DNA from: Arenicellales bacterium
Lineage (GTDB): Bacteria; Pseudomonadota; Gammaproteobacteria; Arenicellales; JAJDZL01
Assembly (NCBI GenBank): GCA_965220725.1
Contig: OZ244840.1
Location: 1,869,399 to 1,933,398, forward strand
Direction of reading: 5' to 3'
DNA: 64,000 nucleotides
The notes under the pieces were generated by a model. The model was not told the origin of the DNA. It made no database searches and saw only the letters and a program-made list of their open reading frames with translations. The number at the start of each line of letters is the position of its first letter. Positions within the stretch are counted from its first letter, which is position 1. The position numbers and the translations under genes are program-made. Below are positions 1 through 64,000 of the stretch, one piece after another.

Positions 1-17
1 TATACGAAGGTGGATGT

Positions 18-185
18 CTACTGTTTTACTTGCTTGCTTTTTTGTTCTGCTTCTTCTCGGGCCTTGCGGACTTCTATGGCATAAAGCCTATCTAACTCGT
101 CTGTTACAACTTTAAGTTCCTCCGATGCTTGTCGGTAGGCCTCTTGAAGTGGATCGGAGTAGTCAATGATCCTTTTTTCACCCAT
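18..185 (-). CDS. small hypothetical helical protein (55 aa), paralog of 460..744
   Basis: Manual translation MGEKRIIDYSDPLQEAYRQASEELKVVTDELDRLYAIEVRKAREEAEQKSKQVKQ*. GAAGGT precedes the ATG. N-terminus is nearly identical to the neighbouring ORF. Below the ORF-track size cut-off. Confidence 0.75.
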   Translation of the reverse strand: MGEKRIIDYSDPLQEAYRQASEELKVVTDELDRLYAIEVRKAREEAEQKSKQVKQ

Positions 186-459
186 ATCTGCCACCTTCCA
201 GATTTACTGATTTTCTACGATGATTATAGACGGAACAGAGCCACAGGGCAGGTGCTGGTTCACAGGAATTTAGAAGGTAACTGGTGAATCTTGGCGAACA
301 TTGACATCGGATCATGTATCTTGTTCTCGAAAACTAAAGACTTTCTGCCGTCATGAGTAAACTTGAAGTCAAATTATCCGCTGAACATTTCAATCCAACA
401 ATTTATTCGATTGAAATTGGATAATCTGAGACTTGATCATTTGCTGGCGCGAGGATTAC

Positions 460-744
460 CTATTGGTTATCTGATTCTTCCTTTTGTCTCTGTGCTTCTT
501 TCTTGGCTTTAGCGATTCTTTTTCGATAAAGTCGGTTCAATTCGTCGGTTACCGGTCGGAGTTCTTCCGATGCTTGTTGATAGGCTTGATTAAGAGGACT
601 CGTTTCATCAGGAACCCAACCTTTGGCGATTCTTTCTCTGTAGAGCCGATTTAGTTCGTCAGTTACGACTTGAAGTTCTTCGCATGCTTGCCGATAGGCT
701 TCTTGAAGTGGATTCGAGTAATCAATAATCCTTTTCTCACCCAT
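460..744 (-). CDS. small hypothetical helical protein with an internal duplication (94 aa)
   Basis: Strong RBS AGGAGG before ATG 744 (MGEKRIIDYS). Two copies of PLxxAYxQAxEELxxVTDELNRLYRxRIAK. Confidence 0.8.
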   Translation of the reverse strand: MGEKRIIDYSNPLQEAYRQACEELQVVTDELNRLYRERIAKGWVPDETSPLNQAYQQASEELRPVTDELNRLYRKRIAKAKKEAQRQKEESDNQ

Positions 745-1281
745 ATCAATAACCTCCTGATTAATCAATTCCCTACTGTGATTATAGACGTAACATGACC
801 ACAGTGTGTTGTGACGGTGCTGGTAATTGGAAGTTGGTCGGTGAATTTTGGCAGCAAATTGATATTGGGTCTTTCATCTCGTTATCAAAATCATTCCAAC
901 ATCCAAACGATGATTCTCCGCTCTGGCAGAGAGGGAATCGTTTGCTGACAGTAATCGAGATTTTTCCCAACACTACGGTGTGGATCAATATGGTAAGACA
1001 AGGGTAAGTTAGGGAACTGCAAGCATACTGATGATTTACCTGCTACTGTGACCGGCATTGCTCTTTCTTTGGTTGCAATCAGCGTTTCCATCTTCGCAAA
1101 TACAGACACTGTCTGCTAGCGGATATGTGTTACGAGATAGTTTTTCCATTCCGATGGAGGGAAAAACGGTTCTATTGAACGCAATATAATCAAATAAAGC
1201 ACAGGCGAAGAGAAATATTTTGCACGCTCTTGCAACTGGTCCAATCGATTTTCACACCGTTAACCCAACAGCCACAGCTGA

Positions 1282-2439
1282 ATGAAAATTATGGTACGCG
1301 CACCTGTCAATCCAACTCTGGTTAGCTGGGCATTGGACAGAGCCGATGTTAACCGTGAAAAATTTATTGTCAGATTTCCCAAAATTTTGGATTGGGAAGA
1401 GGGCGTGACCCAACCCACGCTCAAGCAATTGAGGTTGTTTGCGCGCGCTGTTCATGTTCCTATAGGCTATCTGTTTTTACCAGAACCGCCACAGGAAACC
1501 GTACCGATTCCTGACTTTCGTACGGTTGGAAATCAAGCAGTGACTCGCCCGAGCCCAAACCTGTTGGATACTGTCTACGCATGCCAAGCGCGACAGAGTT
1601 GGTATCGTGAATATGCCGAGTTGGAGAAACAACCCGCACTGAGTTTTGTTGGTAGTTTGACGACCGACGTGCCTCCAGATGTTGCAGCAAGCAAGATATG
1701 TGAATTTGTTGGCTTTACCCTTGAAGCACGTAGTTCATGCTCAAACTGGGAAGATTCTCTGCGCTTGTTTGTACGGCAGGCTGATGCCGCTGGTGTTCTT
1801 GTAATGGTAAACGGTGTTGTGGGCAACAATACTCACCGACGCCTAAACCCTGAGGAATTTCGTGGCTTCGCTCTGTCTGACGAATTGGCACCACTGATAT
1901 TTGTCAATGGTGCCGATGCCAAAGCCGCGCAGATTTTCACTCTTGCCCACGAACTAGCCCATCTCTGGCTCGGCGACTCAGCGCTTTCCAGTATAGGAGC
2001 ATTTCCGCAGTCTTGCACCCGGCAACAAGAGATCTGGTGTAACGCTGTCGCAGCTGAAATGTTGGTGCCTCTTTCCAGTATTCAACTGGAACTGAAAGAC
2101 GAGGAACCCTTGTCTGAAACCCTGCAGCGCTTGGGTAATATCTACAAGGTTAGTTCACTCGTAATACTTCGTCGCCTCCTTGATGTTGGCTATGTCGACC
2201 GAACCATTTTCGACAAGGAATGGAAAACACGATTAGCGAATCTCCAATCCAGAGCACGTAGCGATGGCACAGGAGGTGGTGATTTTTATAAAACGGTGTT
2301 TGTTCGGTCAAGTAACCGATTTACACGAGCCCTTGTGGCAAGCACACTAGAGGGCTATACGCTACATCGTGATGCTTTCCGGATGCTTGGCATTTCAAAA
2401 ACCAGAACATTCCACATGATTGCGAACGAGTTGGAATAA
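1282..2439 (+). CDS. ImmA/IrrE family metallopeptidase with N-terminal XRE-like HTH
   Basis: WEEGVTQPTLKQL HTH segment, EFRGFAL, and the HExxH motif FTLAHELAHLW. Confidence 0.9.
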   Translation: MKIMVRAPVNPTLVSWALDRADVNREKFIVRFPKILDWEEGVTQPTLKQLRLFARAVHVPIGYLFLPEPPQETVPIPDFRTVGNQAVTRPSPNLLDTVYACQARQSWYREYAELEKQPALSFVGSLTTDVPPDVAASKICEFVGFTLEARSSCSNWEDSLRLFVRQADAAGVLVMVNGVVGNNTHRRLNPEEFRGFALSDELAPLIFVNGADAKAAQIFTLAHELAHLWLGDSALSSIGAFPQSCTRQQEIWCNAVAAEMLVPLSSIQLELKDEEPLSETLQRLGNIYKVSSLVILRRLLDVGYVDRTIFDKEWKTRLANLQSRARSDGTGGGDFYKTVFVRSSNRFTRALVASTLEGYTLHRDAFRMLGISKTRTFHMIANELE

Positions 2440-2534
2440 TTTGTAGATCAGCAGATATTCAATAGTTGATAGTCAGAATTACTGTCGTATACTTGTTGCG
2501 TCAATTTCATTCACCAAATCAATTCACTATCCCT

Positions 2535-3464
2535 GTGCAATATTTTCCAGTCATTGACTTGTCCGGCCTGAATGGGCGCGACTCGAATTCGAATCTCTCC
2601 ATTGGCGAGCAGATTTGCGACGCCGCGCATTCCTACGGCTTTTTCTACGTGAAAAACCACGGTGTTTCAGAAGAGTTGCTCGAGTCTGTTTTTGATACGG
2701 CGCAGAAGTTTTTCTCACTGCCCGTGCATGAGAAGTCGGAAGTCACGATTTCGAAATTTCATCGCGGATTTCTGGGAATCGGCGCATCAACCATGGAAGG
2801 GTACAGCGAAGCTGACCGCAAGGAGAGCTACATCTGGGGATTGGATGTTGAGCCGGACGAATCACACACGCAAGACGCCAAGAAACTGTTGGCTGAGAAT
2901 CGCTGGCCCAACTCCATGCCGGAGATGCCGGCTGTGCTGAATGAATATTTCCATTCAGTTCACAATTGCGCTTTTCGGATACTGGAAGCCGCTGCGGAAT
3001 TTCTCGGGCAGGACCGAGACTTCTTTTCCAGGAATTTCAATCGACCCACGTCGAGAGGATCCATGATTTATTATCCACCGGATTCAGAGTCCAAAGGTGA
3101 GTACGGAGTCTCGCCACATACGGATTTCGGGTGTCTTTCGATACTGGCACAACGCAGTTCAGGACTGCGGGTCAAGTCGAAAGACGGTGAGTGGCATCGC
3201 GCAGACCCGATTTCAGGAACCTTTGTCGTCAATGTTGGAGATCTTCTCTCGCGATGGACGAATGACAGATTCAGTTCGGTGTCGCACTGTGTCGTAAACG
3301 AAAACACAGATGCCCGGTATTCGGTGGTGGTTTTCGTCGATCCGGATACCCAGACAGTGATTGACCCTATACTCACGCAGGGTGAGACTGCAAACTATGA
3401 GCCGATAGACTGCGACACCTACATTACGCGTCGGTTTGATCGATCGTTCGCCTATCGGAACTGA
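2535..3464 (+). CDS. 2OG-Fe(II) oxygenase, isopenicillin N synthase family
   Basis: PVIDLS, GFFYVKNHGV, HTD...H facial triad, RYS motif. GTG start at 2535 preferred over TTG 2466. Confidence 0.9.
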   Translation: MQYFPVIDLSGLNGRDSNSNLSIGEQICDAAHSYGFFYVKNHGVSEELLESVFDTAQKFFSLPVHEKSEVTISKFHRGFLGIGASTMEGYSEADRKESYIWGLDVEPDESHTQDAKKLLAENRWPNSMPEMPAVLNEYFHSVHNCAFRILEAAAEFLGQDRDFFSRNFNRPTSRGSMIYYPPDSESKGEYGVSPHTDFGCLSILAQRSSGLRVKSKDGEWHRADPISGTFVVNVGDLLSRWTNDRFSSVSHCVVNENTDARYSVVVFVDPDTQTVIDPILTQGETANYEPIDCDTYITRRFDRSFAYRN

Positions 3465-3492
3465 TTCTCAGCATTTTCGAGAAGTGCCAGAT

Positions 3493-4062
3493 ATGAGTGC
3501 CTGGATTCGAATGATTTCCGATGCGGAAGCCGCCGGAAAGACCAAACAGGCTCTGGATGCTGCCAGGACACCGCACGGGACCGTTGACAACGTTCTACGA
3601 GTCCATGGTTTGCGGCCTCACACCATGCATGGGCATATCACGCTTTATCGAAGCGTGTTGCATCATGAGGACAATTCGATTCCGCTTTGGTTTTTAGAGA
3701 CAGCCGGTACCTATACCAGCATACTGAACAACTGTGCGTACAGTGTCACCCATCATAGTCTGAACCTCCGGCGCCTCATTGCGGATGATGACCGATCCAA
3801 GGTCGTGCTTGACGCACTCAATGACCGACAGCCGCAACGGGCGTTCGACGGAAAGGAGTTGGCGATGCTTGAATACGTCGAGAAATTGACGCTGCATGTG
3901 GGAGAATTAACCAAGGATGATTTCGATCCCCTGATCGACGCTGGATGTGAGGACGCTGAAATTCTGGAATTGAATCAGGTTGTAGGGTATTTCTGTTATG
4001 TGAACCGACTGCTCAATGGATTGGGTGTGACAACCGAAGGAGACGTAATCGGATATTACTGA
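3493..4062 (+). CDS. AhpD/carboxymuconolactone decarboxylase-like peroxidase-related protein
   Basis: NNCAYSVTHH and EILELNQVVGYFCYVNR motifs; ATG at 3493. Confidence 0.8.
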   Translation: MSAWIRMISDAEAAGKTKQALDAARTPHGTVDNVLRVHGLRPHTMHGHITLYRSVLHHEDNSIPLWFLETAGTYTSILNNCAYSVTHHSLNLRRLIADDDRSKVVLDALNDRQPQRAFDGKELAMLEYVEKLTLHVGELTKDDFDPLIDAGCEDAEILELNQVVGYFCYVNRLLNGLGVTTEGDVIGYY

Positions 4063-4115
4063 TTCTCAAGAATTCGAAGCTTTCATCGACGAAACCACCA
4101 CAGAAACCCAGACTG

Positions 4116-5051
4116 ATGGACGCCGACATCCAACTGAGCAAACGCTATCGAGACCCACATCCATATCCTGCGGGTGTTGCGTTTCAGGATGAGCAGTACA
4201 TTCCCGTATCCGAAGCAAAGATCTCCGTCTTGGACTATGGGTTTCTCCACTCTGATGCCACTTACGACACCGTTCATGTCTGGCAGGGCGCGTTTTTCCG
4301 ACTTGACCTGCATCTTGACCGTTTCTTTGCGAGTATGGAAAAGCTCCATCTGAGCATCCCTTATTCCCGTGAGAATCTGATCGAGATTCTCACCAACTGC
4401 GTGGCGTTGTCTGGATTGAGGAATGCCTACGTGGAAATGGTCTGCACGAGAGGAGCGTCACCGACATTCAGCAGAGATCCGAGAGATGCCGTCAACCGAT
4501 TCCTGGCCTTTGCGATTCCTCTCGGCTTCATCGCCAACCCTGAACAGATGGAACGGGGTCTGCATGTTGCCATCAGTGACATAGTGCGGATTCCGACCCA
4601 GTCTGTTGATTCTTCAATCAAGAACTATCACTGGATTGATCTCGTGCTCGGACTCATGGATGGATATGCCAAGGCTGGAGAAACTGTGCTGTTGGTCGAT
4701 ATGAATGGAAACATCACCGAGGGGCCGGGTTTTAACGTTTTTGTTGTGAACAATGGCAGACTGGTCACACCGCGAACAGGTGTTTTGCCAGGGATCACTC
4801 GCCGAACCGTATTTGATTTGAGCGAGGAACTCGGTCTTATGGTAGTTGAAAGTGATGTCTCAAGGGAGACCTTGCTGGGTTCGGATGAGGTATTCATCAC
4901 ATCAACCGCAGGTGGGATCATGCCGGTTACCCGTGTCGATGGTGGTTCGGTTGGGACTGGAAAGGTCGGACCGATTACCAGGCAGATTTCAGATTTGTAT
5001 TGGGAAAAGCACCAGCATCCGGATTGGAGACTATCGATCGAATACAACTGA
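4116..5051 (+). CDS. fold-type IV PLP aminotransferase, (R)-amine transaminase-like
   Basis: GFLHSDATYD, AYVEMVCTRG, IKNYHWIDL (catalytic Lys), EGPGFNVF, LPGITR, TSTAGG. Confidence 0.85.
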   Translation: MDADIQLSKRYRDPHPYPAGVAFQDEQYIPVSEAKISVLDYGFLHSDATYDTVHVWQGAFFRLDLHLDRFFASMEKLHLSIPYSRENLIEILTNCVALSGLRNAYVEMVCTRGASPTFSRDPRDAVNRFLAFAIPLGFIANPEQMERGLHVAISDIVRIPTQSVDSSIKNYHWIDLVLGLMDGYAKAGETVLLVDMNGNITEGPGFNVFVVNNGRLVTPRTGVLPGITRRTVFDLSEELGLMVVESDVSRETLLGSDEVFITSTAGGIMPVTRVDGGSVGTGKVGPITRQISDLYWEKHQHPDWRLSIEYN

Positions 5052-5162
5052 CCCTCCCGATTATTGTCGGATGGCGAAGGCCAAGTCGGCAGCAAGTTTT
5101 TCTGGTGTCACAAGTTTTGACTCCATTTTCTCTGTAGCTGGCAAGCGCGCTGATTGACGAAA

Positions 5163-5789
5163 TTACCTGCTCTTGTTATCCAATTCGTCTAGCATTTCCA
5201 TCAATTCTTCTATCGTCTCGTCTCCGGGCCATTTGCCCACAATAGTCTCTGGGTTGAATTTTGCTGCCTTATTTTGTGGGGCTATAGATTCGCGCAATCG
5301 CTGATGTGCTCGGTCAATGACTTCGAAATCCAATTCTATTGGGCGACCTTTTCCTTCTAATGGATGAATCGTCAAATTAATGGTTGGTTGATTCACAACT
5401 CTTTTGAAGGACGCGATGGCTTGAACTACTGATTCATCAATACGATTTCCAGGGGGATAACTCTGTTGGATTTCATGTACAGCCAGGGACATAATGTCCA
5501 GTGCAGTATCGTCAAATTCAGGTTTGATCAACCAGAAATCCTGGTGTTGAAATTCGTAAACTGCTTCACGTAGTGTGGGGGCTGAGATTTCGATTTCAGT
5601 AGAATCTTGAGATATTCCTACAACAGTGAAATTGGTTGAATCACTTAACCACTTGGGTTTGCGACCCTTGCGTGCACCGTGCCCGGTAACGAGTACACGA
5701 ATTGACGTTTCCGCGAAATTTACTAATGAGTCCAGTAGAAGTTGGAGAGGGCTGACTCCGAATTGCCCATTTTCATTGAGCCTGGTCAA
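5163..5789 (-). CDS. hypothetical protein, internally shortened paralog of 5827..6800
   Basis: Shares QQ/HQDFWLI, DTALDI, ESVxQAIASFKR and the C-terminal WPGDETxEELM with its neighbour. Lacks about 100 central residues. True start unclear. Confidence 0.6.
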   Translation of the reverse strand: MTRLNENGQFGVSPLQLLLDSLVNFAETSIRVLVTGHGARKGRKPKWLSDSTNFTVVGISQDSTEIEISAPTLREAVYEFQHQDFWLIKPEFDDTALDIMSLAVHEIQQSYPPGNRIDESVVQAIASFKRVVNQPTINLTIHPLEGKGRPIELDFEVIDRAHQRLRESIAPQNKAAKFNPETIVGKWPGDETIEELMEMLDELDNKSR

Positions 5790-5826
5790 TTGAATTTTGT
5801 AGTGTCGTGCTTTTGCTGGACTATAC

Positions 5827-6800
5827 CTAAACTTTGGACTTTTCTGAGGGTTTCGTCGAGGATTTAGGATTATTCATTTCATTCAGCATTTGCATCAGTT
5901 CTTCAAATGTCTCGTCACCGGGCCAATTACCCCACAGTGTCATTGGATTGAACTTTGCTGCTTTGATCAATTCTTCCCAATCCCCCGTTTCATCTGTGGG
6001 TAGTTTTTCGAACAGAACATCAGTATTGGAAGCCTTACAGATTCGATTGGCTTCGATTATGCGAGGCTGACCATCCGCTTTGAAATATACAATTCCCGAA
6101 ACGGTAGTGCGTTTACCCCATAACGGTCTCAGAGATTCGACATCCAGTTGCTTGGAGTTCATGCTTCCCAACAGTGTTTGTTGATCACCAACCAACAAAC
6201 GAAACTTTTTGTACTTGTGTTCGATGCGGTCTAATATCCCTGAGACTAGATGTGCTTGCGCGGCTGCGAAATTTTGCAATCGCTGATGTGCTCGGTTAAT
6301 GACTTCGAAGTCCAATTCTATGAGGCGACATTTTTCTTCCAATTGATGAATCGTCAATTTAATGATTGGTTGCTTCACAAACCTCTTGAAAGACGCGATG
6401 GCTTGAAGTACTGATTCATCGAATCGTTCTCCAGAAGAGCCTTCCGAGCAAATGTCGTCAACCGCCAAAGATAATATATCCAAAGCCGTATGATCCAAGT
6501 CAGGTTCAATCAGCCAGAAATCCTGCTGGCGAAACAAGTCGTTGTCAATCCCGCGCAGGGCGGGTGCTGTGACTTCTATTTCTGTCGCAGTTAGTTCTGT
6601 AATCGTGAAGTCCGTCAAGTCATTCAGCCACTTCGGATCATAACCTCTTCGAACTCCCCGTCCTGTTGCGAGTAGACGCAACGACCGCTTTGCAGAGTTG
6701 ACTAATGCGTCGAGTATGAGTCGTAGCGAATCGATACTGATTTGACCGTTACTTTCAGTAATCCCGGTCAGTCTGATTTTGTAGTATCGGGTTTCTAGTT
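5827..6800 (-). CDS. hypothetical protein (C-terminal WPGDETFEEL motif); start codon uncertain
   Basis: Frame stays open upstream of TTG 6681 and encodes ETRYYKIRLTGITESNGQISIDSLRLILDAL, which matches the paralog. No ATG/GTG/TTG in that stretch. Confidence 0.65.
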
Positions 6801-6867
6801 TTCTATTCCTCGTTCGAAAAAAGGATGATTTGTGAAGGACTGTCCTAAAAGGAGTGGTATCGGTAAG

Positions 6868-8094
6868 TTACCAATCTTCCAGGGGATAGGACGTCAGTTT
6901 TCTGCATCCAGTCTCTGTAATCAAAACCTGCTCTTCGAGTTTGACACCTTCGCCACCGTGAACCGAACCGATATAGGATTCAACACTGAGCGTCATACCG
7001 GGTTGAAATATCCCGTCAAATTCGTTCTCCTCAAAATCAAAAATATACTTGATAGCCGGGTACTCGTCAGACAATCCTGTGCCATGAATGGTTACGCCAT
7101 AGCGCCCCTTCTTGAACTCATCCGGCATCGGCCAGGCCTTTTGGGCAAACTCGTGGAAGCTCAGACCGGGTTTGAGCAAGTCGATGTTGAAGTGAATCTG
7201 TTCGTTGGAGAGTTGGTATAACCGTGCCTGTGCCGCTGTGGGTTTGACCTCACCACAAATCCAAGACCTCGACATATCGCAAATGTAGCCATAAGGTCCG
7301 ATCATGTCGGTATCAAAACTGACCATGTCTCCTTTTTCAATTGGTCTCATGGAGCATTCATGAAACCAGGGGTTGGTTCTCGGCCCGGATGCAAGCAACC
7401 GGGTTTCAATCCATTCACCCCCCAGGGCGATATTGGTTTCATGCAGTTTCGCCCATAGTGCGTTCTCTGTGATCCCTGGCTCCATCAGATGACGCATATT
7501 GGCGATGGCGGTCTCGCCGACATGAATCGAATGCTCGATCAGCGCGATTTCTGCCTCAGACTTCAAGGAGCGGGCGAGTTCCATCAGCCCCTGGCCCTCA
7601 ACCAGTTCCAATCCTGCGTCCTCAAGTGTCCGCGTCGCCAGCAGTCCGCAACGGTCAACCGCAATTCGACGATTTTGCCCAGCGCTGGAATGGACCACAT
7701 CACGAACTTCACTGACAAACTTTTTCGCATTATCCGAGCAGCTTCCACCGCCCCAAAAGAAGTAAAACGGTGGCATGGCCCGGTAATCATCAATGGTGGG
7801 CAATCCTTCGACCAGAAACGGCCAGTCGCCAAAATCCCACAACACAACCGGTCCTTCGGTTGCAACGAAAGCAGACCGGCCCTCGTAGCGCGAGCAGAAA
7901 ATCTGCATGTTGGTGGCATCGGTGGCGTAGCGGATGTTCAGAGGATCGAACAGCAAAGCGCCTGCCAAGTCCCTTTCACGCAATTGCTGGCGTACCCGGT
8001 TGAGCCGGTACATCCGCACTGCATCAAGATCAACCGGTGGTTCGGTGAACTCCATTGCACCGTGTTGGTGGCCCTTGTCTTCGTTCATTTGCAA
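6868..8094 (-). CDS. M24 metallopeptidase-fold protein, DddP (DMSP lyase)-like
   Basis: LFDPLNIRYATDATNMQ, EWIETRLLASGPRTNPWF, FDTD, DMSR, HGTGLSDEYP, VE and KLEEQVLITETG. Confidence 0.75.
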   Translation of the reverse strand: MQMNEDKGHQHGAMEFTEPPVDLDAVRMYRLNRVRQQLRERDLAGALLFDPLNIRYATDATNMQIFCSRYEGRSAFVATEGPVVLWDFGDWPFLVEGLPTIDDYRAMPPFYFFWGGGSCSDNAKKFVSEVRDVVHSSAGQNRRIAVDRCGLLATRTLEDAGLELVEGQGLMELARSLKSEAEIALIEHSIHVGETAIANMRHLMEPGITENALWAKLHETNIALGGEWIETRLLASGPRTNPWFHECSMRPIEKGDMVSFDTDMIGPYGYICDMSRSWICGEVKPTAAQARLYQLSNEQIHFNIDLLKPGLSFHEFAQKAWPMPDEFKKGRYGVTIHGTGLSDEYPAIKYIFDFEENEFDGIFQPGMTLSVESYIGSVHGGEGVKLEEQVLITETGCRKLTSYPLEDW

Positions 8095-8528
8095 GAATCC
8101 TTCAGGTTGGACGTGCGGCGTTGTCGCTTATGAAAAATCGGAGTGTGGATATCCAGCTGATGCCGTGACCAGGTTCATCATTCAATAAAGATGCTGCGGC
8201 TGGAATCAGAGCTCGAAACTGATCGCGAAAACCTTGACTTGGCAAAATTGATAACACTCGAAGTCTTCCAAAATCCAAATGTTGTACATCAACTAAAATC
8301 AGCGTAATTTTAGTTGTTTGGGAACTCAAATAAAGACTGATTTCAATTCTTATCTTGTAATCGAAATCCCGCTGTTCATACTGCCAGAATCAGGTTCCGG
8401 CGGCTGTTTGTCGGAACTGACCGGTCAGAATCGCATTCAAGTCGATTGGTGCTTGATTTCAGGCATTCAGTTGCTATATTGAGAGTCAGTTACCATCGAA
8501 CAGTTGCGTCAATCCATCGGAACAAGAC

Positions 8529-9419
8529 ATGAGCGAGCAAACAGGCATTCTATCGACACCCGAACCCTACCACATCCACATCGAATACCGGTACGGAGAC
8601 GATCTGGACCGTGCGTATCTAACCGGGATCATTCAATCTGAACTCGAGTCTGCGACCATCCGGAATCGCAAAGTGCTCTTTGGGTTCAGTGACAAATTGT
8701 GGAATGCGCTATCGCAGCAACCGATACCCGGAGACTATCGGCCATTTTCTCAAATCAAGGCAAGCCAGACGACAGTGCCTTCCACCCAGGGTGATCTGTG
8801 GGTGTGGTATCAAGGCGTCTCGCATTCATGGAACCTGGACTCCGCCTTGGTGTTGGACAGCTGTCTGCGAAAATCCGGTGCTGTCCGAATTCATGAGATT
8901 CATGGCTATACACGCCATGAGAACCGCGACTACACGGGGTTCATCGACGGCACTGAGAATCCTGTTGATGACGCCGCGCTGGACGCGGCGCTCATTCCGG
9001 ACGGACAGGGTGGAAGTTTTGCGCTGACCCAGACCTGGGAACACAACCTGAATGCCTTCAATTCGCTGAGTGTTCCAGCCCAGGAGAAGGTGATCGGCCG
9101 GACCAAGTCAGACAGTGTGGAATTGGATGAGGAATCCATGCCCGATGACTCCCATGTCAGCCGAACCGATGCAACGGTTGATGGCGTCAAGCAGAAAATC
9201 GTTCGTCGCAGCGTCCCTTATGGCGATCTGGATACCCGGGGTCTGCATTTCGTCGCGTTCGCGTGCCACCTTGATCGCATACAGGTGCAACTGGAACGGA
9301 TGTACGGCGTCAGTGGCGACGGGTTGCATGATCGTCTTACGGAGTTTTCCACGCCGGTGTCAGGCAGTTATTGGTATGTGCCCGGAATCGGCGCTCTGAG
9401 AAGTCTCAAGGCGACTTGA
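8529..9419 (+). CDS. Dyp-type heme peroxidase
   Basis: GFIDGTENP (GxxDG), SHV proximal His, IVRRSVPYG. Confidence 0.92.
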   Translation: MSEQTGILSTPEPYHIHIEYRYGDDLDRAYLTGIIQSELESATIRNRKVLFGFSDKLWNALSQQPIPGDYRPFSQIKASQTTVPSTQGDLWVWYQGVSHSWNLDSALVLDSCLRKSGAVRIHEIHGYTRHENRDYTGFIDGTENPVDDAALDAALIPDGQGGSFALTQTWEHNLNAFNSLSVPAQEKVIGRTKSDSVELDEESMPDDSHVSRTDATVDGVKQKIVRRSVPYGDLDTRGLHFVAFACHLDRIQVQLERMYGVSGDGLHDRLTEFSTPVSGSYWYVPGIGALRSLKAT

Positions 9420-9452
9420 AGGTAGGCGTGGTTTTCAGTTGCTTTGCGCGGA

Positions 9453-10646
9453 TTATCGGTTGAGACCGACAGTCTCCAGAACATGAACGACGTTTGCGGT
9501 GCAGATGCCTGAGTGTGCATCGACCACACCGCGGCGCAGAACTCTGTCAGGTTGAAGTTTCGATTCGAAACAACCTTTCAAGAGACGATTCAAGGTCACG
9601 GCCTGTGCGATGCCGGTGGCGCCCGGTGCGCCGCCTTGTCCAATCAGGCCGCCAGACAGATTGACGGGCAGCCGGCCATCGCTGAGAAAGTCACCGCGTG
9701 CCATGTGCGCTCCTGCTTCGCCCGGTGCGCACAGGCCAAGCGCTTCGATACCCTGCAGTTCGGCGCCGGTGAACGCATCATAGACCTCGGCGACATCAAT
9801 CTGCGAAGCCGGATCCGAGATTCCAGCGAGCGAATAGGCCTGCTTGGAGGCTCGGACTTTTGCTGAGAAGACGTGTGGAGCCTCCCGGTCCCCCAGTCGA
9901 ACGGAATCGGTACTCGCACCGCTTCCTGTAATCCGAACCGCGGAGTTCTTTGGTTGAACAGAATTGCCACTCGACAACACGACTGCTGCCGCGCCATCGC
10001 TGACCATCGAGCAGTCCAGCAGGCGATAGGGGTCGCTGACCATCTTGGAGTTCAATACATCGTCAATGGAAATGTCCATTGGCTTGTGAGCAAATGGATT
10101 GTGCATGGCATTGCCATGATTCTTGACGGACACCATTGCAGCCCCGGTTGGATCGACATCGAACTGCCGGCAGTACAGTTTGTAGGACAGCGCGTACAAG
10201 TTTGCTGTGCTCACTCCCATCCAGCCTTCGATGTCAGCATCAAACGAGAGACTGTAGACCTTTTGCACACCGGTCCGGGATAATCGACTGGCAGTCTGGT
10301 CAAAACCAATCACCAGAACGTTGTCGACGAGTCCCGAGCAGACCTGGAGGAATCCCTCGCGCAACGCAGCAGCACCGCTCGCACCTCCCGCCTCAACATG
10401 TACGGCTGCAGCGCCAACCAGACCGAGTTCGTCCGCAACCAAGGCAGACGGACTGACCTGCAGTGACAGCATGTCGCTCTCACTGGCAACGACGATGGAG
10501 TCCACTTCGGAAGATTCGAGTTGCGCCTCCTCGAGCGCCTGGCGACCGACCTGTCGAATCCAGTCGCGGAAAGTCGAGCCGTCCTGATAACGCCGGAACG
10601 GAATCATGGACGCACCGGTGATGTAGGGGCGGCGGTTACTCGCCAT
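9453..10646 (-). CDS. thiolase-fold (SCP2/Ltp-type) protein lacking the canonical catalytic Cys
   Basis: VSVKNHGNA, DCSMVSDGAAAVVL, VAEVYDAFTGAE, NLSGGLIGQG. EAGGASG occurs where CASG is usual. Confidence 0.85.
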   Translation of the reverse strand: MASNRRPYITGASMIPFRRYQDGSTFRDWIRQVGRQALEEAQLESSEVDSIVVASESDMLSLQVSPSALVADELGLVGAAAVHVEAGGASGAAALREGFLQVCSGLVDNVLVIGFDQTASRLSRTGVQKVYSLSFDADIEGWMGVSTANLYALSYKLYCRQFDVDPTGAAMVSVKNHGNAMHNPFAHKPMDISIDDVLNSKMVSDPYRLLDCSMVSDGAAAVVLSSGNSVQPKNSAVRITGSGASTDSVRLGDREAPHVFSAKVRASKQAYSLAGISDPASQIDVAEVYDAFTGAELQGIEALGLCAPGEAGAHMARGDFLSDGRLPVNLSGGLIGQGGAPGATGIAQAVTLNRLLKGCFESKLQPDRVLRRGVVDAHSGICTANVVHVLETVGLNR

Positions 10647-10651
10647 CTTGG

Positions 10652-11965
10652 TTATCCCGATATCATTTTCTGTGGCAGCCAAGTTGCCAGTTCTGGAAAG
10701 ATAATCAGCAATGCAAGAACAAGAATATCAAACAGGATGAAGGGAATCACACCTTTGACGACATCGTGGAATTCTGCCTTGCCTCCCAGCGCACTCAAGA
10801 CCGCAAACAGATTAATCCCCACAGGCGGCGTGATCACAGAAATCTCAATCAGTTTCACAATCACGATGCCAAACCAGATCGGATCAATGTTGAGCTCGAC
10901 AACGACCGGGAACAGGAAGGGCAGGGTGACGACCATCATCGAGGTCGTGTCCAGAAAGCATCCAAGCAGGATATAGAGAATGGACACAAAAATCATGAAC
11001 TTCAACGGTGTGTCAGCGATCGAGGTGATGAACTCCACCAGTCCATCGATGACACCCACGACTACCAGCATTCTGGACAACAGCAAACCGCCAATCAGGA
11101 TGATAAAGATCACACAGCTGATGGTTGCCGCATCATACAGTGCCGGTGGAAGCCAACCTTTCAGGGTCTTCTTCTTGGCGATTGCAAGGCAGAATGCACC
11201 GAACGCGCCGGCGGCACCGGCCGCGGAGGGTGGAAACAGCCCCGTGTAGATTCCGCCGAGTACGATTGCCATGAGGAACAGTACCGGCCAGACATAGATC
11301 ATCGATCTGAATTTCTCAGCCAAGAGGACACGTTCCTTGATGGGAGGTGCCAGTGACGGTCGGATTCTGACCAGTGTGTAGACGCCGGCCAGATAGACAA
11401 AGGCCGTGATCAGACCCGGGATGACGCCGGCCATCAGGAGTTGTCCCACCGACTGTTCGGTGATGATGGCGTAGATGACCATGGTGATGGACGGAGGGAT
11501 CATGGCAGCGAAACTGCCTGATCCGGCAATGGCACCGATGGACAGGCTGCGGGAATAGCCGAACTTGATCATTTGCGGGAATGCAATGCGCGTAAACACC
11601 ACGGCATTGACGATGGTCGATCCCGAAATTGCTGCAAACACCGCTGAACCGACAATGACCGCCTGATACAGACCCCCTCGAAAGCGCCGCAGCCACAGAT
11701 CTGAGGAGTAGAACACATCACGCGTTACTCCGGAGGATTCAGCCAGTACACCCATCAGTACAAACATGGGCAACACTGCGAACGCGTAATTGTTGACTAC
11801 CCAGAAAGGAAGATTCTTCAACTGTCCCCAGGCGAAGAGTTCTCCGGCACCGAGGATCATTCCGGTGACGCCGATGACACCCATTGCGACACCGACCGGT
11901 ATGCCAATCGCCAGGAACACAAAAAGGAGGCCAGCGCCCAGATAACCGACCAGAATGGGATCCAT
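10652..11965 (-). CDS. TRAP transporter large permease (DctM)
   Basis: FAAISGS, MIPPSI, ITPPVGINLF; many TM segments. Confidence 0.93.
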   Translation of the reverse strand: MDPILVGYLGAGLLFVFLAIGIPVGVAMGVIGVTGMILGAGELFAWGQLKNLPFWVVNNYAFAVLPMFVLMGVLAESSGVTRDVFYSSDLWLRRFRGGLYQAVIVGSAVFAAISGSTIVNAVVFTRIAFPQMIKFGYSRSLSIGAIAGSGSFAAMIPPSITMVIYAIITEQSVGQLLMAGVIPGLITAFVYLAGVYTLVRIRPSLAPPIKERVLLAEKFRSMIYVWPVLFLMAIVLGGIYTGLFPPSAAGAAGAFGAFCLAIAKKKTLKGWLPPALYDAATISCVIFIILIGGLLLSRMLVVVGVIDGLVEFITSIADTPLKFMIFVSILYILLGCFLDTTSMMVVTLPFLFPVVVELNIDPIWFGIVIVKLIEISVITPPVGINLFAVLSALGGKAEFHDVVKGVIPFILFDILVLALLIIFPELATWLPQKMISG

Positions 11966-11966
11966 G

Positions 11967-12512
11967 TCAGTCCTCGGGTGTGTCCGTTGAAGGGTCGGGA
12001 TCGGCGCGCTCGATTCGAAATGGCGCAAACATGACGCCGAGCATGTCGAAAAGGCATTGTGCGGTCATCAGCGTAACGCCGATTGCCAGGACGAAACGCG
12101 CAGGCCACAGTGGAAAGTTGATCAATCCTGTAGCGTACTCACCGACGTTGAAAGCATGGATCGCCACCGGCCATGCAAAGCGGGCGATCAGGCCGAACAG
12201 GATCATCGCCAAGGCGAATTGCACGATGTCTGCAACTTTCTGCAGGGGGAGCGGTAGCCGTCGCACCAGCAGCTCGACGCGGATGTGTTGCCGTTCATGC
12301 TGGGCATAGGACACCGCGAGAAAGACCGTGACCACCATCATGGCGCCCATGAACTCAAAGGTTGCGGGGATGGGCCGGCTCTTGAGCCCTACGACGTCAA
12401 GATTGGTGCCGAAGACATCGGCTGCACCGGCAATCATCATCAGCAATATCGCAACGCCCGAAAGGATGGCGCACGCGCGTGTGAGCCTGAGCAGGATTCT
12501 GGCTGGAGTCAT
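11967..12512 (-). CDS. TRAP transporter small permease (DctQ)
   Basis: About 4 TM segments, HIRVELL motif, position between dctP and dctM. Confidence 0.9.
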   Translation of the reverse strand: MTPARILLRLTRACAILSGVAILLMMIAGAADVFGTNLDVVGLKSRPIPATFEFMGAMMVVTVFLAVSYAQHERQHIRVELLVRRLPLPLQKVADIVQFALAMILFGLIARFAWPVAIHAFNVGEYATGLINFPLWPARFVLAIGVTLMTAQCLFDMLGVMFAPFRIERADPDPSTDTPED

Positions 12513-12539
12513 CTGATGCAGACGATGGGTTTTGAAAAT

Positions 12540-12573
12540 GCGAATCCCGAGCGATTGATCTCCCGGGATTCGC
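12540..12573 (-). terminator. intercistronic stem-loop after the TRAP SBP gene
   Basis: GCGAATCCCG...CGGGATTCGC 10-bp inverted repeat. Confidence 0.55.
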
Positions 12574-12599
12574 GTTCAATGATGGTTTACGGGTGAGGG

Positions 12600-13619
12600 T
12601 CAGTTGGCGACAACTTCCCTCCAGATCTGGATGGTTTTCTCGGCATCGGCGCCGCGTCCGAGCTCAGTCATATCCTTGATGAAGTCTCCGAAGAAGTCCG
12701 GATTGGCGTTGCGCCACTTTTCGGCCTCTTCTGCCGGAAAATCATGGAACTGCACGCCTTGCGCCTTGAGCTCATCAATGGCTGCCTCACCGGCTGCAAG
12801 CACCTGGTCGCGATCTCGACGCGCCGCCTCGAACGAGATTTCCTGAACGATTGCACGCTGCTCATCGGTGAAACCATTCCAGATGTCGCTTGAGATCCAA
12901 ACCGCGTTCGTCGGTCCTTCCCACAGGGTAATGTGATGGATGTGCTTGGCAACCTCATAGATCTTGTAACTGACCATCAGGTCCACTGAAAACGGGATGC
13001 AGTCCACTGTGCCTCGGGACAAACCCTCATAGAGTTCATGCAGACCGAGTGTGATCGGGATTGCGCCCGCGGCTTCAACCATCCGCGGCATGTCCTTGCC
13101 CCAGGTTCGCACCTTCTTGCCCTGCATGTCCGCCACACTTGTGATTTGCTCTTTGCACACCAGTTTGTAGGGATTCAGGTGATGGAAGAAAAGTGCCTTC
13201 ATGCCGTTGCGTGCGGCTTCCGCCTCAAACTCTGGCACCTCCACCAGCAATCGCTCCATCAGTTCAGTTGCCTGCGGCACCTCTGACATCGCCATCGGGA
13301 TTGAATTGGGTGCTGCATGAAACGGCAGTTCGGCAGGGAAATATCCCGGCGACATGGCGGCGAGTTCGATCGCGCCGCTTTGGATCAGCCCCAGATTTTC
13401 CTTGCCCTTGCCCAGCGCACCTTCCCAGAAGATCTTGATGTCAACCTCACCGTTGGTACGTTCCTTGATTTCATTCGCCCACCACAGGTCAACCTGTCCT
13501 CCCGGTGTATTCTCGGTCCACTGACTGCTCATCTTGAGGACCGGAGCGGCATGGCCGACTGTCGTCAGCATCATGAACACCGCCGTCAAGGCGGCAATTA
13601 GAATGGATTTTGATTTCAT
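12600..13619 (-). CDS. TRAP substrate-binding protein (DctP)
   Basis: Signal peptide MKSKSILIAAL, DMQGKKVR, ELYEGLSRGTVD. The longer ORF start at 13955 overlaps the divergent gene. Confidence 0.92.
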   Translation of the reverse strand: MKSKSILIAALTAVFMMLTTVGHAAPVLKMSSQWTENTPGGQVDLWWANEIKERTNGEVDIKIFWEGALGKGKENLGLIQSGAIELAAMSPGYFPAELPFHAAPNSIPMAMSEVPQATELMERLLVEVPEFEAEAARNGMKALFFHHLNPYKLVCKEQITSVADMQGKKVRTWGKDMPRMVEAAGAIPITLGLHELYEGLSRGTVDCIPFSVDLMVSYKIYEVAKHIHHITLWEGPTNAVWISSDIWNGFTDEQRAIVQEISFEAARRDRDQVLAAGEAAIDELKAQGVQFHDFPAEEAEKWRNANPDFFGDFIKDMTELGRGADAEKTIQIWREVVAN

Positions 13620-13800
13620 TACTGTTACTCCTCTATCTTGTATATTTATCGTGTATCTGAAATATACAGCATTCAAATTGGTGTTGAAACATAATTTGAA
13701 TGTTGTTGCGGCTAAATTGCCGTAGCGGGAATCGAGTTGATTTTCGCATAAAGACGGCATCGGACAACTCAATGAAAACATCAGTAAAGTATCAAGGTTA

Positions 13801-15231
13801 ATGAAAAAGCCAAATTCGTCCATACGTTCGGAACTCGCCTCAATCGTGGGTGAGTCGCATGTGATTTCTGAATACGAGACTATCGAGTCGTACCTCAAGG
13901 AGCGGCGCGGTCGATTCAGCAGTGAGACCAAGTGCATCGTATTACCGGGCAGCACCGAAGAGGTTGCTGCGGTGGTCCGGCTGTGCGGTAAGAGGCATCA
14001 GACAATCGTCCCGCAAGGTGGTAATACCGGTGTCTGTGGCGGTGCGGTGTCTGATTCGGAATCCATCATAGTCAACCTGCAGAGACTGAACCGGGTTCGC
14101 GGCGTTGATGCGGCTGGGTATACGATGGAAGTGGAGTCCGGATGCATCCTGGCCGATCTGCAGTCCGTCGCTGCCGACCATGACCGGTATCTGCCCCTGA
14201 GTCTCGGTGCGGAGGGAACCTGTCAGATCGGTGGCAATCTCTCGACCAATGCAGGTGGCGTCAATGTCCTTCGATATGGCAATGCCCGTGATCTGGTACT
14301 GGGCTTGGAAGTGGTTTTGCCCAACGGTGAGATCTGGAACGGTCTCAATGCACTGCGAAAGAACAATACCGGCTACGACCTGAAAAACATGTTCATTGGA
14401 GCGGAGGGCACCCTGGGCATCATTACCGCGGCTGTACTCAAACTTTTTCCACGCCCGGTCCATCGGTCAACTGTCCTGATTGCAATCAATTCCGTTGAGG
14501 ATGCGTTGGAACTCTTTGCACGGACGCGCAAGGAGACTTCGGATTTTGCCTCATCGTTTGAGTTGATGTCCAGAGTCTGTGTTGAAGCCGCGTTCAGACG
14601 AATTCCAGAGTGCAGTGACTTTTTTCCTGAGGCTCATCCATGGTATGTATTGATGGAACTCGGTGACAGCACCAACGAGGGCATCAGCCAGCAGTTGAAT
14701 GAAAGGTTTCTTGAGCGCGCGTTCGAGGATGGCATTATTGTGGATGCTGTACTGGCACAGAATGAGAAGCAGTCGATCGAGATGTGGAGACTGAGGGAGG
14801 CGATTGTGGAGGCACAGCTCTATGAGGGCAAGAGCATCAAGAACGATGTCAGCGTTCCGTTGTCGGGAATTGCCGAGTTCATCGAGCGGACTATCGCCAC
14901 CAGTGAGTCCATGATTCCGGGAGTTCGGTGTTTTGCCTATGGGCACATCGGTGATGGCAACATCCACTTCAACCTGAGTCAGCCCACTGACATGGATGGC
15001 GATGAATTTTTTGCCCAATGGTACCCGGTTACGGATGCGGTACACGAAATCGCTGACAGCCTGGGTGGTTCATTCAGTGCGGAGCACGGGATTGGACTTT
15101 TGAAGCTCCGGGACATGGCGCACTACAAGTCTTCAGTTGAACTCGACATCATGCGTTCCATCAAGTCTGCATTGGATCCGCACAATATCATGAACCCCGG
15201 GAAGGTTCTGCCTTCCGGTGTGTCCCCCTGA
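13801..15231 (+). CDS. FAD-linked oxidase, D-2-hydroxyacid (D-2-hydroxyglutarate/D-lactate) dehydrogenase family
   Basis: PQGGNTG, IGGNLSTNAGG, LRKNNTGYDL, GHIGDGNIH, SAEHGIG, NPGK. Confidence 0.92.
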   Translation: MKKPNSSIRSELASIVGESHVISEYETIESYLKERRGRFSSETKCIVLPGSTEEVAAVVRLCGKRHQTIVPQGGNTGVCGGAVSDSESIIVNLQRLNRVRGVDAAGYTMEVESGCILADLQSVAADHDRYLPLSLGAEGTCQIGGNLSTNAGGVNVLRYGNARDLVLGLEVVLPNGEIWNGLNALRKNNTGYDLKNMFIGAEGTLGIITAAVLKLFPRPVHRSTVLIAINSVEDALELFARTRKETSDFASSFELMSRVCVEAAFRRIPECSDFFPEAHPWYVLMELGDSTNEGISQQLNERFLERAFEDGIIVDAVLAQNEKQSIEMWRLREAIVEAQLYEGKSIKNDVSVPLSGIAEFIERTIATSESMIPGVRCFAYGHIGDGNIHFNLSQPTDMDGDEFFAQWYPVTDAVHEIADSLGGSFSAEHGIGLLKLRDMAHYKSSVELDIMRSIKSALDPHNIMNPGKVLPSGVSP

Positions 15232-15939
15232 TCAGATCATTGAGCGCACAAGCTGTTGCTTGAGTCCCGCGATTGAGCCCGATGGGTCGAGTTCTTTCGG
15301 GCAGAGTTGGGTACATGATCGTGTGGTATGGCACGACAGGCATCCGGATCCTGATGCGGCATTGCGAAGCAGTTGATCTGCATTGGAAACCCGCTCATCG
15401 TTCACCAGTGACCAGGCGCGGTTGAGTGCAGCCGGTCCCCAATATTCGGGATTCCACTTCACCACGTCGCACGCCGAATAACAGACTCCGCAACCGATGC
15501 ACTCAATGGCGCTGTCGGCAGCTTGTCGTTTCGGACTGCTCGGTTTGACTTTGGCAAACGATGTTGATTGCTGGGCGTCTGACTCAGGCTGTTTCGACGC
15601 CTTGTCCCATTTGCTGAAGAACTCGTCCATGTCGACGACCAGATCCTTGATCACTGAAAAGTTTCTCAAAGGGGCTATTTTTATGCGTTCGGTATTGCCA
15701 AGTGCGGATGTCTGGGTGCGACAGGTCCACCGCGCGACGCCATTGACGGTCATGGCGCAGGTGCCGCACATCCCCACACGGCAGGCAAATCGATAGGACA
15801 GCGTATGATCCAGCTCGCGCTGGACGTAAGTCACCACATCCAGAATGGTCTGATTTTCAGATCGCGGTACCTGGTAGGTGCTAAATGACCCTGACTTCCT
15901 ACCGCGCCAGATTTCTACGAGCAAAGGATTACTGCTCAT
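15232..15939 (-). CDS. succinate dehydrogenase/fumarate reductase-type iron-sulfur subunit (orphan)
   Basis: CRVGMCGTC...C 2Fe-2S motif; CIGCGVCYSAC; CHTTRSCTQLCP. Confidence 0.88.
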   Translation of the reverse strand: MSSNPLLVEIWRGRKSGSFSTYQVPRSENQTILDVVTYVQRELDHTLSYRFACRVGMCGTCAMTVNGVARWTCRTQTSALGNTERIKIAPLRNFSVIKDLVVDMDEFFSKWDKASKQPESDAQQSTSFAKVKPSSPKRQAADSAIECIGCGVCYSACDVVKWNPEYWGPAALNRAWSLVNDERVSNADQLLRNAASGSGCLSCHTTRSCTQLCPKELDPSGSIAGLKQQLVRSMI

Positions 15940-16122
15940 AACGATGGCGGCAGGAATACCCTGAAAATAAAGTGGATGACTTGAGTTCTTGCGTTTTCAC
16001 TCGGCTTTTGCCAACTGTTCCATGTACAATTTTTTGCTCCATCCATTAATGATATTTCAAATCAGGAATGTGATTGTCGGATGGTTGAGAATTATTTTCA
16101 AACATACACATCATGAAGAGCC

Positions 16123-17235
16123 ATGCTGATCAAGGATATTGAAATCACGCGCCACCGACTGCCGGTGAATCCGCCTTTTCCTTCGTCGTGGGACCCGATT
16201 GCGCTCAGCACGTTTGAGATTACATTGGTGCGGGTCACCGCGGAAAACGGAACGGTCGGTATCGCCTCTGGGGATGCGATGATCGGTTTCGAGCGATACA
16301 AGCATCTGTTCATTGGTGAGAGTGCTTTCAATTTCGAGCGGCATAATCGGGTATTGGAGAGCATTTCGCTGTTTGCGGCACGATGCTGGCCGCTGGATCT
16401 GGCGCTTTGGGATTTGCGCGGGAAGGTTGAAAACAAACCAGTCTATGAACTGCTTGGCGGTGAATCCGGTGTGCTGCCCCTGTATGCCTCAACCGGTGTT
16501 GTTCGCTCGCCGCAGGCACTCGCCGAACAGGCCTGCCGTATCAGGCAGATGGGGTTCGAGGCGATCAAGTTCAGAATCGCCCGGCGTGCGCCTGATGAGG
16601 ATGTTGAAGCGTTGCGTGCGGTTCGCATGGCTTTGGGTGACGAGGTTGAAATCATGGTCGATGCCAACCAGGCGTGGCGGATGCCGTGGGATATCTCACC
16701 TTGGTGGACCTACGATGATGCCCGCTCCGTGATCGAGAAAACCCGGGAGTTGAATCTGTACTGGCTCGAAGAGCCCCTGCATCGGGGAGATTTCGAGGGT
16801 TTGCGAAAACTTCGTTCGATACCGAATGCACCGCGTATCGCCAGTGGAGAGATGAATACGGAATACCATGAGTTAAGACATCTAATGGCAACCGGATGTG
16901 TGGATGTCCTGCAGACTGATTGTGTCTATTATGGCGGGATAACCGGACTTGCGAAAATTGCCAGGGAGTCGCTGGACTTCGGTGTCACATTCAGTCCGCA
17001 CACCTGGGGTAACGGCATCGGATTCTTGGCGAATGCGCAACTTGCAGCCGGTACCGGGGCACCACCCTATCTTGAGTACGCGGTTGATCCCCCTGAGTGG
17101 ACTCTGGAGGAGAGAGACTTCATGCTGACGGAAACCGTTATGCACGATGGAGCGGGACATATTGATCTTGGAACGAAGCCAGGATTGGGCTTTGAGTTGA
17201 ATGAGGAGATACTGGCGCGAACGCGCGTCATGTAA
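16123..17235 (+). CDS. mandelate racemase/muconate lactonizing enzyme family protein
   Basis: LDLALWDLRGK, KxR, MVDAN, WLEEP, GE, PHTW. Confidence 0.9.
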   Translation: MLIKDIEITRHRLPVNPPFPSSWDPIALSTFEITLVRVTAENGTVGIASGDAMIGFERYKHLFIGESAFNFERHNRVLESISLFAARCWPLDLALWDLRGKVENKPVYELLGGESGVLPLYASTGVVRSPQALAEQACRIRQMGFEAIKFRIARRAPDEDVEALRAVRMALGDEVEIMVDANQAWRMPWDISPWWTYDDARSVIEKTRELNLYWLEEPLHRGDFEGLRKLRSIPNAPRIASGEMNTEYHELRHLMATGCVDVLQTDCVYYGGITGLAKIARESLDFGVTFSPHTWGNGIGFLANAQLAAGTGAPPYLEYAVDPPEWTLEERDFMLTETVMHDGAGHIDLGTKPGLGFELNEEILARTRVM

Positions 17236-17329
17236 GTTTGTAGTTTCAACTAAAATGCGAATGAATGTTGATTACCCATAGTCGAACGGAATTGTTCGGC
17301 GTGCACAAACAATACTGAGTGATGAAGTA

Positions 17330-19891
17330 ATGAATCAGAGAATGTTTAAAAGTCTGAATGAGTTCTCGCTTCCATTGATGAGGAATGGACTTGGAGAGTG
17401 GTTGGCGATAATGACGGGTCTGATTGTGTGGCTGGTGTTGCCGCAATTCTCCCACGCCTCGGAAGATACTGCTGAGAACAATTCAGTCGACACAAGCATC
17501 CACTCCGACGCAATACTTCCCACCAATGTGATCACCAGGGAAGAGATCGAACGTTCCGGAGTATCAACAATTTCGGATCTGCTGTTTGGAACTGGGGTTG
17601 ATTTCAATGCCTATGGCATGAACAGGCCATTCGTTCTTGGTATCGCGAATGTTGCATTCCTTGTCAACGGCAAACCATCTCTGTCATCCATCGTAAACTT
17701 ATTGCCGCTATCAGCAATTGAACGAATCGAGATCATCAATGACAACTCCGCGTCATTTCATGGGGGACACGCCATTGGCGGAGCAATCAATGTAGTGATG
17801 CGCAAGGGACGCGATGATGGAATTGAAGCCTGGTCAGACTTGGAACGCCCCTCGCAACGCGGTGCCGATTCGGAGTCCGCGGGAGCGCTGTGGTTCGCGG
17901 ATTCGGGGCAGACGAACGTGGTTGCGGGTGTTGAGTACTGGCAACGAGAAGAGATTCGCGCAGCCGACCGCGATTACACCAAGGCGATTTGGACTGAAGG
18001 GGGGACATTTGGCGAAACACAAGGCGTGTCGGTTGCTGGAAACACAGTGGTCAAGGGCACAGAATTCAGGGCAGTTGGAGATTGCAGCAATGATACCTAT
18101 ACGGGCGTGTTGACCATACCTGGAAGGGGAAACGTCTGTGGGTTTCCGTACGCTGAATATTCATTCCACACACAAGGACAGGATCGGACCCATTTCTTTT
18201 TCGACATCGAAAGTCAGTTGAATGAGGGAACTTCGGTTTACTCAGAGGTTCTCCTGAACGATTCGAGAACGCACAATCGTTTCGCACCGTCGGTTGGAAC
18301 GGTCAACGTCCAAGAATCGAGTTTGCCGTCGACTCACGATTTTTATGTCGCCGGCTCAACCAATACCCTTCGACTGTCTCATCGTCTGGTCGGTCATGGC
18401 AACCGCGACTGGTATACGGATACGGAGATCATCGGTACCGCGGTCGGATTCAGAAATCGAACTGAGAAAGGTTTCGATTATGATGTGTCGGTACAGTCTT
18501 TTGCTCATAATGTTGATGAGACCGGCAATACCTTTGTCAGTGGATCAGTACTTGAGGACCTGATCAGCAAGAACGAGTATGATTTTGTCAACCCACTGTC
18601 CCAGGACGCAACACATCTGGAAGCGATCAGAAAGTCAAGCCTGACCCTTACTGAGCGCATCAAGTTCAAATCAACTGCAATCAATACTTTGCTTGATGGG
18701 GATATCGCCACGGCAAGAGACCGGAATCTTGCATGGAAACTAGGTGCGGAAATCAGTAAGACGAGTCGGGATCATGAACTTGATCATCGCGACTCGGATG
18801 GCAATTCCTATGCACTGACTGATGTGCTTGGTTCAGGCGGTCAAACCTATTCTGGCGATCGTAAAACCTCCTCGATTTACGGAATGCTTGTGTATCCACA
18901 CAACAATCGTCTGGACCTTTCTGTCGCAGGTCGCTACGAGCATCACAGTGATGTTGCCGAGACATTTTCCAGTCAACTTGCGGCCCGCATGCCGATAACA
19001 GATTCCCTGTTGCTTCGAGCGTCAATCGGGCAAGGAGAAACACCACCTGGATTTGATGCCCTGTACCTGGATAGTTTCGCCAGTTACGAGAGAGTGTGTG
19101 ATGTGGTTACATCTGCGACGCTGTGTAATTCTTCCAATCCCAATGATGTTCAATCCGCCACTCAGCAATATCAGACGGTCACATCGGGAAATACTGCATT
19201 GAGATCGGAAAAATCCAAGACCTTCAACATCGGAATGGAGACCCAGATCGCTTCGTTATCATTGCAGGGAGATTACTTCATAATCGATAGGGAACGGATT
19301 GCGGGCGTTACATTCTCGGCTCAGGAAATCGTCAATTTGGAAAGTGCGGGAAATCTTCCAAGTATGGCGAGCGTTGAAAGAGCGCAGAATTCCAATGAAA
19401 TCGTTAGAATCAATATTCCAATCACTGACAACATCGAGAGTGAGATTTCCGGGTTGAGCCTGCGTTCAAGATTCAAAAATCAAATGCAATGGGGTGAGTT
19501 GGAAGTGGGGTTGAATGCAATGCACATCAGCAGATTTCGACCGAAAGTCAGTGGTCAACTGCAACCAGGTGATGTTCCTCGCAATCGTATACATATGGAA
19601 GTGTCCGGGACTCGGGGCGATGTGACAGCGACATGGAGTATTGGATTCGTCTCAGGTTACGAAGAAGCGAGACTCAATTACAGTTTCAAGTCATGGGTGG
19701 GTCATGACCTTACAGCAGGTTGGAAAAATGCTTTCAACATGGAAGGACTGAATCTTCGCGGTGGTATTCTGAACGTGACTGACGAGATGCCCTCGGTAAA
19801 TGCTTTCGATTCGAATGTCTTCTCAGCTGCATCTCCAGCCTACTCGCACATCGGCCGAACGTTTTTCCTTGGTGCCGAAATGAAGTGGTAG
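17330..19891 (+). CDS. TonB-dependent outer membrane receptor
   Basis: Plug motifs VITREEIERSG, LSAIERIEII and AIGGAINVV; beta-barrel ending GRTFFLGAEMKW with terminal aromatic. Start may be further downstream. Confidence 0.88.
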   Translation: MNQRMFKSLNEFSLPLMRNGLGEWLAIMTGLIVWLVLPQFSHASEDTAENNSVDTSIHSDAILPTNVITREEIERSGVSTISDLLFGTGVDFNAYGMNRPFVLGIANVAFLVNGKPSLSSIVNLLPLSAIERIEIINDNSASFHGGHAIGGAINVVMRKGRDDGIEAWSDLERPSQRGADSESAGALWFADSGQTNVVAGVEYWQREEIRAADRDYTKAIWTEGGTFGETQGVSVAGNTVVKGTEFRAVGDCSNDTYTGVLTIPGRGNVCGFPYAEYSFHTQGQDRTHFFFDIESQLNEGTSVYSEVLLNDSRTHNRFAPSVGTVNVQESSLPSTHDFYVAGSTNTLRLSHRLVGHGNRDWYTDTEIIGTAVGFRNRTEKGFDYDVSVQSFAHNVDETGNTFVSGSVLEDLISKNEYDFVNPLSQDATHLEAIRKSSLTLTERIKFKSTAINTLLDGDIATARDRNLAWKLGAEISKTSRDHELDHRDSDGNSYALTDVLGSGGQTYSGDRKTSSIYGMLVYPHNNRLDLSVAGRYEHHSDVAETFSSQLAARMPITDSLLLRASIGQGETPPGFDALYLDSFASYERVCDVVTSATLCNSSNPNDVQSATQQYQTVTSGNTALRSEKSKTFNIGMETQIASLSLQGDYFIIDRERIAGVTFSAQEIVNLESAGNLPSMASVERAQNSNEIVRINIPITDNIESEISGLSLRSRFKNQMQWGELEVGLNAMHISRFRPKVSGQLQPGDVPRNRIHMEVSGTRGDVTATWSIGFVSGYEEARLNYSFKSWVGHDLTAGWKNAFNMEGLNLRGGILNVTDEMPSVNAFDSNVFSAASPAYSHIGRTFFLGAEMKW

Positions 19892-19960
19892 TGCAGATTC
19901 CGTTCGGTTGAACTTCGGCAATTATGCTGATTCAATTCTGGAAATGCCGTCGCGGGCGTT

Positions 19961-22006
19961 TCAGGCGCGCAGTGCCACATCGACAAATGTTTCGTTGTAG
20001 CAGGCGCCCCGGTCAAGGTCCGCTCTGATATCAGACGGGATCAGCGCGTTGACCGTCAGGCCTGTTTCGCTGGTGTTGCGCCAGGTTCCTTTGGGAGAGT
20101 AGAGCACACCCTCGCGTGTTGCGTCGGATAGGACAACCTTCAGCGTGACTTTGCCACGCTCATTCCAAATGACTACGGTATCGCCGTCAGTCAATCCACG
20201 TGCCTCAGCGTCTGCCGGATTCATCTCGACGATTTCGATTCCGCCCGATGCATCGCAGCCACCAAAAGTCGCGTTCGTCCTTTTGCTGGATGACGGCGAT
20301 ATGAGGGTGAATGGCAGATTCTTCTCAACGGTTCGATAACGAGGGACTCCAAATCCGAATCGCTGTTCAAGGTCTGCCGAGTAGAGCTCGATTTTGCCGG
20401 ATTCAGTTGCCGGCGACACATTCTTGCACATGATGGTCGGTTCACCATCCGGAGAATCGAAACGAATCGCAGACTCAACCGAAATCTCGCTGGGCCGACG
20501 CCCCTCAAACCGAACATCATCACCCAGAGCGGCATCCATCAGTTGCTCGTCACTGTCCGAAAAAAGCGGATCAGTGAAGCCGAATCGTGCAGCAAGCCGG
20601 CGAAAGATTTCTGTGTTGGGCAGTGACTCACCGACATGCGGAATCACCGGCGCGGCGCGTTGCACATAGTTCTGACCGTAAGAACCATAGATGTCGTCGT
20701 ACTCAAAGTGGCTGGCAGCCGGCAATATGATATCCGCATACGCCATGCTGTCAGTCATCACGATATCTGATCCGACGATAAACAGGTCTTCGCGTTCCAG
20801 CGCCTTGATGGTGTTCGTCTGGTCGGGATGGGTGGCGACTGGATTATGGTTGTATATCATTATCGCCTTGACGGGTGGATCCAGCGCATCATCAAGCAAC
20901 AGCTGCGGTACATCAACGATATTGAAGGTTCGGGTCCCCTCGGGAATCAGGTCGGGACGTTGCAGTCGGTCATGTGTCATGGGAACTGACAATGCGGGTT
21001 TGGCGATTACTCCCGCACCGAGTCGGCCATGATTGCCGGTCAGTGCTTGCAGTGCCATCGCGGCACGTAATCCAGAACCGCCGCTGTGACCGCGTTCCAT
21101 GCCGTTTCCGATTGATACTGCGACTCTTTCTGCTTCAGTGTACAGATCAACAAACCGATGAAACTGTTCGGCGCTGAGACCACAGATGTCAACGACATCC
21201 TCGACTGAGTACTGCCGCGCCTGCGTCATGTACTGGTCAAATCCGATCGTCCACTCTTTGATGAATGCCAGGTCCAGTCTGTTTTGGCGTTCGAGTTCAG
21301 CTGCCACCGCCATGGCGAATACAACATCCGTACCGGGCATGATGTGAAGGTGAAGGTCGCTTTGCTCGGCGATTCGAATTCGCTTCGGGTCAATGGTGAT
21401 GAGCTTGGCACCTTTCTCACGCGCGTTTTTGATGACACGCGCCAAATGGAGATTCGAAACCGTGGCGTTGTTGCCCCACACCACGATCAGGTCGGAATGG
21501 ATTGCTTGTTCCGGTGCCATGCCCGGTGCGGCGCCGAACAGACTCGTGTACGATGTTCCTCGGACTGCTCCGCACAAAGGGCCGCGATCAAGTAGGGTTG
21601 CCCCCAACTTGTAGAAAAATCGTCGGTCCATGGAAGCGTCTGCGAGTTCGCCATGCGGGCCTGCGTAGTTGAAAGGCATGATCGACTGCGGTCCGAATTG
21701 TTCAATCGCGCGTGAGAATCCTTGATACACGTGATCAAGGGCTGCGTCCCAGGAAATTTGCTCAAACTGTCCTGATCCGCGTTTGCCTGTTCGTTTCAGC
21801 GGGACTCTCAGTCGTTTGTCCCCATGGATCATTTCCGGGTAATAGCGGGCGACTTTGTTGCAAATGACGCCGGCGGTGTAGGGGTTTGCGTCTGATCCGC
21901 GTATTTTGGTGATTTTGTTATCTGCAACCGTTACTTCCAAGCTGCAAGTATCGGGACAATCAAGTGGACATACGCTGTTGAGCACTTGCGATGCTGTATT
22001 GTTCAT
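19961..22006 (-). CDS. molybdopterin (bis-MGD)-dependent oxidoreductase
   Basis: CPLDCPDTC...C 4Fe-4S motif; VIDP-like, PGTD and YADIILPAA motifs; molydop-binding C-terminus (MNPADAEARG). Confidence 0.92.
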   Translation of the reverse strand: MNNTASQVLNSVCPLDCPDTCSLEVTVADNKITKIRGSDANPYTAGVICNKVARYYPEMIHGDKRLRVPLKRTGKRGSGQFEQISWDAALDHVYQGFSRAIEQFGPQSIMPFNYAGPHGELADASMDRRFFYKLGATLLDRGPLCGAVRGTSYTSLFGAAPGMAPEQAIHSDLIVVWGNNATVSNLHLARVIKNAREKGAKLITIDPKRIRIAEQSDLHLHIMPGTDVVFAMAVAAELERQNRLDLAFIKEWTIGFDQYMTQARQYSVEDVVDICGLSAEQFHRFVDLYTEAERVAVSIGNGMERGHSGGSGLRAAMALQALTGNHGRLGAGVIAKPALSVPMTHDRLQRPDLIPEGTRTFNIVDVPQLLLDDALDPPVKAIMIYNHNPVATHPDQTNTIKALEREDLFIVGSDIVMTDSMAYADIILPAASHFEYDDIYGSYGQNYVQRAAPVIPHVGESLPNTEIFRRLAARFGFTDPLFSDSDEQLMDAALGDDVRFEGRRPSEISVESAIRFDSPDGEPTIMCKNVSPATESGKIELYSADLEQRFGFGVPRYRTVEKNLPFTLISPSSSKRTNATFGGCDASGGIEIVEMNPADAEARGLTDGDTVVIWNERGKVTLKVVLSDATREGVLYSPKGTWRNTSETGLTVNALIPSDIRADLDRGACYNETFVDVALRA

Positions 22007-22345
22007 CTTTGTTACGCCTTACGAGTGATGAATTCCAAACTGGAGACTAGGGTGAGTATTGTACTCAGTAAAAAGTGTCGGACATCAATGAGTTGCGTTT
22101 TGTGCTGAACTCCATGGAATTGATTGATAACGAGAGAAAGTCAGATTGATCAAGTCATTCGTTGTGTCTAATCTACCTGAATTTGCTGTTCCTTGGACCT
22201 GCTGTGTTGGACGTTTTGGGGAAGTGAATTGCTTTGGGTTTTCGAAAAGGAATTTGAGTAGTTTCAGGATTAATCAAACCTTCCCCAGACTCTCTACTCA
22301 CCGTAGTCGCTTCGACCAGTTCGGGGCAGCGGCAGTCCAATTCAA

Positions 22346-23512
22346 TCAATGAATTAACTCTTTCAGCAAATGATCGAGATTACAAACCATCTGGGAATCA
22401 TTGCCGGCAGGCTTGGTGGAATTGCAAATCAGTATACGGCGGTCAGCGTCGATAAGATCAGCCACAGAATTCAATCTTGCCAGGTCGCTATGACCAGGTC
22501 TGGAGGTCAACTTGACTTCAATAGCCCACAGGCCGAAATTAGATTTGATTACCAAATCCAATTCATACTGATCGCTGGTGCGGAAGTGATAAGCATTGAA
22601 ATATCGGCCTGTGGCACGCATGGTTGCCAGAATCTGATTGATCACAAATCCTTCCCAACTCGCGCCGACAGATGGGTGACGCAGCAATTCATCTTGATTT
22701 TTGATGTCCAGCAGGGCATGCAGCAAGCCAGTGTCACGAAAATAGAATTTTTTGCTTTTTACCAGACGCTTTCGAGTGGTTGTTTGGAATGCGGGAAGTC
22801 GCAAAACGAGAAAGGAACCTTCCAGAAATTCGAGGTAGCGATTGATCGTGTGATAGGACAGTCCAAGACTTTTCCCGAATTGACTTGCATTCCAAAGTTG
22901 ACCTTGACGCGTCGCGAGCAATGACAGAAGTTTTAGTGTTGTGTGCCCACTACATGGCATTCCCCACTTTGGAAGATCTCGCTTTGCGAGTAGCTGAAGA
23001 TAATTGATTTGCCAAGTTGGAAATTCGGAGTCGTTGAGAGCACCACCATCAGGGTAACCACCGGATAACCAAAGTTGAATGTGTTGGTTTTCCGTTTCGA
23101 GTTCAGACTTAAGGAATGTACTGAGTTCGACAATCGCCATTCTTCCAGCAAGTGATTGTGAAACCTGCGTCATCAGAGACGGTGATATGGAACTCAGTAG
23201 TAAGAATCGTCCGTTTCGTTTGCGATCTTTGTCGATGTCGCCTCGAAGCCGGTTGAATAGTTCAGGCCAAGTTTGAGCTTCGTCAATTACGACCAACCCC
23301 TCAGAATTAATTACATGATCCCAATCCAAATCGAGTGCAATTCTGTCTTCGGGTTTTTCCAAGTCGAAATAGTGATCTGAAATTGTTTCAGCCAATGTGG
23401 TTTTTCCTGATTGACGCGGACCAACCAATGCGACGGAAGGGTATTGTTCCAAGTATTTTTTGATGAGTTTGGTCGCAATACGAGGATACGCTATTTTATT
23501 TGGGTCAGTCAT
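22346..23512 (-). CDS. AAA-14 ATPase with C-terminal DUF4143 (PD-(D/E)xK-like) domain
   Basis: GPRQSGKT, VIDEAQ, LAGR, GGYP, KFYFRDTGLL, ELDLV...AIEVK; ATG at 23512. Confidence 0.9.
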   Translation of the reverse strand: MTDPNKIAYPRIATKLIKKYLEQYPSVALVGPRQSGKTTLAETISDHYFDLEKPEDRIALDLDWDHVINSEGLVVIDEAQTWPELFNRLRGDIDKDRKRNGRFLLLSSISPSLMTQVSQSLAGRMAIVELSTFLKSELETENQHIQLWLSGGYPDGGALNDSEFPTWQINYLQLLAKRDLPKWGMPCSGHTTLKLLSLLATRQGQLWNASQFGKSLGLSYHTINRYLEFLEGSFLVLRLPAFQTTTRKRLVKSKKFYFRDTGLLHALLDIKNQDELLRHPSVGASWEGFVINQILATMRATGRYFNAYHFRTSDQYELDLVIKSNFGLWAIEVKLTSRPGHSDLARLNSVADLIDADRRILICNSTKPAGNDSQMVCNLDHLLKELIH

Positions 23513-23537
23513 TTTAATCAGAATGCCGGAAAATGAT

Positions 23538-23669
23538 TCTATCTTGCAAAAACAATATATCAATTTAACAAGTCTTTTAAATCTATTCTGCAATCATTAT
23601 TATTCTATTATGCAAGAAAAATAAATCTATATTACAAAAATAAGATTTCTATCTTGCAAGAATCAAAGT
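23538..23669. repeat. six degenerate direct repeats at exact 22-bp period
   Basis: Core TCTATNNTGCAA begins at 23538, 23560 (degenerate), 23582, 23604, 23626 and 23648. Confidence 0.8.
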
Positions 23670-24166
23670 ACGCTTAGTTGGACGGGGCGCGTGAGGATGC
23701 ACCCCGGCCGAACGGTGAGACCGTCAACCGGGTGCATCTAGTGACCGACAATTGACCAGCGTTGATCTTACGGCGAATCCAAGCGTATAGCGAGCGGCAT
23801 TTCGAGCATGTGCACATCCAGTATCGGGCACCGATTTCGATTTCTAGGAAATCCGTCTTCGGAGGGTGGGACTGTGACAACTGCGGTTGGCAAAATGCTG
23901 TCAACAGTCAACATGAAATGGGTGCTTTCGTGTCCAGTATTTATTGAGCAAGACACAAACACTGCAATCTTGACCACTCATCGATACTCATCCGTCAAAG
24001 CCTGATGGCTAAGCCAATGCCTGAGGGTGGCAACCTGTATTAGCGTGACCCGCTCGAATCGTAGGGTATGGTGGTGTCAGCACTTGCGGATTCCGCGTAT
24101 GCTCAACAAAAATTGAACCCGCACATGACATGGAATCAAGTTCAGTGAGGCAACTCACAATCCGCT

Positions 24167-26122
24167 CTAATTCGTTTGCAATTCAGGCAAGTCTCGGTAA
24201 AGCTCCAGAGCCTCAGGATTGTCCAGCGCCTCAATATTGTCAATGGCCTCCCCATGAACGATCTTGCGCACTGCGACTTCAGTGATCTTTCCATTTTTGG
24301 TCCGCGGGATATCAGCAACCTGAATGATTTTCGCCGGTACATGCCTCGGCGAAGCATTAATCCGAATGATCTTCTTGATCCTGTCCGTCAGTGCGCTGTC
24401 AAGTGAAACGCCATCGCGCAACCGGACAAAAAGAACGACCCGTGTGTCGCCTTCCCATCTTTGACCGATGACCAGGCTTTCAACAACTTCATCGACCTGT
24501 TCCGCCTGCCGATAGATCTCTGCAGTACCGATTCGTACACCACTTGGATTGAGCACGGCATCAGAGCGGCCATAGACAATCATCCCCCCGTGTTCGGTCA
24601 GTTCAACGTAGTCACCATGATGCCAGACACCTGGAAACCTCTCGAAGTAGGCTGAACGGTACTTTTCATCGTTCTCATCATTCCAGAATCCAATCGGCAT
24701 TGAAGGGAAGGCCTTGCGGCAAACCAATTCACCCTTGGTACCCGCCTTTACTTCATTGCCGCGATCATCAAAAACCGCAACATCCATGCCAAGCCCCTTG
24801 CACTGGATCTCACCGCGCCAGACCGGCAAGGTGGGATTGCCCAGAACGAAGCACGAGATCAAATCTGTCCCGCCGGAAATGGATGACAGGCACACATCCT
24901 GTTTGATGGCGTCGTAGACATAGTCAAAGCCTTCCGGATTCAGGGGCGAACCGGTTGACATGATGGTTTTCAGCGACGACAGATCATGTGTGCTTCCTGG
25001 ACGAACGCCGGCCTTGGCAATGAAATCGATGTACTTAGCCGATATGCCGAAATAGTCAATTGAATGCTCGGAAATGTAGTCAAAAAAGGCGGTCTCAGCC
25101 GGCATGAAGGGAGAACCCTCATACAACACAATCGTCGCCTCCGAAGCCAACGCGGAGACCAGCCAATTCCACATCATCCAGCCGCAGGTCGTAAAAAAGA
25201 ATAACCGCTCTTCGGGTTTGAGATCGACATGCAGACGATGTTCCTTGAGGTGTTGCAGCAAAGTGCCGCCTGCACCGTGGACAATGCATTTGGGCTTGCC
25301 TGTGGTACCCGATGAGAACAGGATGAAAAGAGGGTGATTGAATGGCAGTTGTGTGTGATCGATAGGATCGCTCGAAAATCCTGCCATAAAGTCGTCCAAC
25401 AATACGGAGTTCTCGACGTGTTCGGCCGTTGGACCATCTAGATAGGGTACAAGCAGGGTGTTTTCCAACGATGGCAGACTCTGAACGATCTGGGCCAACT
25501 TTCCGGTGATGTCGAATTGCTTGCCCCCATACATGTAACCGTCGACCGAGATCAGCAGTTTGGGTGCGATCTGCCCGAATCGATCGATCACACCCTGTGC
25601 CCCGAAATCCGGCGAGCACGATGACCAGGTTGCACCGCACGAGGCGGCGGCCAGCATGCAGATGACAGTCTCAGGAATGTTCGGCATGTAGGCAACGATC
25701 CGGTCGCCGGCTTCTATGCCTGCCGCCTGATAGGCTCTTACGAGACGATTGACCTGCTGGTTCAGTTGTGCGTAAGTGATGATCCGGTCCGGCTTGCCCT
25801 CTCCCCGGGAGATGATTGCGGGTGTGTCGTCACTTCGGCGCAACAGGTTTTCGGTAAAGTTCAGCCGGGCATCCGCGAACCAACTCGCACCAGGCATTCG
25901 ATCAATGTTTTCGACTATCTGGGCGCCGGTATCCGAGGTGCGGACATCGCAGTACCACCAGATTGTTTTCCAGAAGTTTTCCGGATGCTCAACAGACCAT
26001 CTGTGCAGTGAATCAAAATCGCTGAGCTCAACATTCCATTGGCGATTGGCAAAACGGATGAACTCAGTCAGATTAGCCTGATTGATTCTTTCAGGAGTAG
26101 GTTCCCACAGTGGCTTGTTCAT
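24167..26122 (-). CDS. acetoacetate--CoA ligase
   Basis: LFSSGTTGKPKCIVHGAGG, TTCGWMMWNWL, SISGGTD, GRSDAVLNPSGVRIGTAEIY. Confidence 0.93.
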   Translation of the reverse strand: MNKPLWEPTPERINQANLTEFIRFANRQWNVELSDFDSLHRWSVEHPENFWKTIWWYCDVRTSDTGAQIVENIDRMPGASWFADARLNFTENLLRRSDDTPAIISRGEGKPDRIITYAQLNQQVNRLVRAYQAAGIEAGDRIVAYMPNIPETVICMLAAASCGATWSSCSPDFGAQGVIDRFGQIAPKLLISVDGYMYGGKQFDITGKLAQIVQSLPSLENTLLVPYLDGPTAEHVENSVLLDDFMAGFSSDPIDHTQLPFNHPLFILFSSGTTGKPKCIVHGAGGTLLQHLKEHRLHVDLKPEERLFFFTTCGWMMWNWLVSALASEATIVLYEGSPFMPAETAFFDYISEHSIDYFGISAKYIDFIAKAGVRPGSTHDLSSLKTIMSTGSPLNPEGFDYVYDAIKQDVCLSSISGGTDLISCFVLGNPTLPVWRGEIQCKGLGMDVAVFDDRGNEVKAGTKGELVCRKAFPSMPIGFWNDENDEKYRSAYFERFPGVWHHGDYVELTEHGGMIVYGRSDAVLNPSGVRIGTAEIYRQAEQVDEVVESLVIGQRWEGDTRVVLFVRLRDGVSLDSALTDRIKKIIRINASPRHVPAKIIQVADIPRTKNGKITEVAVRKIVHGEAIDNIEALDNPEALELYRDLPELQTN

Positions 26123-26210
26123 GGCTGTCACCTCCACGTCCAAAATACACCGGCATCATTCCCAACGATGTGAATGCCAGCCGGCAGGTGGATCAAGTCT
26201 CAGAATTCCA

Positions 26211-26678
26211 TCAGTCGAACTTCGCATATTGCAAGGGCAGGGCAGTGGTGTACTTGAGTCTTTCCATCGCGAAACTGGAACTGACGTCATGAATGTCCGC
26301 CGACGAAATCAGTCGTTTGTAGAATTTGTCAAACTCGTTGATGTCAGGCACGACAACCCGCATCAGGTAGTCAATCTGACCGCTCATGCGGTAAAACTCC
26401 ACCACCTCGGGAAACTCAATCACCGCCTGCGCGAATTTTTCCAACCAGGCGGCGTTGTGCTGATTCGTGCGGATGGCGACGAATACATCGACACCCAGAT
26501 TGAGCTTGTCACGATTCAACAGTCCGACTTTTGAGAGAATCACGCGCTCCTGTTCGAGTTTTCGGATCCGCCTCCAGCATGGTGTGGTGCTCAGATTGAC
26601 TGTTTCCGCGATCTGGCTGGCGGACATGTCGGCATCCTGCTGAATACAATCTAAAATTTCAAGATCAATTTTGTCCAT
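26211..26678 (-). CDS. Lrp/AsnC family transcriptional regulator (DecR/YbaO-like)
   Basis: MDKIDLEIL, LSTTPCWRRI, EFYRMSGQIDYL, SSFAMERLKYTTALP. Confidence 0.92.
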   Translation of the reverse strand: MDKIDLEILDCIQQDADMSASQIAETVNLSTTPCWRRIRKLEQERVILSKVGLLNRDKLNLGVDVFVAIRTNQHNAAWLEKFAQAVIEFPEVVEFYRMSGQIDYLMRVVVPDINEFDKFYKRLISSADIHDVSSSFAMERLKYTTALPLQYAKFD

Positions 26679-27007
26679 AGTAAAAATATCCTCCATTTTT
26701 ATGGTTTCCTGCAAATAATAACCAAAAACTTCGCAACTCGCAATAAGAATTTGTAGGATCATTTCCAACTCCGGGCTGCCGGGTGGTCAATGGTTTGTGA
26801 CGCCGGAATCCAGGACTGATTCAATATCACTGCCTGCGAATTGATCTTTGTCAAACGAGGAGCTTCAACTTCTGTCACGATAATTCGCTGTTGACGAAAA
26901 ACAGGCTTTCGAACTGATATATAATCAACCGTCCGACTTGAGAGTCATCAGGTTGGATTCATCTGATTACCCATATTTGTTCGTACCCCCGGAGGTGTGA
27001 TTGATCG

Positions 27008-27223
27008 ATGCCAAGTGTTCGTGTCAAGAATGACGAACCGTTCGACGTAATTGTCCGCAGGTTTCGCCGTTCGTGTGAGAAGGCTGGTGTATTCAGCGAA
27101 GTGAGAAAACGCGAGTATTACGAGAAACCAACGACTGCCAGAAAGAGAAAGGCTGCGGCAGCCGTAAAGCGGGAGCAAAAGCGTATAAGCAGAGAACGCG
27201 GCTACAGAACCCGATCCTACTGA
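27008..27223 (+). CDS. rpsU: 30S ribosomal protein S21
   Basis: [11 protein letters not shown]...REYYEKPT. Confidence 0.97.
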
Positions 27224-27536
27224 AGTTCCCAATCGCAATTCCCTCTTGAGTTGCCCTCAAGTTGTTTGCTGCGCGAGCATGGCTCTGTCAGGTCGTGATC
27301 TTCCGCTCGGCTGAACCCGATTATGCTAGGTGAAAGCGTGTTCACTGACCGACATTGATCCCGATTTTGAAAGTCGAAAAAATGACGATTTTTGTTGACG
27401 AAATGACAACGAAAAGGTATATTTTGCCTTTTCATTTTGCTTGATGATTCCGTTATGCTGAGCGTTGTGATGCGGTAAGGCAGACCAGTAGTTTCGGAAA
27501 ATCACTCAAGTCAATCAAACTTTCACATTCAATCCT

Positions 27537-27914
27537 ATGTACGCAATAGTTGAAACCGGCGGTAAGCAGTTCCGGGTCGAGCCCGGTGAGAAAATCCGCG
27601 TTGAGCGGCTCCCTACTCCGGTCGGAGAAAATGTTCAATTCGAAAACGTGTTGCTGGTCGTCAACGAGACAGAGACGCTGATCGGAACGCCACACGTCGA
27701 GAATATGCCGGTGTTTGCCAAGGTGCTGGACCACGGGCGGGGCGAAAAGATCAAGGTCGTCAAGATGAAGCGTCGGAAAAACTACCGACGCACCCAGGGT
27801 CACCGGCAAAACTACACCGAACTCGAGATTCTGAGCATCGGTGAGGAGCCGCAGACCGAGTTGCCGGCTGAAGTGCCCGAAGAAGCACCGGAAGCAACAT
27901 CGGATTCTGATTGA
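27537..27914 (+). CDS. rplU: 50S ribosomal protein L21 (acidic C-terminal extension)
   Basis: [11 protein letters not shown]...[14 protein letters not shown]. Confidence 0.97.
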
Positions 27915-27959
27915 TACTGCTGTCAAACTGTCAACATTCATTGAAGAGGTAGTCGATTC

Positions 27960-28217
27960 ATGGCACACAAGAAAGCAGGCGGAAGCTCAAGAAACGGACG
28001 CGACTCGATCTCCAAACGGTTGGGCGTCAAACGATATGGCGGCGAACTGGTCGAGGCGGGCAACATCATCGTGCGTCAGCGCGGCAGCACGTTTCATCCC
28101 GGTCCGAACGTCGGGATGGGTCGCGACTATACGTTGTTTGCGACTGCCGACGGTCATGTCAAGTTTGAGACCAAGGGACCGATGCGGAAGAAAACCGTCA
28201 CCGTTGTGACCGCTTGA
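27960..28217 (+). CDS. rpmA: 50S ribosomal protein L27
   Basis: [16 protein letters not shown]. Confidence 0.98.
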
Positions 28218-28294
28218 CCTCACTTTGAGCGGCCGCTCCGCTTTGGTCGTTCAATTCCAAATTGTTCCATTGTGTGCGTCCCTTTCTAGAGTGA

Positions 28295-30474
<2,180 letters not shown>

Positions 30475-30598
30475 AATCGAAATTAACTGAAATAATTTTG
30501 TCAATATTCGTGTATATTGCACAAACAATTTAATTTCGAGGCTGAGGGACGGTTTCGCTCCTCGGCGATTTTCTACCAAATTTGGAGTAATTTGAGTT

Positions 30599-31699
30599 AT
30601 GACATTATTTAAGAGAATGATTGGTATCGCAGTTTTGCTGTCGGTACTTATGATTCCGGGATTGTCCAATGCGCAGACTGTGATCCGCATTCAATCCGTC
30701 ATTCCGATCACCGGAGATGAAATTGTAATGCTGCGTCGTTTCGGCGACAACGTGTCCGCGCTGACCGGCGGAGAAGTTCAGATTGAGGTTCTTCCGGCAG
30801 GTGCGGTTGTTGGCGTGAGTGAAACGCTGGAAGCAGTCAATCAAGGCCTGATCGAAGGCGGGTTCGCCTGGACACACTATTGGTCCGGCTATCATCCGGC
30901 AGCCATGCTGTTCGGCTCACCAACCGCAGGTGCGGGTCTGGGAATTGACAACATCGCCTGGATTTCCTGGTATATGGAAGGTGGAGGCAAGGCCCTCTAC
31001 GAACGGCTTTGGGATGAGATGGGCATGAACGTCAAGGGACTCATGCTGCAACCCGTCGGCCCGGAAGCACTGGGTTGGTTCAAGGAGCCGATCGAAAGCA
31101 TGGATGATTTCCGAAAATACCGATTCAGAGCTCCTCCTGGAATTCCAGGACAGACCTATAACGACATCGGTGTTGCCGCGGTCGCCATGGGTGGTGGAGA
31201 TATCCTTCCTGCGCTGGAGAAAGGCACGATCGATGCTGCTGAGTGGTGCTGCCCGAAACCAGATTCGGTTTTTGGTTTCCAAAAGGTTCTCAAGCATTAT
31301 TACCTGCAGGGCCTGCACCAGGTGGTCGTGAACGCTGACCTTTACATCAATGGCGATGTCTGGGACAGCCTGACACCCCACCAGCAAAAAGCCATGGAAG
31401 TGTCCGCAGATGCTTCGCTGATGGCGTCCATGGCCTATCGAATCTACGAAAATGGCAAGGCATTGAAGGATCTCACCGAGAATCATGGCGTGATCCTGCA
31501 TGACACACCCGTGGATTACTTTTCCGAGTATATGAATGCGGTGTTGAACAGCATGGACAAGCATAAGTCTGAGAACGAGTTCTTCAACGAAGTCTGGACT
31601 TCCATGAAGGAGTTTGCTGATATTGCGGTACCCTTCTGGGCTGGCGCGCAAACCACCAATGCCAATCTGGGACAGGCTTACGCCAAGCAGAAGCAATAA
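30599..31699 (+). CDS. TRAP substrate-binding protein (TakP/keto-acid type)
   Basis: Signal peptide; EVLPAGAVV, ALEKGTIDAAEW. Confidence 0.9.
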   Translation: MTLFKRMIGIAVLLSVLMIPGLSNAQTVIRIQSVIPITGDEIVMLRRFGDNVSALTGGEVQIEVLPAGAVVGVSETLEAVNQGLIEGGFAWTHYWSGYHPAAMLFGSPTAGAGLGIDNIAWISWYMEGGGKALYERLWDEMGMNVKGLMLQPVGPEALGWFKEPIESMDDFRKYRFRAPPGIPGQTYNDIGVAAVAMGGGDILPALEKGTIDAAEWCCPKPDSVFGFQKVLKHYYLQGLHQVVVNADLYINGDVWDSLTPHQQKAMEVSADASLMASMAYRIYENGKALKDLTENHGVILHDTPVDYFSEYMNAVLNSMDKHKSENEFFNEVWTSMKEFADIAVPFWAGAQTTNANLGQAYAKQKQ

Positions 31700-31727
31700 C
31701 AGTCATTGACACGTAAAGAAGTGATAT

Positions 31728-31768
31728 AAGATACGCAGAATCCCAAACGGGACTACTGCGTATCTTTT
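31728..31768 (+). terminator. intercistronic stem-loop after the SBP gene
   Basis: AAGATACGCAG...CTGCGTATCTT 11-bp stem followed by T residues. Confidence 0.65.
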
Positions 31769-31829
31769 CACACATTACAATAAAGTCATCATCTACGAGA
31801 GATGACAGTCGAAGGGAGAGAGTGAAGCT

Positions 31830-32444
31830 GTGCCGGAAGAAGCACCGGAAATCACGGATATAACCGATGAGATGATCGCCGAGCGGCGCTCGTCCGGCAG
31901 TTTGTCAAACATGCCGGACGATATGCCTGGATGGATGGCGTTCCTGATCCGATGGATCGACACCATCAGTTTGTGGATTGGTCGGATTGTCTGCGTGTTT
32001 ACCGTGCCCTTGTTCATGATCATGGTCTATGAGGTGTTCATGCGCTATGTGTTCATTGCACCAACCATGTGGGCCTATGATCTGAGCCGAATGACGTACG
32101 GTGCGCTGTTCATGCTGGGTGCTGGTTATGCGCTTTCAAAAGGCATTCACATCCGGGCGGATTTCATCTACAGGAATTTTCCGGTTAAGGTACAGGGTTC
32201 GGTCGACGCCGCCTTGTATCTGCTGTTCTATTTTCCCGGCATGCTGGTGTTTCTATGGACGTCCATGGACTTTGCCGGTGTGGCCTGGTTCCGATTGGAA
32301 AAAGGCATGGATACGGCTTGGATGCCCTACGTGGCACCGATCAAGTCTGCGCTTCCGATTGGCGTGTTTTTCCTGCTGGTTCAGGGCGTTTCTGAATTTC
32401 TTAAGAGCATTTATGCCGCAACCCGCGGCCGGTGGCCGGTCTGA
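31830..32444 (+). CDS. TRAP small permease
   Basis: YEVFMRYVF, HIRADF, about 4 TM segments. Confidence 0.9.
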   Translation: MPEEAPEITDITDEMIAERRSSGSLSNMPDDMPGWMAFLIRWIDTISLWIGRIVCVFTVPLFMIMVYEVFMRYVFIAPTMWAYDLSRMTYGALFMLGAGYALSKGIHIRADFIYRNFPVKVQGSVDAALYLLFYFPGMLVFLWTSMDFAGVAWFRLEKGMDTAWMPYVAPIKSALPIGVFFLLVQGVSEFLKSIYAATRGRWPV

Positions 32445-33769
32445 TGGCACCTGAAATTCTTGGATTGATACTGATTGCGGTCATGTTGGTCGCAATCTTT
32501 GTAGGATTCCCCATTTCATTCACCCTGATTTTTCTGGGTTTTGTATTCGGTTACCTTGGATTTGGTCAGACGGTCTTTTACCTGATGACCTTCCAGTTCT
32601 ATTCGGTCATGATGGAGCAGACGCTTGCGGCTGTACCCCTGTTTGTATTCATGGGGATTATGATGGAACAGGCCGGACTGATGGAGCGGCTGTTCTCGTC
32701 GGTACAGCTGATGCTGTCGCGCGTACGCGGCGCGTTGTTTGTGGCTGTGTTGTTTGTGTCCACGATTTTCGCTGCCGCAACCGGTATTGTCGGTGCCTCA
32801 GTCACCATTTTGGGCATCATGGCGGCGAAGACCATGAACCGCTCGAACTACGATGTCCGGCTGGCATCGGGAACGATTACCGCTGGTGGAACGCTGGGTA
32901 TCCTGATTCCGCCGAGCATCATGCTGGTGGTCATGGGACCGGTGATGGAGATTCCGGTTACGGATCTTTTTGCTGCGGCAGTGGTCCCTGGCATCATGCT
33001 GGCTTTGATCTACACCGGTTATTCACTGATTCGCTGCTGGATCAATCCCGCTTTGGGTCCGGTTCTACCGGAATCAGAGCGACCCAAGAGCATGGCGCAT
33101 GTCTGGCGCGAGTTCCTTTTAGGTCTGGTGCCTCCTTCAGCGCTGGTGTTCGCTGCGCTGGGAAGCATCATGTTTGGTCTTGCCACACCGACGGAAGGTG
33201 CGGCCTGTGGTGCGTTTGGTGCATTGCTGCTGACACTTGCCTATCGACGTCTCACCTGGTCGAAACTTTTCAATGCGCTGATCAAGACACTTGAGATCAC
33301 CGCACTGATCATGTTGCTCGTTGCAGCCTCAAACTTCTTCGGGGCTGTCTTTTCGAGACTCGGAACACCCACCATGCTGACCGGGTTCCTGCTGGATCTC
33401 GAAGTCAATCGCTATGTGATTCTGTTGATCATCATGGCGCTGATTTTCCTGCTGGGCTGGCCGTTGGAGTGGGTGCCGATCGTGTTGATCATTGTGCCGA
33501 TTCTGATCCCGCTGGTCATTCAACTGGATTTCAATCTGACCTGGTTTGCGATCCTGGTGGCGGTGAACCTGCAGACCGCGTGGTTATCACCACCGGTGGC
33601 TTTATCCGCGTACTTTTTAAAGGGCGTTGTACCCCAATGGGACCTCAAGGATATCTATTTCGGCATGATGCAGTTCATGGGGCTGCAACTGATCGGACTG
33701 ACGCTGATCATTGTCTTCCCACAACTTGTACTTTGGCTGCCGCAACTCATTTACGGCGGCGGCAACTAG
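32444..33769 (+). CDS. TRAP large permease
   Basis: FAAATGIVGASV, GTLGILIPPSIML, NLQTAWLSPP. Confidence 0.93.
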   Translation: MAPEILGLILIAVMLVAIFVGFPISFTLIFLGFVFGYLGFGQTVFYLMTFQFYSVMMEQTLAAVPLFVFMGIMMEQAGLMERLFSSVQLMLSRVRGALFVAVLFVSTIFAAATGIVGASVTILGIMAAKTMNRSNYDVRLASGTITAGGTLGILIPPSIMLVVMGPVMEIPVTDLFAAAVVPGIMLALIYTGYSLIRCWINPALGPVLPESERPKSMAHVWREFLLGLVPPSALVFAALGSIMFGLATPTEGAACGAFGALLLTLAYRRLTWSKLFNALIKTLEITALIMLLVAASNFFGAVFSRLGTPTMLTGFLLDLEVNRYVILLIIMALIFLLGWPLEWVPIVLIIVPILIPLVIQLDFNLTWFAILVAVNLQTAWLSPPVALSAYFLKGVVPQWDLKDIYFGMMQFMGLQLIGLTLIIVFPQLVLWLPQLIYGGGN

Positions 33770-33817
33770 GTTCGGCCGCCAAGTGCGGCGGCACTCCCAA
33801 ATCAGTGCTGGATACAG

Positions 33818-34093
33818 TCAGTCGGAGGCTGTTGCAAGTTCCTTGAGGCGTGCATTCATCCGGCTTTTCAGACGTGCAGCCTTGTTCTTGTGCTGAAGAC
33901 CCTTGCGGGCGCTGCTGTCAATTTTCGAACAGGCGAGTTTGAATGCTTCCACGGCAGCTTCGGTATCGTTTGATTCGAGTGACTTGTAAAATTTCTTGAT
34001 GTAAGTGCGGACTGCTGCACGCTCACTCACGTTGCGTGCACGTCGCTTTACATTCTGTCTGGCTCGCTTGCGAGCCTGCGGAGAATTAGCCAA
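33818..34093 (-). CDS. rpsT: 30S ribosomal protein S20
   Basis: ANSPQARKRARQ...HKNKAARLKSR; TTG start. Confidence 0.97.
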   Translation of the reverse strand: MANSPQARKRARQNVKRRARNVSERAAVRTYIKKFYKSLESNDTEAAVEAFKLACSKIDSSARKGLQHKNKAARLKSRMNARLKELATASD

Positions 34094-34297
34094 AGTAGTT
34101 CAATCCTTTTGTTGAAGTCGAAATGGTAAAGCGCAAAATATGCTATTTTTTGCTTCACTTGTCAATAGCAACAGGCGAATTATCCTGCCGCCAATGCATT
34201 TATCATCAGATTTCGGTGATTATACGGTGTCGGCGCGAATGGATTGACAGGGATTTTTGATTTGGATACCTTGAGATAAGTTAATGGACACGGTCAA

Positions 34298-34933
34298 ATG
34301 AGCGTGACAGAGTTCGTCAATGAGCTTCAGGTTTTGAGTTTTTGCAATGTATTCAATCCCTACCGGGATTGCTGCGCACGATACGACCGCCGCGACGCGC
34401 CAAAGATTCGATCCCACTTATTGCGCAATATGCTTGAACGGGCTGTGGAAACCGAACTGGATTCACTGTGGGTGGGACGAGATTTGGGTCATCGCGGCGG
34501 GCGGCGTACCGGTTTGGCGTTCACGGACGATGCGAATCTTCAAACTCACGGCGAGCGCTGGAGGATTTCAGTCAACACACCCACAATCGGTCGGCAGATT
34601 CGCGAAAACACCGCATCAGTGGTGTGGAGGGTTCTCAACCAGACTGACAGGACAATATTCTTGTGGAATGTATTTCCATTGCATCCCCATCTGGCCGGTC
34701 AGCCATTGACCAATCGTGCGCATGATGCACGGGAGCGCGAGACAGGCATGGGGCTTTTGATGGAGCTGATCGAACTGCTCAAACCCGGGCGTTTGGTTCC
34801 GATTGGCGCCGACGCGGCAAAAGTACTGCGCGCGGTCGGCGGTGAACACGAAGTATTTCCAGTTCGACATCCAAGTCACGGCGGACAGAAACAGTTTGTT
34901 GCGGGGATGACACGCCTGTATGATTTAACCTGA
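34298..34933 (+). CDS. uracil-DNA glycosylase superfamily protein
   Basis: VFNPY, GRDLGHRGGRRTGLAFTD, WNVFPLHPH, VRHPSHGG. Confidence 0.8.
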   Translation: MSVTEFVNELQVLSFCNVFNPYRDCCARYDRRDAPKIRSHLLRNMLERAVETELDSLWVGRDLGHRGGRRTGLAFTDDANLQTHGERWRISVNTPTIGRQIRENTASVVWRVLNQTDRTIFLWNVFPLHPHLAGQPLTNRAHDARERETGMGLLMELIELLKPGRLVPIGADAAKVLRAVGGEHEVFPVRHPSHGGQKQFVAGMTRLYDLT

Positions 34934-35018
34934 GTCCGTGTGGTGTCGCGTACGGACTGATCGATCATCGAGAACCAGAGTCAGTGAACACTGAAACGAA
35001 CAACCTGCAGTCATCGTC

Positions 35019-36611
35019 ATGAATCCCGACGACGCCGACAAAGAGCTGACAGAACCCAAAGGCACGGTCAAGCTGCTCAAGTCGACCGCGGCGTTCGGCT
35101 CGATGACCGTGCTCTCGAGATTCACCGGCCTGATTCGGGATATTGTTTTCGCACAGCTGGTCGGCAGCACATTTGTAGCCGATGCTTTCTTTGTGGCGTT
35201 CCGGATTCCGAACTTCTTCAGGAGAATCTTTGGGGAAGGTGCGTTTTCAGCGGCGTTCGTTCCCGTCTACACCCAGCAACGAGTTGGTTCCCAGCCATCT
35301 GAAGTGCAGGGGTTTCTGGACCTGGTGACGGGCAGACTGACCCTGGCATTGGTCATTCTGTCGGCTGTTGGTGTGATATTCGCTCCCTTGGTGATTTCAG
35401 TCCTTGCCCCCGGATTCCGTGCGGAAGCCGATAAGTTCCAACTCACCGTGGACTGCCTGAGAATCACATTTCCCTATGTGCTGTTTGTCTGCCTGGTAGC
35501 CCTCAGTGCCGGAATCCTCAATACCCATGGACGGTTTGCCGCACCTGCCGCAACGCCGATCCTGCTGAACATCTCGTTGATCGCGTCTGCGTTGTGGCTG
35601 ACCGGTGTCACCGGCAACGCGGCCATTGCATTGTCCATCGGAGTACTGGGTGCTGGCGTCGTTCAATTGCTGTTCCAGCTTCCGTTTCTGGTCAGAAACC
35701 GGACGGTTCCCAGACCGCGGCTGACGCGCAAAGACCAGGGTGAGGCGGAAAAAGGGGCAAAGGAGGTCTATCGACTCATGCTGCCGGCGATTTTCGGGGC
35801 ATCGGTTGCCCAGGTCAACCTGATCGTCAATACATTCATTGCGTCTTTTCTGGTCACCGGAAGTGTCTCGTGGCTGTATTACTCGGACCGCTTGATGGAA
35901 TTCCCCCTTGGCGTTTTCGGTGTTGCGCTGGGCTCGGTGATTCTGCCGAGGCTGTCCGAAGAGCATGTCCAGACGGCGCAAGGGGAGTTTTCACGGTTGC
36001 TGGACTGGGGGATGCGGTGGTGTCTGCTGATCGCAATTCCATCCACGGTGGGTTTAAGTGTCCTGTCAGACGAGATCGTCGGTGCATTGTTCTATCACGG
36101 CGCCTTTACCGAGCATGATGTGGTTATGTCGGCAAGGGCATTGGTTGCGTTCAGCATCGGCCTTGCCGCGTTGATTGCGGTGCGTGTGCTCTCGCCTGGT
36201 TTCTTTGCGCGCAACGATACGAAGACACCGGTTCGTGCCGGCGCAATCGCGATGGTGGTGAATGGAATCCTTGCCGTGGTGTTCGCGCTCAACTGGCAGC
36301 ATGTTGGCCTGGCTGCGGCGATTTCGGTTGCTGCCTACGTCAATGCCGGCCTGCTGTTCTACTGGCTGGTTCGAGACCGCGTCTACGCCCCCGGAAAGGG
36401 TTGGCTGTGGTTTATCTGCCAAGTGTCAACAGCGTCCCTTATAATGGGTTTGGCCTTGTGGTGGCTTACACCGGGCCTTGACATTTGGCTTGAATACAGT
36501 GTTGCCGGGAGGGTATTTCGATTGCTCGGTATTGTTGTTGCCGGAGCAATCGTGTATGTTGCCTCAGGCATGGCAGTTGGATTGAGAATCCATCAATTGA
36601 TGAAACGATGA
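35019..36611 (+). CDS. murJ: lipid II flippase MurJ
   Basis: SRFTGLIRD, AFRIPNFFRRIFGEGAFS, YSDRLMEFP. Confidence 0.96.
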   Translation: MNPDDADKELTEPKGTVKLLKSTAAFGSMTVLSRFTGLIRDIVFAQLVGSTFVADAFFVAFRIPNFFRRIFGEGAFSAAFVPVYTQQRVGSQPSEVQGFLDLVTGRLTLALVILSAVGVIFAPLVISVLAPGFRAEADKFQLTVDCLRITFPYVLFVCLVALSAGILNTHGRFAAPAATPILLNISLIASALWLTGVTGNAAIALSIGVLGAGVVQLLFQLPFLVRNRTVPRPRLTRKDQGEAEKGAKEVYRLMLPAIFGASVAQVNLIVNTFIASFLVTGSVSWLYYSDRLMEFPLGVFGVALGSVILPRLSEEHVQTAQGEFSRLLDWGMRWCLLIAIPSTVGLSVLSDEIVGALFYHGAFTEHDVVMSARALVAFSIGLAALIAVRVLSPGFFARNDTKTPVRAGAIAMVVNGILAVVFALNWQHVGLAAAISVAAYVNAGLLFYWLVRDRVYAPGKGWLWFICQVSTASLIMGLALWWLTPGLDIWLEYSVAGRVFRLLGIVVAGAIVYVASGMAVGLRIHQLMKR

Positions 36612-37021
36612 GTTTGGCGGAATCAAGACTTGTTCAAATCGGCTCTCCCGATTCGCCGAGATATTTCACTTTGGAAGAGGCAAATGAGGCGTTGCCCCTG
36701 GTCAAGCAGATTACCCGGGATTCCTACGATGAACTCAAAGTCATCAAGAAACGATTGCGCAATTTCGTGCCGAGCGACCCGAGGGTGGTGTTTGTCGAAC
36801 AGGAATACGAGCAGACCGTCAAGCGATGGATTTCCAAGATGGAGCGTCTGGGACTTGTGGTCAAGGGTTTGTGGCTGGTTGATTTCGATACCGGTGACGG
36901 ATATCTATGCTGGAAGTATCCCGAGTTGGAGGTTTCGCACTATCACAGTTATACGGGCGGATTTGCTGCGCGCCGGCCGGTTTCCGAGATCATTGAGGAA
37001 GTTCGTCCAGACTGGGCATGA
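36608..37021 (+). CDS. DUF2203-like protein
   Basis: FTLEEANEALP...GLVVKGLWLVDF...YLCWKYPE...GFAARRP. Confidence 0.75.
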   Translation: MSLAESRLVQIGSPDSPRYFTLEEANEALPLVKQITRDSYDELKVIKKRLRNFVPSDPRVVFVEQEYEQTVKRWISKMERLGLVVKGLWLVDFDTGDGYLCWKYPELEVSHYHSYTGGFAARRPVSEIIEEVRPDWA

Positions 37022-37068
37022 CGGGATTGGTTTATCCATCCCGGCAACCGAATTCCGGGCATGAGTGA

Positions 37069-38016
37069 ATGGAATTTATCCGCGGTCTGCACAATATCAA
37101 GCCTCGGCATCATGGGTGCGTCGCGTCGGTCGGCAATTACGACGGACTGCATCCCGGCCACATGCAGGTGATTCAGTCCCTGGCAAGCAAAGGTCAGGAG
37201 TTGAGCCTGCCGGTGACAATCGTCAGTTTTGAGCCTCATCCGTTGGAGTTTTTCGTACCCGATGCCGCACCGGCCCGTTTGATGACTGTACGCGAGAAAT
37301 TGGAAGGGCTGAGTCGGCTTGAGGTGGACCGCTTTTGTTGTCTTCGATTCAACCACCAGCTCGCCAATACCGAGCCGGAAGCATTCATTCAGGAATTGCT
37401 GGTTGAAAGACTCGGTGTGCGGTACATTGTTGTCGGCGATGACTTTCGATTTGGACGAAACAGGCGCGGTGATTTTGAGATGCTCCGCAGTATCGGCAAG
37501 AGACACGGGATGGAAGTCATACGGACTGAATCATTCATGGTGGGCAGCGAGCGCGTGAGTTCGACCCGGATTCGCGAGTGCCTGGCTTCCGGCAATCTGA
37601 TTCATGCGGCCAAGTTGCTGGGTCGGGATTACTCGATGTCCGGCAAGATTGTGCGCGGAGATGGAAATGGCCGCAAGTGGGGATTTGCCACAGCCAATCT
37701 GCGGCTGCGCAATCAAAAACCTGCGCTGACGGGAATTTTTGTTGTGAAAGCACAATTGAACGGCGGTGCGCTGCTGCCGGCAGTGGCCAGTCTCGGTACG
37801 CGTCCGACTGTCGACGGCACCCGGTTTGTGCTTGAGGTACATCTGCTGGATTTTGATGAGGACATTTATGGTCAGCGCATGCAGGTGAACTTCTTGCAGA
37901 AACTGCGCGATGAGGTGAGATTCACCTCGATTGAGACGATGTGTGAGCAGATTCAGTGTGACATACTCAGGACCCGTGAATTTTTTGGGCAGGAACATTC
38001 CCGCCGCGTCTCCTGA
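37069..38016 (+). CDS. ribF: bifunctional riboflavin kinase/FAD synthetase
   Basis: GNYDGLHPGH, VGDDFRFG, VSSTRIR, TAN, LEVHLLDF. Confidence 0.96.
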   Translation: MEFIRGLHNIKPRHHGCVASVGNYDGLHPGHMQVIQSLASKGQELSLPVTIVSFEPHPLEFFVPDAAPARLMTVREKLEGLSRLEVDRFCCLRFNHQLANTEPEAFIQELLVERLGVRYIVVGDDFRFGRNRRGDFEMLRSIGKRHGMEVIRTESFMVGSERVSSTRIRECLASGNLIHAAKLLGRDYSMSGKIVRGDGNGRKWGFATANLRLRNQKPALTGIFVVKAQLNGGALLPAVASLGTRPTVDGTRFVLEVHLLDFDEDIYGQRMQVNFLQKLRDEVRFTSIETMCEQIQCDILRTREFFGQEHSRRVS

Positions 38017-38167
38017 TAGATGCTGTGACGGCAATCCCCATGCGAATTGAATACAATAGGTTGCACTTCGCCGGCTGATCCATGAATTGAATTCTTACGC
38101 CCGATTGCAGGTATCTTGCTTTTCCTGGATTCGGCTTTTTTTTCCGTAATTTGACAGACCATTCAAG

Positions 38168-40999
38168 ATGAATTACAAAGATACGATCAATCTCCCCAAG
38201 ACTGACTTTCCAATGCGTGCGAATCTGGCCAAGAGGGAGCCCGACATACTGGCATTCTGGGAACAGATTGACCTGTACGCCTGTCTTCGGGAAGCAGGCC
38301 GGGGACGTGAGAAGTGGGTGCTGCATGATGGCCCTCCCTACGCCAACGGTGCACTGCACATCGGCCATGCAGTCAACAAGATACTCAAGGACGTGATCGT
38401 CAAATCCAAAACCATGGCGGGTTTTGATTCGCCCTATGTGCCCGGCTGGGACTGTCATGGGTTGCCAATCGAGCATGAGGTCGAAAAGAAAATCGGACGG
38501 GATCTTTATCGCAACGATCCGTCAGCCTTCCGCAAGGCCTGCCGTCAATTTGCCACGGAACAGATTGATATTCAGCGCAACGGATTCATTCGCATGGGCG
38601 TGATCGGTGATTGGTTCAATCCGTACCTGACCATGAATTTCCACACCGAGGCGAACGGCATCCGGGCACTGGGCCGAATATTCGAAAACGGCCATGTCAT
38701 GCATGATTTGATGACGGTGTACTGGTGTTCGGACTGCGCATCCGCACTGGCTGAGGCCGAGGTGGAGTATCTGGACAAGAAGTCCACCACGGTGGATGTT
38801 CGAATGGCCGCACGGGATTTGGATGGGATCGCCCGTGCATTCGGGCTGTCGCCCGACGCTGTGGGTGAGTCTGTCAGTGCCGTGATTTGGACCACCACAC
38901 CATGGACCCTGCCGGCAAACCGAGCCATTGCTGTGCATCCTGATTTTCAATACAGCCTGGTGGAGTGCGCCGTTGACGGAAAGACCACTGAATTCCTGAT
39001 TCTTGCCGAGGAATTGGTTGAGTCATGCATGTCGAGGTATGGCGTTGACGAACACCGGGTTGCTGCGACAGTGGTTGGAAGCAGTCTGATTGGACTGGGC
39101 TTTGGTCATCCGGTCGAATGTGAGGACAGGGTGGTGCCGGTGATTGCAAGTGAGCATGTGACATTGGATGCCGGTACCGGATTAGTCCACACCGCGCCGG
39201 GACACGGACAGGAGGATTTCGATCTTGGCAAGCGAAATGACCTGGAAATCTACAATCCAGTCGGACCGGAAGGTCGATTCCTGCAGCAGGTCCCACATGT
39301 CGGCGGATTGCGTGTTGACGAGGGTGGCCAGGTGTTGACTGAACTGCTTCGCACAACGGGTGCATTGGTGTGCAGTGACGAGATCGAGCACAGTTACGCC
39401 CACTGTTGGCGACACAAGACGCCGATCATTTTCCGGGCGACACCGCAGTGGTTCGTCAGCATGGTACGCGCCGACTTGCGTGACACCGCTTTGGAGGCGA
39501 TTCGCAAGGTTCAATGGGTACCCGAATGGGGTGAGGCGAGAATCGATGGAATGGTGCGGAACAGGCCGGATTGGTGTCTTTCGCGTCAGCGGGTCTGGGG
39601 AACGCCGTTGACGCTGTATGTGCACAAGGAAACCGGGGAATTGCATCCCGACTCGTTGGAGATTTTTGAGCGGGTGGCGAAGGAAGTCGAAAAGGCTGGA
39701 ATCGATGCGTGGTTTGATCTGGATGATTCGGTTTTCATCGGTGATGCCAGTTCGGAATATGACAAGGTTACCGATGTCCTGGATGTCTGGTTTGATTCCG
39801 GGGCGACCCACTACAGTGTGTTGAATCATCGTGATGAACTGACCAATCCTGCCGGAATGTACCTGGAAGGGTCGGACCAGCACCGTGGCTGGTTTCAGTC
39901 CAGCTTGCTGGTCAGTGCCGCCATTACCGGACAGGCACCTTACCAGTCGGTACTGACACACGGGTTTACGGTTGATGGTGAAGGGCGCAAGATGTCAAAG
40001 TCTGTTGGCAATATCATCAGCCCGCAGGAAATCATTGGCGAGTTGGGGGCCGACGTGCTTCGGCTTTGGGTGGCATCCACTGAATATGAGGCCGAAATGG
40101 GGATTTCCCAGGAGATTCTGACCCGCACAACCGATTCGTATCGTCGTATCCGCAACACGGCCAGATTCCTGGTCGGCAACCTGAATGGATTTGATGTGGC
40201 AGACTGCGTGGCATGGGATGACATGCTTGAGTTGGACCGTTGGGCGGTACGAACGGCGATGCGGCTGAATGATGAGATCGTGCAAGCCTACGACAACTAT
40301 CGATTTCACCTGATCTGTCAGAAGATTCATCGTTTCTGCATCGTTGACATGGGCGGGTTTTACCTGGATGTCCTGAAAGACCGCCTCTATACAATGCCGA
40401 GACAGAGCACGGCCAGACGTTCTGCACAGACCGCAATGTACCACATTCTGGAGGCGTTCGTTCGATGGCTGGCACCGATCTTGAGTTTTACCGCCGAGGA
40501 GATTTGGCGGTATGTTCCCGGCGAACGGGAACAGTCGGTCATGCTTGCACACTGGTACGAAAAGTGGCCACCGGAGGCGAGGCTTGATGGTGCGGCGGAT
40601 ATGGAGTTCTGGTCAAAGGTGATTGATGTTCGCGAAGCAGTCAATCAGCAACTGGAAAAAAGCCGCAACGACGGCAGGATCGGATCGCCCTTGGCCGCTG
40701 AGGTATCGCTGTATTGCTCGGACGAATTGCGAAGCCTGCTTGACCAGATCGGCAGTGAGCTCAAGTTTGTCACCATCACGTCCAACGCTTCGGTCGAGTC
40801 GATTGAGTCAATGGAGAACTCTGCAGAGCAATCCGAGATCGAGGGCTTGTACATCCACGTCGCCAAGTCCGAGAACACCAAATGCGTGCGCTGCTGGCAT
40901 CAGACTCCGGATGTGGGTGCAGATCCGGATCATCCGGAAATCTGTCTTCGATGTGTGTCCAACATCTCAGGCGATGGTGAACTGAGACGATACGCCTGA
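38168..40999 (+). CDS. ileS: isoleucine--tRNA ligase (type 1)
   Basis: HIGH, KMSKS, WTTTPWT, C-terminal CVRCW...CLRC zinc finger. Confidence 0.98.
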
Positions 41000-41046
41000 T
41001 TCCGAATGCGGGACTGATTCGGAGCACCCGGCTCAAAGCACAGCAC

Positions 41047-41559
41047 ATGTCTTATCTTCGACCCCAGCTGAGCAACCAAAAAGTTCTCAGGATACACAGC
41101 GGTATTGCTTTGGGAGTGATCATTGTCGATCAATTGACCAAGGCACTGATTCTTTTCAACCTGGAGCCATTTGAATCAGTCCGGGTAACGGGGTTTCTCA
41201 ACCTGTTTTTGGTGTTCAATGAAGGGGCGGCGTTTGGATTTCTGTCCGGTGCCGATTTCGACGTCAATCGGGTGTTTCTGTATGCCAATCTCGGCATACT
41301 GGCGCTGTTGGGATATGCGCTGTGGACGCTGCGACCTGGACGCACGCAGGCGGCTACCGGCATATGGTTGATTCTCGGTGGCGCAGTCGGCAATCTGATT
41401 GATCGGGTCTTGCACGGTCACGTGGTGGATTTCTTTGACTTTCACCTTGGTGCCTGGCACTACAGTACATTCAATGTTGCAGACAGTGCCATTACATTGG
41501 GTGCCGTACTCGTCGCAATGGAGATTTTTCGAATAAAAATCTTGTTTCGACGCGGTTGA
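41047..41559 (+). CDS. lspA: lipoprotein signal peptidase
   Basis: DQLTK, NEGAAFG, GNLIDR, VVDF, FNVAD. Confidence 0.95.
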   Translation: MSYLRPQLSNQKVLRIHSGIALGVIIVDQLTKALILFNLEPFESVRVTGFLNLFLVFNEGAAFGFLSGADFDVNRVFLYANLGILALLGYALWTLRPGRTQAATGIWLILGGAVGNLIDRVLHGHVVDFFDFHLGAWHYSTFNVADSAITLGAVLVAMEIFRIKILFRRG

Positions 41560-41641
41560 GTTACCCGAAAGCAGGCCAGTCGGATCTGATGCGTCGGATA
41601 TGTACTGACTGGATTCGGATGATTCGAAATACGCTCGGGAA

Positions 41642-42721
41642 TTACCGGACTGAACTCGCAGCGCCTTCTGTGTGAGCAGATTTCAACAGTTCTCCCAGTT
41701 CATCCTGATAGGCAAAGATGCCCGGAGTCCCGCCGGTGTGGAAGAATAAAAGTCGGGAATCCAGCGATGCTGATTGCGCACCTGCCAGGAATGCAGCCAT
41801 GACCTTTCCGGTGTAGGTGGGATCCAGTACCAGACCTTCATGGCGGGCACTGTCAATGATGCCTTTCCAGACTTGATCACTTGCCTTGCCGTAACCAGGC
41901 TCGAGGAATTCATCTGTGAGAATGACATCCTCATCGCTCAGATTGACCTCGTGCTTGAGTAACCTCCCAATCTCCTTGCAGCGGGATCGGATTCGCTCCA
42001 ACTGATCGGCTTTGTTTCGACGCACACAGACACCGACGAGTCTGCTCGTATGGCCGAATGCCCTGAGCCCGTAAAGCAACCCCGCATGGGTGTTTCCGCT
42101 GCCTGATGCCACATAAATCTCGTCAAACGACTGGTTCATCTGACTGCATTGCTCAAGCAGTTCCGCTGCGGCTCTGACATAGCCCAGCGCCCCGAGCGGG
42201 GTATGCCCGGGTGCAAGGGGGATGACATAGGGTGAACGGCCGCCGGCTTGCAGCCGGTCTGCGATCTCACGCAGACGTCGGTCAGCGCCGTGTTCGTTCT
42301 CACCTTCGGGAAAATAGTGAAGATGGGCACCAAACAGACGGTTCAACAGGACATTGCCGGAAGCATGATAGGATTCCGACGTTGTGTCCACCCTGGATTC
42401 GAGTTGGATGTGGCACTCCATTCCCAATCTTGCGGCAAATGCGGCTGTGATGCGGGCGAAGTTCGATTGCACCGCACCGGTAATCAGAACGGTATCGGCA
42501 CCCTTGGCGACTGCATCACCGAAATAATATTCGAGTTGCCTGACCTTGTTTCCACCAAAGGCCAGCAGGTTGCAGTCATCGCGTTTCACATACAGCTGTG
42601 TTCCCTGTGAGAGACGTGAAAGATTCGGCAGTGCATGAAGAGGTGTGACTTCGTCATACACAACCTCACGCGGAAATCTGATCAACCGGTCCAATTCCGA
42701 TGGATTCAGTGCACTGCTCAT
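41642..42721 (-). CDS. D-cysteine desulfhydrase/cysteate sulfo-lyase family PLP enzyme
   Basis: VKRDD, GGNKVR, GAVQSN, SGSGNT, LDPTYTGK, HTGG. Confidence 0.88.
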   Translation of the reverse strand: MSSALNPSELDRLIRFPREVVYDEVTPLHALPNLSRLSQGTQLYVKRDDCNLLAFGGNKVRQLEYYFGDAVAKGADTVLITGAVQSNFARITAAFAARLGMECHIQLESRVDTTSESYHASGNVLLNRLFGAHLHYFPEGENEHGADRRLREIADRLQAGGRSPYVIPLAPGHTPLGALGYVRAAAELLEQCSQMNQSFDEIYVASGSGNTHAGLLYGLRAFGHTSRLVGVCVRRNKADQLERIRSRCKEIGRLLKHEVNLSDEDVILTDEFLEPGYGKASDQVWKGIIDSARHEGLVLDPTYTGKVMAAFLAGAQSASLDSRLLFFHTGGTPGIFAYQDELGELLKSAHTEGAASSVR

Positions 42722-42778
42722 CTGGATTGGTTCAAATGCTGCTCCGGCAGGGATTCTTCCTTGAAATCTGCAGTCAGA

Positions 42779-45400
42779 TCAGGCAGTCGCCAATTCGCGT
42801 TTTTTGCGTCTTGACTGCACCAGAACAACACCGGCAAGCACAATCAACGCCGGGATGTAGAAGATTTCCTTGGGCATCCGCTCACTGGGTTGCTGAATGT
42901 GGTCGATGACAACGGGTGTGTCGGAATAAAAATCAAACAGATCACCGATCTTGATGAAAAGATCGGTTCCGACAAATGGCTCCTCAATTCTCATTTGTCC
43001 GTCTTCATTGGTCACCGTCAATCCTGCCCCGCTGAGTCGCCTTTCCGCTTCAGCGAGGTCACCGAGTGGCACCAGGACAGTGGTACTCTTGATTTCTCCG
43101 GTATCAAAGTCGGGCCCGGAAACAACAATCGACATCACGCCGTTTTGCGGTATGTCGCGAACGATCTCATACACCTTAGTCGGTTCCACCTGCAGATGCG
43201 GTGGCTGAAACTGGTCAAGCCAGTAACCTGGTCTGAACAGTGTGAAAGCGACCAGCAGCAGCACCGCAGATTCCCACAACCTGTTGCGGGTGATCATGTA
43301 GCGCTGTGTCGCCGATGCAAACAGCATCATGGCAATCACGGCGACAATGAAAACAAATACAGCCTTCAGCGGTGACACGTCGATCAGCAGCAAGTCGGTG
43401 TTGAAGATGAAAAGGAACGGCAGCAGCGCGGTCCTGATGTCGTATGCAAATCCCTGGATACCGGTCTTGATTGGATCGCCTTTCGAGATGGCAGCCGCCG
43501 CAAAGGCGGCGAGTCCGACCGGAGGTGTGTCATCTGCAAGTATGCCAAAGTAAAAGACAAAAAGATGCACGGCGATGACCGGTACGACCAGGCCGTTCTG
43601 GGCGCCAAGCAGCAAGATGACCGGCGCCATGAGTGATGAGACAACAATGTAGTTCGCAGTAGTTGGCAGCCCCATGCCGAGAATCAGACTCATCACCGCA
43701 ACCAGCAACAGCATGGCGATCAGGCTGCCGCCTGACAGAAACTCAACAAACTCACCAACGACCTGATGTGCGCCGGTCAGCGATATGGTGCCCACGATGA
43801 TGCCCGCGGCACCCGTGGCAACTGCGATGGCGACCATGTTGGAGGATCCGGCGATCATGCCATCTTTCCATTCAGTCACGCCTTTTCTGAATTCTGCGGA
43901 CAGATTTCCTGTTTTCCGGAATATTGCCTTGAGTGGGTGCTGGGTGACCGCTACGGTTGTAATGGCGATCATCGCCCAGAATGCCGAGAAAGACGGTGAG
44001 AGACGTTCAATCACAATGCACCAGATCAGGATCACGATCGGCAACACATAGTAGAGTCCGACGATTGCGGTTTCGCCTGCCCGGGGCAATTCTGTAATCG
44101 GTGCGTCTGGTTCGTCAACTACGAGGTCGGGTCGTCTTGCGGAAAGCCAGATCAGCGCAAGATAAGCAATCGTACACAAAACCACGACGATGGTGAAGGC
44201 GGCTGATGGGAAGACGACCTTGATCCAGCCCATTCCAAAGTAAACCGCCAAGCCAAGCAGGGCGATTGCAATGAAGCCGCCCAGGAATCCGATGAGTTTG
44301 GTCATCAACGTCAGTGACGATGGTGGTTTGGGCAAACCCTTGAGATTCAGCTTGAGTGCTTCGAGATGAACAATGTAAACCAGCGCGATATAGGAAACCA
44401 GCGCGGGAACCAATGCATGCTTGATGATCTCGGTATAACTGATTCCGGTGAACTCGGCGATAAGGAATGCGGCAGCACCCATCACCGGCGGAGTCAGCTG
44501 TCCATTGGTGGAGGATGCAACCTCCACGGCTCCGGCTTTTTCGGGCGAGAGGCCGGTTCTTTTCATCAACGGGATGGTGAATGTTCCCGTAGTGACGGTA
44601 TTGGCAATTGACGAGCCGGAATACAAGCCGCTCATGGCGGATGCGAGTACAGCGGCCTTTGCAGGTCCGCCGCGCAGATGGCCCAAAAGCGCGAACGCGA
44701 CCTTGATGAAGAAATTCCCCGCACCGGATTTTTCGAGAATCGAACCGAACAGCACGAATAGAAAGATCAAGGACGCGGAAACCCCGAGCGCAACGCCAAA
44801 CACCCCCTCATTCTGCATCCAGTAATGCCACATGGCCTTGCCAAACGACGCGCCTTTCCACTGAACGGTCTCAGGCAGAAAATCGGAATGGCCAAAAAAT
44901 ACATACAGCACGAACACCGATGCCACGATCAGCAATGGTAGCCCCAGTGCACGATACACCGTAATGGCGAGTACGATCATCCCGATGGTCGAGATGACAA
45001 GGTCGCCGGTAGTCGGGAGTCCTGCACGCACTGCGATCTCATTGCGAAGCACGACGATGTAGAGGCACGACACTACGCCGAGTACGATCAGGATCCAGTC
45101 ATACCAGGGAATATGTGACTTCGGACTGGACTTCAACAATGGAAATGACATTGTTGCCAGCACGAAAGCGAAGGCAAGGTGAATGAGTCGGGCATTCGCG
45201 CTGGTGACAACCAGCGAAATACCTGTGAGTTCGGTCAGGAAAAACGGAAAATTCGAAGAGATGTAGATTTGAAACAGTGCCCAGACGAAGGCAATGATCA
45301 GGATCAGACGGCCCTGCCAGCCGGTAGCGGCACGAGACCCGGTATCGGCGCTGGCAAGAATCTCCGCAGCCGATGTATCGGGTTTCGTATCGTTTGACAT
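42779..45400 (-). CDS. TAXI-TRAP fused 4TM/12TM permease with C-terminal extension
   Basis: GGPAKAAV, GSSIANTVTTG, PPVMGAAAF, GMGLPTTANY, TPPVGLAAFA. Confidence 0.93.
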   Translation of the reverse strand: MSNDTKPDTSAAEILASADTGSRAATGWQGRLILIIAFVWALFQIYISSNFPFFLTELTGISLVVTSANARLIHLAFAFVLATMSFPLLKSSPKSHIPWYDWILIVLGVVSCLYIVVLRNEIAVRAGLPTTGDLVISTIGMIVLAITVYRALGLPLLIVASVFVLYVFFGHSDFLPETVQWKGASFGKAMWHYWMQNEGVFGVALGVSASLIFLFVLFGSILEKSGAGNFFIKVAFALLGHLRGGPAKAAVLASAMSGLYSGSSIANTVTTGTFTIPLMKRTGLSPEKAGAVEVASSTNGQLTPPVMGAAAFLIAEFTGISYTEIIKHALVPALVSYIALVYIVHLEALKLNLKGLPKPPSSLTLMTKLIGFLGGFIAIALLGLAVYFGMGWIKVVFPSAAFTIVVVLCTIAYLALIWLSARRPDLVVDEPDAPITELPRAGETAIVGLYYVLPIVILIWCIVIERLSPSFSAFWAMIAITTVAVTQHPLKAIFRKTGNLSAEFRKGVTEWKDGMIAGSSNMVAIAVATGAAGIIVGTISLTGAHQVVGEFVEFLSGGSLIAMLLLVAVMSLILGMGLPTTANYIVVSSLMAPVILLLGAQNGLVVPVIAVHLFVFYFGILADDTPPVGLAAFAAAAISKGDPIKTGIQGFAYDIRTALLPFLFIFNTDLLLIDVSPLKAVFVFIVAVIAMMLFASATQRYMITRNRLWESAVLLLVAFTLFRPGYWLDQFQPPHLQVEPTKVYEIVRDIPQNGVMSIVVSGPDFDTGEIKSTTVLVPLGDLAEAERRLSGAGLTVTNEDGQMRIEEPFVGTDLFIKIGDLFDFYSDTPVVIDHIQQPSERMPKEIFYIPALIVLAGVVLVQSRRKKRELATA

Positions 45401-45438
45401 GGGAAAATTCAGATTGTGGGAGTCAGGTTACAGAATGA

Positions 45439-45467
45439 AGCCGGGGGAGATTTGATCTCCCCCGGCT
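45439..45467 (-). terminator. intercistronic stem-loop after the TAXI SBP gene
   Basis: AGCCGGGGGAGAT-ttg-ATCTCCCCCGGCT perfect 13-bp stem. Confidence 0.7.
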
Positions 45468-45481
45468 GTAAGTTCTGAATG

Positions 45482-46450
45482 TTACATCCAGCCTCTTTCC
45501 TTGTAGTATCTCATTGCGCCTTCATGCAAAGGAGCGGACAGAGAATCGGAAATCATCTCCTCGGGTTTGAGATTGGCAAATGCCGGATGCAGTTTCTTGA
45601 ATGCATCGAAGTTGTCGAAAACCGCCTTGACAACGATATAGACAACATCAGCAGGCACATCGGCACTGGTCACGAATGTCGCACCCACACCGAAAGTGGT
45701 GATGTCGGATTCGTTGTTGTACATGCCGGCTGGAATGGTGGCAGTCCGATAGTAGGAATTATCCGCAACCAGCTTATCGATCGCATCACCTGTTGCATTG
45801 ACAAGGTGACTCGGGCAGGTTGAAAGTGATTCCTGGGTCAGCGCTGAAGGATGTCCCACCAGCCAGAAGTAGGCGTCGATTTTTCGATCGCAGACTGCCT
45901 GACCTGTTTCGGCTGATTTCATCTCGGCTGCCAGTTTCAGATCACTGCGGCTCCATCCAAGGGCTTCCTCGATGACTTCCCAGGTGCCGCGCGTACCGGA
46001 ACCTGGATTGCCGATGTTGACGCGATTGCCTTTCAGGTCCGTGATGTTCTGGATTCCGGAATCAGCGTGGGCGATGATCGTAACGGGTTCCGGATGTACC
46101 GAAAACACGGCTCTCAGTGATTCGAACTTGCCTTGGTCTTCAAACTTGGATGTGCCGTGGTAGGCATGGTATTGCCAGTCTGACTGGGCGACTCCAAATT
46201 CCAACTCACCCGCACGGATGGTGTTGATATTGTAGATTGATCCACCGGTAGACTCTGCCGAGCAGCGAATGCCGTGCTCTTTGCGGTCCTTGTTTACCAA
46301 TCTACAGATCGCGCCGCCCGTCGGATAATACACTCCGGTCACACCACCAGTTCCAATACTGATGAACTGTTGCTGACTTTGTGCGGGAATGATGCCTGCG
46401 GTCAATGTCATGAACAGTGAGGCGGCAATTGCAATAATCGATTTTTTCAT
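45482..46450 (-). CDS. TAXI family TRAP solute-binding protein
   Basis: IGTGGVTGVYY, STGGS, GNPGSG, PLHEGA; signal peptide from ATG 46450. Confidence 0.94.
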   Translation of the reverse strand: MKKSIIAIAASLFMTLTAGIIPAQSQQQFISIGTGGVTGVYYPTGGAICRLVNKDRKEHGIRCSAESTGGSIYNINTIRAGELEFGVAQSDWQYHAYHGTSKFEDQGKFESLRAVFSVHPEPVTIIAHADSGIQNITDLKGNRVNIGNPGSGTRGTWEVIEEALGWSRSDLKLAAEMKSAETGQAVCDRKIDAYFWLVGHPSALTQESLSTCPSHLVNATGDAIDKLVADNSYYRTATIPAGMYNNESDITTFGVGATFVTSADVPADVVYIVVKAVFDNFDAFKKLHPAFANLKPEEMISDSLSAPLHEGAMRYYKERGWM

Positions 46451-46681
46451 AACTACAACTCCATTTTGGATTTTCAAAGAATTTAAGCATTGTAACTGAA
46501 CTTCTCGATTTTTTTGATTCAAATCTGCTTTTCGCTTGGTTGAGTCTTAAAAATTAATTTGATTTGCAGCTATCTACGTCCACAAAGAAATTTCGGTTAC
46601 GCTATCGTAAACACTCTGTATCGATGAATCTAAGAAATAATTTGAGTGGGTTGTCTTGGCAGCAATATGATCCCAAACGTT

Positions 46682-47500
46682 CTAGAAAAGAGATGGTTGC
46701 GAATTAAATGGCGGGTGAAATGTGCCAATAATGACGTATGGATTTGGAGCTCGTTTATGCCACTCTTTTGTGGTTCCAAGAAATAGGTGAAGATCCTTGG
46801 TTCGAGTAAAATCATAAAAGTATTTTTGTTTTACCTTTGCAATTGCGGCTTGTTCGTCTCCTTCTTTTTTCAGACAATTCCAATAGAGTTGACCAATTTC
46901 CCAGTCGATAATCATCAAAGTGCTCTCTTTGCCTTCGTTATCAGCAAAGCGATAAGAAAACTTGTATGGCAATTTTGGCATCAATTTAAAATCACTTCGG
47001 TCCATGTCGTCAAAGAGTGAACCCTGTTTCAGCGCCGCTTCCGCCGCTTCTCTTTTGCTGAAAGACCATTCCCTTTCTACCTCTTCAAATAGAAAATCTT
47101 TCACCTCGCTCGGTTTGAAAATTACCAACGAATATTCATTCCTTTTTGCTGCGCCAATTATGGTGTTGAGATTGGTATGTACTGTATTCTTCAATAGGAT
47201 TAGATTTCTGCGCAGCTCCCAATTTTGATCGGTTGGTATGAATTGACTTAGGCTAATATTGCTAATATCACGTGGACGAAAGCTTTCTGGTCTGGAGTCT
47301 TTTGAGTTCTTTTCAATTTCCAACTCTATCCATTGGTATTTTTTGAAGCGTTGGTCAAAATCCAAAAATCTAAATGGGGTTGGGTACAGTCGAATCCATG
47401 AACCATCTTCTTTAAACCCAGCTATGCAAGTGAGTTCAATATGCTTTGCAGAAAGCGTGGGGTAAGTTTTGACGGCAACAAGAATGCGTTCTTTGTTCAT
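46682..47500 (-). CDS. conserved hypothetical protein, DUF488-associated
   Basis: VKTYP...CIAG...WIRLYP.PFR...DSRPES motifs; AT-rich; 10 bp downstream of the DUF488 gene. Confidence 0.7.
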   Translation of the reverse strand: MNKERILVAVKTYPTLSAKHIELTCIAGFKEDGSWIRLYPTPFRFLDFDQRFKKYQWIELEIEKNSKDSRPESFRPRDISNISLSQFIPTDQNWELRRNLILLKNTVHTNLNTIIGAAKRNEYSLVIFKPSEVKDFLFEEVEREWSFSKREAAEAALKQGSLFDDMDRSDFKLMPKLPYKFSYRFADNEGKESTLMIIDWEIGQLYWNCLKKEGDEQAAIAKVKQKYFYDFTRTKDLHLFLGTTKEWHKRAPNPYVIIGTFHPPFNSQPSLF

Positions 47501-47510
47501 TCAGAATTTC

Positions 47511-48422
47511 TCAAATGTGTTTTATCTCATACTGCCAATCGGGAAGCTTTGAAAGTGCTGTAGCGACACAACTACGGTGACACATAGTTGCATCAGCTTC
47601 AAAGCATGTAATGGCAATTCGCTTATAGCTCCGGAACACTTGATTCAGCATATCAATTGCATGAGAATTCTGCTTAAGCGTTGTTGCTTCGTAGTCATCG
47701 AATAAATGCTCATAGTCTTGCATTGAACGTAAGTTTTTTCGTTTCTTCGAGTCAATTCCCAATTCTGGAAAATGTAAATACTCAATATTTAGTTTGTTCA
47801 ATGTATCCGATAAGGTTGATTGAGAAAAACCATAACTTCGACTAAACGGATTTCGCCTGACATCGCACAGGATTCTTACATTATTCTGAATCAATCGATT
47901 CAAGTAGTTCTCAAAGGAATTTCCTTCATAACCAATAGTGAATAGTCTGTATCCATCACTTTTTGGCCTTGCGTTGTCTATTTTGGCTAGTTCTTCACGA
48001 TTCATCAAATATGCGGCTTTCTCACTGTTTATCGCAAAGTACGGAAAATTTCTATACACGTGGCGAACTAAAGAGTCTCCCTTTAATCTTCTGAATTTAT
48101 TGACAAACGAAATGATCTTTTCTTGATCAGACGTATCGATTTGTGAGATATAGTCAGCATCAACAGATGTTAATCTCCAGTAACCTTCTTCATCCACAAT
48201 TGCTCCAATGCCGATTAGACGCCGTCGATCCGCGTAAGATTGGAATGAAAAACATCCGAATTTATACGGAACAAACTCATAACTTTTTCCAAGGTCATAA
48301 GTTTGTGTAAGCAAAAACAAATACTTCTGCAGATCTATGTTCGACAAACGTCCTCCAAAAGCTTGTAGCAAGGCTAGAACTAATTTTTGACGTCGGAACA
48401 AGAATATTCTGGGTTGAGCCAT
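47511..48422 (-). CDS. DUF488 domain protein with N-terminal wHTH-like (Panacea/DarG-C-like) domain
   Basis: C-terminal LFTIGYEG, DVRRNPFSR, ELGI and CFEAD...CHR; N-terminal LQKYLFL...FVPYKFGCFS. Confidence 0.82.
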   Translation of the reverse strand: MAQPRIFLFRRQKLVLALLQAFGGRLSNIDLQKYLFLLTQTYDLGKSYEFVPYKFGCFSFQSYADRRRLIGIGAIVDEEGYWRLTSVDADYISQIDTSDQEKIISFVNKFRRLKGDSLVRHVYRNFPYFAINSEKAAYLMNREELAKIDNARPKSDGYRLFTIGYEGNSFENYLNRLIQNNVRILCDVRRNPFSRSYGFSQSTLSDTLNKLNIEYLHFPELGIDSKKRKNLRSMQDYEHLFDDYEATTLKQNSHAIDMLNQVFRSYKRIAITCFEADATMCHRSCVATALSKLPDWQYEIKHI

Positions 48423-48606
48423 TTTTCATACCTGTTCACTTATGTGAACAATTTGATTTGGGAATTTATAGATTTGCGAATTTTTCTACCAGACTGATTT
48501 ACAGAACCAACCTTTCTCGTTGTAGAACAATTCATTGAATAGCAAAATTATCCCATAATTCCGTGTTCAATTATTGGTGATGGTAAATATATTATACAAA
48601 TGTTTG

Positions 48607-50274
48607 TTATTGTTCCACCGACCAGTTCTCCACCCACAGGGTGGTTGAAGAGATGTTGCCTGTAGGTTCAATCCCCTTGAGCCACTTCGGGATGATGAAC
48701 GAGTCCGATCGGAAATAAAGCGGCAGCACCGGCAGCTCCTCGACGTACAGATTCTGAATCCGATCAAAGATCTGTTTGCGCTCCTCCTTGTTCAAGGTGA
48801 TTTCAACCTCGTCGATCAGCCGGTCCATCTCAGGATTTTGATAGCCGGTATAGTTTGATCCCACCCATTTGTTCTCCTCGGTTGGGATTTCACTGGAGTG
48901 CAGGGTGGTCCGCGGCGAACTCTCCGGATTGCTGATCCATGCGAACATCGCGAGTCCCGAAAACAGCCGCTTCGATACCGTCTCTCCAAAAAACACTCGG
49001 GGCGGCTGGTTTCGGATCCGTACGTCCACACCGACCTGCTGCCACTGACTCTGCAAGACCTGCTGTACGGCTTCCCGGACCCGCGAGCCGGCCGTGGTGC
49101 CGAATTCCAGGCGCAGGGGTTCATTGTCGGCATTGTATCGGACGTCCTTGATGATTTTGCTCCAGCCGGCTTCGTCCAACAGGGACGCCGCCAGCTCCGG
49201 ATCGTACGCATATCTGCGAATGTTGGTGTTGTAGGTGGGATCAAGCGGATTTACAAACACGTCGGCGACCGGCTGCTTGCCGCTGAACAGATGATCGCTG
49301 ATGGCCTGTCGGTCGATGGCATGGATCAGTGCGCGCCGTACCCGAAGATTCGCCAGTATCGGATTGTCCAGATTGAGGTCGATGTGTTCGTATATCAGAC
49401 CGGGATGAAAGATGAAGTCGTAGTCATCCGGATAACGCTTTTGGATGGCCAGTGCCTGATCCACCGTGACACCCAGTGTGCCCGATATGTAGTCGATGGA
49501 TCCTGACAGCAGGTTTGCCTCAAGCGCGGCGGTGTTCTCGATGATCCGGATGATGATCTTTGAAAAATGCGGTGTTTGGCCCCACCAGGATTCGTTTCGG
49601 ACGAATTCGATGTAGGCGCCTGGGTCGACTTTGGAGATGCGGTAGGGGCCGAAGTAGAGTCCCGGATTGAGCGTGTCGTTGTCATAGGTGTTGCGGTTTC
49701 GGTACTCGCTCGGTTCAGCGAATGCCGTACGGTCCACGTGCTCGGGCAGAAGGTAGAGCCCAAGATCGTTGTACTTGAACTCAACCCGGTCCATCTTGAG
49801 TGTGAATGTCTTGTCATCCACAACCTCGACCGCGACAACCCGTCGATAAAACTCCGCTCCCAGCACACCGCTTTGTGGATTTTTGCCAACTTCGATGGTG
49901 TATTCGACATCCCGGGTTGTAACCGGTGTGCCATCACCCCAGGTTGCGTTCGGCTGCAGTGTATAGGTGACTGCCATTCCCTGCTTGCCGTCATCCAGTT
50001 CAATCACCTTGGCACCACCATTTTCGATGGTGGGCAGAGACGTACACAGGAGGCAGATCAGGTTCCAGTCCTTGTCGTAGGTGGTGATCGGACGCATGGT
50101 GAGATTCAAGGCGTAGTATTTCGCCAGCATGGACTCAAAGTTGGGATGGAACGATGCCGGGAATTGAGACATTCCAATGACCAGCGTGTCCTTGTCATTG
50201 GCATGTGAGGGCGGTGCGATTGCAACGAGTAGCGCGATACCGATTATGGCGGCGCTGAACCTGGTCTTGAGCAT
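48607..50274 (-). CDS. ABC peptide/nickel transporter substrate-binding protein (family 5), orphan
   Basis: WGDGTPVTTRDV, GPYRI, VRRALIHAIDR; signal peptide. Confidence 0.9.
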   Translation of the reverse strand: MLKTRFSAAIIGIALLVAIAPPSHANDKDTLVIGMSQFPASFHPNFESMLAKYYALNLTMRPITTYDKDWNLICLLCTSLPTIENGGAKVIELDDGKQGMAVTYTLQPNATWGDGTPVTTRDVEYTIEVGKNPQSGVLGAEFYRRVVAVEVVDDKTFTLKMDRVEFKYNDLGLYLLPEHVDRTAFAEPSEYRNRNTYDNDTLNPGLYFGPYRISKVDPGAYIEFVRNESWWGQTPHFSKIIIRIIENTAALEANLLSGSIDYISGTLGVTVDQALAIQKRYPDDYDFIFHPGLIYEHIDLNLDNPILANLRVRRALIHAIDRQAISDHLFSGKQPVADVFVNPLDPTYNTNIRRYAYDPELAASLLDEAGWSKIIKDVRYNADNEPLRLEFGTTAGSRVREAVQQVLQSQWQQVGVDVRIRNQPPRVFFGETVSKRLFSGLAMFAWISNPESSPRTTLHSSEIPTEENKWVGSNYTGYQNPEMDRLIDEVEITLNKEERKQIFDRIQNLYVEELPVLPLYFRSDSFIIPKWLKGIEPTGNISSTTLWVENWSVEQ

Positions 50275-50365
50275 GATGGAACCTGAGATCTTGGGAAATT
50301 CATATACTGTCCATAAGGTATTATAACGGCGGGTAAAATCAGTCGTTATCGCTGCAAAAGAGGCA

Positions 50366-51286
50366 ATGGATTCCATGTTGAAAATCGGTGTCAGCAGCTG
50401 TCTGGTCGGTGAGCCGGTCCGTTATGATGGCAACCACAAACGAAGCGCGGTGGTCGCCGCTTACCTGTCTTCAAATGTGGAGTTGATTCCTGTCTGTCCT
50501 GAAGTCGAGACCGGTATGGGCGTTCCGAGACCGCCGGTGCATCTGGTTTGCGATGAATCGGGTAAAACCCGCATGCAGGTAGTCGGGCGAAGGGATGTTG
50601 ATTTTACTGATCGAATGCGACATTTTGCGGCGAAGACACTCGGCGCACGGTTGAAGGGAATCAGCGGGTATGTGTTCAAATCGAGATCTCCGAGTTGCGG
50701 GATATCAGATGTCCCTGTTCTGGATGCCCAAACGGGCGGTGTGGTGCGAAAAGCAAATGGCTTGTACGCACATCAAATCTGTCGAAACCTGTCTTCGTTG
50801 CCGGTAGTGGATGAAACGAATCTTAAGAAGCTTGAGGATGTCCATCATTTTCTGGAACGCGCAACGGTTTATCAGCTCTGGCACGATCATGGTATCGCGA
50901 CGCAATCCACGCTGAAACTGTTTCATGAACAAGTCCGAGCACACGCAATGGCGCGAAGTGAAAAACTCGCAATCCAACTTGATCAGATCGCCGACTGTGA
51001 AGCCGACGGCTCGGCAGGCAGATATTTCGCAGTACTGATGGAAGGTTTGCGTGACCGGCCCAGTAACTCCGGTCATGTCAGGGCAATCGGCCATGAGTTG
51101 CAGCGAATATCAAAGCACAGTCAGGGGGCACGGCAACAGGCTGCAGCATGCAATCCTGAGATTTCGGACAAAATGGCTGCTGGTCGTGTGCAACTCCGAA
51201 AAATGTTGCACAACCAAGCCATTCCCAATCTCGAGGCATCAAGTTATTTGTCAGGTTATCTGCGGGAAATGAAAGACAGTTCCTGA
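50366..51286 (+). CDS. DUF523 (2-thiouracil desulfurase-like) + DUF1722-like protein (YbgA family)
   Basis: IGVSSCLVGEPVRYDG, CPEVETGMGVPR, KSRSPSCG. Confidence 0.85.
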   Translation: MDSMLKIGVSSCLVGEPVRYDGNHKRSAVVAAYLSSNVELIPVCPEVETGMGVPRPPVHLVCDESGKTRMQVVGRRDVDFTDRMRHFAAKTLGARLKGISGYVFKSRSPSCGISDVPVLDAQTGGVVRKANGLYAHQICRNLSSLPVVDETNLKKLEDVHHFLERATVYQLWHDHGIATQSTLKLFHEQVRAHAMARSEKLAIQLDQIADCEADGSAGRYFAVLMEGLRDRPSNSGHVRAIGHELQRISKHSQGARQQAAACNPEISDKMAAGRVQLRKMLHNQAIPNLEASSYLSGYLREMKDSS

Positions 51287-51696
51287 GGTATGCATCGGTC
51301 ACACCGATTCCATTCGTTTTACGAGCAGGGAAGCTAGTGCAAACCGCAGAATTTCAGGCTTGTTGTCCAAAGGAAAACTGTATGCGCGGCGCTCGACATT
51401 GCACTCGTCCGGGTTGGACATGATGCAGTTTCAATTCCCGAATCCGCATTCCGGAATGGTCTTTCAGTCGGCACTGTTGTCGCGGGCGACGAATAATCAG
51501 TACCGATAAAAATCTTGACTATAATACCTCGCAGAATTGAATGCGTATGCCTCAAATCACCGGCAGTTGAAAAGACAGATTTACTTCCATGCGTGTTGGG
51601 TTCAATGCGGTCCGTTATTTTGACGGAGCGTTTGGTATTGTACTTTTTTGCCGTGAGGCATGATTTTTGTAAGAATATTGGGAGAGTTAATCTACG

Positions 51697-52161
51697 ATGC
51701 CTACTTATGTAAGAACAGACAAATGTGACGGATGCAAGGGTCAGGACAAGACCGCCTGCATGTACATTTGTCCACACGACCTCATGATGTTGGACAAGGA
51801 CGGTTCGGAGACCGGGCATGCGATGAAAGCATACAACCAGGAACCTGAGCAGTGCTGGGAATGTTATTCCTGTGTCAAGATCTGCCCCCAGCAGGCAATC
51901 GAGGTCCGCCATTATGCGGATGTCGTACCACTAGGCGCATCAGTGCAGCCGTTGCGTGGAACAGACTCCATCATGTGGACCATCAAATTTCGAAACGGTA
52001 CCCGCAAGCGGTTCAAGTTTCCCATTCGAACAACGCCTGAGGGGTCTGCTGAGCCCTATCTGGGCAAACCCGATGCGAACTTTGATGAGATCAAGGACCA
52101 TACGGTGCTCTTCACCAAAGGCACGCACTCCTGTGACATGTCACAGTTTGTGAATGCTTAA
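51697..52161 (+). CDS. aprB: adenylylsulfate reductase beta subunit
   Basis: CDGCKGQDKTACMYICP, CWECYSCVKICP, KRFKFPIRTT. Confidence 0.97.
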   Translation: MPTYVRTDKCDGCKGQDKTACMYICPHDLMMLDKDGSETGHAMKAYNQEPEQCWECYSCVKICPQQAIEVRHYADVVPLGASVQPLRGTDSIMWTIKFRNGTRKRFKFPIRTTPEGSAEPYLGKPDANFDEIKDHTVLFTKGTHSCDMSQFVNA

Positions 52162-52182
52162 ACCTCAGGGAGGAAATTACTA

Positions 52183-54141
52183 ATGGCAGAGTTCGAATTC
52201 GGAAATCCCGAAATCGTCGAAGAGGAAGTCGATATCCTCATCATCGGGGGCGGCATGGCCGCCTGTGGCTGTGCGTTTGAGATCATGCGCTGGGCCGAAG
52301 GCAAGGACCTGAACATCAAACTGGTGGACAAGGCGGCAATGGACCGCTCCGGTGCGGTTGCCCAGGGTCTTTCCGCAATCAACACCTATATGGGCGAGAA
52401 CGACCCATCCGATTACGTACGCTATGTCCGCGGTGACCTGATGGGCATCATCCGCGAGGACCTGGTCTACGATGTCGGTCGTCATGTGGATGATTCGGTG
52501 CACAACTTCGAAGAGTGGGGATTGCCGATCTGGAAGCAGTCCGGTGACGAGGGCAAGAAGCTGACTGAAGGCGGCAAGCCGGTCCGATCAGGGCGATGGC
52601 AGATCATGATCAACGGTGAATCCTACAAGTGGATTGTCGCTGAGGCCGCCAAGAAAGCCCTGGGTGTGGAGAACATCACCGAACGGGTCTTCATCGTCCG
52701 GCTGATTACTGACGCCAATGATCCCAACCGGGTTGCTGGTGCTGCGGGATTCAGCGTGCGTGATCACAAGGTCTACATCTACAAGTTCAAGGCTTGTCTG
52801 CTGGTGGCCGGTGGAGCGGTCAATGTGTTCCGTCCACGATCTGTTGGTGAGGGTACCGGGCGCGCCTGGTATCCAGTCTGGAATGCCGGCTCGACCTACT
52901 CCATGGCAGCAGAATGCGGTGCCCATCTGACCCTGATGGAAAACCGTTTCGTACCCGCCCGGTTCAAGGACGGCTACGGTCCGGTTGGTGCCTGGTTCCT
53001 GCTGTTCAAGGCCCAGGCGATGAATGCGTTCGGCGAGGACTATCAGGTCAAGAACGCCGATATTCTCGAAATCCATGGTTACGACAGTTACGCGAACGGT
53101 CCCAAAATGGGCACCTGCCTGCGCAACCACCTGATGATGAAGGAGATGCGCGAAGGGCGCGGCCCCATATTCATGGATACACCGACCGCGATGGCAAAAC
53201 TGGCGGAGTCAATGACACCCAAGGAAATCAAGCATCTCGAGGCCGAGGCCTGGGAGGATTTCCTGGACATGACCATCGGTCAGTGCGGTGTCTGGGCAGG
53301 TGAGAACATTGAGCCCGACAAGGAGATGTCGGAGTTGATGCCGACCGAGCCCTACCTGCTGGGTTCCCATGCCGGATGCGCCGGAATCTGGTGCTCCGGA
53401 CCGGATGACATCCCGGGCACACCGGATCACTATCACTGGGGTTACAACCGAATGACCACTGTTCAGGGTTTGTTCACCGCAGGTGATGGTGTGGGTGCCT
53501 CCGGGCACAAGTTCTCTTCGGGTTCGCATGCGGAAGGCAGAATCGCCGCCAAGTCCATGGTTCGGTTTGCACTGGACAACAAGGACTGGAAACCCGAACT
53601 GAGCCGCTCTGTTGATGATATTGTCGAGGAGATTTATCGACCGGTTAAAACGTTTCTTGAGCACAAGGACTACACGACCGCGATTGATGTGAACCCGCAC
53701 TACATCACACCGAAGATGTTTCAGTTCCGCCTGCAGAAAGTCATGGATGAGTATGTGGCCGGCGTCAGCACTTGGTATCAAACCAACAGCGCGATGCTGG
53801 AGATTGCGGAAAAGAAACTTGAAATGCTCCGCGAGGACTCACTGAAGATGAGAGCCAAGGATTTGCACGAACTGTTGCGGGCGTGGGAGAACTATCATCG
53901 GTTGATTGCGGCGTTCGCACACATGAAGCATATTCAGTTTCGCGAGGAAACCCGATATCCCGGTTACTACTATCGAATGGATTATCAGAACATTGATGAT
54001 GACAACTGGAAGTGCTTCGTCAACTCGAAATTTGATCGGGAAACGGGTGAATGGACGCTTTGGAAATCACCCTATGTCCAGCTGGTCAAATACAGCGATG
54101 AAGAGCCTGTCGGGCTGTCCCGTCAGGGTTGTCCGGTTTGA
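52183..54141 (+). CDS. aprA: adenylylsulfate reductase alpha subunit
   Basis: RSGAVAQGLSAINTY, WQIMINGESYK, RFKDGYGPVGAW, GHKFSSGS. Confidence 0.98.
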   Translation: MAEFEFGNPEIVEEEVDILIIGGGMAACGCAFEIMRWAEGKDLNIKLVDKAAMDRSGAVAQGLSAINTYMGENDPSDYVRYVRGDLMGIIREDLVYDVGRHVDDSVHNFEEWGLPIWKQSGDEGKKLTEGGKPVRSGRWQIMINGESYKWIVAEAAKKALGVENITERVFIVRLITDANDPNRVAGAAGFSVRDHKVYIYKFKACLLVAGGAVNVFRPRSVGEGTGRAWYPVWNAGSTYSMAAECGAHLTLMENRFVPARFKDGYGPVGAWFLLFKAQAMNAFGEDYQVKNADILEIHGYDSYANGPKMGTCLRNHLMMKEMREGRGPIFMDTPTAMAKLAESMTPKEIKHLEAEAWEDFLDMTIGQCGVWAGENIEPDKEMSELMPTEPYLLGSHAGCAGIWCSGPDDIPGTPDHYHWGYNRMTTVQGLFTAGDGVGASGHKFSSGSHAEGRIAAKSMVRFALDNKDWKPELSRSVDDIVEEIYRPVKTFLEHKDYTTAIDVNPHYITPKMFQFRLQKVMDEYVAGVSTWYQTNSAMLEIAEKKLEMLREDSLKMRAKDLHELLRAWENYHRLIAAFAHMKHIQFREETRYPGYYYRMDYQNIDDDNWKCFVNSKFDRETGEWTLWKSPYVQLVKYSDEEPVGLSRQGCPV

Positions 54142-54202
54142 CATCGTCTCAGTTTGCAGATGTAACCTGGGCAGGTAAAATCGATAATCACTCATTGTTA
54201 AG

Positions 54203-54556
54203 GTGGACGTCGTTCAAAGTATCTTGTTGCCATTGATCATTGGTGGAATTGCAGGTGGGATCGTTGGTTTTCTGATCGCCAAACTCCGAAGTCGGGAAAG
54301 CGAGACAAAAAATCAACTGGAGAAACTGCAATCCGAAATGGATGAGTACAAGGCGAATGTACGTTCACATTTCATTGATACCGTATCCTTGCTGAGTCAG
54401 ATCGATCAACGCCAGAAGCAACTGCATCAGGCAGTCGCTCAAGGCGTGGTCGATCTGTGCAAGTCAGAGGGTGACGACGATGATTATCTGCTTGAGCAGA
54501 GTGTGCTGTCACTTCGTCAACTGGATGATTCCGACGATCGGCATCACAACGAGTAA
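54203..54556 (+). CDS. DUF1043/ZapG(YhcB)-like membrane-anchored protein
   Basis: N-terminal TM segment, coiled coil, YKANVRSHF..T..L motif. Confidence 0.6.
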   Translation: MDVVQSILLPLIIGGIAGGIVGFLIAKLRSRESETKNQLEKLQSEMDEYKANVRSHFIDTVSLLSQIDQRQKQLHQAVAQGVVDLCKSEGDDDDYLLEQSVLSLRQLDDSDDRHHNE

Positions 54557-54607
54557 GGCACTCGCAACTCCTCGGTCGCGCTGGCCGCGCGACATGACAG
54601 AATCAGA

Positions 54608-54955
54608 TTACTCGCTTGAAACGCCTTCGGGCGGAGCGGAGTAGGCTAGCGGGAAAGGTGTAACGACGCCTTTCTCACCTACAGCGTGTATTCTTGCCGA
54701 CCCTTCCTTTTCAACCTCATCGATCCTGATCACGGAATGGATGGGAATGTAGGTTCGATTCACACCTCCGAACTGGCTTTTCAGCTGTTCCTCACCAGGG
54801 TTGACGACCAGCTTGGACTGCTCTCCGAACACAATGTCCTGCACCTCGAGAAACGCGAAAATATCGCTCTGCCCGACATGCCGGGCATACAGTTCGTACA
54901 CTTTCGACTGGTTGTGGAAAATGACGCGGTACATTTTTTTGCGTTTTGTTGCCAT
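54608..54955 (-). CDS. DUF1820 family protein
   Basis: YRVIFHNQSKVYELYA...EEQLKSQF..V.RTYIP.HSVIRIDEVEK. Confidence 0.75.
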   Translation of the reverse strand: MATKRKKMYRVIFHNQSKVYELYARHVGQSDIFAFLEVQDIVFGEQSKLVVNPGEEQLKSQFGGVNRTYIPIHSVIRIDEVEKEGSARIHAVGEKGVVTPFPLAYSAPPEGVSSE

Positions 54956-55043
54956 GAATGCAAATCGGAACTGTATATTTTTGGTCAGTGGAATCGAATT
55001 TTAGATTTTATCATCTTTGCGCTGAGTGACATAAGTTGGTTCA

Positions 55044-55445
55044 CTACCCTTGAGAATCAGGCTGCCAAATCAATTGATTCAATATGCTCACTCGGCGTCC
55101 GATTGTCAGAGACCGATGCGGGTGTTCAAAGTGGTTGCAAGGCAGGAGTTCATCAAGTTCGTGGTTCAAACATCTATCAGTTGTCTCGTCGCCGTAGAAG
55201 TTCCAGAATTCGGTTCTCAAAGTGGCGTTTGAGCGCTCCACCGCGCCGTTGTATTGCGGGAGTCTGGGTTGCAGCGTAAATTGTTCGATGCCGAGCTTCT
55301 CGCATTCGTCCTCGAATTCTGCTTTGAACTCACTGCCGCCTTCGACCTGGACGAGCGCACTGGAAACGGCATCGGGTCAATGACGTTGCGCAGCAAGCGT
55401 CTGGTGTTGAATGCGGTGGCTCGGTTGCCATAGCGGCTGGACACG
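55044..55445 (-). pseudogene. IS481-like integrase-core transposase remnant, frameshifted
   Basis: ATAFNTRRLL..MPFPVRS, then a frameshift, then VQVEGGSEFKAEF..LGI..PQYNGAVERSNATLRTEFW..PHRSL. Confidence 0.75.
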
Positions 55446-56054
55446 CCCTTGATCTGAATTGCTCCGTTTTCTGGACCGATCCATCCATCACAAAACTGCT
55501 GCATTCCTAGTTGGCAAGCGCCGAACTGAGTTATCTTAGGTATTATCAATTTGGTACCGGATTACCTTGAATTGGTGTGATCGGTTCAGCGATTGAAGAC
55601 TTTCTTTTCTTCAAACGATTGACAAGACCATTTAATTCTGGCGAGTCTGCTCGCATACAGTCTGAAAGTCCAAACAGCTCCTCATCCTGAATTTTAGAGC
55701 GCGCATTTATATTCCTCTGTTAAAACGAATAGATAGCGTTCAGTATTTCAGTAAACCTGGGGCAATTCCATTACCTCAATGTCTGCTTGCTTATATCGTT
55801 CCTGTCCGGATGTCTTTATGGGGAGATATGCTGGATTTTTGCTATCGTAGCAAATTCAATCGAAGTTGGTGTCAATTATTAATACGAACTTGACTTGAAA
55901 GCGAATAAGGCTGACTCCATGAAGGAGCAAGACAAAGTCTGCGAGGACGTTGCATCGGACAATCTGAATCGGGACGCTGCTTGAGTCATCCGATGTTGCG
56001 CACTACTTTTGGCAATATCTTGATTTCATACAAAAATTGCCTCTACTAAATTAG

Positions 56055-56423
56055 CTAGTATTCCTCGCTTTTAAAAGATTTTATATATTGTAGAATTTCT
56101 GCTTTCGGTAGTTTAATTTCAGCATCTCCAGGTGATTTGAATGCACCAATGAGAATAAAAGCCACAATGATAGTTACTGATACTATTGGTGTAATGCCTA
56201 AGAGGACAACTAGATTTCCAATTTCTTTCAAATCTACCAATAAAGAAAGTATCACTACTTCGAAAATGCCAACTGAAATTATGATTGCAACCGCGACAAT
56301 CAAAACAAACCACCTTACTCTCATATGGTGTCTGTCTAACGGATCCAGTAGTTTGATTCCCTCTCTGTCAAGAAACTCAACATCTGGGTCAGAAATGTCA
56401 GTTTTTGGATTTTGATCGTTCAA
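56055..56423 (-). CDS. 2-TM hypothetical protein, candidate toxin partner of Panacea
   Basis: Two long hydrophobic stretches; overlaps the 3' end of the Panacea gene; AT-rich. Confidence 0.65.
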   Translation of the reverse strand: MNDQNPKTDISDPDVEFLDREGIKLLDPLDRHHMRVRWFVLIVAVAIIISVGIFEVVILSLLVDLKEIGNLVVLLGITPIVSVTIIVAFILIGAFKSPGDAEIKLPKAEILQYIKSFKSEEY

Positions 56424-56883
56424 GTTTACTTTTGAAATGCTCTAAGATCAGTTCATTTGAAATCACTATGCCCAACACGTTAGGTCTATAGACTTGATCC
56501 CATGGTCCGCCAGGAATATGCGTTAGCTGCGTTAGTTGACGGTCGCTCAAATGTTCATACAATTTATATACAGTTTCCATAAACCGGCTAATTTCTTCAT
56601 TTATCAGTTGCTCTTTCAGTATGGGAACTTTCGAAAGGTTATAGACTCCATTAGGTCTGAACGCGTAATAAATAGTTGGAATCACGGGCCCATATTTCCA
56701 TGCTTGGACATAATCATTAACTAATGGCTCATCGAATATTGCCAATGTCCAACCATGCGTCATATAAGTGAGTTTCAACAGACGCATTATTGACATGGAA
56801 TCCCCATGCCGATCTGCGATGTCAATGAGGTGATTAGCGATTTGCCGGCTTTCGTACGGCAGACCTAATTCTTGAGAAGTCAT
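56398..56883 (-). CDS. Panacea (SocA/GepA, DUF4065) domain antitoxin
   Basis: LLKLTYMTHG, AWKYGPV, LTH..GGPW. Confidence 0.9.
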   Translation of the reverse strand: MTSQELGLPYESRQIANHLIDIADRHGDSMSIMRLLKLTYMTHGWTLAIFDEPLVNDYVQAWKYGPVIPTIYYAFRPNGVYNLSKVPILKEQLINEEISRFMETVYKLYEHLSDRQLTQLTHIPGGPWDQVYRPNVLGIVISNELILEHFKSKLERSKSKN

Positions 56884-57054
56884 CGTTCTTACGACTCATT
56901 AAATTCCAATTGGATTAGTCTATTGTCAGTATAGCCACTTATAACACTATTGGCCGAATCTATAGTGTGGATTTTCATTTTCCCTTATTCGGCCGGGTTC
57001 ACGCATGTCTTAGACTGTTTGCTTGTCTATATCTCCACAGATAGTATTCAGTTT

Positions 57055-57291
57055 TGGTTGAACTCGTTGCGGCCCACATGAGTTTCGCCAACCTCAAATT
57101 CACCTGTCAGTCTATCACAATCGGCGCCGCAAGCCTCTCGACTACGTTGTAGCATAAACCAAGCACTTTTCTGAATTACATCAGTCTCTTTTGAGAGTTG
57201 CATACTGTTTTATCATTACGGGAAGCCATGAGGGATTAGATTGCGTAAATCCAGTGATTCGAAAGAATTTTAGAACGTTTGAACATCGTGC
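57055..57291 (-). pseudogene. IS1595-family transposase remnant, 3' part
   Basis: TMFKRSKI..HWIYAI* then SMQLSKETDVIQKSAWFMLQRSREAC..LTGEFEVGETHVG; contains a stop, a frameshift and loss of the catalytic Asp. Confidence 0.8.
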
Positions 57292-57310
57292 TGTTGTTTT
57301 TCACTTTAAT
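57292..57310 (+). repeat. terminal inverted repeat TGTTGTTTTTCACTTTAAT
   Basis: Exact reverse complement of 61348-61366. Confidence 0.95.
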
Positions 57311-57418
57311 TCGAACGACTTATCCCGGATTAAATTGTCGCCAAGGGAGCGGTTTGTGTCGGATTGTACCGAAGAGTGTATTCAGCCGGGTCGGGCCAAT
57401 GTGGTATTTGCGGTGTCA

Positions 57419-58336
57419 TCAGCGGAAGATTTCGGGACAGGTTGACGGGTCATGGCCTCGGTCGCGGTGCATGATCGGCTGTCCGCGGCGTTGGATGAGC
57501 ATTTGGTTCCAGGTTTCAGCACTGGGTTTCATGATTCTGGCATTGGGCATGTTGCGCGACAGCCTGGAGCTTCGTGCGCTGGCGTTTCGGGTGTTGGCGA
57601 AGGCGATGACGGTGGGCATTTCCCGCTGTGATTCGAGCCATTCGGGCAGGCTGTGGTGGTGGTTGGTGGCACTGATCAGGACGGATTTGGGGAACGGATG
57701 GTACAGTTGCAGCATTGACAGGGCTTCAATGGCGTTGTCGACCAGGATGGCGGAGACCGGTGGCGGTGCGCCGGTTTGGATCCAGAAGCCACCGGCGTTG
57801 CGTTTGGAGTCTGGCGGTGTCAGTGAATGGAACAGTCGATGCGGTGCGGTGCCGAACAATTCGGCACCGATAGGGTTGCCGTTGAGGTCGGCGCGGACGA
57901 ATACGGCGCTTTGCATGATGCCGGCATAGAGCAGTTTGTGTTGGCGGCACTGGTCGATCAGCCGGCGGTGCAGGGCGCGGCGCCGGCACAGGTGATGTTC
58001 GACTGTGCTCCAGGCTTGGGGCACGGCGCTCGGCAGCACCTGTTGGCGGTATTGCGGGTCGAGATATTCCAGCGCCTCCAGGCAACCGCAGTTGTTGGCA
58101 TGCATGACGAGGGCGAGCTCACCGATGCCGCCGCGGCGCCGTGTGTAGTCGTAGAAGCGATCACCGTTGATGGAGATGACCGACTCGTCTTTTCGCAGCC
58201 GCGTCGGCTCGGCGGGATCGCGACGGTAGCCGAGTCGCCTGGCGAGTTGCCGCAGTGCGGCCGATGCGTCCTGGTGCTGTTTGCCGGTCATGGGACGCAT
58301 CGGTTTGCTGACCGGCTCAGATCTGCAGTTCCTCAT
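57419..58336 (-). CDS. DUF3991/Toprim-like (primase-related) protein, apparently non-catalytic
   Basis: RFYDY..GGIGELALVMH, LCRRRAL, AVF, GAELFGT, GGFW, ILVDNAIEALS, IAFANT, TWNQML. Start uncertain (58336, 58300 or 58291). Confidence 0.7.
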   Translation of the reverse strand: MRNCRSEPVSKPMRPMTGKQHQDASAALRQLARRLGYRRDPAEPTRLRKDESVISINGDRFYDYTRRRGGIGELALVMHANNCGCLEALEYLDPQYRQQVLPSAVPQAWSTVEHHLCRRRALHRRLIDQCRQHKLLYAGIMQSAVFVRADLNGNPIGAELFGTAPHRLFHSLTPPDSKRNAGGFWIQTGAPPPVSAILVDNAIEALSMLQLYHPFPKSVLISATNHHHSLPEWLESQREMPTVIAFANTRNASARSSRLSRNMPNARIMKPSAETWNQMLIQRRGQPIMHRDRGHDPSTCPEIFR

Positions 58337-59120
58337 AGGCCTGTTGCATGTGTCGCAGTTCGACCTGATGCTGGTTGTCCGTCGCGGCGGCGGTGAGGGC
58401 ATGGTGTGCCAGTCGGTTGACCAACCGCGGCATGCCGTTGGCGTGGCGGTGCATCAGTTCGATGGCGTTGTCCCTGAAGTAGGGGATATCGGCACCGCCG
58501 GCGACCTGCATGCGGTGTTGCACATAGGCCGCGGTCTCATTCATGGTCAGTGCGCTGAAGTGATGCTGCACCACCAGGCGCTGGCACAGCGACTCATGGG
58601 CGGCCATGGCGATACGCCGCCGCAACGGTGTCAATCCCACCAGCAACAACCGCAGGTGCTGTGTGGAGTCGAAGTCGAAACTGCTGACCAGGCGAAGTTC
58701 CTCGAGTGCGGCGTTTTGCAGGTGGTGCGCCTCATCGACGACCAGCACCGGGGTCAGTTTCTTCTCGGTCACCATGCGTTCGAGTTCCTGACGGATGATG
58801 CGCCAGACATCCGCTCGGCGGCGCACCGGCGGCAGGCCCAGTTCGGTACCGATCATGTTCAGCGTGTCGAGCACGCTGCCGGTGGTGAGTGACACGTGCA
58901 TCACCCGGTACAGTCCGTCGTGCAGGCTGTGTGCCACCGCCCGGCACACGGTCGACTTGCCGCTGCCGGCCTCACCGGTGATCATACCGATGCCGCCGAC
59001 ATCGACCAGCAGTTTGATGCGCGCCTCGGCCTCGGCCTGGGCGGCGCTTTCGAACAGTTGTGTCACCGGCACTGAGGCCTCGAACGGAAAGCCGGTCAGT
59101 GAGAAGTGTTGCAGATACAT
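58317..59120 (-). CDS. ExeA-family AAA+ ATPase (transposition helper, analogous to MuB/TnsC/IstB)
   Basis: MYLQHFSL..FPF, GEAGSGKS, VVDEAHHL, GMPRLVN; TGATG overlap with the transposase stop. Confidence 0.92.
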   Translation of the reverse strand: MYLQHFSLTGFPFEASVPVTQLFESAAQAEAEARIKLLVDVGGIGMITGEAGSGKSTVCRAVAHSLHDGLYRVMHVSLTTGSVLDTLNMIGTELGLPPVRRRADVWRIIRQELERMVTEKKLTPVLVVDEAHHLQNAALEELRLVSSFDFDSTQHLRLLLVGLTPLRRRIAMAAHESLCQRLVVQHHFSALTMNETAAYVQHRMQVAGGADIPYFRDNAIELMHRHANGMPRLVNRLAHHALTAAATDNQHQVELRHMQQAYEELQI

Positions 59121-60415
59121 CAGCGTTGCTCCCGGCGATTGGCCAGTTTGCGCAGTTCGATCGGCGGTCGCTGGCGGCGCACGCGGGCGTTGGCGTGCAG
59201 GTTCAGCGGTTGCGCCTCACCGGCCGCGGTCTGATCCCGGTAGACCAGCAACGGTGCCTGCGGCTGTGCTGTCGGATCATAGCGCAGCGTCACGCGCTGT
59301 CCGATCAGTTGCGCATCAACCTCGTAAAGATGGTTGTTGAGTTGTACCGTACGGTCGTTGCGCACCCGCCGCATTGCCTCGAACAGAAACATCTGCTCCA
59401 GATCGGTCGCGGCATCGACCAGGCGCACCTTCGAGCCGGCCTGCGCCCACTTGTCCAGCGGCGTCAGACCGTCGAGTCCGCGGTGCGGTGTGCGATGATA
59501 CTCGCCCTCGAGCCAGGCCCTGAAACGGCTGTTGAGTTCCCCGATCGAGGTGCGTGCGGTGTCGGGCAGCTGTTCGAGAAAGCGCATCCGACAGGTTCGG
59601 AAAAACCGCTCGATCTTGCCCTTGCCGGCCGGCGTGTAGGGGCGCGCATGGATCAGCACGATATCCAGCCGTGCGCACACCAGCGCCAACTGCTGTGACC
59701 GGTAGCTGGCGCCGTTGTCGACATACAGCCGGTCCGGCAGGCCGCGGCGCATCAGCGCCTGCTTGAACACCTGCTGGAAGTTCACCAGGTTCTCGGAGAA
59801 CGCAAACGCCGCATAGGGCACCACCCGGGTGGCATCATCGATGAATGCGATCAGATACGTGCGCCGCAGGCGCTGTGAGTCATCCCTGACCGTCGGGCCA
59901 TACATCACATCGCTCATCCACAACTCACCGGCGTGCTCATAGGCGAAACGGCGTCGGTCCTGCGTGACGGTGTTGTCGGCCGGGCGCATCAGTCCCTCGC
60001 GGCTCAGCAACCGATGCACGGTCGAGCGCGGCAGTTCGACCCGGTCGTCGGGTTGCTCCTTGCGCACCCGGGCGATCACATCATCCACGCTGAGGTGCAT
60101 GGCATTGCGCTTGGTCGCCAGCAGGGCCTCGATCATGTTGGTGCTCAGACGCCGCGACCGGCCGCGATCGGCGCGGCGCTTCGGGCACAACGCATCAAAT
60201 CCGCCCTGGCGGTAACTGCGCATCCACTCGCGAAGCGTCGACACCGACACCCGGGTGCGGTGACTGCCCGGTATCTGGTGTTCGCGTTCCGAACACTCGG
60301 TGAGCGCCGCTCTGAGTTGTGGCGAACCCGCCGGCATGCGCAGCAACTCAACGATGACGCCGTAACGAAACAGCGCAATCTGCTTGGCCTGTCGGTCCAA
60401 ATCCTGCTCCGACAT
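59120..60415 (-). CDS. DDE transposase/integrase with Mu-transposase-like C-terminal domain
   Basis: HTH (STLREW), WMSD, FIDDATR, YVDNG, GKIERFF, YHRTPH, VTLRYDP; RBS GGAGG before ATG 60415. Confidence 0.94.
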   Translation of the reverse strand: MSEQDLDRQAKQIALFRYGVIVELLRMPAGSPQLRAALTECSEREHQIPGSHRTRVSVSTLREWMRSYRQGGFDALCPKRRADRGRSRRLSTNMIEALLATKRNAMHLSVDDVIARVRKEQPDDRVELPRSTVHRLLSREGLMRPADNTVTQDRRRFAYEHAGELWMSDVMYGPTVRDDSQRLRRTYLIAFIDDATRVVPYAAFAFSENLVNFQQVFKQALMRRGLPDRLYVDNGASYRSQQLALVCARLDIVLIHARPYTPAGKGKIERFFRTCRMRFLEQLPDTARTSIGELNSRFRAWLEGEYHRTPHRGLDGLTPLDKWAQAGSKVRLVDAATDLEQMFLFEAMRRVRNDRTVQLNNHLYEVDAQLIGQRVTLRYDPTAQPQAPLLVYRDQTAAGEAQPLNLHANARVRRQRPPIELRKLANRREQR

Positions 60416-60442
60416 GTGATTCCTCCTTCCGCAACAACGGAA

Positions 60443-60461
60443 ATTACAGTGAAAAGCCACC
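60443..60461. promoter_or_regulatory. internal TIR-like site upstream of the transposase RBS
   Basis: ATTACAGTGAAAAGCCACC matches TIR ATTAAAGTGAAAAACAACA at 15/19 positions. Confidence 0.55.
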
Positions 60462-60462
60462 A

Positions 60463-61083
60463 TTAGAGCCGCGGCGGCGCCCGGATCGCGCTCACGCACT
60501 GTTGGTGCCCGCTGAGCGGCTGTCGTTGCAGATTGTTTCGAGCGAATCCCAGCGGCCCCGGCAACTGATCCAAGTGCCCGGCACCCAGTCCCCTGAGTGC
60601 CACCAGCAACCGATCCTGCGCCATGCGCTGACGAAACGATGACAGCGTCGGCTCACAGCCGGCCAGCTGTTGCGGATAAAGTCCGATCAACACTGTCAGA
60701 ACTGTCGTCAGACACCGTACCTGACGGCGCAGCCACTGACGCTGTACCGCCACCTCACTGCACCGCGACAGCACCGGTGGCCCTACCGATGGCCGACCCG
60801 CCTCGTAGGCCGTCACCGCCTGTTCGATGTGATCCAGCGTGCCCGGCCGACCGGCCGCAAAACAGTCCGCCAGCAGACTGAAGGTGCACTGCGCCTTGGG
60901 GCAATACCAACGCGGTATCGGTGCCTCAGTCCCCAAATCCGTATATCGTGTGTAAGTGCCGTGCCGGGTCATGCCGCAACCACCCTTCGGATGGACCGGA
61001 CAGCGAGAAAGTGTGATCGAACGCCACGCCTCTGTGTTAACATATTGCTCGGCATCGAGGCCGCACTCGTACCGTATCTGCAT
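60463..61083 (-). CDS. transposon helper protein with Cys/His-rich N-terminus (DUF6431-like)
   Basis: CPVH...C...HGTYTR...RWYCPKAQCTFSLL; first gene of the element. Confidence 0.75.
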   Translation of the reverse strand: MQIRYECGLDAEQYVNTEAWRSITLSRCPVHPKGGCGMTRHGTYTRYTDLGTEAPIPRWYCPKAQCTFSLLADCFAAGRPGTLDHIEQAVTAYEAGRPSVGPPVLSRCSEVAVQRQWLRRQVRCLTTVLTVLIGLYPQQLAGCEPTLSSFRQRMAQDRLLVALRGLGAGHLDQLPGPLGFARNNLQRQPLSGHQQCVSAIRAPPRL

Positions 61084-61347
61084 GAATTGTTGCGTGTTGC
61101 CGCCTCTGTGTCAGCCAACCGGCAGCGCGCTCGGATTCTGACCTTGGTGCAACTGCCGGATGGGTTATCGTTGTGACCCGGTGCCGACTCAATGAGCCGG
61201 CACCGGGTCCTTTCAGTCCCATGTTACCCCGACACCGACATCCGTTTCATGTGATTCTCGCAATACCATAAAAAAAACGGTCTGGTCGCACATTATCCTG
61301 ACCGACCAAACCGTTTATTGTGGGACAAATACAGTGTATTACGTCAT

Positions 61348-61366
61348 ATTAAAGTGAAAAACAACA
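61348..61366 (-). repeat. terminal inverted repeat
   Basis: ATTAAAGTGAAAAACAACA followed by TSD CGTGC. Confidence 0.95.
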
Positions 61367-61493
61367 CGTGCCAGTTCGAACGCAAAAAACCATTCCACCT
61401 TCTTTTTTCTAAGTATTCCTGTGCTGAAATTGCGTTAGGGCATTGTTGCATCAATTGGTATACACTCGTTGCGGAGTTGGTTTGTTTTACCAT
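61367..61493 (-). pseudogene. IS1595-family transposase remnant, 5' part
   Basis: MVKQTNSATSVYQLMQQCPNAISAQEYLEKRRWNG, then a frameshift into FCVRTG; the zinc-ribbon segment is missing. Confidence 0.7.
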
Positions 61494-61592
61494 TGATTTT
61501 TCCTTCCCCTCCTCCTTGAAAGTGCTTCGCTTCTATAAATTATATGTTACTTCCCGGTGACAGGTATATAGTGGGTGCGGTCTGCTCGGGGC

Positions 61593-61745
61593 CTACCAGT
61601 TGAGTCCGACACCGAAATAAACCAGCAGAGCCGGTATGATCAACCACAGCAATCCCTTGATGAAAAAGAACAGGAATCCGATCACACCCAATTGCCTGAT
61701 GCGCTTGCGGAATTTCTCATTGGATAGAAAACCCAATCCCCTCAT
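61593..61745 (-). CDS. small membrane protein (50 aa)
   Basis: Manual translation MRGLGFLSNEKFRKRIRQLGVIGFLFFFIKGLLWLIIPALLVYFGVGLNW*; basic N-terminus then TM segment; same strand, downstream of the hydrolase. Confidence 0.7.
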   Translation of the reverse strand: MRGLGFLSNEKFRKRIRQLGVIGFLFFFIKGLLWLIIPALLVYFGVGLNW

Positions 61746-61784
61746 CACAGATACAATGCCTGAATATAGTTGCCAGTTAACCCA

Positions 61785-62657
61785 TCATGCTCTTGGACAT
61801 TCAACCAGATCTAGTTGATTTGAAGACTGAAGAAAGGGTAGGACGTGTTGCGCGACGTCACCTGGCTGATCCATGTGGCAGTGATGTTCGCCATCAATGT
61901 CGATGACTGTGAGGTTCTCAAGATACTGTTCCCGCCCCTGCATGCGTTCCCAACTCTTGATGATGCCGTTGGAAGACCGGATCAGCATGGCAGCACTTTT
62001 GATGTTGCGAAGATAGTGGATCACCTGGTCTTCGGTAAGGTAGATGGGTGAGGGTTGACGCAGGCAACGGTCAGTGCGCCATCTGAATCCGCCATTGGAG
62101 TGAACCAGGTTTCTTTCCACGATCAGTCTTGCTGATGACAGCGACATCGGTCCTGCCTTCTGTCGTACCCGGGCGGCGTCATCAAGGTTGCTGTAGACGC
62201 TTGGTGTTGCCGCAGATGCGGTGGTCTTTTCCACATGCGAACGCAACTGATCCATGAACTTATCGGCTGTAGCAGTCAAGGGAGCAAGTCCCTCGATCAT
62301 TGCGAGGCGGTCAACCCGTTGGGGCAATATTGCGGCGATGACACCGCTGACAGCCGCGCCGAGTGAGTGTCCGAGCAAACTGAAACGTTTCAGTCGCAGC
62401 GCATCTGCAGCAAGAATGATGTCCGCGGCGTAGTCGATGAAGTGGTAGGCGTTCACACCGTTTCGATGCTGGGACTTCCCGTGTCCGGGCATATCCAGGG
62501 CGATCAGTCGCAAACCGTGCAAGTGACTGGCGATTGGAATGAAACTGGCAGCATTGTCGAGCCAGCCATGCAGGGCGAGGACGGCAGGGCAATCCGCTTC
62601 ACCCCATTCGATTCCGGACAATTCGAGGTTTCTTGTCTGTATCGAGAATTCTTTCAA
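61785..62657 (-). CDS. alpha/beta fold hydrolase
   Basis: LHGWLDNAASF, DMPGHG, GHSLG nucleophile elbow, GEHHCHM; TTG start near 62657. Confidence 0.9.
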   Translation of the reverse strand: MKEFSIQTRNLELSGIEWGEADCPAVLALHGWLDNAASFIPIASHLHGLRLIALDMPGHGKSQHRNGVNAYHFIDYAADIILAADALRLKRFSLLGHSLGAAVSGVIAAILPQRVDRLAMIEGLAPLTATADKFMDQLRSHVEKTTASAATPSVYSNLDDAARVRQKAGPMSLSSARLIVERNLVHSNGGFRWRTDRCLRQPSPIYLTEDQVIHYLRNIKSAAMLIRSSNGIIKSWERMQGREQYLENLTVIDIDGEHHCHMDQPGDVAQHVLPFLQSSNQLDLVECPRA

Positions 62658-62981
62658 CGAGTCTGACTCCAATGACGGTATTTTGGAAAATTGCAATAAT
62701 ACAAAAAAGAGTGATTTGGAGAGTGGGAGTTTCCCCACAGTTTCAATTTGGATTGAAACGGACGGAATCCAGGTTTGATTGCAGGCCATGTTCCAACGAC
62801 AAGCACACCTCGCTCAACATACACTATCATGGATAATCAGAAGTGATTGTTACCGTTACGCTGGTACAAGATGATGAACGTCAGATCTGCAGCCATTGCT
62901 CCACTTGGTCCTTCGGTAGGAAGGCCGGATGCGGAGCATGGATAGCAGTGGATCGATCCGACTACCATGGTTGACCTGGCA

Positions 62982-64000
62982 ATGGCTGAAAATCCTGAAT
63001 CAGAAATGCGGCAGAAATTCCTGAGCGGAATGAGTCATGCTGCCTGTACGGTGAATATCGTAACGACAGATGGCCCGGCCGGCCGGTCCGGCGTGACAGT
63101 CTCTGCAATGTCATCTGTTTCCGCGGACACTCCAAAACCAACCTTGCTTGTATGCATTCACCACAGGAGTCCGACTGCATCGAAAGTCCTGGACAATGGG
63201 GTGTTCTGTGTGAATGTGCTTCGGGATGATCAGACTTACATTTCAGATACGTTTGCGGGCCGGATGAAAGAGATGGTTGACGACAAGTTTGCCTGTGCCA
63301 GTTGGACGACTCAGATTACCGGCTCGCCCCGCGTGATTGACCCACTGGTTGCCTTTGACTGTCGGGTTGTCAGCAGTGAGTTGGTTGGGACGCACCATGT
63401 ATTTTTCGGAGAAGTTGAGGATATTTTCATGGCTGACCGCGGTTCGCCGCTGATTTACGCGAATCGTGCCTACGGAACGCCGACCCGTGTTGACGCGGTT
63501 GCCGCGACGCCAAACAGGAATGCCGCGGCGCAAGTATTGAGAGTCGGTTGCTTTCACACTTTTGGCCCCTACGTGCTTCCCAGACTGCTGCAGCGATTTC
63601 CGGAATCCGAGTCATTGAACCTTCATCTTGTCGAAGGAGACCAGCGCAGAATCTGTGAGAGTCTGATTGCAGGTGAGATTGACATTGCCCTTGTGTACAA
63701 TTTTGATCTGGGTGACCAGATTCAGGCGACAACACTGGTTGAACTCGAACCTTATGTGTTGCTGGCTGAAACCTCACCGCTTGCGGGCCATTCAAAACTT
63801 ACAGTGGAAAACCTGAAGGATGAGCCGATGATTCTGCTGGACGCGCCGCCCAGTGCCGAATATTTTCAATCACTCATCACAGAAGCCGGTTACGAGCCCA
63901 ATATTCGCTTTCGCTCTCGCTCATTCGAGATGGTACGCGGCATGGTCGGGCATGGTCTGGGTTACACCTTGTTGGTGACAAAGCCTGCGTCGGCGATGAC
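62982..64000 (+). CDS. flavin reductase domain fused to a LysR substrate-binding domain (runs off the window end)
   Basis: Manual translation FLSGMSHAACTVNIVTTDG..G.TVSA..FCVNVL..GTHHVFFGEV..PLIY, continuing in frame into LRVGCFHTFGPYVLP..EGDQ..GEIDIAL..FEMVRGMVGHGLGY. Alternative ATG at 62967. Confidence 0.88.
   Translation, partial: MAENPESEMRQKFLSGMSHAACTVNIVTTDGPAGRSGVTVSAMSSVSADTPKPTLLVCIHHRSPTASKVLDNGVFCVNVLRDDQTYISDTFAGRMKEMVDDKFACASWTTQITGSPRVIDPLVAFDCRVVSSELVGTHHVFFGEVEDIFMADRGSPLIYANRAYGTPTRVDAVAATPNRNAAAQVLRVGCFHTFGPYVLPRLLQRFPESESLNLHLVEGDQRRICESLIAGEIDIALVYNFDLGDQIQATTLVELEPYVLLAETSPLAGHSKLTVENLKDEPMILLDAPPSAEYFQSLITEAGYEPNIRFRSRSFEMVRGMVGHGLGYTLLVTKPASAM

Follow-up and report, generated by a model that had tools for sequence, protein, structure and literature searches.

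Introduction

The 3.5-kb transposon Tn6049 of Cupriavidus metallidurans CH34 has been reported to occur in 12 copies and to carry a 'gspA' ATPase gene (PMC2864759). Elements with the gene order Mob prot - TnpA - ATPase - UF have been listed as 'Tn6049 related transposons' in beta-, gamma- and delta-proteobacteria (Van Houdt 2012, PMC3414803, Table S5). The family is named and mechanistically uncharacterised. The closest annotated relatives of the element analysed here are DUF6431-DDE-ATPase units on the C. necator plasmid pBB2, the Geobacillus plasmid pGS18 and an Acidithiobacillus caldus megaplasmid. They appear not to be described in print, full-text matches to 'DUF6431' being unrelated as judged from their titles and abstracts.

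A DDE transposase with a dedicated AAA+ ATPase is also the core of phage Mu (MuA/MuB), Tn7/CAST (TnsB/TnsC) and IS21 (IstA/IstB), systems that share with our element TG/CA ends, a 5-bp target duplication and a Mu-type C-terminal domain in the transposase. In Mu, this domain contacts MuB. Two motifs linked to the replication machinery serve for comparison with the relatives of the element. The beta clamp is bound through a QLxLF consensus, which IS transposases are reported to carry at their own C-terminus (PMC4549789), and the SSB-Ct motif DDDIPF is reported to bind DnaG (PMC5872125).

Here we analyse a four-gene element of an Arenicellales bacterium. We assign it to the Tn6049-related transposons as an autonomous and recently active member with an unusual fourth gene, and give the explanation set out in the Discussion, as a whole, a probability of about 0.75.

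Results

The window, a stretch of 64,000 nucleotides, includes a 4075-bp element (57292-61366) whose four genes all lie on the minus strand. It is bounded by perfect 19-bp terminal inverted repeats (TGTTGTTTTTCACTTTAAT, TGT...ACA tips); the ORF4-proximal repeat (57292-57310, plus strand) starts with TGT and is 100% complementary to its ORF1-proximal partner (61348-61366, minus strand). The same five bases, CGTGC, flank both ends as a target site duplication (57287-57291 and 61367-61371). The host genome, searched as one contig of 2.94 Mb, contains four copies, each spanning bases 1-4075 at 100% identity, so that every copy begins and ends exactly at the tips of the repeats. A second copy has an intact duplication, CCATT/CCATT. 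The remaining two are mutually inverted, lie about 32 kb apart and have swapped duplication halves (GCCCA...TGTGG and TGTGG...GCCCA). A single intramolecular replicative transposition would be expected to leave this pattern, but homologous recombination between two inverted copies that had inserted independently accounts for it equally well.

In the public runs X1 and X2 the element assembles as a separate 4075-bp contig, with a word depth of 493.9 in X1 (105-135 for the flanks) and 25.4 in X2 (4-8 for the flanks). Neither a circle junction nor an empty site was found in the contigs of four runs, which cannot reveal rare forms. The GC content is 0.60-0.66 within the element and 0.39-0.45 in the flanks. 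A diverged remnant elsewhere in the genome, 76% identical, covers the same ATPase-ORF4 junction, which must therefore be older than the present burst of copies. The element is a complete, real and recently active transposon. The sequence-only reading had claimed this much, together with exact ends and a GC content above that of the flanks, and all of it was borne out.

The transposase, TnpA (59120-60418, minus strand, 432 aa), is preceded by GGAGG 7 nt upstream of its ATG and consists of helix-turn-helix domains, an rve core and a Mu-transposase C-terminal domain (Pfam HTH_32, rve, Mu-transpos_C). It scored 208.9 bits against the NCBIfam IS481 model, under the cut-off of 224, and its best PDB matches were ShCAST TnsB (6e-8) and IS5376 IstA (5e-4). 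By sequence it is best regarded as an IS481/TnsB-like DDE transposase. The intact catalytic triad noted earlier corresponds to D170, D234 and E270, invariant in 11/11 aligned transposases. At 59120 the sequence TGATG holds both the stop codon of tnpA and the start codon of the ATPase gene, as had been observed, and couples the two translationally. The ATPase (58317-59120, minus strand, 267 aa; Pfam AAA_22, 83 bits) has both ExeA/GspA-like and MuB-like features, and its Walker A (G49, G52, G54, K55) and Walker B (D129, E130) residues, also expected to be intact, are invariant in all 11 ATPases aligned. Its description as ExeA-like held in part: it scored 152 bits against TIGR03015, under the cut-off of 324.5, and the best sequence match among solved structures was instead MuB of phage Mu (8xvb, E 5.3e-5). 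As anticipated, none of the four element proteins matched the TnsA, TniQ or resolvase families in Pfam and NCBIfam; TnsC families gave no match either.

ORF1 (60463-61083, minus strand, 206 aa), the Cys/His-rich gene correctly placed at the head of the operon by the first reading, encodes a zinc-ribbon-like protein whose C-terminal half is helical. It had no match in Pfam or NCBIfam. It has 108 homologous clusters with the conserved pattern CPxHP...C...RWYC...TFSLLxD, and comparison with three DUF6431 proteins by hhalign gave a probability of 95.8% (E 6.7e-9), which identifies it as a divergent relative of that family. An AF2 model (pLDDT 81.5) matched no solved fold, though a fold match that is weak or absent does not show that proteins differ. 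ORF1 homologues also head tyrosine-recombinase-trio elements. Judging from these comparisons, ORF1 is probably a conserved accessory protein with a DNA-binding or regulatory function.

The noncoding DNA around ORF1 has features of its own. TIR-like sites with at most three mismatches occur four times in the whole window (0.38 expected): the two termini, an unrelated one at 48239 and one between ORF1 and tnpA (60443-60458, minus strand, 13/16 bases), which is possibly a candidate transposase-binding or autoregulatory site. The ORF1 upstream leader includes a GC-rich 16-bp hairpin or palindrome (61175-61209, minus strand; RNA fold -34.8 kcal/mol, z -8.4), and relatives have a different conserved GC-rich hairpin immediately upstream of ORF1. 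A terminator-like hairpin followed by eight U residues (61268-61316, minus strand; -23.6 kcal/mol, z -6.5) reads inward just inside the ORF1-proximal end. According to the folding model it probably blocks transcription coming in from outside; a simple scan for terminators did not pick it up.

Of 50 loci retrieved with ORF1, 26 had the set ORF1-TnpA-ATPase, with identities of 50-57% for TnpA and 43-55% for the ATPase. The set is retained across phyla as identity falls from 50% to about 25%. Six insertions in relatives have ends starting with TGTTG and 5-bp duplications, and these six target sites together with the four in the genome have no evident common sequence. Like our element, Tn6049 consists of four co-oriented genes (a small Cys-rich protein, a DDE transposase, an AAA_22 'GspA' ATPase and a fourth gene), has TGT...ACA ends and a 4-5-bp duplication, and is multi-copy (12 in CH34). 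The two are distant, at 28% identity for TnpA (E 1e-29) and 25% for the ATPase (E 1e-13), and they differ in size (3.5 kb versus 4075 bp), in their repeats (12-bp imperfect versus 19-bp perfect), in the first gene, where there is no direct similarity, and in the fourth (71 aa versus a 293-aa DnaG-fold protein). The plasmid units are closer: their TnpA is 41-42% (pBB2, pGS18) or 37% (A. caldus) identical, the pBB2 ATPase 29% identical, and their zinc-ribbon first gene is homologous to ORF1 at the profile level. In the pBB2 and A. caldus units, unlike in our element, the fourth gene encodes 65 aa and ends in ...LPF or ...PPF. The suggestion of a poorly described family was therefore right, and the placing outside the named Tn families was not. 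The first reading was to be dropped if a characterised family turned out to have this gene set; the assignment goes only halfway towards that, since the family is named but uncharacterised and the fourth gene differs.

ORF4 (57419-58300, minus strand, 293 aa; alternative starts at 58402 and 58291) comprises zinc-less ZBD-like, DUF3991 (Pfam, 28.3 bits) and Toprim-like domains and has 470 homologues at E<=1e-3, chiefly DUF3991+Toprim_2 proteins. Its AF2 model (pLDDT 87.5, a confidence that leans on the alignment) matched T7 gp4 primase (1nui, E 2e-6), Aquifex DnaG (2au3, E 2e-5) and the E. coli DnaG core (1dde, E 6e-4) in Foldseek. ORF4 shares fold (ZBD-like, RNA-polymerase subdomain, Toprim) and family with DnaG-type primases and with plasmid DUF3991-Toprim primase modules, the latter fused to Mob_Pre or TrwC relaxases. 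It differs from both in lacking the zinc ligands and the helicase-binding domain and in its Toprim residues. The Toprim Glu, E in 117/131 aligned homologues, is D in ORF4; both Asp of DxD (111/117 and 106/115) are A and T; the Asp of GGGGAIDL (126/133) is A. In total, ORF4 has lost five to six acidic or glycine residues that are nearly invariant, and the two other Tn6049-type loci with an ORF4-type gene have kept them. ORF4 is a primase fold without primase catalytic residues, and this makes the element unusual. The earlier label 'primase-like' thus stands for the fold and fails for the catalytic residues.

The gene is also rare in this setting. The closest homologue is 38% identical; no close relative was found among 5.8 billion clusters, and none in 24 same-genus genomes. 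Among 80 metagenome loci, 50 have a DUF3991-Toprim gene directly downstream of IstB, where it ends IS21-like five-gene units. Such genes also follow a Tn6049-type ATPase in the two loci L040 and L072, so that three Tn6049-type loci in all have one. The combination with a Tn6049-type unit occurs once among the 80 ORF4-based metagenome loci. The primase-like gene does not characterise the family, being present in just 1 of the 50 relatives retrieved with ORF1.

The usual fourth gene in relatives encodes a protein of 68-136 aa. The pattern Q-[LR]-x-[LM]-[FLW] occurs in its last 13 residues in 14/24 assessable loci (background 17/1376 ORFs, those same fourth genes included), often followed by an SSB-tip-like DDxIPF; an [DN][DE]x[IL]PF ending is found in 8/24 loci, the sole 8 of 1376 ORFs with it. 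These motifs are short, the loci carrying them are mutually related, and the counts concern relatives and not the element itself, whose proteins lack the QLxLF-type motif. Tn7 TnsE and certain IS transposases bind the beta sliding clamp. A QLxLF-type C-terminal motif is common to these relatives and IS transposases; the latter carry it on themselves, whereas the relatives have it on a separate small protein with putative clamp binding. An element of the same genus has an AAA_25/DnaB_C, DnaB-like ATPase in the fourth slot. In the host itself, the last residues of SSB are DDIPW.

Discussion

Our proposed explanation, whose mechanistic steps rest on homology throughout, is as follows. TnpA would bind the 19-bp terminal repeats, nick the 3' CA ends and join these to the target, staggered by 5 bp, and the AAA_22 ATPase would act as a MuB/TnsC/IstB-like, ATP-dependent activator and selector of target DNA. 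Because there is neither a TnsA-like second nuclease nor a resolvase, transposition is most likely replicative or replication-coupled, and host recombination would resolve the cointegrates. The fourth slot would connect the product of strand transfer with the replication machinery of the host, as suggested by the varied replication-related proteins that occupy it across the family. Since its Toprim acidic residues are lost, ORF4 would be a non-catalytic adaptor, if it acts at all. Taken as a whole, and on comparative grounds, we consider this explanation probable, replication-linked slot included. The Mu/Tn7-like chemistry proposed earlier agrees with the TG...CA ends, the 5-bp duplication and the pairing of a DDE transposase with an AAA+ ATPase. 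The element nevertheless lacks phage genes, TnsA, TniQ, TnsD and the IstB_IS21 domain, and unlike Mu and Tn7 it has a single repeat per end and no subterminal arrays of transposase sites. It appears to resemble Mu, Tn7/CAST and IS21 in its working without being a member of any, in agreement with the earlier exclusion of IS21; the absence of TnsA, TniQ and a resolvase separates it from Tn7 and Tn5053 as well.

The strongest competitor, which we rate as quite possible though short of even odds, is that ORF4 is a decaying, catalytically dead passenger irrelevant to transposition and the working element is the three-gene core; in this reading it would originally have been the gene of a DUF3991-Toprim primase, acquired from a plasmid or from an IS21-like unit. 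With the catalytic residues lost, the element still reached four copies; evidently it can do without primase chemistry, and ORF4 may be just such a passenger. The loss of five to six residues kept in the two other loci, the rarity of the combination (1/50 and 1/80) and the distance of the closest homologue (38%) all point the same way. Yet the frame is open over 293 codons with a confident predicted fold (the prediction leans on the alignment), the gene sits exactly in the slot that relatives fill with replication-related proteins, the same gene family is repeatedly last in transposase-ATPase operons (50/80), and the diverged remnant dates the ATPase-ORF4 junction before the copy burst. Dividing the odds among the possible roles of ORF4, we place an adaptor foremost, at somewhat under one half, a decaying passenger close behind and a still active enzyme as improbable.

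The transposase could alternatively be all that is needed, in an IS481-family insertion sequence with passenger genes that moves, like its IS3/IS481 relatives, by copy-out-paste-in through a circular intermediate. The TGT ends, the short duplication and the RefSeq label 'IS481 family transposase' on the Tn6049 and pGS18 homologues agree with it, and a simple IS3/IS481-type copy-out-paste-in fits the single repeat per end and the near-cut-off IS481 score (208.9 versus 224) as well. We consider it unlikely: that score is under the family cut-off, the ORF1-TnpA-ATPase set persists across phyla down to about 25% identity, the MuB-like ATPase is translationally coupled, and TnpA has the Mu-type C-terminal domain. 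Less probable still, and by our estimate very improbable, is a targeted transposon of a minimal Tn7/Tn5053 type, with ORF1 in the TniQ/TnsD role as the protein that chooses specific targets. A TnsB-like core, an AAA+ partner, the 5-bp duplication and a zinc-ribbon protein heading the operon suit this idea, which is opposed by the lack of Pfam or NCBIfam matches to TniQ, TnsA, TnsC or a resolvase and by the target sites in the genome (four) and in relatives (six), which have no evident common sequence. ORF1 homologues that head tyrosine-recombinase-trio elements argue for a generic rather than TniQ-like role, and ORF1 had no solved fold match, which is not evidence of difference.

Membership in the Tn6049-related transposons remains our preferred reading. 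As far as the compared sequences indicate, the fourth slot of this family is variable and may be filled by a small protein with a beta-clamp/SSB-tip-like tail, by an AAA_25 ATPase or, in the element studied here, by a DnaG-fold protein. The new part of the element is its fourth gene.

Ends, Copies and Activity of the Element

An inverted-repeat search placed the element at positions 57292–61366 of the window (4075 bp). Its two ends are perfect 19-bp inverted repeats (TGTTG...ACA), with CGTGC on both sides as a 5-bp target duplication. Four copies were found in the genome, a single 2.94-Mb contig, each comprising bases 1–4075 at 100% identity, so that the copy boundaries fall on the repeat tips. 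The anatomy proposed in the sequence-only reading (ends, duplication and genes) was right, as was its remark that the GC content exceeds that of the surroundings (0.60–0.66 within the element versus 0.39–0.45 in the flanks). With the ends, duplications, copies and gene content observed here, the element is a genuine, active transposon. A second copy has CCATT at both flanks. Two copies, L003 (G000:C1:493883-497957) and L002 (529982-534056), are found in opposite orientation about 32 kb apart with their duplication halves exchanged (GCCCA...TGTGG and TGTGG...GCCCA), which indicates that the segment between them was inverted, an effect of the element on its host genome. Such exchanged duplications may be the remains of one intramolecular replicative transposition or, equally, of homologous recombination between two independent insertions, which leaves an identical picture.

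The element was also assembled as a separate 4075-bp contig in two public sequencing runs, X1 (word depth 493.9 versus 105–135 for the flank contigs) and X2 (25.4 versus 4–8). These depths fit about four copies. Two further runs yielded contigs whose matches to the element contain no difference. Neither an end-to-end (circle) joint nor a flank-to-flank joint was present in the contigs of the four runs, in which rare forms are invisible. Searches of 30 same-genus genomes with each flank separately detected no empty target site; the flanks match piecewise and never adjacent to each other. A blastn comparison of the whole element with plasmids returned no match.

Some features of the surrounding genome were also recorded. 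Leftward of the insertion (window 55800–57200) the GC content is 0.35–0.44, versus 0.52–0.59 further left, so that the element may lie within an island acquired earlier. Elsewhere in the genome, a 240-bp remnant of a diverged relative (L005, G000:C1:2414436-2414676; 76% identical, with stop codons) extends from the end of the ATPase gene to the start of ORF4, which implies that this junction predates the present copies. The ORF1-proximal end also occurs on its own, as a 31-bp copy (L006, G000:C1:406091-406121).

Products of the First Three Genes and Signals in the Operon

All four genes are on the minus strand. ORF1 (61083–60463, 206 aa) had no Pfam or NCBIfam match. Its family consists of 108 clusters with conserved Cys/His positions, and a profile–profile comparison with three annotated DUF6431 proteins gave a probability of 95.8% (E 6.7e-9, 91 columns). 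The AF2 model of ORF1 (pLDDT 81.5) consists of a three-stranded ribbon followed by helices; no solved fold matched it in Foldseek against the PDB at E<=0.001 and the best Z in a wide VIA-align search was 3.7, values from which fold novelty does not follow. PADLOC assigned neither ORF1 nor ORF4 to a defence family, and the titles and abstracts retrieved for DUF6431 and DUF3991 included no relevant literature.

The transposase, TnpA (60418–59120, 432 aa), is preceded by GGAGG before its ATG and contains HTH_32, rve and Mu-transpos_C domains. By sequence, its best solved relatives are ShCAST TnsB (E 6e-8) and the transposase of IS5376, of the IS21 family (E 5e-4). Residues D170, D234 and E270 are unchanged in 11/11 aligned relatives, in agreement with the intact DDE triad noticed initially. 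The ATPase gene (59120–58317, 267 aa, AAA_22) starts within a TGATG overlap with the tnpA stop codon, the translational coupling noted initially, and its Walker A and B residues, already judged intact, are invariant among the aligned relatives. The best NCBIfam match of the ATPase is an ExeA-like PEP-CTERM ATPase, far below the cut-off, and among solved structures MuB (8xvb, E 5.3e-5) is its nearest relative.

Just inside the ORF1-proximal end, an inward-facing hairpin followed by U8 (-23.6 kcal/mol, z -6.5), which the terminator scan did not pick up, probably stops transcription coming from outside. A second, 16-bp hairpin is located in the ORF1 leader (-34.8 kcal/mol, z -8.4), and the relatives have a different conserved hairpin immediately before ORF1. 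The sole promoter candidate of the scan, at 61114–61086, was not trusted because it would leave the conserved ORF1 start without a leader. Rfam returned a match at chance level only (RF00043, 23.4 bits versus a gathering score of 55).

Relation to Known Transposon Families

IS481 elements consist of a single transposase gene in about 1–1.3 kb. On the NCBIfam IS481 model TnpA scored 208.9 bits, short of the cut-off of 224, and the element has four genes in 4075 bp. An assignment to IS21, dismissed in the initial reading, is not borne out: the ATPase has no IstB_IS21 (PF01695) match and the NCBIfam IS21 model, whose cut-off is 160, gave 37.7 bits. The absence of TnsA, TniQ and resolvase, also claimed there, held up, as TnsA, TniQ/TnsD and resolvase were matched in none of the four proteins (Pfam and NCBIfam, with ORF1 and ORF4 searched in Pfam to E 10), which speaks against a Tn7-like or Tn5053-like element. 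Nor were the multiple transposase-binding repeats per end of Tn7-like or Mu-like elements found: a search that diverged binding sites would escape returned only the two terminal copies and one internal look-alike with 3 mismatches (13/16 bases) just upstream of tnpA.

A tblastn search of plasmids led to units in which genes for a DUF6431 protein, a DDE transposase and an ATPase are combined with a small ORF. The transposases of the units in Cupriavidus necator pBB2 and Geobacillus pGS18 are 41–42% identical to TnpA, and that of an Acidithiobacillus caldus megaplasmid is 37% identical. This organization resembles that of Tn6049, a 3.5-kb transposon present, according to PMC2864759, in 12 copies in C. 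metallidurans CH34, each with a 'gspA' ATPase gene. PMC4739549 describes its repeats as 12 bp long, imperfect and starting TGTGC (repeat TGTGCaTaAGCA), and its insertion on pHS87a as flanked by a 4-bp duplication. In Table S5 of PMC3414803, 'Tn6049 related transposons' encode a Mob protein, TnpA, an ATPase and a protein termed UF, and occur in several proteobacterial classes.

The pMOL28 copy of Tn6049 has four genes, of 181, 479, 277 and 71 aa. Both elements have TGT...ACA ends, with a perfect 19-bp repeat in ours and an imperfect 12-bp one in Tn6049, and both make short target duplications, of 5 bp in our element and six insertions of its relatives and of 4 bp in Tn6049. The two TnpA proteins are 28% identical by BLASTP (427 columns, E 1e-29). 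The ATPases, 25% identical (E 1e-13), are both AAA_22 proteins encoded directly after tnpA. No similarity was detected between ORF1 and the first protein of Tn6049, which matches DUF6431 weakly (E 3.6e-4, probability 37%). The fourth genes are different: in place of the UF protein of about 65–135 aa, the element encodes a 293-aa DUF3991/Toprim-like protein. The initial suggestion of a poorly described family needs a correction. These elements are named and their gene order is in print (PMC3414803, Table S5), but they are mechanistically unstudied, the accessible literature mentioning Tn6049 having yielded no mechanistic experiment, and the fourth gene differs. The element is a member of this Tn6049-related kind.

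Closer Relatives

An ORF1-alignment scan of one genome per species identified 50 loci, whose gene content was established by tblastn. ORF1 is accompanied by TnpA (50–57% identical) and the ATPase (43–55%) in 26 of them and by TnpA only in 6, mostly loci that are cut off; the other 18 have ORF1 only. An ORF4 homologue was found in one locus (L040). The relatives with both ends mapped are 3.4–3.5 kb long, start with TGTTG and are flanked by 5-bp duplications: CTCCT, GCCGC and CCCCC for three copies in one assembly, and CGTGT and GCTTG at two other loci. Four loci (L023, L026, L040 and L056) were not counted as mapped because the candidate ends from inverted-repeat searches had no matching duplication. 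The ORF1-based relatives belong to alpha-, beta-, gamma- and delta-proteobacteria, Myxococcota and, in one record, Coriobacteriia; the annotated plasmid relatives include Geobacillus, and plasmids of actinobacteria are among the transposase matches at greater distance.

Multi-copy ORF1-family relatives were found in 4 of 30 other species of the genus, and ORF4 in 0/24 genomes of the genus searched. In the same-genus genome G009, which has 5 ORF1-family matches, locus L167 (G009:C1:2672100-2677100) is probably a broken copy: its transposase match is in two pieces (residues 4–281 and 265–430) about 420 bp apart, and its ORF1 match includes one TGA.

ORF1-family proteins (40–44% identical) also immediately precede three tyrosine-recombinase genes, a recombinase-in-trio element that takes the place of the DDE transposase, at L041:2933-7236, L027:6001-9763, L028, L029 and L039. 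At L041, perfect inverted repeats of at least 24 bp surround ORF1 and the trio (4304 bp). No transposase remnant was found at these ORF1-trio loci (L041 and the L027 group); insertion of recombinase trios within Tn6049-type transposase genes is reported in PMC3414803.

ORF4 Has a Primase Fold with Replaced Catalytic Residues

ORF4 (58300–57419) encodes 293 aa from an ATG 16 nt past the ATPase stop codon and ends 127 bp before the end of the element; DUF3991 is its sole Pfam match. A word-index search for relatives returned ORF4 alone, while an exhaustive HMMER search, run on 1.84 billion representatives, gave 470 homologues with E<=1e-3, of which the best is 38% identical. Their architecture is DUF3991+Toprim_2; they stand alone at about 290 aa or are fused to Mob_Pre or TrwC relaxases and to giant conjugative proteins. 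The AF2 model of ORF4 (pLDDT 87.5) matched, in Foldseek, the T7 gp4 primase fragment (1nui, E 2e-6), Twinkle, the Aquifex DnaG ZBD and polymerase (2au3, E 2e-5) and the E. coli DnaG core (1dde, 6e-4). On this model, ORF4 is predicted to have the DnaG-type ZBD, RNA-polymerase and Toprim fold.

Conservation was counted over 149 homologues, the denominators being those aligned at each position. The Toprim Glu, present in 117/131, is Asp in ORF4. Where the family has D-x-D, ORF4 reads A-N-T: the first Asp (111/117) is replaced by Ala and the second (106/115) by Thr, and the following Gly (108/112) is Ala. The Asp of KDWN (103/108) is Thr and that of GGGGAIDL (126/133) is Ala. The last segment, GGIGELAL in ORF4, has no Cys or His ligands; the ligands of the CHC2 zinc-ligand motif of DnaG-type primases, which we take to be its counterpart, are missing. 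All these motifs are kept in the other two Tn6049-type loci with a primase-like gene, L040 and the metagenome locus L072, in which the gene follows an ATPase 44% identical to that of the element. Since four identical copies were reached with the catalytic residues replaced, primase chemistry is evidently not required for movement of the element. A complex prediction for the ATPase and ORF4 scored 0.00, which is evidence neither for nor against binding.

A Primase-Like Gene in IS21-Type Units

The best 80 metagenome loci encoding ORF4 relatives were examined, and in 50 of them an IstB_IS21 ATPase gene is directly upstream, a proportion that is not a natural frequency because the loci were chosen for their similarity to ORF4 and many of them are closely related. 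Contigs that were long enough contain a five-gene IS21-like unit of about 5 kb, composed of a small ORF, a ParB/KorB-HTH protein (310–370 aa), an IstA-like transposase (about 490–500 aa), IstB and a motif-intact DUF3991-Toprim protein. These units are found among loci L083–L151, for example at L098:223-4709, L141:173-4805 and L099:434-5025. One of the 80 loci is Tn6049-type, and in 8 the upstream DNA was too short to judge. Most of the remaining 21 encode a 540–634-aa protein; this is a Mob_Pre fusion in the two that were scanned, L074 and L116, and we infer the same for the others from their length. That transposase and ATPase operons of two unrelated types both end in a primase-like gene argues for a role in transposition. 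The accessible literature on IS21 or IstB with Toprim or primase, including PMC8649781 as available, contained no description of a primase-bearing IS21-type unit.

Free-standing DUF3991-Toprim genes have other neighbours as well. One adjoins a Tn3-family transposase (L077:1475-5461), and another is flanked by a tyrosine recombinase on one side and an opposite-strand IstA-like transposase on the other (L073:480-4924).

Occupants of the Fourth Slot

The gene position after the ATPase, the fourth slot, was scored in the 24 loci where the DNA past the ATPase was readable. In 14 of them it encodes a 68–136-aa protein with Q-[LR]-x-[LM]-[FLW] in the last 13 residues (QLDLF, QLALF, QLRLL). Eight loci end in [DN][DE]x[IL]PF and 8 others end in ...PPF, ...PLF, ...LNF or ...ICF; one, L040, has the primase-like gene. 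As background, every ORF of the 50 loci that starts with ATG and has 60 aa or more was counted (1376 ORFs, fourth-slot genes included). The first motif is present in 17 and the second in 8, precisely the 8 post-ATPase genes; as the motif-bearing loci are mutually related, these counts reflect conservation and not independent events. The 71-aa protein of Tn6049 shares with the small fourth proteins of the relatives a WTPxQAxAVxELL core. According to PMC4549789, QLxLF is the consensus for binding of IS transposases to the beta clamp, and according to PMC5872125 DDDIPF is the conserved C-terminal tip of SSB, which binds partners including DnaG. The SSB of the host itself has DDIPW at its C-terminus.

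A third kind of occupant was found within the genus. The family member L169 (G046:C6:1157600-1163000), also 4075 bp long and flanked by the duplication GCAAT, has as its fourth gene a 251-aa AAA_25/DnaB_C-like ATPase. Its genome has 5 ORF1-family matches.

Proposed Mechanism and Implications

By homology, TnpA would nick the 3′ CA ends and join them 5 bp apart in the target, which the MuB-like ATPase may prepare or select. As there is no TnsA-type nuclease and no resolvase, the resulting strand-transfer intermediate would probably be replicated or repaired. Based on the three kinds of fourth-slot occupant, we hypothesize, at a probability of roughly 0.3, that the last slot of Tn6049-type and five-gene IS21-like transposons holds interchangeable host-replisome adaptors. 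One such adaptor might be a small protein with a tail imitating both the motif for beta-clamp binding and the C-terminal tip of SSB; others might be an ATPase resembling DnaB or a DnaG-fold protein, which in this element would be a non-catalytic primase fold.

Tn6049-related elements with this four-gene order were already in print. New are the fourth gene with a primase fold that has lost its catalytic residues, the tail motifs in the small protein that usually occupies this position, and the reappearance of the primase-like gene in units of the IS21 type. Target choice by mobile DNA is best modelled by transposons that combine a DDE transposase and an AAA+ ATPase (Mu, Tn7/CAST, IS21), and programmable insertion tools are built on them. 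The Tn6049-type group is found widely and often in multiple copies. The exact ends, four identical active copies and compact operon make this element a ready template for a mini-transposon assay. If the adaptor hypothesis is true, small DDE and AAA+ transposons would themselves carry the means of coupling strand transfer to replication or to its restart, and the fourth-slot pattern, should it hold, would represent a new kind of link between a transposon and the replication fork.

Follow-up and report, generated by a model that had tools for sequence, protein, structure and literature searches.

An inactivated accessory primase of the DnaG type in the optional fourth gene position of a family of small DDE transposons

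The window analysed here, a stretch of 64,000 nucleotides from an Arenicellales bacterium (contig OZ244840.1), carries a transposon of 4075 bp at positions 57292-61366, which is bounded by 19-bp TGTTG inverted repeats and flanked by a 5-bp target duplication. The terminal inverted repeat at the end of the primase-like gene, TGTTGTTTTTCACTTTAAT (57292-57310), is 100% complementary to that at the orf206 end (61348-61366). All four copies of the element in the genome end exactly at these two repeats, and TGTTG termini are common to the window element and its sister elements. The duplicated target, CGTGC, was recognized from the flanks of the copies at 57287-57291 on the left and at 61367-61371 on the right, and a contig of run X2 holds the uninterrupted (empty) site with a single CGTGC in a diverged relative. 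The four copies are 100% identical over 4075 bp and each has its own 5-bp duplication (CGTGC, CCATT, GCCCA and TGTGG, with no evident common sequence), the flanks of two copies being swapped by an inversion. The element is also identical in contigs of runs X1-X4, as is the second database entry, P0154, and no RNA data set was listed as containing it. Except for a 50-aa relic we noticed no other homologue in the same genome.

All genes of the element lie on the minus strand. The first, orf206 (60463-61083), encodes a Cys-rich protein conserved in the family, and its plasmid relatives in the same position are annotated DUF6431. The window protein gave no match in Pfam, its homologue in L093 reached DUF6431 at only E 0.031, and BLASTP showed no significant similarity of orf206 to the first genes of the other two transposon architectures described below. 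Between the repeat and orf206 lies a 17-bp hairpin (61175-61209; 94% complementary, 1-nt loop). The DDE transposase (59120-60499, 459 aa) has HTH_32, rve (4.2e-12) and Mu-transposase C-terminal (5.5e-6) domains and scores 208.7 bits against the NCBIfam IS481 model, which is under its cut-off of 224; its true start may lie downstream of the annotated one, since homology begins near residue 25-40. It is directly followed, as in Tn6049-like and IS481-related elements, by the gene of an AAA_22 (ExeA/GspA-like) ATPase (58317-59120, 267 aa; Pfam AAA_22 2.8e-23), which matches TIGR03015 at E 1.7e-44 with a score under the model cut-off. The core of the transposon family is made up of three genes, for a zinc-ribbon protein, a DDE transposase of IS481/Mu-like type and an AAA+ ATPase that resembles ExeA, and the elements have TGTTG ends and a 5-bp duplication.

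Trios of DUF6431 protein, IS481-family transposase and AAA ATPase resembling this core are found on Cupriavidus necator pBB2 and Geobacillus pGS18, whose transposases are 41% identical to that of the window. Together with Tn6049 of Cupriavidus metallidurans CH34 they are small elements in which a DDE transposase stands beside a GspA/ExeA-like ATPase between inverted repeats of the TG type, and in which the target duplication is short; for Tn6049 the reported lengths are 12 bp for the repeats and 4 bp for the duplication (PMC2864759, PMC4739549). No C. metallidurans record was present among the plasmid sequence matches. Unlike the window element, the Tn6049, pBB2 and pGS18 elements are of 3.5 kb and have no primase-like gene.

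The primase-like gene, P0001, is the last gene of the transposon and follows the ATPase gene. The minus-strand open frame extends from 58402 to 57419 (327 codons counted from the first ATG) and offers alternative ATG starts at 58300, 58336 and 58402, while the database gene call and the onset of homology favour a start at 58291, giving a gene at 57419-58291 that encodes 290 aa. The original prediction had placed it at 57419-58336, which uses one of the three possible ATG codons and is longer than gene call and homology suggest. It was right in describing an uninterrupted frame directly after the ATPase gene and about 110 bp inside the repeat: between the inner edge of the repeat at 57292-57310 and the stop codon there are 108 bp. 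That the gene is a part of the transposon was likewise borne out: it lies inside the repeats, is the same in all four copies and belongs to a module that recurs in sister elements.

P0001 begins with a zinc-ribbon-like part that has no cysteines, followed by a DUF3991 subdomain and by a Toprim fold from which the acidic residues are gone. It matches Pfam DUF3991 with 28.3 bits (cut-off 24.5; E 2.4e-6) and gives no match to Pfam Toprim, Toprim_2 or Toprim_3 even at E <= 10, whereas sister primase-like proteins do match Toprim_2 (E 4.8e-10 and 1.1e-4). A HMMER scan of 1.84 billion representative proteins returned 469 relatives at E <= 1e-3, the closest with 38% identity, and peptide patterns specific to P0001 found no close relative in 185,579 species genomes. 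The same Pfam pair, DUF3991 and Toprim_2, forms modules 24-33% identical to P0001 in MobV relaxases and in large conjugative proteins; there, on plasmids, the pair is part of a fusion with a relaxase or helicase, whereas P0001 is a separate small gene in a DDE transposon.

Searched alone against PDB sequences P0001 gave just a chance nudix match (E 0.76). The profile of the primase family found six PDB sequences, all DnaG or T7 primases, and aligned ESAID on EGYMD/EGEID and DADxAG on DGDRAG/DMDEAG. The AlphaFold model of P0001 has a pLDDT of 87.6, a score which by itself is no proof of folding because the model rests on the family alignment. Foldseek comparison of this model with the PDB gave, among the matches listed at E <= 1e-3, only DnaG-type primases, namely the Twinkle N-terminal domain, T7 gp4, Aquifex and E. 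coli DnaG and T4 gp61, with the human Twinkle N-terminal domain (7t8c) as the best match at E 5.9e-7. The predicted fold resembles the zinc-binding and RNA-polymerase domains of E. coli and Aquifex DnaG, the T7 gp4 fragment and T4 gp61 over nearly the whole 290 aa with a Foldseek probability of 1.0, at 9-13% sequence identity to the solved primases. DUF3991 match and predicted DnaG-type fold together uphold the assignment to the Toprim/DUF3991 proteins. Unlike DnaG-type primases, P0001 lacks zinc-binding cysteines and a helicase-binding C-terminal domain, and its metal ligands are all lost or swapped.

The extent of this loss is evident from the family alignment, which also showed that the motifs quoted in the original prediction had been read correctly. 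Where the consensus reads GGGGAIDLV, ESAIDALS, GYDADxAGD and DWN, P0001 has GGIGELALV, VDNAIEALS, AFANTRNAS and TWN, and each of the six acidic or motif positions that are near-invariant in the family is altered. In the alignment the family motifs fall on the Toprim E...D and DxD of DnaG and T7 gp4, two enzymes whose metal ligands are essential residues. The ESAID site is D-N-A-I-E in P0001 (codons 185-189, 57725-57739, minus strand) and aligns with EGYMD of DnaG and EGEID of T7; the DxD site is A-N-T (codons 232-234, 57590-57598, minus strand) and aligns with YDGD of DnaG and FDMD of T7 gp4; and the D of DWN is T (codon 260, 57512-57514, minus strand). Accordingly, where the family has E, D, DxD and the D of DWN as acidic metal ligands, P0001 has D, E, A-x-T and T. 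The D of GAIDLV is also replaced, by A, and the GGGGAIDLV motif to which it belongs could, judging from the fold match, be a part of DNA recognition. At seven marker sites P0001 reads ADEATST against DEDDD[DE]D in the family. In the best 150 of the 469 relatives 100/150 are complete at these sites, and nearly all seven are degenerate only in P0001 and in a MobV-relaxase fusion, P0113, which is degenerate in much the same way. Among 112 full-length copies in the fetched transposon loci the residue state of P0001 is unique.

We considered it highly improbable that the protein is still an enzyme, primase or nuclease, acting through a non-canonical active site. In favour of it, the E and D of the family are replaced conservatively, by D185 and E189, an E stands just before the lost D of DWN, and a clade of related primase genes in IS21-like elements likewise tolerates K and DxT. 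On the other hand, A, T and S stand in place of the DxD pair and the third acidic position, no other acidic residue lies close by, the changed positions correspond to metal ligands in DnaG and T7 gp4, and the DUF3991 subdomain has also exchanged conserved polar residues (D124G, R126M, N128S, R134A). The IS21-like clade, with K at the E site and DxT for DxD, has 14 near-identical copies, a pN/pS of 0.56 for its primase-type gene over the aligned copies and members down to 67% identity. This second non-canonical clade persists, and we counted it in favour of a retained non-catalytic protein.

The module of orf206, transposase, ATPase and primase-like gene recurs in 16 distinct sister elements, which are multi-copy and occur in many MAGs, and in sisters of the same gene order the primase-like gene still encodes the E, the DxD and the D of D(WN). 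Over 10 pairs of sisters the dN/dS was 0.14-0.61 for the primase gene and 0.26-0.55 for the transposase; the gene is thus under purifying selection in the sisters, on par with the transposase and with no sign of decay. The expectation that transposon-linked homologues would consistently lack DxD was not borne out. Of the observations named beforehand as refuting the original prediction, sisters that lack the gene or carry an intact DxD do occur, while random decay is absent from the sisters. Altogether the primase-like gene lies last inside the inverted repeats in three transposon architectures, in at least 20 dereplicated lineages of several phyla, and these transposons carry no other cargo.

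These comparisons bear on the proposal that P0001 is a recent passenger which came from a mobilisation gene of a plasmid and has no part in transposition. The fusion of the same domain pair to MobV relaxases and large conjugative proteins speaks for it, and this kinship is the part of the idea that stood. The position as last gene in three architectures with no other cargo, and purifying selection in the sisters, speak against it and mark the gene as a long-standing member of several transposon families, so that for P0001 we regard this origin as the most improbable of the explanations considered. For the family as a whole, we rejected a decaying passenger on the same comparative data.

A census of the fourth gene position seeded by the transposase yielded 129 elements, of which 61 had the primase-like gene, 28 had none, 18 had a helicase-like AAA_25 gene (Pfam ~1e-37), 15 had both and 7 were too short to score; the primase-like gene is hence missing in 46/122 scorable elements (28 with none, 18 with AAA_25 only). 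This slot holds an intact primase-like gene, AAA_25, both or nothing, which points to a replication-type accessory module. In a transposase tree obtained by a quick tree search, the window element falls in a basal grade in which every member has the primase gene, while all primase-less elements fall in one clade with 98% support, from which the window element is excluded.

The gene had been proposed to be an exapted target selector, an analogue of TnsE or TniQ that would bring the ATPase-transposase to DNA which is single-stranded, conjugating or at a replication fork. Selector genes do follow the ATPase gene in the orders tniABQ and tnsABCDE, and P0001 resembles TniQ/TnsD and TnsE of Tn7/Tn5053-type elements in following the AAA+ ATPase gene of a DDE transposon; its predicted primase-type, DNA-binding fold and its frame, retained though catalysis is dead, would also suit such a role. 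However, unlike in those elements, the slot is optional and is occupied in relatives by replication-type proteins, and no relation to TniQ, TnsD or TnsE was detected in Pfam and NCBIfam scans or by fold with Foldseek. Furthermore, the N-terminal GGGGAIDLV motif is lost too and no common sequence is apparent at the four insertion sites. A predicted complex of ATPase and primase-like protein scored 0.23 (mark 0.32), a value that speaks neither for nor against their contact. The comparative data do not support the selector proposal, which we consider improbable.

The sequence of P0001 carries signs of both relaxed and retained constraint. Because the four copies and the public contigs are all identical, a dN/dS within the lineage is not possible, and we compared the gene with its sisters and with neutral simulations. 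The rate at which the gene evolved exceeds by about one third what its neighbour genes would predict: at ~51% transposase identity the sister primases are ~54% identical to one another while that of the window is ~37% identical. Of the columns conserved among sisters the window element retains 56/89 in the primase, against 112/122 in the transposase, 70/87 in the ATPase and 31/38 in orf206. The overall retention of 63% is what neutral drift predicts for equal divergence (59-68%), and polar conserved positions are kept less often than neutrally expected (0.44 vs 0.59-0.67). Hydrophobic conserved positions, on the other hand, are still hydrophobic in 40/45 cases (0.89 vs 0.72-0.83 in matched neutral simulations), above neutral expectation in 3/4 simulation starts.

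Part of this pattern would be produced by a functionless relic, that is, an accessory primase which became superfluous in the window lineage and is drifting, its frame open by chance and its deletion to come. We hold this to be a real possibility and the main rival of a retained protein, though short of probable. Every known functional motif is altered, conserved columns have been lost as neutrally expected, and the gene has diverged far more than its neighbours. Sisters without the primase-like gene, among them those with only AAA_25, are active in several copies, and the thriving of primase-less sisters also fits a simple loss of function. The frame was still open in 12-64/300 runs of substitution-only simulations (4-21%), which makes the open frame by itself weak evidence; indels, which were left out of the simulations, would probably lower the chance of an open frame further. 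Against drift stand homology over ~260 codons with no frameshift or stop despite a divergence of ~100-175 neutral substitutions, the hydrophobic core kept above neutral expectation, and intact GC3 periodicity (0.75 in the primase-like gene, against 0.78 for the transposase gene and 0.81 for the ATPase gene). In addition, the tails after the ATPase gene in 13 primase-less sisters contained no relic of primase or AAA_25 genes and no decayed frames, from which it seems that dispensable copies are cleanly deleted rather than left as long open frames.

Combined together, these results show the primase-like gene of the window to be an inactivated version of a DnaG-type accessory primase, which is the optional fourth gene in a widespread family of small transposons, and they agree with the original prediction that the acidic residues were lost while frame and scaffold were kept, as seen in the motif alignment and the fold. 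Intact relatives have all primase metal ligands and often a RepA/DnaB-like AAA_25 partner or substitute, so that fold, residues and gene company point to primase activity and a priming role. The intact protein would most likely prime DNA synthesis on a transposition intermediate, either in copy-out or in replication of the strand-transfer intermediate. The window lineage has lost the ligands together with the conserved N-terminal motif. The presence of four identical copies and no other homologue in the genome indicates that primase catalysis by the gene of the window is dispensable for recent spread, and this is so whether the protein is a retained non-catalytic protein or a relic.

As to the present state of the protein, the preserved frame, hydrophobic core and codon periodicity suggest that it survives folded and without catalysis, and we give about an even chance to the reading that the accessory primase was inactivated but has been retained as a protein that folds and does not catalyse. 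Such a protein may bind single-stranded or forked DNA or form a bridge to host replication proteins. A possible precedent is Twinkle, whose N-terminal domain has a DnaG/gp4-type primase fold and has been retained after primase catalysis was lost; that domain is fused to a helicase, while P0001 stands alone in a transposon and its retained function is only proposed. True exaptation, in which P0001 would be a non-catalytic adaptor on single-stranded or forked DNA that couples the transposase-ATPase complex to host forks or replisome proteins, we regard as unlikely.

DDE transposons with an AAA+ helper, such as Mu, Tn7, Tn552, Tn5053 and IS21, are thought to depend on host replication proteins. 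Three transposon architectures in which a DnaG-like primase gene and a RepA/DnaB-like gene occur singly, together or not at all may represent a new accessory function, and the literature searched, which lay outside subscription journals, ISfinder and supplements, contained no published description of a transposon-borne primase/helicase slot. A related case is IEE, a PrimPol-helicase and insertion-sequence excision enhancer that acts on copy-out replication (bioRxiv 10.1101/2023.06.07.543989). It is an archaeo-eukaryotic-type PrimPol encoded outside insertion sequences, whereas the window protein is of the DnaG type and encoded by the element. The findings also caution that position after an ATPase gene alone is no sign of a target selector. 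The window copy is a natural knockout, with all primase ligands gone and yet four identical recent copies, and it allows a direct test of whether the contribution of the primase-like gene is catalytic or structural. If the adaptor exaptation were true, it would be a natural intermediate between transposons that bring a primase along and those that use the primase of the host. More broadly, the family would represent a large undescribed group of DDE transposons with helicase and primase modules for their own replication.

The degenerate primase-like gene belongs to an active transposon. It lies in a GC-rich island (~63% GC against ~42-45% in the flanks) bounded by a perfect 19-bp terminal inverted repeat, TGTTGTTTTTCACTTTAAT, at 57292-57310 and 61348-61366, and the 4075-bp element so delimited (57292-61366) was present in four copies of 100% identity in the 2.94-Mb host genome. 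Two copies were flanked by 5-bp direct repeats, CGTGC for the window copy and CCATT, while the other two (L003, G000:C1:493883-497957, and L002, 529982-534056) lay in opposite orientation with their 5-bp flanks, TGTGG and GCCCA, exchanged. Such swapped flanks are the product expected from inversion between two oppositely oriented element copies, and indicate that recombination inverted the intervening ~36 kb. An uninterrupted insertion site with a single CGTGC was noticed on one contig of a relative diverged by ~10%. The whole element was found without one difference in public contigs of three coded sequencing runs, and two parts of it in those of a fourth; one of these runs is possibly the source sample, so that the runs are not independent. 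The insertion site of the window copy, the only one of the four sites to be examined, interrupts an imperfect inverted repeat midway (57262-57291 and 61367-61382: CGTTTGAAC ... GTTCGAACG) and is adjoined by a SocA/Panacea-domain gene (56398-56883). Elsewhere in the host contig, two remains look like traces of older insertions: L005 (G000:C1:2414436-2414676), a relic of 241 bp with 76% identity to the ATPase-end/primase-start junction, and L006 (406091-406121), an isolated stretch of 31 bp that matches the orf206-side terminus at 97%.

All four genes of the element are on the minus strand. Cys-rich orf206 comes first. The DDE transposase next to it (459 aa) has HTH_32, rve and Mu-transposase C-terminal domains and scored 208.7 bits against the NCBIfam IS481 model (under its cut-off of 224). 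An ExeA/GspA-type AAA_22 ATPase of 267 aa follows, and the primase-like gene, whose frame is open from 58402 to 57419, comes last. For that gene the ATG at 58291 is the favoured start, both in the database call and by the onset of homology, giving a protein of 290 aa (57419-58291). The interval between the terminal repeat and the orf206 start holds a near-perfect 17-bp hairpin (61175-61209), which may act as a barrier against read-through transcription from outside, and at the orf206/transposase overlap (60442-60460) an 84% complementarity to the terminal repeat may be due to chance or mark an internal transposase-binding site.

An AlphaFold model of the window protein, built on the family alignment, had a mean pLDDT of 87.6, and every Foldseek PDB match listed with E ≤ 1e-3 was a DnaG-type primase: human Twinkle (its primase-like N-terminal domain), T7 gp4, T4 gp61, the DnaG of Aquifex and of E. 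coli, and further bacterial DnaG cores. The six PDB sequences returned by the family profile all belong to E. coli DnaG or T7 gp4; their E-values are weak (0.02-0.09), and ESAID is aligned onto EGYMD/EGEID and DADxAG onto DGDRAG/DMDEAG, the residues with which the Toprim fold binds metal. These matches and this alignment therefore identify the protein as a miniature DnaG, with a zinc-ribbon-like N-terminus, which is cysteine-less and bears the GAIDLV motif, a DUF3991 subdomain and a Toprim domain; the helicase-binding tail is absent. In longer relatives the module is fused to MobV relaxases or giant conjugative proteins.

In the window protein, the Pfam scan placed DUF3991 just over cut-off and gave no match to a Toprim model, and 469 relatives emerged from a word-free HMMER scan of 1.84 billion representatives, the closest of them at 38% identity. 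Alignment with 24 of them gave the family motifs GGGGAIDLV, ESAIDALS, GYDADxAGD and DWN, at whose sites the window protein reads GGIGELALV, VDNAIEALS, AFANTRNAS and TWN. Among the 150 best relatives all seven marker positions were complete in 100, the consensus acid at six of the seven was present in 106-129 each, and departures at nearly all of them were confined to the window protein and a single MobV-relaxase fusion, so the altered motifs had been described correctly in the original prediction. Among full-length copies in the fetched loci, the six key sites were canonical in 97/112; 14, all of the IS21-like type, had K in place of the glutamate and DxT in place of DxD, and the window's copy alone was fully degenerate. 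Its losses include every primase ligand, the N-terminal motif and several polar residues that are conserved in the DUF3991 subdomain, and its catalysis is almost certainly gone.

Loci seeded on the family motif came from many MAGs, spread over Acidobacteriota, Alphaproteobacteria, Gammaproteobacteria, Actinomycetota and Chloroflexota, and copies were often numerous within a genome. The primase-like gene was always last in one of three transposon architectures. Type A, the window's, runs orf206, transposase (48-54% identical), AAA_22 ATPase and primase-like gene within 4.0-4.3 kb; type B (5.2 kb) has in addition an AAA_25 (RepA/DnaB-like) gene ahead of the primase-like one; in type C (4.1 kb) the primase-like gene follows IS21-like IstA and IstB. 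Copies within one genome were 99.4-100% identical and ended ~100-240 bp past the gene, which therefore lies inside the element; TGTTG termini and a 5-bp duplication are common to type A relatives. Since motif seeding is biased to intact motifs, the search was repeated with the transposase, giving 142 hits across all loci, of which 13 had no adjacent ATPase hit. In the 129 remaining elements the fourth slot proved optional and variable: it held the primase-like gene in 61, nothing in 28, an AAA_25 gene with a winged-helix tail in 18 and both in 15, and was too short to score in seven. The AAA_25 identity was confirmed by Pfam (~1e-37), and the protein occurs alone or alongside the primase-like gene; examples with a MarR-like winged helix after the ATPase gene are L114:6623-7666, L102:6629-7663, L152:6647-7597, L023:5857-6855 and L017. 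Primase-less elements (3.5-3.6 kb, or 4.2-4.6 kb with AAA_25) are multi-copy too, and the three-gene form, annotated as DUF6431, IS481-family or DDE transposase and AAA ATPase, occurs on the cultured-strain plasmids pBB2 of Cupriavidus necator and pGS18 of Geobacillus. Tn6049 of C. metallidurans resembles the element by description, and no direct link between the two sequences was obtained: it is reported to have 3.5 kb, 12 copies and a gspA-like ATPase gene (PMC2864759), and 12-bp imperfect repeats with a 4-bp duplication (PMC4739549). In openly accessible article texts we found neither a DnaG-like primase borne by a transposon, nor a part for DUF3991 in transposition, nor a function for DUF6431.

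In a quick maximum-likelihood tree of 56 dereplicated transposases, with type B rows as far branch, the window fell in a basal grade with the primase-like gene in every row, and a 98%-supported clade holding all primase-less rows excluded it. The simplest reading is that a helicase/primase accessory is ancestral and was lost repeatedly. The L065 and L080 primase-like genes are 83% identical and their transposases 61%, which suggests that the accessory module is swapped between elements.

Intact sister genes are under purifying selection, as dN/dS from ten pairs of moderately diverged sisters was 0.14-0.61 for the primase-like gene, 0.26-0.55 for the transposase and 0.15-0.56 for the ATPase. 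The intact protein is probably a primase serving DNA synthesis on a transposition intermediate, because it combines a full DnaG-like fold and intact ligands with AAA_25 helicase-like company and relatives in conjugative primase contexts. According to a bioRxiv review (10.1101/2023.06.07.543989), IS21 is among the families presumed to be copy-out-paste-in, where a replication step makes a circular intermediate; such replication would give a transposon primase an obvious job, and a Mu-like replicative route would be an equally possible setting. The IS21-like element at L029:3810-7947 and 13 further copies (unknown ORF, IstA, IstB and, last, the primase-like gene of the K/DxT form) are multi-copy and near-identical in two MAGs. 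Members of the K/DxT clade are 67-82% identical to each other with pN/pS of 0.56; therefore a non-canonical form can persist in proliferating elements.

Catalysis by the window copy was dispensable for the element's recent spread. At ~51% transposase identity sister primase-like proteins are ~54% identical mutually and the window's is ~37% identical to them, a lag much smaller for the ATPase (47 against 54) and orf206 (34 against 40). Of 89 columns that 15 or all 16 sisters conserve, it kept 56, compared with 112/122 in the transposase, 70/87 in the ATPase and 31/38 in orf206. That the gene is a pure relic is a possible, somewhat doubtful reading: in neutral simulations run from four sister genes to the window's divergence, with substitutions only, the open frame survived in 12-64 of 300 runs, and the predicted retention of conserved columns (59-68%) spans the 63% seen. 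Hydrophobic character, however, persisted at 40/45 conserved hydrophobic positions; this 0.89 compares with 0.72-0.83 in the simulations and was reached in 0-3.5% of runs from three starts and 20% from the fourth. Conserved polar residues were kept at 0.44, below the simulated 0.59-0.67. GC3 (0.75) is similar to that of neighbouring genes, and a relic of 50 residues was the sole further homologue in the host genome. No decayed primase remnant was seen in the tails of 13 primase-less sisters. On this modest evidence we favour, at about even confidence, a copy retained as a folded, non-catalytic protein. An exapted TnsE/TniQ-like target selector, as originally proposed, would be a very unlikely sub-case; nothing in the family context points to that role. 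The observation behind the proposal was confirmed and its interpretation partly supported. The gene belongs to an accessory primase family of a little-known transposon group, has almost certainly lost catalysis, and is a useful natural knockout.
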